From NCBI GenBank assembly GCA_041288095.1, contig JBGGMJ010000186.1, forward strand, positions 1 to 16,043: 16,043 nucleotides of DNA, written 5' to 3'. The DNA is from Myxococcota bacterium (GTDB lineage Bacteria; Myxococcota; XYA12-FULL-58-9; JALHOP01). This document shows positions 1 to 16,043 of the stretch, piece after piece (within the stretch, counting starts at the first letter, position 1; each line of letters opens with the position of its first letter). The notes under the pieces were generated by a model, which saw nothing but the letters and a program-made list of their open reading frames with translations, was not told where the DNA came from and ran no database searches. A program made the position numbers and the translations under genes.

Positions 1-1175
1 ACTTCATGAACGAGGTGCCGTTCAAGGACGTCTACATCCACGCCCTGGTTCGCGACGAGCATGGCAACAGGATGTCGAAGTCGAAGGGCAACGTCGTCGA
101 CCCCTTGAAGGTCATCGACGAGCACGGCACCGACGCGCTGCGTTTCACCCTGACCGCTTTGGCGTTGCAAGGCCGCGACATCCGCTTGTCCGCGGACCGC
201 ATCAGCGGCTACCGCGCCTTCGTCAACAAGATCTGGAACGCCTCGCGCTTCGCCTTGATGCGGGTCGGCGGCAACGTTGCGCCGCTCGCACAAGTGCAGG
301 CGTCGCTCGAAGAGCCGGACCGCTGGATCTTGTCGCGGCTCGCCAACGCCGTCACCGACGTGCGCGCCCATCTCGACGCCTATAAGTTCGCCGAGGCCGC
401 GAACGCCATGTACGTCTTCATGTGGGACGAGCTCTGCGACTGGTACATCGAGCTGGTCAAGGCACGGCTCATGAACGACGACCCCAAGGGCGCCGAGTCG
501 AAGCGCGTTGCCGAGGCGACGCTGGTGCACGTCATCGAGACCGCGATGCGCCTCATGCATCCGGTGATGCCGTTCATCACCGAGGAGCTCTGGCAGAAGC
601 TGCCGATCACGCGGACGACCGAGTTCATCGGCCAGCAAAAATACCCGGGCGAAGAGCTCTCGACGCTGCGCAATCCGGCTCTCGAGAATTCCTACACCCT
701 GGTGCAGAGCGGCATCAGCGCCATCCGCACCATCCGCGCCGAGAAAAATCTCGGGCCGACGCGGCCCATCGATGCCATCATCGTGGCCGCAACCGCTACC
801 GATAGAAAGCTCCTCGAGGAGCAGCGCGCGTCGATCATCGCCCTCGCGCGGCTACAGAAGCTCGACATCGTGCAAACCCGCGGCAATGCGCCCGAGCAAG
901 CGGCGACCAAGGTCACCGACAGACTCGAGGTCATCGTGCCGATGGCGGATCTGCTGGATTATGCCGCTGAAGCGGACAAGCTCCGCCGTCAGATCGTCAA
1001 GACCGAGCAAGAGCGCGAGAAGCTGACCACCAAGCTGGGCAACGAGGCCTTCGTGGCGCGGGCGCCGGCGGAGGTCGTGGCGCGTGAGCGGGCCCGCGTC
1101 GACGAGCTGGCGCAGATGCTCGTGACCTTGCGCGATGGCTTGAAGCGCGCCGAGGCCGCGGTCGCGGCGAAATGA
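1..1175 (+). CDS. valS: Valine--tRNA ligase, C-terminal part (5'-truncated by the window edge)
   Basis: Frame is open from the window start. PFKDVYIHALVRD..G.RMSKSKGNVVDP (KMSKS-type motif), GTDALRF, FVNKIWNASRF, CDWYIELVK and LMHPVMPFITEELWQ (anticodon-binding domain). The C-terminal coiled coil KLGNEAFVARAPAEVV..ER is typical of ValRS. Confidence 0.97.
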   Translation, partial: FMNEVPFKDVYIHALVRDEHGNRMSKSKGNVVDPLKVIDEHGTDALRFTLTALALQGRDIRLSADRISGYRAFVNKIWNASRFALMRVGGNVAPLAQVQASLEEPDRWILSRLANAVTDVRAHLDAYKFAEAANAMYVFMWDELCDWYIELVKARLMNDDPKGAESKRVAEATLVHVIETAMRLMHPVMPFITEELWQKLPITRTTEFIGQQKYPGEELSTLRNPALENSYTLVQSGISAIRTIRAEKNLGPTRPIDAIIVAATATDRKLLEEQRASIIALARLQKLDIVQTRGNAPEQAATKVTDRLEVIVPMADLLDYAAEADKLRRQIVKTEQEREKLTTKLGNEAFVARAPAEVVARERARVDELAQMLVTLRDGLKRAEAAVAAK

Positions 1176-1720
1176 CGTCCATTGACTGGACGAAGTTCGC
1201 GCTCGACCGCCATCGGGAAGGCTCCGGTCACAGCTGGTACTCGGGCGACCGTGGTCAGCTGGTGCAGTCGGTGCACGCCGGCTGGCACAAGCGCGAACCC
1301 GGCTTCGGGCGCAGCAACCTCGACGAGGTAGTGGTGGTACCCATGGCTCCGGAGCGCTTTCACGGCACGACCGTGACAATCCGCGACGAGTTGCCGCTAA
1401 CCGCCGAGGTCGCGCGGCGCCGGCCTCACGAAGACCCGTACGTGCGCGTCACGGCCGCCACCGCGCCCGACCCCGTACGCTTCGCCGCCGTCGTGCTCTA
1501 CAGCCGCGCCCTGCTTCTTCCCGAGGAGCCCGACTTCGCCGCCGATTGGGGCATCGTCTCGATCACCGCGTCTGCTGTAGCGGATGAACCAATGCACCCG
1601 CTGACCATGGCGCGCAACATGCTCGAGAAGCCCGGCGGCACCAAGGCGGTCTACACAGCCGAGCAATTCGCCGAGGCCGTCTACTACTGGTCGCGCCGGG
1701 TCGGCGTCACTTCTTCGTAA
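1172..1720 (+). CDS. DUF3228-like protein of unknown function (182 aa)
   Basis: ATGA overlap with the valS stop. Motifs RRRPHEDPY, VVLYSR, DWGIVSI, EPMHPLTMARN..EKPGG and AVYYW match my recollection of the DUF3228 pattern (LYS, W.I.SI, PM.P.TM.RN, GG, YW). Confidence 0.75.
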   Translation: MTSIDWTKFALDRHREGSGHSWYSGDRGQLVQSVHAGWHKREPGFGRSNLDEVVVVPMAPERFHGTTVTIRDELPLTAEVARRRPHEDPYVRVTAATAPDPVRFAAVVLYSRALLLPEEPDFAADWGIVSITASAVADEPMHPLTMARNMLEKPGGTKAVYTAEQFAEAVYYWSRRVGVTSS

Positions 1721-3548
1721 GATTCGAGATGTCGGCGAGGAGGTCGTCGATCTCGGAGAGATCGATGGTGCGTCCGGTCGAGGTCTTGAGCGGTCCGCTG
1801 CTCGCCGCCTTCGGAGGCGGCGGTGGCGTCGCGGACTCGGAGCGCGCGTTGAGCACGGCATCCGCCTCGCTGAGCAGCGAGGACTGGTTGTTCGAGGATG
1901 CGCCGCCGAACGACGCGCTCGCGAGCGAGGCGGGCGAGATCGTGGACCGCATCGGTTTTTCGGTGACGGCGACCGGCACCGGACGCGATACCGGCGTAAT
2001 CCGCGCCAGTGGAACCTGCTGCGGCGGTACCGGCCATGACCCAGAGGACAGCGACGAGCGCTGCGTGTCGGAGCCCTGCGAGAGAGGCTCGGAAGCCGGA
2101 GTCATGGCATCGAGCGCCGCGTCCGAGCCGCGCTCGTCGTCGTCGGGGGTGTCCTCGAAACCGAGCGCCGCACCCTCCTCGACGACCTCGATGTCGAGGT
2201 TCGCGAGCTCGCTGGTGAGTACCTGCGTCTCGTGCTCGCCGTTGCCGTAGCGCGGAGGCGGCATCTCGGGCACGGCGGCCGCTGCCTGCTCGACGATGTT
2301 GTCGAGCAAAATCGGCGCTTCGTCGTAGCGCGGCGCCGGCTCGTCGTCCGAGGGCTCGGGTAAGACCGGCGTCGATTCCGGCTCGGGCTCGATCGGCTCG
2401 TGCAGGAACGCCAGCGGGTCGGCGATGTCATTCGACGACGGGGCCGCGAAGATGGGCGCCGGCTTGGTGGCGAACATGTCGGGCTCGGGTGCCTCGTCGT
2501 CGTCGACCTCGGGCGGCACCGGAGTCGCTTCCTCCGCGACGCGCGCGGCGATGTCCGACGCCTCGTCGACGGTCACGGCGCTCGGGACGTCGTCATCGTC
2601 GCCAGTTGTCGGCGAGCCGAGCTCGTCCGGGTGGCGCGGTACCGCGACGATGGCGTCGTGCCCGGGCGCTCCGTCGAGGGCGAGCTCTTCCTCGATAGGC
2701 ATCGGCGGCGGCACGGCGCCGATAGCGGAGGGGTCCTGCGGCAAGCCGAAGTTCGACGCCACCTGCTGGACGAGATCGAGGTCTGCGAGCCGGCGCTTCG
2801 CGAAGAACATCTCGAGCAGTACGTTATCGCAGACGGTGTTGATGAGACGGGGCACGCCGCCGGTGACGCGATGGATTTCCTGGACCACGGGAACGGGGAA
2901 GAACTGGCGCTTGGCACCGGCGATGCGCAGTCGATGATCGATGTACGCCGCCGTGTCTTCGCCGGTCAGCGGCTTGAGCTGGTAGCGCAGGGCGATGCGC
3001 TGCGCGAGCGGCGGATCGAGCTGCAGATTGCGCACGATCTCCGGCAAGCCGAAGAACACGAACGTGATCAGCTTGCGGTCGGGGACCTCGAGGTTGAGCA
3101 GCCCGCGGAACTCTTCCATGAGCTCGCGGCTGGCGAGCATCTGCGCTTCGTCGATGATGACGACGGCTCGCTTACCCGCCTGGTAGATCTGCAAGAGCCG
3201 CTGGTAGAGCTGCGACAAGATCGTGAGCTTGTCGTCGGCCGGGTCATGGACGCCCAGCTGCGACGCGATCCGCTTGAGCAGCCAGTTGGGGGTGATGCCG
3301 GCGTGCACGATCACCAGCATCGCCGCTTCGTATTCGCTCTCCGGGAGCGCATCGAGCATGCGCCGAGCCAAGGTCGTCTTACCGTGGCCGATGTCGCCGA
3401 TGAGGATAGCGAGCCCCTTCATCGAGCTCGCGGCGTACATGAGGCGGTTGAGCGCCTCGGTATGCTGACGACTCGCGAAGTAGAAGCGCGAGAGCGGAGC
3501 GTTCGAGAACGGCTCGGAGGTCAGCTGGAAGTACTCGAGGTATTCCAT
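1707..3548 (-). CDS. ExeA/GspA-family AAA ATPase with ~340-aa acidic, Pro-rich C-terminal extension (613 aa)
   Basis: N-terminus YLEYFQLTSEPFSNAP..RFYF is typical of ExeA. Walker A GDIGHGKTT, Walker B VVIIDEAQ, then FFGLPE, LAQRI, YIDHRLRIAG and TGGVPRLINTVCDNVL. Residues ~270-595 are low complexity. Confidence 0.9.
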   Translation of the reverse strand: MEYLEYFQLTSEPFSNAPLSRFYFASRQHTEALNRLMYAASSMKGLAILIGDIGHGKTTLARRMLDALPESEYEAAMLVIVHAGITPNWLLKRIASQLGVHDPADDKLTILSQLYQRLLQIYQAGKRAVVIIDEAQMLASRELMEEFRGLLNLEVPDRKLITFVFFGLPEIVRNLQLDPPLAQRIALRYQLKPLTGEDTAAYIDHRLRIAGAKRQFFPVPVVQEIHRVTGGVPRLINTVCDNVLLEMFFAKRRLADLDLVQQVASNFGLPQDPSAIGAVPPPMPIEEELALDGAPGHDAIVAVPRHPDELGSPTTGDDDDVPSAVTVDEASDIAARVAEEATPVPPEVDDDEAPEPDMFATKPAPIFAAPSSNDIADPLAFLHEPIEPEPESTPVLPEPSDDEPAPRYDEAPILLDNIVEQAAAAVPEMPPPRYGNGEHETQVLTSELANLDIEVVEEGAALGFEDTPDDDERGSDAALDAMTPASEPLSQGSDTQRSSLSSGSWPVPPQQVPLARITPVSRPVPVAVTEKPMRSTISPASLASASFGGASSNNQSSLLSEADAVLNARSESATPPPPPKAASSGPLKTSTGRTIDLSEIDDLLADISNLTKK

Positions 3549-3574
3549 GGGCCGCGTCGGACGTTACAAGCTCT

Positions 3575-4408
3575 CTACCTATAGATCCAGGCCAACAGTA
3601 CCTTGGCGATCTGGACCAACGACGCCGGTGAACAGGCCTCGATGGTGTCTGCTCGGGTGTGCCACTCCGGATAGTCCAGGTCCATGAAAAGCGCGGTGGG
3701 AATTCCCGCATCCATGAACGGCAAGTGGTCGCAGGAAATCCACTTGTAGGGGTGGCGCTTGGCCATGCTGAAGGCGGGAAGCGCCAAAGCGCGGCCAAGC
3801 TGGAACAAGCTCAAGGTCAGCTCGTACGACGGATCATGCTCCTGGCAGCTCACGTCGACGTCCAGAACGAGCTCTCGGCCCGCCACCATGTCGACCTCGA
3901 GGCAGGCGTCGGGCCGCTGGTCGTCGGCCATCGCCGTCACGAATCGGGCGGCTCCGAGAGCAACTTCTTTGCCGTCAATCTCGTGCCAATCTTCGGCATC
4001 GCAGAACAAGAGATCGACCGTTGGCCGCTGCCGCCGCTCGGCAAGCGTCGCCACGAGCTCGGCCATCAAGACCGTGCCCGAGCCGCCGTCATTGGCGCCC
4101 GGCACCGGGGCGCGCGGGTCATCGGCGTCGCGGTCGGCCCACGGACGCGTGTCGTAGTGCGTGAGGAGCAAAAGGCGACCCGGCTGGTTGCCGCGCAAGC
4201 GAGCCCAGAAGTTCACGCAGTCGACGTCCTTGCCGAAGAACAGCTCCGTGAAGCGATGCTCACGCGTCTCGTCGGCCGCCGCGAGCCAGGTGCGCAACAG
4301 GCTCTGCGCGGCCAGGTGCCCCGGGGCTCCGCAATAGCGTGCACCCAGCGCTTGCAGCGCCTCGAGACGAGCGAAGGCACCCGCGACGATGGCGTCGGGC
4401 TCACTCAC
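3575..4408 (-). CDS. M28-family Zn metalloenzyme, glutaminyl-peptide cyclotransferase-like (277 aa)
   Basis: THYDTRPWAD, PGANDGGSG, LFCDAEDW, VDMVAG, DHLPF and DYPEWHTRADT motifs. GTG start overlaps the upstream TGA (GTGA, 4405-4408). No signal peptide. Confidence 0.88.
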   Translation of the reverse strand: MSEPDAIVAGAFARLEALQALGARYCGAPGHLAAQSLLRTWLAAADETREHRFTELFFGKDVDCVNFWARLRGNQPGRLLLLTHYDTRPWADRDADDPRAPVPGANDGGSGTVLMAELVATLAERRQRPTVDLLFCDAEDWHEIDGKEVALGAARFVTAMADDQRPDACLEVDMVAGRELVLDVDVSCQEHDPSYELTLSLFQLGRALALPAFSMAKRHPYKWISCDHLPFMDAGIPTALFMDLDYPEWHTRADTIEACSPASLVQIAKVLLAWIYR

Positions 4409-5529
4409 GCGCCGGCGATCACGATGGCGTCGTCCTTGACGGTGAGCTTCACCTCTTGTTCTTGGCCGGCTCCAAAGTGTCTGTAAGCCGCCTCCTCGAG
4501 CGTCGGCACCAGCGCCATGCGCAAGCCGCGGGCGCCGAGCTCGCGTTTCAGGGCCCGCTTCACCACGAGGCTCATGACACTCTCGTCGACGGTGAGCGTC
4601 AGCCCTTCGCTCGCGAACTCGCGGGTGTACCCTTCGATGACGTTGTCGCGCAGGATATCGGCAAGCGTCCCGTCGTCGAGCGGCGCGAAGCCGACCACGC
4701 GCGTGAAGCGCCCGATGAGCTCGGGCAAGAAGCCGTACTTGGCGAACGCGGCCGTATGCTCGAGCACCTGGGCGTCGAGCTTCACCGCGATGGCCTCGGG
4801 GTCGCGCTTGTCGACGTCGCGCCCGAAGCCGATGCGCTCGTGCTCGCTCATGGCGTCAGCGGTGCTCTTGAGCCCGCTGAAGGCGCCACAAGCCACGAAG
4901 GTGAGCCCAGCGAGCGGCAAGGTCAGCTTGGGCGCGAGCTGCGCATAGCCGAAGTCAGCCGGGAACTGCGCCTCGCTGCCGGCGAGCAAGGTGAGCAATC
5001 CACGCTGGACGCCGAAGCCGCTTACGTCTTTGGTGGTGCCCTCGCCGGCGAAGCGCGCGTTGGAGCGGCTCGAGGCCAGCTTGTCGAACTCGTCGATGCA
5101 GACGACGCCGCACGCCGCCCAGCCGAGATCGCCATCGGCGGCTTCGAAGAGCCGCGCCAAGATCATCGTGACGTCCTCACCGATATAGCCGGTCTCGCTG
5201 TACTGGGTGATGTCGACGGTGACGGTCGGCACGGTGAGCACATCGCGAAACAACAGCTCGACCAGGTGGGTCTTGCCGCAGCCCGTCGGGCCGATGAACA
5301 GGTAGTTCTCTCGCGCCGCGATGTCGTTGGCCGGCAACCCCTCGAGGAAGAGGCGCTGCAAGCGGCGGACATGCCTGTATGCCATAACGGACGCAGCCCG
5401 ACGCGCGTGCGTCTGGCCGCGGTAGCCCAACGCCGTCAGACGCGCGTCGACCTCGGGCGGCTTGAGCACCGGGATGCGCGCTACGCGCTCGCGCAAGGTC
5501 GGGCGTTCGGCGGGTTTGGGGGCTGCCAT
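4405..5529 (-). CDS. ClpX-like AAA+ ATPase lacking the N-terminal zinc-binding domain (~374 aa)
   Basis: Walker A GPTGCGKT, pore-1 loop ETGYIGEDV, Walker B CIDEFDK, KDVSGFGVQRGLL, IGF loop (RIGFG), YGFLPELIGRF and sensor-II GARGLR. I placed the start at ATG 5529 rather than 5565 because the extra codons lie in a structured intergenic region. Confidence 0.88.
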   Translation of the reverse strand: MAAPKPAERPTLRERVARIPVLKPPEVDARLTALGYRGQTHARRAASVMAYRHVRRLQRLFLEGLPANDIAARENYLFIGPTGCGKTHLVELLFRDVLTVPTVTVDITQYSETGYIGEDVTMILARLFEAADGDLGWAACGVVCIDEFDKLASSRSNARFAGEGTTKDVSGFGVQRGLLTLLAGSEAQFPADFGYAQLAPKLTLPLAGLTFVACGAFSGLKSTADAMSEHERIGFGRDVDKRDPEAIAVKLDAQVLEHTAAFAKYGFLPELIGRFTRVVGFAPLDDGTLADILRDNVIEGYTREFASEGLTLTVDESVMSLVVKRALKRELGARGLRMALVPTLEEAAYRHFGAGQEQEVKLTVKDDAIVIAGA

Positions 5530-5595
5530 GCAAGCGTATTCTACCGCGCCGCAGGGGCGGCGCATCCCGACGTCGCCGCCCCGCGCTACGCTTGC
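5530..5595 (-). promoter_or_regulatory. Nested inverted repeats (extended stem-loop) containing a TAGAAT -10-like hexamer
   Basis: GCAAGCGTA (5530-5538) pairs with TACGCTTGC (5587-5595), and GGGGCGGCG (5554-5562) pairs with CGCCGCCCC (5574-5582). Minus-strand TAGAAT at 5543-5538 lies 8 nt before ATG 5529. Confidence 0.55.
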
Positions 5596-5596
5596 G

Positions 5597-6379
5597 TCAA
5601 CGGCTGATGCACCTGGTCAAAGCCTCTTGCGCCGACTTTTGCTTGGCTGCCGCCTGATCGACGTAGAGCTGGTAGCGCGAGCACGTCTTGGTATTGCCGC
5701 TGGTGCGACGCACGCACTCATCGAGCTCGTCTTGGGCCTTCTGCATGGCCTCGTCGGCCTTGGCGAGCTTGCTCTTTTCCTTCGGGCACTCGGGCAGCGT
5801 CGGCTGCGCCGGCGGCGGTTGTGCCGGGGCCGTGGCGGAGGGGCTCGGCTGTTGCGTGGTCGGCGACGCGGCCGGCGGGACGCTGGACGCGGGCGCGGTA
5901 GGTTGCGCCGGCGCGTTCTCGGCATCTTTCGGGTGCATGGCGGTGTACTCCTGCGCCTTCACCTCTTCGGCGTATGCCTTCACCGCATCCTTGGCGAAGA
6001 CCGGCGGCGTCCAGCGGACGGTCGCCATGCAGAGATGCTCTCCGGGATTGAATTGGGTGTCTTGGACCGCGGCGCTTTGCATCTTGGCGCGGGCGAAGCG
6101 CTCGAGGAAGACGCGGCCGTCTTCGACACCAACCTCTTTGGCCACCGCCTCCTGGATGTCGTCGTTGTCCTGCGTGAAGCGCAACGCGATGGCGGCCACC
6201 GAGCGGCTCACCGCCGTGTCACACGCGAGGCCTTGGTTCATGCCGGGCCCGGCGGCGCCGGCGACGTAAACCTTGGTGCCACCCTCGTCCATCACCTCGA
6301 CGTGCGTGCCCGGTTTGGTGGAACGACACGCCACCAGCCCCAACAAGCCCAAACCCAAAACCATGACGCGGAGTTGCAT
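5597..6379 (-). CDS. Hypothetical lipoprotein: possible LPP20-like N-domain, Pro/Ala/Gln linker, Cys-clamped helical hairpin (260 aa)
   Basis: Signal peptide MQLRVMVLGLGLLGLVA-C with lipobox, linker APAQPTAPASSVPPAASPTTQQPSP..., and a C-terminal helical region with four Cys. Confidence 0.8.
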   Translation of the reverse strand: MQLRVMVLGLGLLGLVACRSTKPGTHVEVMDEGGTKVYVAGAAGPGMNQGLACDTAVSRSVAAIALRFTQDNDDIQEAVAKEVGVEDGRVFLERFARAKMQSAAVQDTQFNPGEHLCMATVRWTPPVFAKDAVKAYAEEVKAQEYTAMHPKDAENAPAQPTAPASSVPPAASPTTQQPSPSATAPAQPPPAQPTLPECPKEKSKLAKADEAMQKAQDELDECVRRTSGNTKTCSRYQLYVDQAAAKQKSAQEALTRCISR

Positions 6380-6392
6380 GCACCGATCCTTT

Positions 6393-6435
6393 GTCCCTGG
6401 GACGCGGCTGTTAAGTAGCGTATTCTCCTACTTCG
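6393..6435. promoter_or_regulatory. Divergent promoter region between two lipoprotein genes
   Basis: Part of the 56-nt relatively AT-rich gap between divergent starts. Contains the palindrome GTCCC-T-GGGAC (6393-6403) and the inverted repeat AAGTAG-N9-CTACTT (6413-6433), which encloses the -10-like TATTCT (6421-6426). Confidence 0.4.
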
Positions 6436-7458
6436 ATGCGAGAGCACTCCCCCCGGTGCGTCGTTCGTGTGTCTTCCCTCCTCGTGATCGCCCTTGCCGG
6501 CTGTGGCCCCACCGGCGGCAGGCCCGTCGCGCCCGCGCCCAAGGCAGACGACGCGTCGATGCCCAAATGGGTGCGCTCGATGAAAGGCGACGACACGCAT
6601 CTCTGCGGTCTCGGCATCTCGGGCGCGGGTTTCGAGAATTCTCCCTACCCCAAGATCAACGCCCGCGAGCGCGCCGTGCAGAACCTCGCCGGCATCATCG
6701 GCACGCACGTCGAAGAAGCCATGATCGACGACGCGACCATGGCCGGTGACGACGTCCAGTACGCGCGCGTCGTGCATGTCGACGACGAGCTGGTCGCGCA
6801 AGTCGATGGCGCCGCCGAGATCGAATACTGGACCGACGACGAAGGCAAAGGCCCTTACCGCGAGAAGGGCTTCGTCTACGGCTGGGCCTGCATCCCCAAG
6901 GAAAAGGCGGCCGAGACGTTCCAGGTGTCCGCTAAAGCATTCAGCAGCAAGAAACCTCAAGAGCCAGCGGTGAGCTCGCCCGATGTCGTGCCCAAGTGGA
7001 TCGCCAAGGCGGGCAAGCGCAAGGACGGCCGCTTCTGCGCCGTCGGTTACTCGCAGCCAACTTTCCAGGCCGAGATGACCTTCGCGAACGTGGTCGAAGA
7101 CGTGCGCGCGCAGCTCGCCACCACGGTCACCAGTCTGGTCTCGAACTACTTCGAGGAGCTGACGACCATCGACGCCCAGGCCATCCAGTCGATGACCGTG
7201 TCGTCCAACCAAGCGGTCTCCAAAGGCGTCGTGGTCACGCGCTTCTGGTACGACGCCAAAGGCATCGGGCCGCAACACCGCAAGCGCAGCACCTACGGTT
7301 ACGGCTGCGCCTACCCCCTCGAGATCGTCGCAGCGAGCCTCGACAAGGCGAAGACGCTCACCAAACAAACCGTCGAGTCGGTGCGCCAGCACGCCAAGCA
7401 AGCCTTCGACGCGCTCGAGGCCGAGGAACAGAAACACGGCGTCGCGACAGCGAAGTAA
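6436..7458 (+). CDS. Lipoprotein with two tandem LPP20-like domains (340 aa; start could be slightly downstream)
   Basis: Lipobox LLVIALAG-C. Internal duplication: PKWV..LCGLG..YWTDDEGKGP..YGWACIP versus PKWI..FCAVG..FWYDAKGIGP..YGYGCAYP. The P.W / G.G / A...A...LA pattern resembles LPP20-type domains. Confidence 0.78.
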   Translation: MREHSPRCVVRVSSLLVIALAGCGPTGGRPVAPAPKADDASMPKWVRSMKGDDTHLCGLGISGAGFENSPYPKINARERAVQNLAGIIGTHVEEAMIDDATMAGDDVQYARVVHVDDELVAQVDGAAEIEYWTDDEGKGPYREKGFVYGWACIPKEKAAETFQVSAKAFSSKKPQEPAVSSPDVVPKWIAKAGKRKDGRFCAVGYSQPTFQAEMTFANVVEDVRAQLATTVTSLVSNYFEELTTIDAQAIQSMTVSSNQAVSKGVVVTRFWYDAKGIGPQHRKRSTYGYGCAYPLEIVAASLDKAKTLTKQTVESVRQHAKQAFDALEAEEQKHGVATAK

Positions 7459-7464
7459 CCCCGA

Positions 7465-7502
7465 TTGACTTGGGTCGCCTCGGGCGCGAGCATGCCGCCC
7501 GA
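7465..7502 (+). promoter_or_regulatory. Candidate sigma70-type promoter overlapped by a 7-bp inverted repeat
   Basis: TTGACT (7465-7470), 17-nt spacer, weak -10 GAGCAT (7488-7493). TCGGGCG (7480-7486) pairs with CGCCCGA (7496-7502), ending immediately before ATG 7503. Confidence 0.3.
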
Positions 7503-8219
7503 ATGCCTAGCTTCGAGCGCTATGATCGCATCGTCGATGCGTACTCGACGATGTGGCCACTCATCGTTCCGGGCTACGTGCCGTGCTTGAACGCCATGCT
7601 CGAGGCGGTGCGCGCTTTGGACCTTCGGCCGCGCGAGGTCCTCGATCTGGGCTGTGGTCCGGGCTCGGCCATCGTCGCGGTCGCCCCGGCGTGTCACCCC
7701 GAGGCGCGCGTGACCCTGGTCGACGGCGCGCCGAAGATGCTCGCCGCCGCCCAAGCTGTCGTGGGCTCGCGTGCCGCGGCCGCCATCTGCGATGATTTCC
7801 GCAAGCCGGACGTGCTCGCGCGCATTACCCGCCCGCTCTCCTACGACCTCGTGCTCTGCTCGTTCGCGCTCCACCACTGGGACGACGCCGAGAAGCGCAC
7901 GGTCCTCGAAGCCCTCGCCCGCAGCGTCCGCCCGGGCGGCCTGTTGGTTCTCGCCGATGAAGTGGTGGCGGACGCGCCGGCCGGCTGGGACGTGGTCGGC
8001 CGCGTGCGCATGCGCATGATCGACTCCAACATAAGCTCGGGGAGAATCCCCAAGGAGTTCGTGGCGACGGAGGCAGCTCTGCCGCCCGACTTGAGGCTTC
8101 CTTTCAAGCCCAGCCGCACCGACGAGGTGGTAAGCTGGTTAGCGCGATCGGGTCTCGCCGTTGGTGTGCCGTTAACGGTCTTCGGCGCGGCTCTCCACTT
8201 GGCATTGAAACCCGTTTGA
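7503..8219 (+). CDS. Class I SAM-dependent methyltransferase (~238 aa)
   Basis: Motif I VLDLGCGPG, VTLVDGAPKML, YDLVLCSFALHH and VRPGGLLVLAD. The N-terminal IVPGY resembles CmoA-like proteins. The 6996 start in the ORF track overlaps the upstream gene, so ATG 7503 is used. Confidence 0.9.
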   Translation: MPSFERYDRIVDAYSTMWPLIVPGYVPCLNAMLEAVRALDLRPREVLDLGCGPGSAIVAVAPACHPEARVTLVDGAPKMLAAAQAVVGSRAAAAICDDFRKPDVLARITRPLSYDLVLCSFALHHWDDAEKRTVLEALARSVRPGGLLVLADEVVADAPAGWDVVGRVRMRMIDSNISSGRIPKEFVATEAALPPDLRLPFKPSRTDEVVSWLARSGLAVGVPLTVFGAALHLALKPV

Positions 8220-8235
8220 GCGAGCGTTGAAGCAC

Positions 8236-9258
8236 ATGGCCATTCCGATCTCGCAAGCGTCTCCCCCTCCCGTCCCGGTCGCTGGTGACCGCGAGCGTGT
8301 CGCCGAGCTCCGCCAGGCGCGCGACCGCATCCATACCGAGATCGGCAAGCGCGTCATCGGTCAGCGCGAGGTCATCGATCACCTGCTCATCACGCTCTTC
8401 GCGCGCGGCCATGGGCTGTTCGTGGGCGTCCCCGGTCTCGCGAAGACGTTGTTGATTCAGACCTTGGCCGACGTGTTGGACCTGTCGTTCAACCGCATCC
8501 AATTCACGCCCGACCTCATGCCGTCGGACATCACCGGCACCGACATCCTCGAGACCGACGCCGCCGGCGGACGCGCCTTTCGCTTCATCAAGGGTCCGGT
8601 CTTCTGCAACATCCTGCTCGCCGACGAGATCAACCGCACACCGCCGAAGACGCAGGCCGCGCTGTTGCAGTCGATGCAAGAGCAACGGGTCACCGCGGGC
8701 GGCCGCACCTATCCGCTCGACGCGCCCTTCCACGTGTTCGCCACGCAAAACCCCATCGAGCAAGAAGGCACCTACCCGCTCCCGGAAGCGCAGCTCGACC
8801 GCTTCATGATGATGCTGCACGTCGACTATCCGTCGGCGGTCGAAGAGGCGGAGATCGTCCGCCGCACGACCTCGGCGCCGCACGCGCAGGTGGCGAAGAT
8901 TCTGGGCCCCCAGGAGATCCTCGCCTTCCAAGATCTCGTGATGCGCGTGCCCATCTCCGAACCCTCGATCGAGCTCGCCGTGCGCCTGGTGCGCCGCACC
9001 CGCCCGGACGATCCGCAGGCGCCGGCCGAAGTGAAGGAGTTCGTCACCTACGGCGCCGGCCCGCGTGCCTCGCAGCACATCGTGCTCGCCGCGAAAGCGC
9101 GCGCCATCCTCGACGGCCGCCCGGTGGTCGACGGCAGCGACATCAAAGCGCTCGCCTACCCGGTGCTCCGCCATCGCGTGCTGACGAACTTCCATGCCGA
9201 AGCCCGCAAGGTCTCCGCCGACGACATCGTCGCCAAGGTTCTCGAGGGCGTGGTTTGA
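8236..9258 (+). CDS. moxR: MoxR-family AAA+ ATPase
   Basis: VIGQ, GHGLFVGVPGLAKT, FNRIQFTPDLMPSDITG, LLADEINRTPPKTQAALL, ATQNPIEQEGTYPLPEAQLDRF, GAGPRAS and VLRHR. Start is ATG 8236 or TTG 8227. Confidence 0.95.
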   Translation: MAIPISQASPPPVPVAGDRERVAELRQARDRIHTEIGKRVIGQREVIDHLLITLFARGHGLFVGVPGLAKTLLIQTLADVLDLSFNRIQFTPDLMPSDITGTDILETDAAGGRAFRFIKGPVFCNILLADEINRTPPKTQAALLQSMQEQRVTAGGRTYPLDAPFHVFATQNPIEQEGTYPLPEAQLDRFMMMLHVDYPSAVEEAEIVRRTTSAPHAQVAKILGPQEILAFQDLVMRVPISEPSIELAVRLVRRTRPDDPQAPAEVKEFVTYGAGPRASQHIVLAAKARAILDGRPVVDGSDIKALAYPVLRHRVLTNFHAEARKVSADDIVAKVLEGVV

Positions 9259-10148
9259 GCGACGCGACGTTCGAGCTCTCGCCGCAGCTCCTCTCCGACA
9301 TCGAAACCCTGCAGCTCTCGGCCCGCACCATCGTCAGCGGCGCCCTCGCGGGCACGCACCGTTCACTACGCCGCGGCAGCAGCATCGAATTCAGTGAGCA
9401 CAAGCTCTACTCACCGGGCGACGACGTCCGCCACATCGATTGGCGGGCGTTCGCTAAAACGGACCGCTACCACATCAAGCAGTTCGAGGACGAAACCAAC
9501 ATCACGCTCGAGCTGCTCATCGACGGCTCGGCATCGATGGGCTTCGCGGGGCCCGAGCGCGAGCCGAAGCTCGAGTTCGCCAAGAAGCTGGGCGCGGCGC
9601 TTTGCTATCTCGCATTGCGCCAGGGGGACGCGAGCGGCGTCGTCACCTTCGCGACGACGGTGCGCGACGAGCTACCGGCGCGCGCGACCAGCGCCCATTT
9701 GGTCGAGGTGATGCGCTTGCTCGCGCAGCTGCAACCAGCGGGCGAGACTTCGTTGGTGGGCGCCCTCGATCAGTTCGGCCAGCGCAGCCGAAGACGCTCG
9801 TTGCTCGTCATCATCTCGGACTTGTTCGATCCCAACCCGGCCCTGTTCGACGCCTTCCGCCGCCTCGCGGCCCGCCGCCACGACATCGCGCTCATCCACT
9901 TGCTCGATCCCGTGGAGATCGACTTCCCCTACGAAAACCCATCGACCTTCGTGTCGATGGAGGACGACCGCCGTTTGTTCATCCACCCGCGCACGCTGCG
10001 AAACGCCTACGTCAAGGAGATGCGCGAGTTCCTCACGCGGACTTCACGCGCGCTGCGCGAAGCCGGCATCGACTATCGCGAGATCCGCACCGACACCGAT
10101 CCGGCGCAGGTGCTCGGAAGCTTCCTGCGCGAGCGCGAAGCCGGTTAG
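9255..10148 (+). CDS. DUF58 domain protein (vWA-like MoxR partner, 297 aa)
   Basis: G.HRS.RRGSSIEFSEHKLYSPGDDVRHIDWRAFAKTDRYHIKQFEDETN, MIDAS-like DGSASM and IISDLF. TTG start overlaps the moxR TGA. Confidence 0.93.
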   Translation: MSDATFELSPQLLSDIETLQLSARTIVSGALAGTHRSLRRGSSIEFSEHKLYSPGDDVRHIDWRAFAKTDRYHIKQFEDETNITLELLIDGSASMGFAGPEREPKLEFAKKLGAALCYLALRQGDASGVVTFATTVRDELPARATSAHLVEVMRLLAQLQPAGETSLVGALDQFGQRSRRRSLLVIISDLFDPNPALFDAFRRLAARRHDIALIHLLDPVEIDFPYENPSTFVSMEDDRRLFIHPRTLRNAYVKEMREFLTRTSRALREAGIDYREIRTDTDPAQVLGSFLREREAG

Positions 10149-13100
10149 GCCGCCTTGCGCGTTTTGATTCGCATGATCGAGTGATCATGATCGGAGTCGT
10201 CCAGCGGGCTCACCGAGTTGGCGTGGATGTACTGCATCTCGACGCGTCCCTCCTTGAACACCGCGGCCGTGCTCACGATCGGGCAAAGCACCTGCTGCGT
10301 GCCGCGGTAGTTGTAGTCGAAGCGGTCCTCGCGCGGGATGAGCTCCAGGGTGAGGTTTGCGAGCCCGTTCTTGGTGAGCTCCTTGATCGTCGGCGACTGC
10401 TCGGTGGTGTTCGAGTCACCGACCTTGAAGACGTCGACGTTGGGCTCCGCCTTCTGCACCTGCTCCATGCGGCCGCGCACGGTGAGCGCTTGGCCGTTGC
10501 GCTTCTCCTCGCCGCCGATGATGGGCGGCGTGTGCGCCGAGTTCCATGGCGTGGTGCCGCGGCGTGATGCCCAGTGGTCGTTGATGATCTCGAACACGTC
10601 GTTGCCGAACTTGAAGCGCGCGACCAGCGACTTGCGCGAGTCCATGAACGCCGCCTCGCCTTCGCCCAAGCGCTTGACGCTCGTCGGGTCGTGGCTGACG
10701 CGGTCCTTGCGGTAGAAGAAACCGCAGCGGATGTTGCCGCCGGGCTCGCCGCCGTCCTTGCCGTTCTGTGGCGGGACATCGATGTACGAATACTCGGGGC
10801 CGCCCGCTTCCTTGATGAGCCGCGCCATCATCTCGAAGGTCTGATCGGCTTTGACGACGTCGCTCTGCTTGGGCCCGTCGTTGTCCTGAATCTCTTGAAC
10901 CGAAATGACGTCCGGCGACTTCAAGCTGTCGACGATGCGCTTCGCGAGGCGCTTGGCGCGCTCCTGCTCCAGCGGATTGATGTTGAGCATGTTGACGCTG
11001 GCGATGGTGTAGTGGTCCGCGTCACCCGTGAGGCGCGTGACCTCGCTGGTCAGCGGCGGGTTGCTATCGATCGTCGGCGGCGCCGTCAGCTCGATCTGGA
11101 AGTCGCCGGAGCGGTAGCCGACGATGCCCGCAATAGCGGACAGCGTCGCGCCCACCGACAGTGGCGCCGGCCTACCCGCTTGCTCGCGGAACTTGAGACT
11201 CACCTTGGTGAAGTTCTCCACGCCTTCCTTGTGGAGGATTCCGCCAAAGCGGCTGAAGCGGTCGGCTGGCAGCTTCCATGAGTCGGGCAGCACCACCAGG
11301 TCGCCGAAGCGATTCGACGGGCTCACGGCCTTGCCCTTCGGCACCGCGATGCGGCGGCCGAGCAGCTTGCGCCAGTAGTCGGTGGCACCGGCGGCGTCCG
11401 CGGGCGGCGGGCCCAGCTTCTCGAGGTCGACCGGCGGCGACAGTTGCGCTTCGCCGATGCGCTCGGGCGCGGTCGCTTCGACGAGCTCGACCAGGGAGCG
11501 GGCGAACTCGTTGTTGGCGTCGTGGGTTTCGCGGACCGTCGCGGTGAAGCGCACCTGGTCGCCGACCGCGACGCGCGCACCACGCGTGCGCACCAAGAGG
11601 CCGCCCTCTTCGGGGTTCGCCGACTCGACGTAGAAGCCGACGGCGTTGACGCCGCTGACCACGCCCTCGGTCGTGACGCGCTTACCAACGAGCGGGGATG
11701 TGAAGCCGTCGCCGCGGATCTGCCCGATGGTTTGCGCGGCGCCGGTCTTCTGCGGCTTGCCCTTGCGTTCGACCGGCTTGCCCTCGGTGAGCGGCACGAC
11801 CTCGACCCGCCCCGCCATGGCGTTCACGGTGCCGACGCGCAGGTCCATGGTCTCGCCGAGCGTGATGGTGATCGGATTGCCGCCATCGGAGCGCAGGACG
11901 GTGCCGTTCGCCTCGAGGCGGTTGCGACCCGGTAGCTCGACGAAACGCGCGATGTCGGCGTCGGGGAAGTAGACCTCGAAGCCGCGCGGCGACAGGAAGG
12001 TGATCTCGCCTTTCAACACCTTGCCGCTGAAGCCTTCGAGGGCCTTGGCGGAGATGATGTCGCGGATCTCACGCTCGACGCGACTGTCGCGCTCCTGCGC
12101 GATAGCGGCGAACTCCAGCACTTCGGCGCCACGGCTGGTGTCGGGCGTCTGTCCGTCGCGCACTTGGCGCACGAAGGCGTGGTTGCGGGCATCGCGCTCG
12201 CGGCGCATCGGCGCGGTGACCTGCACGTAATGCGCGAGCTTCAGACCTTCGTGACTCGTTGGATCGGCGCTGACGATGGCGCGCGGCTGCGAGCGCAGCA
12301 CGAGGTTACGCACGGCGCGGTACTTCGGCATCGACTTGTCGAGCTTCGCCAGCATCTCCGCCGGCGTCACCTTGTCGGGCCAGTCGACCCCGAGCGTGCG
12401 TACGGCTTCGCGCGCGAGGGCGATGCGCGCCTCATCCGGTGCCTTGTGCACGCGGTGATACGCAGGCGCGTTGTGCTCGACCAGGAACTCGCCGACCAGG
12501 GAGTTCGCGGTGATCGAGATCTGGGCGTTCGCCTCTTCGATCCAGCGCTGGCCGCGACGCTCGAGCACCAGCTCGCCGTTCTCGTCGATGTTGGCCCAGC
12601 GCTCGCCCTCGGGCGCGGTGATCATGCCGCGCGCCTTGGCTTGGTCGAGGAGCGCGCCGCCGACCTTCTTCAAGCGGTTGAACGCGTTCACCAGGACCGG
12701 GTCTTCGACCTTGGCCTTACCGTCGATGAAGTCCTGCGCCAGGCCGTAGTTGGTCTTGCGCTGGCTCTTGATCACGGCGTCGAGGAACTCGGGCTTGCCG
12801 ATGACTTTGCCGTCCGCGCCGACGGTGTACTTGATGATGATCGACGGCCGCTTCACGTCCGGCCCGAGGGAGATCAGGTCCTCGGAGAGCAGGCGGTGCA
12901 GCACCGGCATGTCGACACCCGGCATGTACGTCGTGGTCTGCAAGCGGCGAGCACGCTCGTCGATGGCGCCCGCGTCACCGCCCGATAGCTTGAAGAAATA
13001 GCTGAGGTCCGCGATGGCGTAGTAGACGTCGCTCGCCCCGGGCGTCGTCTTGCTGTCCTCGATGCACATGGCCTGGTCGAGGTCCATCGAGTACGGGTTG

Positions 13101-13945
13101 TCGATGGTGATGAACGGCTTGTCGGTGAGGTCGACATAGCCGTCGATCTTGTCGGGGTTGAACGCGGCCTTGAGCTGCTCGAGCTCGGCCGAATACTTCT
13201 TCGAGAAGGTCGCCTCGACGCCGCGCTGGACGGCGATCTCACTGAGCTTGACGCGCCAAGCGTCTTTCTCGCCGAAGACCGAAGCGAGCTCGGCGGTTCG
13301 GCCTTGCGACAGCGGCTCTTCGATGTGCGCGAGCACCATCTTGCCGAGCAGCGAATCCTGCCCGCCCTTCAAGGGCACGCGCTGCAGAGGCGCGTTCGCA
13401 TCGCGCGCCACGACCGCGAGTCCGGTGCCGTCGCGCTCGACGCGGCCGACGATGCTGTAGACCTTCTCGGTGTCCGAGGTGACGAGCTGCAGGCCGCCCT
13501 CGCTCGCCTGAATGGCGATGCGCCCACCCTCGGCGATGCCTTGCGCGTCCTGCGGGTGCAACACCAGCGGCTTGATGCGGCGGTCGTCGGGATAGAACGT
13601 GGCCTCGATCTGGTTCTTGCGGCCGACGACGCGGCGCAGATGACCGGTGATCTCGCCCTGCAAGTCGCGGCGCGGGGTGGTCATCATCGGCATCAATGCC
13701 GGCGTCACTTCCTTCAACGTGGACGCGATGCTCTGTACGCCCGCGGCGACACCGTCGGCGCCGGTCTTGGGCGCGGCGTTGCGCTGTCGTACGTCCGAGG
13801 CGCTGCTCGGAAGAGGCTTACCGTTGGGCAACGCGGGCGTCGCCTCCGCGCGAGCTGCGCTTCCCGGCGCCGGCGCTTTGGCGGCGGGTGCCTGACCGAT
13901 CTGCTGACGCTCACGCGAACCTTCATTGCCACCAACTCGTCGCAT
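10145..13945 (-). CDS. Fusion protein: RNase II/R RNB domain + S1-like domain + OB-fold + endonuclease/exonuclease/phosphatase (EEP) domain (~1266 aa)
   Basis: RNB motifs DLTDKPFITIDNPYSMDLDQA, YYAIADLSYF, TTYMPG...PVLHRLLSEDLISL, IEEANAQISITAN, YHRVH and HEGLKLAHYVQVTAPMRR. S1-like GKVLKGEIT...GFEVYF. OB-fold TIGQIRG.GFTSPLVGKRVTTEGVVS. EEP motifs SPDVISVQEIQDNDG, GGEPGGNIR, SRKSL, HWAS, GDSN and SDHD. Start placed at ATG 13945 (TGATG overlap with the upstream TPR gene). Confidence 0.9.
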   Translation of the reverse strand: MRRVGGNEGSRERQQIGQAPAAKAPAPGSAARAEATPALPNGKPLPSSASDVRQRNAAPKTGADGVAAGVQSIASTLKEVTPALMPMMTTPRRDLQGEITGHLRRVVGRKNQIEATFYPDDRRIKPLVLHPQDAQGIAEGGRIAIQASEGGLQLVTSDTEKVYSIVGRVERDGTGLAVVARDANAPLQRVPLKGGQDSLLGKMVLAHIEEPLSQGRTAELASVFGEKDAWRVKLSEIAVQRGVEATFSKKYSAELEQLKAAFNPDKIDGYVDLTDKPFITIDNPYSMDLDQAMCIEDSKTTPGASDVYYAIADLSYFFKLSGGDAGAIDERARRLQTTTYMPGVDMPVLHRLLSEDLISLGPDVKRPSIIIKYTVGADGKVIGKPEFLDAVIKSQRKTNYGLAQDFIDGKAKVEDPVLVNAFNRLKKVGGALLDQAKARGMITAPEGERWANIDENGELVLERRGQRWIEEANAQISITANSLVGEFLVEHNAPAYHRVHKAPDEARIALAREAVRTLGVDWPDKVTPAEMLAKLDKSMPKYRAVRNLVLRSQPRAIVSADPTSHEGLKLAHYVQVTAPMRRERDARNHAFVRQVRDGQTPDTSRGAEVLEFAAIAQERDSRVEREIRDIISAKALEGFSGKVLKGEITFLSPRGFEVYFPDADIARFVELPGRNRLEANGTVLRSDGGNPITITLGETMDLRVGTVNAMAGRVEVVPLTEGKPVERKGKPQKTGAAQTIGQIRGDGFTSPLVGKRVTTEGVVSGVNAVGFYVESANPEEGGLLVRTRGARVAVGDQVRFTATVRETHDANNEFARSLVELVEATAPERIGEAQLSPPVDLEKLGPPPADAAGATDYWRKLLGRRIAVPKGKAVSPSNRFGDLVVLPDSWKLPADRFSRFGGILHKEGVENFTKVSLKFREQAGRPAPLSVGATLSAIAGIVGYRSGDFQIELTAPPTIDSNPPLTSEVTRLTGDADHYTIASVNMLNINPLEQERAKRLAKRIVDSLKSPDVISVQEIQDNDGPKQSDVVKADQTFEMMARLIKEAGGPEYSYIDVPPQNGKDGGEPGGNIRCGFFYRKDRVSHDPTSVKRLGEGEAAFMDSRKSLVARFKFGNDVFEIINDHWASRRGTTPWNSAHTPPIIGGEEKRNGQALTVRGRMEQVQKAEPNVDVFKVGDSNTTEQSPTIKELTKNGLANLTLELIPREDRFDYNYRGTQQVLCPIVSTAAVFKEGRVEMQYIHANSVSPLDDSDHDHSIMRIKTRKAA

Positions 13946-14385
13946 CAGCTCGTCGCCTTTCGCGCTTTCGCTTCGTGGGCCAGGCGGGTTGCCATGGCAC
14001 GGGTCGTCTCGTCTCGTCCGTTCAAGGAGAGGTGGGTCGCGACCGCAATCGCGTCGTCCCATTCGCCAATCGAGCTGTGCAGTCGCGCCAGCGCCAGCGC
14101 GGTCTTGTCGTCGTCCTCGAGGGAAAGCGCGGCGCGATATGCCTCGCGCGCGACCGACACTTCGCCGAGCTGGTCCTCGAGCGCGCCGACCGTGCTCCAC
14201 ACCGCGGCCCGCGACGGATCCGTCAGCAGCGCTTCTTGCAAGAGGCGCTCGGCCTCCTCGAAGTCACCGCTGCGCTTGGCGCGTTCGGCGTCACGTAAGA
14301 GGTCGTGCACGTCGTCGGGCACGATAGCGCCCGCGCGTGCCGCACGCAGCGCCGTAAGGCCTTCAGGATCAACGACGATAGCCAT
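13945..14385 (-). CDS. Small acidic tetratricopeptide-repeat protein (~146 aa)
   Basis: TPR-like helices GDFEEAERLLQEALLTDP, AVWSTVGALEDQLGEVSVAREAYRAALSLE and ALALARLHSSIGEWDDA. RBS-like AGAAGG precedes ATG 14385, which is 11 nt after the Kelch gene stop. Confidence 0.85.
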   Translation of the reverse strand: MAIVVDPEGLTALRAARAGAIVPDDVHDLLRDAERAKRSGDFEEAERLLQEALLTDPSRAAVWSTVGALEDQLGEVSVAREAYRAALSLEDDDKTALALARLHSSIGEWDDAIAVATHLSLNGRDETTRAMATRLAHEAKARKATS

Positions 14386-14396
14386 GGTGCAACCTT

Positions 14397-15860
14397 CTAG
14401 CGTGGAACGATGAAAATCTCTGCTGCTTTGCGTGACGAAAGCGCGCCCTTCGCGATGGTGGCGCCGCCGGTGACGAGAATATCGCCGCTCACCAGCTGGG
14501 TCGCGGCGGCTGCGAAGCGGCTGGCGTAGAGGTTGCCAACCGGGTCGATGGTCGGCCGACATGGGCCGGCGTCGAAGGTGAGAAGCTCGGCCCCGTTGCT
14601 CACGTCACCGGGCCCGACCGCCCCGCCCGCGACGAGCAAGCCGCTGGGTGCCGGTGAGACGGCCGCGGCCGCGCGCGCCGTGGTGAGGTTCGCGTCGGAG
14701 CAGGCGATACTGCTCTCCGCGAGATCGTTTTCCACACCGATCACCTCGATGCCGGTGATCGCCGTGCCGCGTCCCAGCTCGAGCACCCGTTCGGCATAAC
14801 CCCCGGCCACGACGATGGCGCGCTTGTTGGGCAGATAGCCCACCGCCGCGTCGCTGCGGGGCGTCCGCAATACCGGACCGCTGATGCTGATGTCGCCCTC
14901 GACGTCGACGAACTCGACGATGCCCACGGTCGTGACCTCGTTCAGGCCGCCAATCATGGCGACCACGGCGTCGTCCACCAACACCGCCGCGTGACGAGCG
15001 CGAGGCGCCTTCAAGCTGGGCCCGTCGATGATGCTGTCGTTGCGCGGGTCGTAGATGGCGGTGCTCGGCAACACCGTGCCGCCCGCACCCAGGCCGCCGG
15101 CGATGAGAACGCGGCCGTCTTTGAGGAGCGTCGCCGTGTGAAAGGCGCGGCCGTCGTCCATGCCGACCGGTCGCAAGAAGGCTTTACCGTCGAAGACCTC
15201 GACCGACGACACCGGCTTGCCGGCCGCATCGAAGCCACCCGACACGAGCACGCGACCGCCGGCGAGGACGGTCGCCGCGTGACCGCTGCGCGCCACCGCC
15301 ATGGCGGGACCAGCGGCGAACAAACCTTCGCGGGGATCGTAGATCTCGGTCGAGCTCACCGGCCCGTTGTCGTCGGCGCCACCCGCGAGGAGCACGCGGC
15401 CGTCGTCGAGCAAGCTCGCCGAATGCGAGGCGCGCGCGGTCAGCTGCTCTGTGCAAGCGGCGTCGACCTCGGCGGTGGGCGTGGCGCGAATGAAGGTGCG
15501 AACCTGGCCCGCGACCACTGCCACGCGTTCCTGGTTCTCGAGCAGGTCGACATAACCGACGCCGCCCGCGACCACGACCGGGCCCACGCCGCCGTCGCGA
15601 TCAGCGAGCCGCCCGGCCACCGCGATAGTGGCGCGCGACACCGCGTTGATGCTGTCGAGGCTACCCTGGGCGTCCCCAGCGCCGAAGGTAGCGCGCACCG
15701 GGGCGTCGAGCTCGGGCGACGCGATAGCAAGCTCGACCCACGCGACGCCGTTGGTCTCGAGTGATGCACCGTTGCAGGGTCGATGGATCTCGAGCTGCAG
15801 CGAGGCCTCGCCCCCGCAAGCAGCGAGGCCCGCGATGGTCAGGGCGATGAGCTGCTTCAC
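14397..15860 (-). CDS. Kelch-repeat (seven-bladed beta-propeller) lipoprotein (~487 aa)
   Basis: Lipobox IAGLAA-C. Seven repeats of the R..H.A.LL.DGRVL.AGG type (ARASHSA, ARSGHAA, GRAFHTA, PRARHAA, PRSDAAV, ARAAAAV, SRFAAAA). GTG 15860 overlaps the upstream TGA; 15863 is an alternative start. Confidence 0.9.
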   Translation of the reverse strand: MKQLIALTIAGLAACGGEASLQLEIHRPCNGASLETNGVAWVELAIASPELDAPVRATFGAGDAQGSLDSINAVSRATIAVAGRLADRDGGVGPVVVAGGVGYVDLLENQERVAVVAGQVRTFIRATPTAEVDAACTEQLTARASHSASLLDDGRVLLAGGADDNGPVSSTEIYDPREGLFAAGPAMAVARSGHAATVLAGGRVLVSGGFDAAGKPVSSVEVFDGKAFLRPVGMDDGRAFHTATLLKDGRVLIAGGLGAGGTVLPSTAIYDPRNDSIIDGPSLKAPRARHAAVLVDDAVVAMIGGLNEVTTVGIVEFVDVEGDISISGPVLRTPRSDAAVGYLPNKRAIVVAGGYAERVLELGRGTAITGIEVIGVENDLAESSIACSDANLTTARAAAAVSPAPSGLLVAGGAVGPGDVSNGAELLTFDAGPCRPTIDPVGNLYASRFAAAATQLVSGDILVTGGATIAKGALSSRKAAEIFIVPR

Positions 15861-16043
15861 CACGCCGCCTGGACCGAGAGGGTCTCGCTCGGCCGATCAC
15901 GGCTCATGAGAAAATACGTCGTGCCACCGGCGAGCGCGGCGCCCGCGGCCACCGCCGTCCAGAACCACCACTTGGTGAAGATGCCGCCGCTCCGCACTTC
16001 GCTGGTGCTGGTCGCGAGTGGCGTATCGTCGTAGGCCAGCGCG
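15857..16043 (-). CDS. C-terminal end of a membrane/envelope protein with a KWWFW tail (5'-truncated by the window edge; not in the ORF track)
   Basis: Manual translation from 16042 gives ALAYDDTPLATSTSEVRSGGIFTKWWFWTAVAAGAALAGGTTYFLMSRDRPSETLSVQAAW*. The stop TGA at 15859-15857 overlaps the Kelch gene GTG. Such tails are typical of myxobacterial TPR/PEGA envelope proteins. Confidence 0.8.
   Translation of the reverse strand, partial: ALAYDDTPLATSTSEVRSGGIFTKWWFWTAVAAGAALAGGTTYFLMSRDRPSETLSVQAAW

Follow-up and report, generated by a model that had tools for sequence, protein, structure and literature searches.

A 1266-aa protein of an uncultured myxobacterium unites a complete RNase R-type exonuclease and a complete SpnA/ExeM-type nuclease in one chain. 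Its gene lies in a stretch of 16,043 nt, called the window here. Judged from sequence, the most economical reading of the fusion is a combined nuclease. More specifically, we favor, at a probability of about one-half, a leaderless and presumably cytoplasmic endo-plus-exonuclease that has a single fusion origin, follows a Dis3-like logic, and is accompanied by a TPR partner. Bacteria are thought to rely on separate proteins, as in the degradosome, to couple the endo- and exonucleolytic decay of RNA, and to our knowledge covalent pairing of the two activities has so far been a eukaryotic hallmark, exemplified by Dis3. A natural RNB-EEP fusion would be a compact system in which to see how a processive exonuclease takes over from a cut.

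Two nuclease modules in one reading frame

The longest ORF listed at this locus, 10145..14200 (−), starts with GTG and encodes 1351 aa. Its 85 extra codons lie out of frame within the upstream TPR gene, and the gene is therefore taken as the uninterrupted 1266-aa ORF that ends with the stop codon at 10145..10147 (Table 1). Its ATG at 13945 shares one base (TGATG) with the stop of the TPR gene, and this overlap is the basis for preferring the start given in the initial annotation over the GTG. The central claim of that annotation, a single ORF carrying both RNB and OB-EEP modules, is real, and this arrangement is conserved in full-length relatives. From the N-terminus, the order is a disordered region, two cold-shock-like barrels, RNB, an S1-like barrel, a linker of ~20 aa, two OB folds, and EEP. 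Residues 1–95 are weakly conserved in the A1 alignment except for the first residues, which form a semi-conserved start, M-R-R-[IVL]-[DG]-N. An AF2 model of residues 96–1266, which omits this disordered N-terminus, has a mean pLDDT of 92.5 and a pTM of 0.82. At 1171 residues, so high a pTM suggests a defined mutual orientation of the two halves in the model.

Table 1. Features of the fusion gene and its upstream neighbor (window coordinates)
Feature	Residues	Position	Strand	Basis
Whole fusion gene	1-1266	10145..13945	(-)	Single ORF; TGATG-set start; full-length relatives at 41-92% identity
N-terminal low-complexity, presumably disordered region	1-95	13661..13945	(-)	A1 alignment
Two cold-shock/OB-like beta-barrels (CSD1, CSD2 equivalents)	~96-225	13271..13660	(-)	AF2, TIGR02063, Foldseek
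RNB catalytic domain	271-594	12164..13135	(-)	Pfam PF00773
RNB motif I IDNPYSMDLDQ, variant DxxxxxDxDQ	282-291	13073..13102	(-)	15/15 family members
S1-like beta-barrel	~641-718	11792..12025	(-)	5xgu alignment, AF2 strands
Fusion junction: variable Lys/Pro-rich linker	719-739	11729..11791	(-)	A1 alignment, AF2, stand-alone relatives
Two OB folds (SpnA OB3, OB4 equivalents)	740-965	11051..11728	(-)	phmmer to 9sf9_A, AF2 beta-barrels
EEP (DNase I-like) nuclease domain	~975-1260	10166..11023	(-)	SpnA alignment, Foldseek to Tdp2
EEP hairpin RFDYNYRGTQQVLC		10283..10318	(-)	D1210 = 10316..10318; C1221 = 10283..10285
146-aa TPR protein, 3 TPR repeats + capping helix		13945..14385	(-)	Pfam TPR matches

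The N-terminal half has the CSD1-CSD2-RNB-S1 order and fold of the RNase II/RNB family, as seen in the AF2 model and by Foldseek. Its RNB domain matches PF00773 with E 2.4e-49 (168.8 bits; cutoff 29.3) and lies where the initial annotation had put it, at ~13140-12180, although the variant form of its motif I had been overlooked. In the model, CSD1 and CSD2 appear as two five-strand blocks (model residues 3–59 and 69–128), and the Foldseek matches to RNase R and RNase II take in both barrels. The S1-like domain, expected at ~12030-11790, was recovered there by its alignment with residues 565–636 of RNase R (5xgu) and by AF2 strands at model residues 548–623; alignment and fold identify it, and Pfam gives no S1 match. 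Over 658 columns, Foldseek aligns the model to E. coli RNase R (5xgu) with E 9e-36 and TM(target) 0.73. The TIGR02063 RNase_R profile aligns over residues 125–715 with 207.5 bits, below its equivalog cutoff of 597.85. Thus, the architecture is RNase R-like, but the protein is not an RNase R orthologue. It also departs from RNase R at both ends: where RNase R has the HTH, the fusion has the disordered N-terminus of 95 residues, and its S1 is followed by an additional nuclease module of 530 residues.

The C-terminal half, two OB folds followed by EEP, is homologous to Streptococcus pyogenes SpnA across its entire 518-residue module. In a phmmer comparison with the SpnA chain 9sf9_A (domains named OB3, OB4, and NUCL in PMC13601614), query residues 740–1257 align with chain residues 3–558 at E 1.9e-48. 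Residue 740 corresponds to nucleotide 11728, in agreement with the OB region that had been proposed from ~11730. An EEP domain had been placed at ~11010-10150; its position and its homology to SpnA stand, whereas its scores miss the curated HMM cutoffs, with 22 vs. 27 bits for PF19580 and 15 vs. 24.5 bits for PF03372. The NF033681 ExeM_NucH profile gives 66.8 bits against a cutoff of 300 (E 1.7e-18). Despite these sub-cutoff scores, the EEP homology is beyond chance, given the phmmer match to SpnA and a Foldseek search in which the best EEP fold matches are Tdp2 EEP domains (E 7e-12). The fusion shares the OB-OB-EEP arrangement with SpnA (9SF8/9SF9) and the ExeM/NucH/Xds-type enzymes, but it has neither an LTD nor the extra OB1/OB2 domains. 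Family relatives carry precomputed PF19580/PF03372 labels. The linker between the halves shows low conservation in A1 and is modeled at pLDDT 60–71; stand-alone RNB relatives stop just short of it, and leaderless OB-EEP relatives start just past it.

The RNB-OB-OB-EEP fusion is rare. It occurs in 21 further full-length 90%-identity clusters, at 41–92% identity, and all of the full-length family members are labeled as Myxococcota-type MAGs. When 1.84 billion 50%-identity representatives were scanned, only 3 of the 150 best matches were full-length representatives. The initial annotation knew of no characterized protein combining RNB and EEP; likewise, a literature search for the RNB domain together with endonuclease/exonuclease/phosphatase found no paper on this architecture. 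Two points would suit an artefact, whether an assembly chimera, a missed stop, or a frameshift at the junction: the assembly behind the window is of metagenome type, and P0006, the nearest entry in the databases, is a partial protein from a MAG. The probability of such an artefact is nonetheless negligible. The ORF is uninterrupted in the 21 other clusters, whose sources are ncbi, ena, jgi, and lgn and which reach down to 41% identity; six genome loci and a 6,048,587-bp contig (P0177) carry the same architecture; GC3 is alike in the two halves (N-terminal 0.88, C-terminal 0.90); and AF2 models them confidently as one chain. Recurrence in independent assemblies, GC3, and the AF2 model thus effectively refute an assembly artefact, and the chimera that the initial annotation had considered is excluded.

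The RNB and EEP catalytic centers

Alignment with RNase II (2id0) pairs D201 with D282, D207 with D288, D209 with D290, Y253 with Y340, Y313 with Y400, and R500 with R581, and these residues are conserved with respect to both E. coli RNase R and RNase II (5xgu, 2id0/2ix1), to which the fusion is only ~20–29% identical. By contrast, D210 is replaced by Q291 and E390 by A474. With Gln at the D210 position, the four-Asp signature DxxxxxDxDD is broken. The variant motif is invariant among the family members (15/15), and its fourth position is Gln in all 132 "DQ" clade sequences, as against Asp in all 110 RNase R-like sequences. The E390 column holds Ala in 108 of the 132 DQ-clade sequences and Glu in 110/110 canonical ones, whereas the position of E470 holds Glu in 129/132 and His in 98/110, respectively. 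Y340, Y400, and R581 are invariant within the fusion family, and D282, D288, D290, R582, and D585 are also retained; the counts for D282, D288, D290, and R581 carry some circularity, since a regex requiring those residues was used to select the sequences, although few candidates failed it. The invariant HxGL...TAP motif segment (residues 564–579) is modeled at pLDDT <50.

The fourth motif Asp, D210 of RNase II, is a Mg ligand within what has been called the "active site signature," and its loss serves as a criterion for a pseudonuclease (PMC8097288, partial text). By that published criterion, the Gln replacement predicts that the RNB half is a pseudonuclease, which would bind or thread single-stranded RNA as Ssd1 does and position the substrate for EEP as the sole catalytic center. 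The variant motif in 15/15 family members, the Ala at the E390 equivalent, and a Foldseek match to the pseudonuclease Ssd1 (7am1, E 1.9e-21) all agree with this prediction. Still, we judge it unlikely. Just one of the four Asp residues is altered, and it is altered to a Gln that is invariant (132/132) across a clade reaching from Actinobacteria to Myxococcota, while Y340, Y400, R581, and D585 are kept. Because the Gln is invariant and the other pocket residues are retained, the site looks like one that has been remodeled rather than one that has decayed, through D210 to Gln, E390 to Ala, and a His-to-Glu change one helical turn earlier. The Glu gained in this last change, E470, may compensate for the lost carboxylate.

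Within the EEP domain, the family is invariant at eight residues (N985, E1018, R1104, H1124, D1177, N1179, D1252, and H1253), which are conserved in 152–156 of 156 aligned homologues. Six of the seven members of the SpnA catalytic set (E592, R696, H716, D767, N769, D810, and D842) are present, and the fusion has equivalents of E592, R696, H716, D767, N769, and D842/H843 in common with both SpnA and the ExeM-type enzymes; the D810 position is Cys1221. In SpnA, D810 is reported to be essential (PMC13601614). Its equivalent here is Cys, Gln, or Thr, and an Asp stands on the neighboring strand instead. The canonical Asp occurs in 131 of the 153 distinct homologues that could be aligned, and 130 of these 131 are without Asp at the 1210 column; homologues that lack the canonical Asp have one at this column in 21 of 21 cases. 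Such near-perfect covariation supports a relocation, with D1210 as the putative catalytic Asp apparently replacing the D810 equivalent. In that event, the EEP center has apparently been remodeled rather than lost, the Asp of its Asp-His pair having shifted to the adjacent strand, and the module would be a clean natural example of this kind of shift.

A different role for EEP had been proposed in the initial annotation, namely that it removes 3′-phosphate or 2′,3′-cyclic phosphate ends so that RNB can engage. The EEP superfamily does include 3′-phosphatase and phosphodiesterase activities, such as those of ExoIII/APE1, and Tdp2 is the best EEP fold match. Moreover, the RNB site reads the 3′-OH via its second Asp, and D207 of RNase II touches the 3′-OH of the substrate (PMC8097288, partial text). 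Specific support for end healing did not emerge, however, and we consider it very improbable: with its two OB folds, the module belongs among the SpnA/ExeM-type nucleases, as judged by the SpnA match (E 1.9e-48) and the NF033681 match (E 1.7e-18), and its nearest characterized relatives, SpnA and ExeM, are endo/exonucleases. ExeM, an endonuclease unspecific for the sugar, degrades DNA and RNA and requires both its OB region and EEP (PMC6085458, partial text), and catalysis by SpnA also requires OB domains (PMC13601614).

Origin, localization, and the TPR partner

In phylogenetic trees, the fusion family is monophyletic for both halves, with clade supports of 1.0 for RNB and 0.997 for EEP, which fits a single event that joined a ~750-aa RNB protein end to end with a leaderless OB-EEP nuclease. 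On the RNB side, the fusion and stand-alone proteins together form a monophyletic "DxDQ" clade (support 1.0) that has at least 133 members, spans Actinobacteria and Myxococcota, and includes many members from cultured Actinobacteria. The stand-alone proteins measure ~750 aa in Myxococcota/Deltaproteobacteria MAGs (e.g., P0034 and P0179) and ~480 aa in Actinobacteria (e.g., P0289 of Streptomyces and P0296 of Nocardioides). They share with the fusion the DLDQA motif and the clade-specific residues Y309, E470, N473, Q475, S477, and A578, but they are without the OB-EEP module. The ~750-aa forms also have the N-terminal layout of the fusion and end where its linker begins. A literature search on the characterization of these stand-alone proteins returned nothing relevant. 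On the EEP side, the sister groups (supports 0.756 and 0.97) are the leaderless P0087/P0171 and P0028, unnamed metagenomic proteins of 556–565 aa. Like the fusion module, they begin directly at the first OB fold and carry the relocated Asp in an RFDYN-type hairpin; unlike the fusion, they have no RNB partner in the chain. The fusion would have originated once, by end-to-end joining of a ~750-aa DxDQ-clade CSD1-CSD2-RNB-S1 protein and a leaderless SpnA/ExeM-type OB-OB-EEP nuclease.

The leader was assessed by Kyte-Doolittle hydropathy, which shows neither a signal peptide nor a TM helix in the window protein: the 12-residue mean peaks at 1.3 (position 66) within the first 100 residues, and the 19-residue mean peaks at 1.27 across the whole protein. 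This agrees with the earlier remark that Sec and lipoprotein signals are absent. By the same hydropathy measure, a hydrophobic leader or TM segment is missing from the 21 family members as well, whereas the secreted relatives have one, with maxima of 2.4–2.9 at positions 3–8. The accompanying statement that OB+EEP proteins are usually secreted holds for SpnA and ExeM, which are secreted or anchored by means of a signal peptide, LPXTG, or a C-terminal anchor, but not for the leaderless stand-alone clade of P0028, P0171, and P0087. A non-specific nuclease in the cytoplasm would be a danger to the cell; this would favor tight inhibition or export, and it counts against the cytoplasmic reading.

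A TPR gene, absent from the initial annotation, lies directly upstream of the fusion gene in 7/7 loci (the window and 6/6 related loci), with overlaps of 1, 1, 1, 1, 14, 4, and 14 nt, and it is the sole conserved neighbor. The protein is modeled at pLDDT 90.2, and Foldseek matches it only to generic peptide-binding TPR modules. Being translationally coupled, this ~146-aa protein would be made together with the enzyme. It probably binds the enzyme, perhaps via the disordered N-terminus of the latter, and would serve as its regulator, inhibitor, or adaptor. A leaderless OB-EEP clade with a conserved TPR partner bears on how a relative of secreted, non-specific DNases becomes safe or useful inside the cell.

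The same neighbor could instead be the chaperone or immunity protein of an exported effector of antagonism or predation, or of a toxin; the disordered N-terminus would then be a secretion signal, and the double nuclease would break down nucleic acids in a target cell. A small, translationally coupled upstream partner is found in 7/7 loci, a cytoplasmic non-specific nuclease would be toxic, and the hosts are Myxococcota, many of which are predators. In addition, the TPR model resembles the T3SS class II chaperones PcrH, IpgC, and SycD at TM 0.73–0.77, a likeness common to many unrelated 3-TPR modules, and the protein has a weak match to TIGR02552 LcrH_SycD (E 4e-4). The characterized OB-EEP relatives, SpnA and ExeM, all act extracellularly (PMC13601614; PMC6085458, partial text). 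Against export, hydropathy reveals no Sec, Tat, or lipoprotein leader, the Pfam and NCBIfam profile searches recognize no trafficking domain, and the conserved neighborhood contains no secretion genes. The TPR protein scores 20 bits with LcrH_SycD, for which the cutoff is 104.8, its fold matches are generic, and the PADLOC defense models return 0 families for either the nuclease or the TPR protein at E ≤ 0.01. Immunity genes usually lie downstream of their toxin, whereas this partner lies upstream, and the RNase R-like half is of a type common among housekeeping enzymes of the cytoplasm. On balance, export as an effector seems distinctly improbable, and the leaderless intracellular nuclease remains our preferred reading.

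Proposed mechanism and comparison with Dis3

DNase I-type EEP nucleases leave 3′-OH ends. In the mechanism that we propose for the combined nuclease, the two OB folds would hold the nucleic acid, and the metal-dependent EEP would then make an internal cut that leaves 3′-OH and 5′-phosphate ends. The fresh 3′-OH end would reach the RNB channel by threading between the CSD barrels and the S1 barrel, and RNB would then degrade the strand processively in the 3′-to-5′ direction. The likeliest substrate is RNA, with single-stranded DNA as a possible further target. Physical coupling of the RNB and EEP sites is something we infer.

Dis3/Rrp44 likewise carries an endonuclease domain and an RNB exonuclease in one chain (PMC8097288, partial text), and its RNB fold matches that of the fusion (Foldseek E ~1e-29). 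However, the endonuclease of Dis3/Rrp44 is an N-terminal PIN domain, whereas that of the fusion is a C-terminal OB-OB-EEP module; Pfam and NCBIfam give no PIN match in the fusion at E ≤ 1. Furthermore, Dis3 keeps DxDD and works on the exosome core, whereas the fusion has DxDQ. The two are of independent origin, and the resemblance is therefore an analogy of logic, not membership. In its fullest form, which we advance only tentatively, this analogy describes an independently evolved bacterial counterpart of Dis3: a rigid, TPR-gated chain in which an OB-guided EEP feeds RNB and both relocated-carboxylate sites work. If so, the whole DxDQ clade, including the ~480-aa actinobacterial proteins, would be active, and the requirement for DxxxxxDxDD would be wrong. 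Whether this clade consists of active enzymes or pseudonucleases bears on the annotation of thousands of "RNase R/II-like" genes. The source names for the fusion family itself are only "RNB domain-containing ribonuclease" or "VacB/RNase II family."

Gene limits, domains and predicted structure

The longest mechanical open reading frame runs to a GTG codon at 14200 (10145..14200, minus strand). That start was rejected because its 85 extra codons run out of frame inside the upstream TPR gene. The stop codon of the TPR gene shares a single base with an ATG at 13945 (TGATG). Thus, the overlap and the out-of-frame codons together define a gene for a 1266-aa protein, within the limits that the initial annotation had drawn (10145..13945).

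The domain coordinates proposed there also stood up to Pfam, NCBIfam, and alignments to SpnA and RNase R. The RNase_R model of NCBIfam aligns to residues 125-715 at a score far below its equivalog cutoff (207.5 vs 597.85), and E. coli RNase R (5xgu) matches residues 253-710 (E 8.5e-32). Residues 740-1257 align to chain 9sf9_A (E 1.9e-48). 9SF8 and 9SF9 are described as SpnA (nuclease A of Streptococcus pyogenes) solved by cryo-EM, with OB3-OB4-NUCL resolved (PMC13601614). The failure of either module to match its HMM had been named as grounds for doubting the fusion, and in the literal sense the EEP domain does fall under every curated cutoff (PF19580, 22 vs 27 bits; PF03372, 15 vs 24.5; NF033681, 66.8 vs 300). 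Its homology is nonetheless beyond doubt from the SpnA alignment and a match to the EEP fold of Tdp2 (E 7e-12).

An AlphaFold2 model of residues 96-1266 has a mean pLDDT of 92.5 and a pTM of 0.82; its input alignment had 72 rows, drawn from the fusion family, its stand-alone relatives, and RNase R. The model comprises, in order, two five-stranded barrels equivalent to CSD1 and CSD2, the RNB domain, an S1-like barrel, a linker of low confidence (pLDDT 60-71), two OB barrels, and an alpha/beta EEP domain. Against the PDB, Foldseek matches the N half to RNase R, RNase II, Dis3L2, and Rrp44 (5xgu, E 9e-36, TM by target 0.73) and the C half to EEP enzymes. A pTM of this size over 1171 residues suggests a defined mutual orientation of the N and C halves in the predicted protein. 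The sole long stretch at pLDDT <50 in this model (me16ee058c2dc) is residues 564-579 (window 12209-12256), SHEGLKLAHYVQVTAP, which is invariant in the family, carries an HxGL...TAP motif, and lies beside the catalytic R581. Its low pLDDT may be an alignment artefact or mark a substrate-dependent loop.

Origin and distribution of the fusion

Each half has stand-alone relatives. In a scan of representative sequences, the N half is 32-36% identical to RNB-only proteins of ~740-770 aa, and the C half is 35-40% identical to OB-EEP proteins of 525-565 aa that have nothing ahead of the first OB fold. The C-termini of the RNB-only proteins (...VDAVPANDA and similar) coincide with the end of the S1 domain in the fusion (...VEVVPL), and leaderless OB-EEP proteins begin (IYAIQGSGFTSP) where its OB module begins (IGQIRGDGFTSP). 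Thus, at residues 719-739 two complete proteins have simply been joined end to end. The full-length fusion family forms a single clade in FastTree phylogenies of both the EEP domain (155 tips, support 0.997) and the RNB domain (243 tips, support 1.0). Its successive sisters in the EEP tree are the leaderless OB-EEP proteins P0087 and P0171 (0.756), followed by P0028 (0.97). The simplest reading of these sequence comparisons is that one fusion event took place in a myxobacterial lineage.

The suspicion that the join might be an assembly chimera or a missed stop has been answered. A first search returned 14 full-length fusion proteins of 1245-1283 aa, which are 41-90% identical to the query and cover at least 90% of it, and a second added seven more, including one from a 6,048,587-bp contig. 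When each species was represented by a single genome, a scan found six fusion loci, all in metagenome-assembled genomes, labelled Myxococcota (three), Myxococcales (two), and Bdellovibrionales (one). The two halves are matched in GC3 (N half 0.88, C half 0.90). Given 21 full-length relatives, six loci, and this match, the probability of an artefact is negligible, and we take the fusion to be real.

The sources of the fusion relatives are Myxococcota or Deltaproteobacteria metagenome-assembled genomes, with one partial sequence labelled Clostridia, and the proteins carry no label more specific than "RNB domain-containing ribonuclease" or "VacB/RNase II family". The fusion is rare: among the best 150 matches of an exhaustive HMMER scan of 1.84 billion representatives at 50% identity, the full-length fusions are P0007, P0025, and P0015 only, and the remainder are OB-EEP or RNB-only proteins. 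Our literature search returned no paper with both "RNB domain" and "endonuclease exonuclease phosphatase". The RNB-OB-OB-EEP architecture is thus unreported in the literature searched, and its distribution is limited to a small set of uncultured Myxococcota. Each module comes from a well-known superfamily, and RNB is already on record as fused to other enzymatic domains, in Dis3 and HELZ2.

Active sites of the two halves

Alignment to E. coli RNase II (2id0) equates D201, D207, and D209 with D282, D288, and D290 of the fusion, and D210 with Q291, a Gln present in 15/15 fusion-family members. Three pocket residues are kept (Y253=Y340, Y313=Y400, R500=R581), and one is changed (E390=A474). By the published four-Asp rule (PMC8097288), this RNB domain would be inactive, and the N half might then serve only to bind RNA, a reading that we consider unlikely. 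A single ligand has changed, the Gln is invariant, and a clade of great depth retains the rest of the pocket, a pattern that looks like a site remodelled and not decayed. The carbonyl oxygen of the invariant Gln could itself act as a metal ligand. Weighing this pattern against the four-Asp rule, we put the odds of an active RNB domain at roughly 70:30. Barbas et al. reportedly studied a D210N mutant of RNase II, and their work is said to show that Y313 and E390 set its specificity for RNA versus DNA.

The variant motif extends well beyond the fusion. The RNB proteins retrieved divide into 132 with DxDQ and 110 with DxDD, and the DxDQ sequences plus the query form a single clade in the RNB tree (133 tips, support 1.0), made up of 22 fusion proteins, ~20 proteins of ~750 aa, and 92 of ~480 aa. 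Residues were counted in sequences chosen by a regular expression demanding three of the Asp residues and a PxRR motif, so the conservation of those columns is partly built in, with few failures (2/136 in one set, and about 3/114 in the other, where P0281 and P0350 are spurious matches and P0355 reads DLAQA). Position 470 is Glu in 129/132 DxDQ proteins versus His in 98/110 canonical ones, and the E390 column is Ala in 108/132 versus Glu in 110/110. Position 470 precedes 474 by four residues, so the carboxylate appears to have moved by one helical turn. Other fixed differences of the clade are Gln475, Ser477, Asn473, Tyr309, and Ala578.

The ~480-aa group (P0289-P0391, ~450-495 aa, about 90 of them actinobacterial) combines PF00773 with PF18614 and has DLDQA in place of DxDD. 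Its named entries include Streptomyces, Nocardioides, and Planosporangium. These actinobacterial proteins are a large group within the RNase II family with a variant active site, and one that has apparently not been studied. Literature searches gave no paper combining D201N, D207N, and RNB domain, no DLDQ motif among the best 10 of 3,474 matches, and nothing relevant on actinobacterial RNB proteins among the best 12 of 2,286. With cultured Actinobacteria among its members, the DxDQ clade challenges the four-Asp rule beyond this fusion.

In the C half, the active-site residues given for SpnA are E592, R696, H716, D767, N769, D810, and D842 (PMC13601614). Their aligned equivalents in the fusion are E1018, R1104, H1124, D1177, N1179, and D1252/H1253, plus N985. 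These are invariant in the fusion family and conserved in 152-156 of 156 aligned rows, one of which (P0001) duplicates the query. D810 aligns to C1221, a position held by Cys, Gln, or Thr in the family. Among 153 distinct homologues alignable at both the D810 and D1210 columns, 131 have the canonical Asp, and the D1210 column in 130 of these is Thr, Ser, Gly, or Asn; a single one of the 131 has Asp at both. Conversely, the D1210 column is Asp in all 21 homologues without the canonical Asp, of which 18 belong to the fusion family and three are the leaderless P0028, P0171, and P0087. The one remaining protein of the 153 has Glu at the canonical column. A tight hairpin, RFDYNYRG-TQQVLC, carries D1210 on one arm and C1221 on the other (DSSP strands at model positions 1116-1118 and 1121-1123), so the D1210 carboxylate could reach the same place as the canonical Asp. 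Covariation and secondary structure thus suggest that the catalytic Asp has apparently been relocated to D1210, and the EEP tree places this apparent relocation before the fusion. Besides the DxDQ clade, it is a second point of general interest.

Proposed mechanism, location and TPR partner

DNase I-type EEP enzymes leave 3'-OH ends. The characterised relatives of the C half are described as nucleases dependent on their OB folds (PMC13601614, PMC6085458), SpnA as a Mg-dependent endo/exonuclease (PMC13601614), and the RNB pocket as sensing the 3'-OH via its second Asp (PMC8097288). Because nuclease relatives, 3'-OH ends, and 3'-OH recognition fit together in this way, the most likely and economical mechanism is an endonucleolytic EEP cut followed by RNB digestion in one chain. 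The OB folds would guide internal cleavage by the EEP domain, the RNB domain would then digest the new end processively in the 3'-5' direction, and both steps would take place within a single cytoplasmic polypeptide. With nucleases as the characterised relatives, we hold it very unlikely that the EEP domain is an end-healing phosphatase. The cut-and-digest scheme would be analogous in logic to Dis3, in which a PIN endonuclease is reported to be joined to an RNB exonuclease (PMC8097288).

A cytoplasmic location accords with the claim in the initial annotation that Sec and lipoprotein signals are absent: no hydrophobic leader or transmembrane segment was found in the window protein and 21 relatives. 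Secreted OB-EEP relatives have clear h-regions. The fusion family starts with MRRIDN, MRLDNH, or MRRVGGN (window 13900-13945 and the N-termini of the family alignment), and the ~750-aa stand-alone RNB proteins start with MSRIGH, MKVGDR, or MTRVGD. Common to both is a basic M-[RK]-R-[IVL]-[DG] start, then a long low-complexity stretch. This shared start may be a TPR docking peptide or a targeting signal.

A TPR gene (~146 aa) lies immediately upstream of the nuclease gene in the window and in 6/6 related loci, with stop/start overlaps of 1, 1, 1, 1, 14, 4, and 14 nt. It is the sole neighbour kept; no other is shared across the six loci and the window. This translational coupling suggests that the TPR protein and the nuclease form a stoichiometric complex, in which the TPR protein could act as a regulator, inhibitor, or adaptor. 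Folded alone, it gives a confident model (pLDDT 90.2) that matches generic three-repeat peptide-binding modules: designed CTPRs, Hop TPR1, SGT, and the T3SS chaperones PcrH, IpgC, and SycD. Searches of NCBIfam and the ESM Atlas gave nothing specific, the Atlas matches being generic 3-TPR proteins, and PADLOC, consulted for a defence or toxin role, gave 0 matches for either the nuclease or the TPR protein. We regard it as distinctly unlikely that the nuclease is exported as an effector, with the TPR protein as its chaperone or immunity partner.

Other genes of the window

Features of the window (L001-L003, related genome loci)
Feature	Position	Strand	Remarks
AAA_22 ATPase, 613 aa	in run 1707-5565	-	XrtA/PEP-CTERM-associated ATPase-like; TIGR03015 E 4.5e-58, below cutoff
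M28 peptidase	in run 1707-5565, after AAA_22 ATPase	-	
ClpX-like ATPase, 386 aa	last of run 1707-5565	-	ClpX match from model position 58 on
ORF, 260 aa	5597..6379	-	no family match
ORF, 340 aa	6436..7458	+	no family match
ORF, 407 aa	6996..8219	+	SAM methyltransferase domain at residues 204-344 only
MoxR AAA+ ATPase and DUF58/VWA pair	8227-10148	+	4-nt mutual overlap; downstream of nuclease; only in L001-L002
Fusion nuclease, 1266 aa	10145..13945	-	
RNB domain	residues 271-594 of fusion		Pfam E 2.4e-49, 168.8 bits vs cutoff 29.3
TPR protein, 146 aa	13945..14385	-	
Kelch-repeat beta-propeller, 488 aa	14397-15863	-	ends 11 nt before TPR gene; only in L001-L003

The Kelch gene is probably in the same operon as the TPR gene. 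On the other side, the DUF58/VWA gene converges on the nuclease gene, and their stop codons overlap at 10145-10148. The closest related locus (L001, 90% identity) carries an insert of ~4.5 kb between these two genes (L001:11800-16294), which includes an IS200-like Y1 transposase ORF (13208-14047, -), a gene for a 714-aa protein bearing Cu-binding repeats of the MopE type (14150-16294, +), and a 363-aa ORF without a family. Since its match begins only at position 58, the ClpX-like ATPase is without the N-terminal zinc-binding part. The ORFs at 6436..7458 and 6996..8219 overlap by ~460 nt on the same strand, and the true start of the methyltransferase is probably well downstream of 6996.
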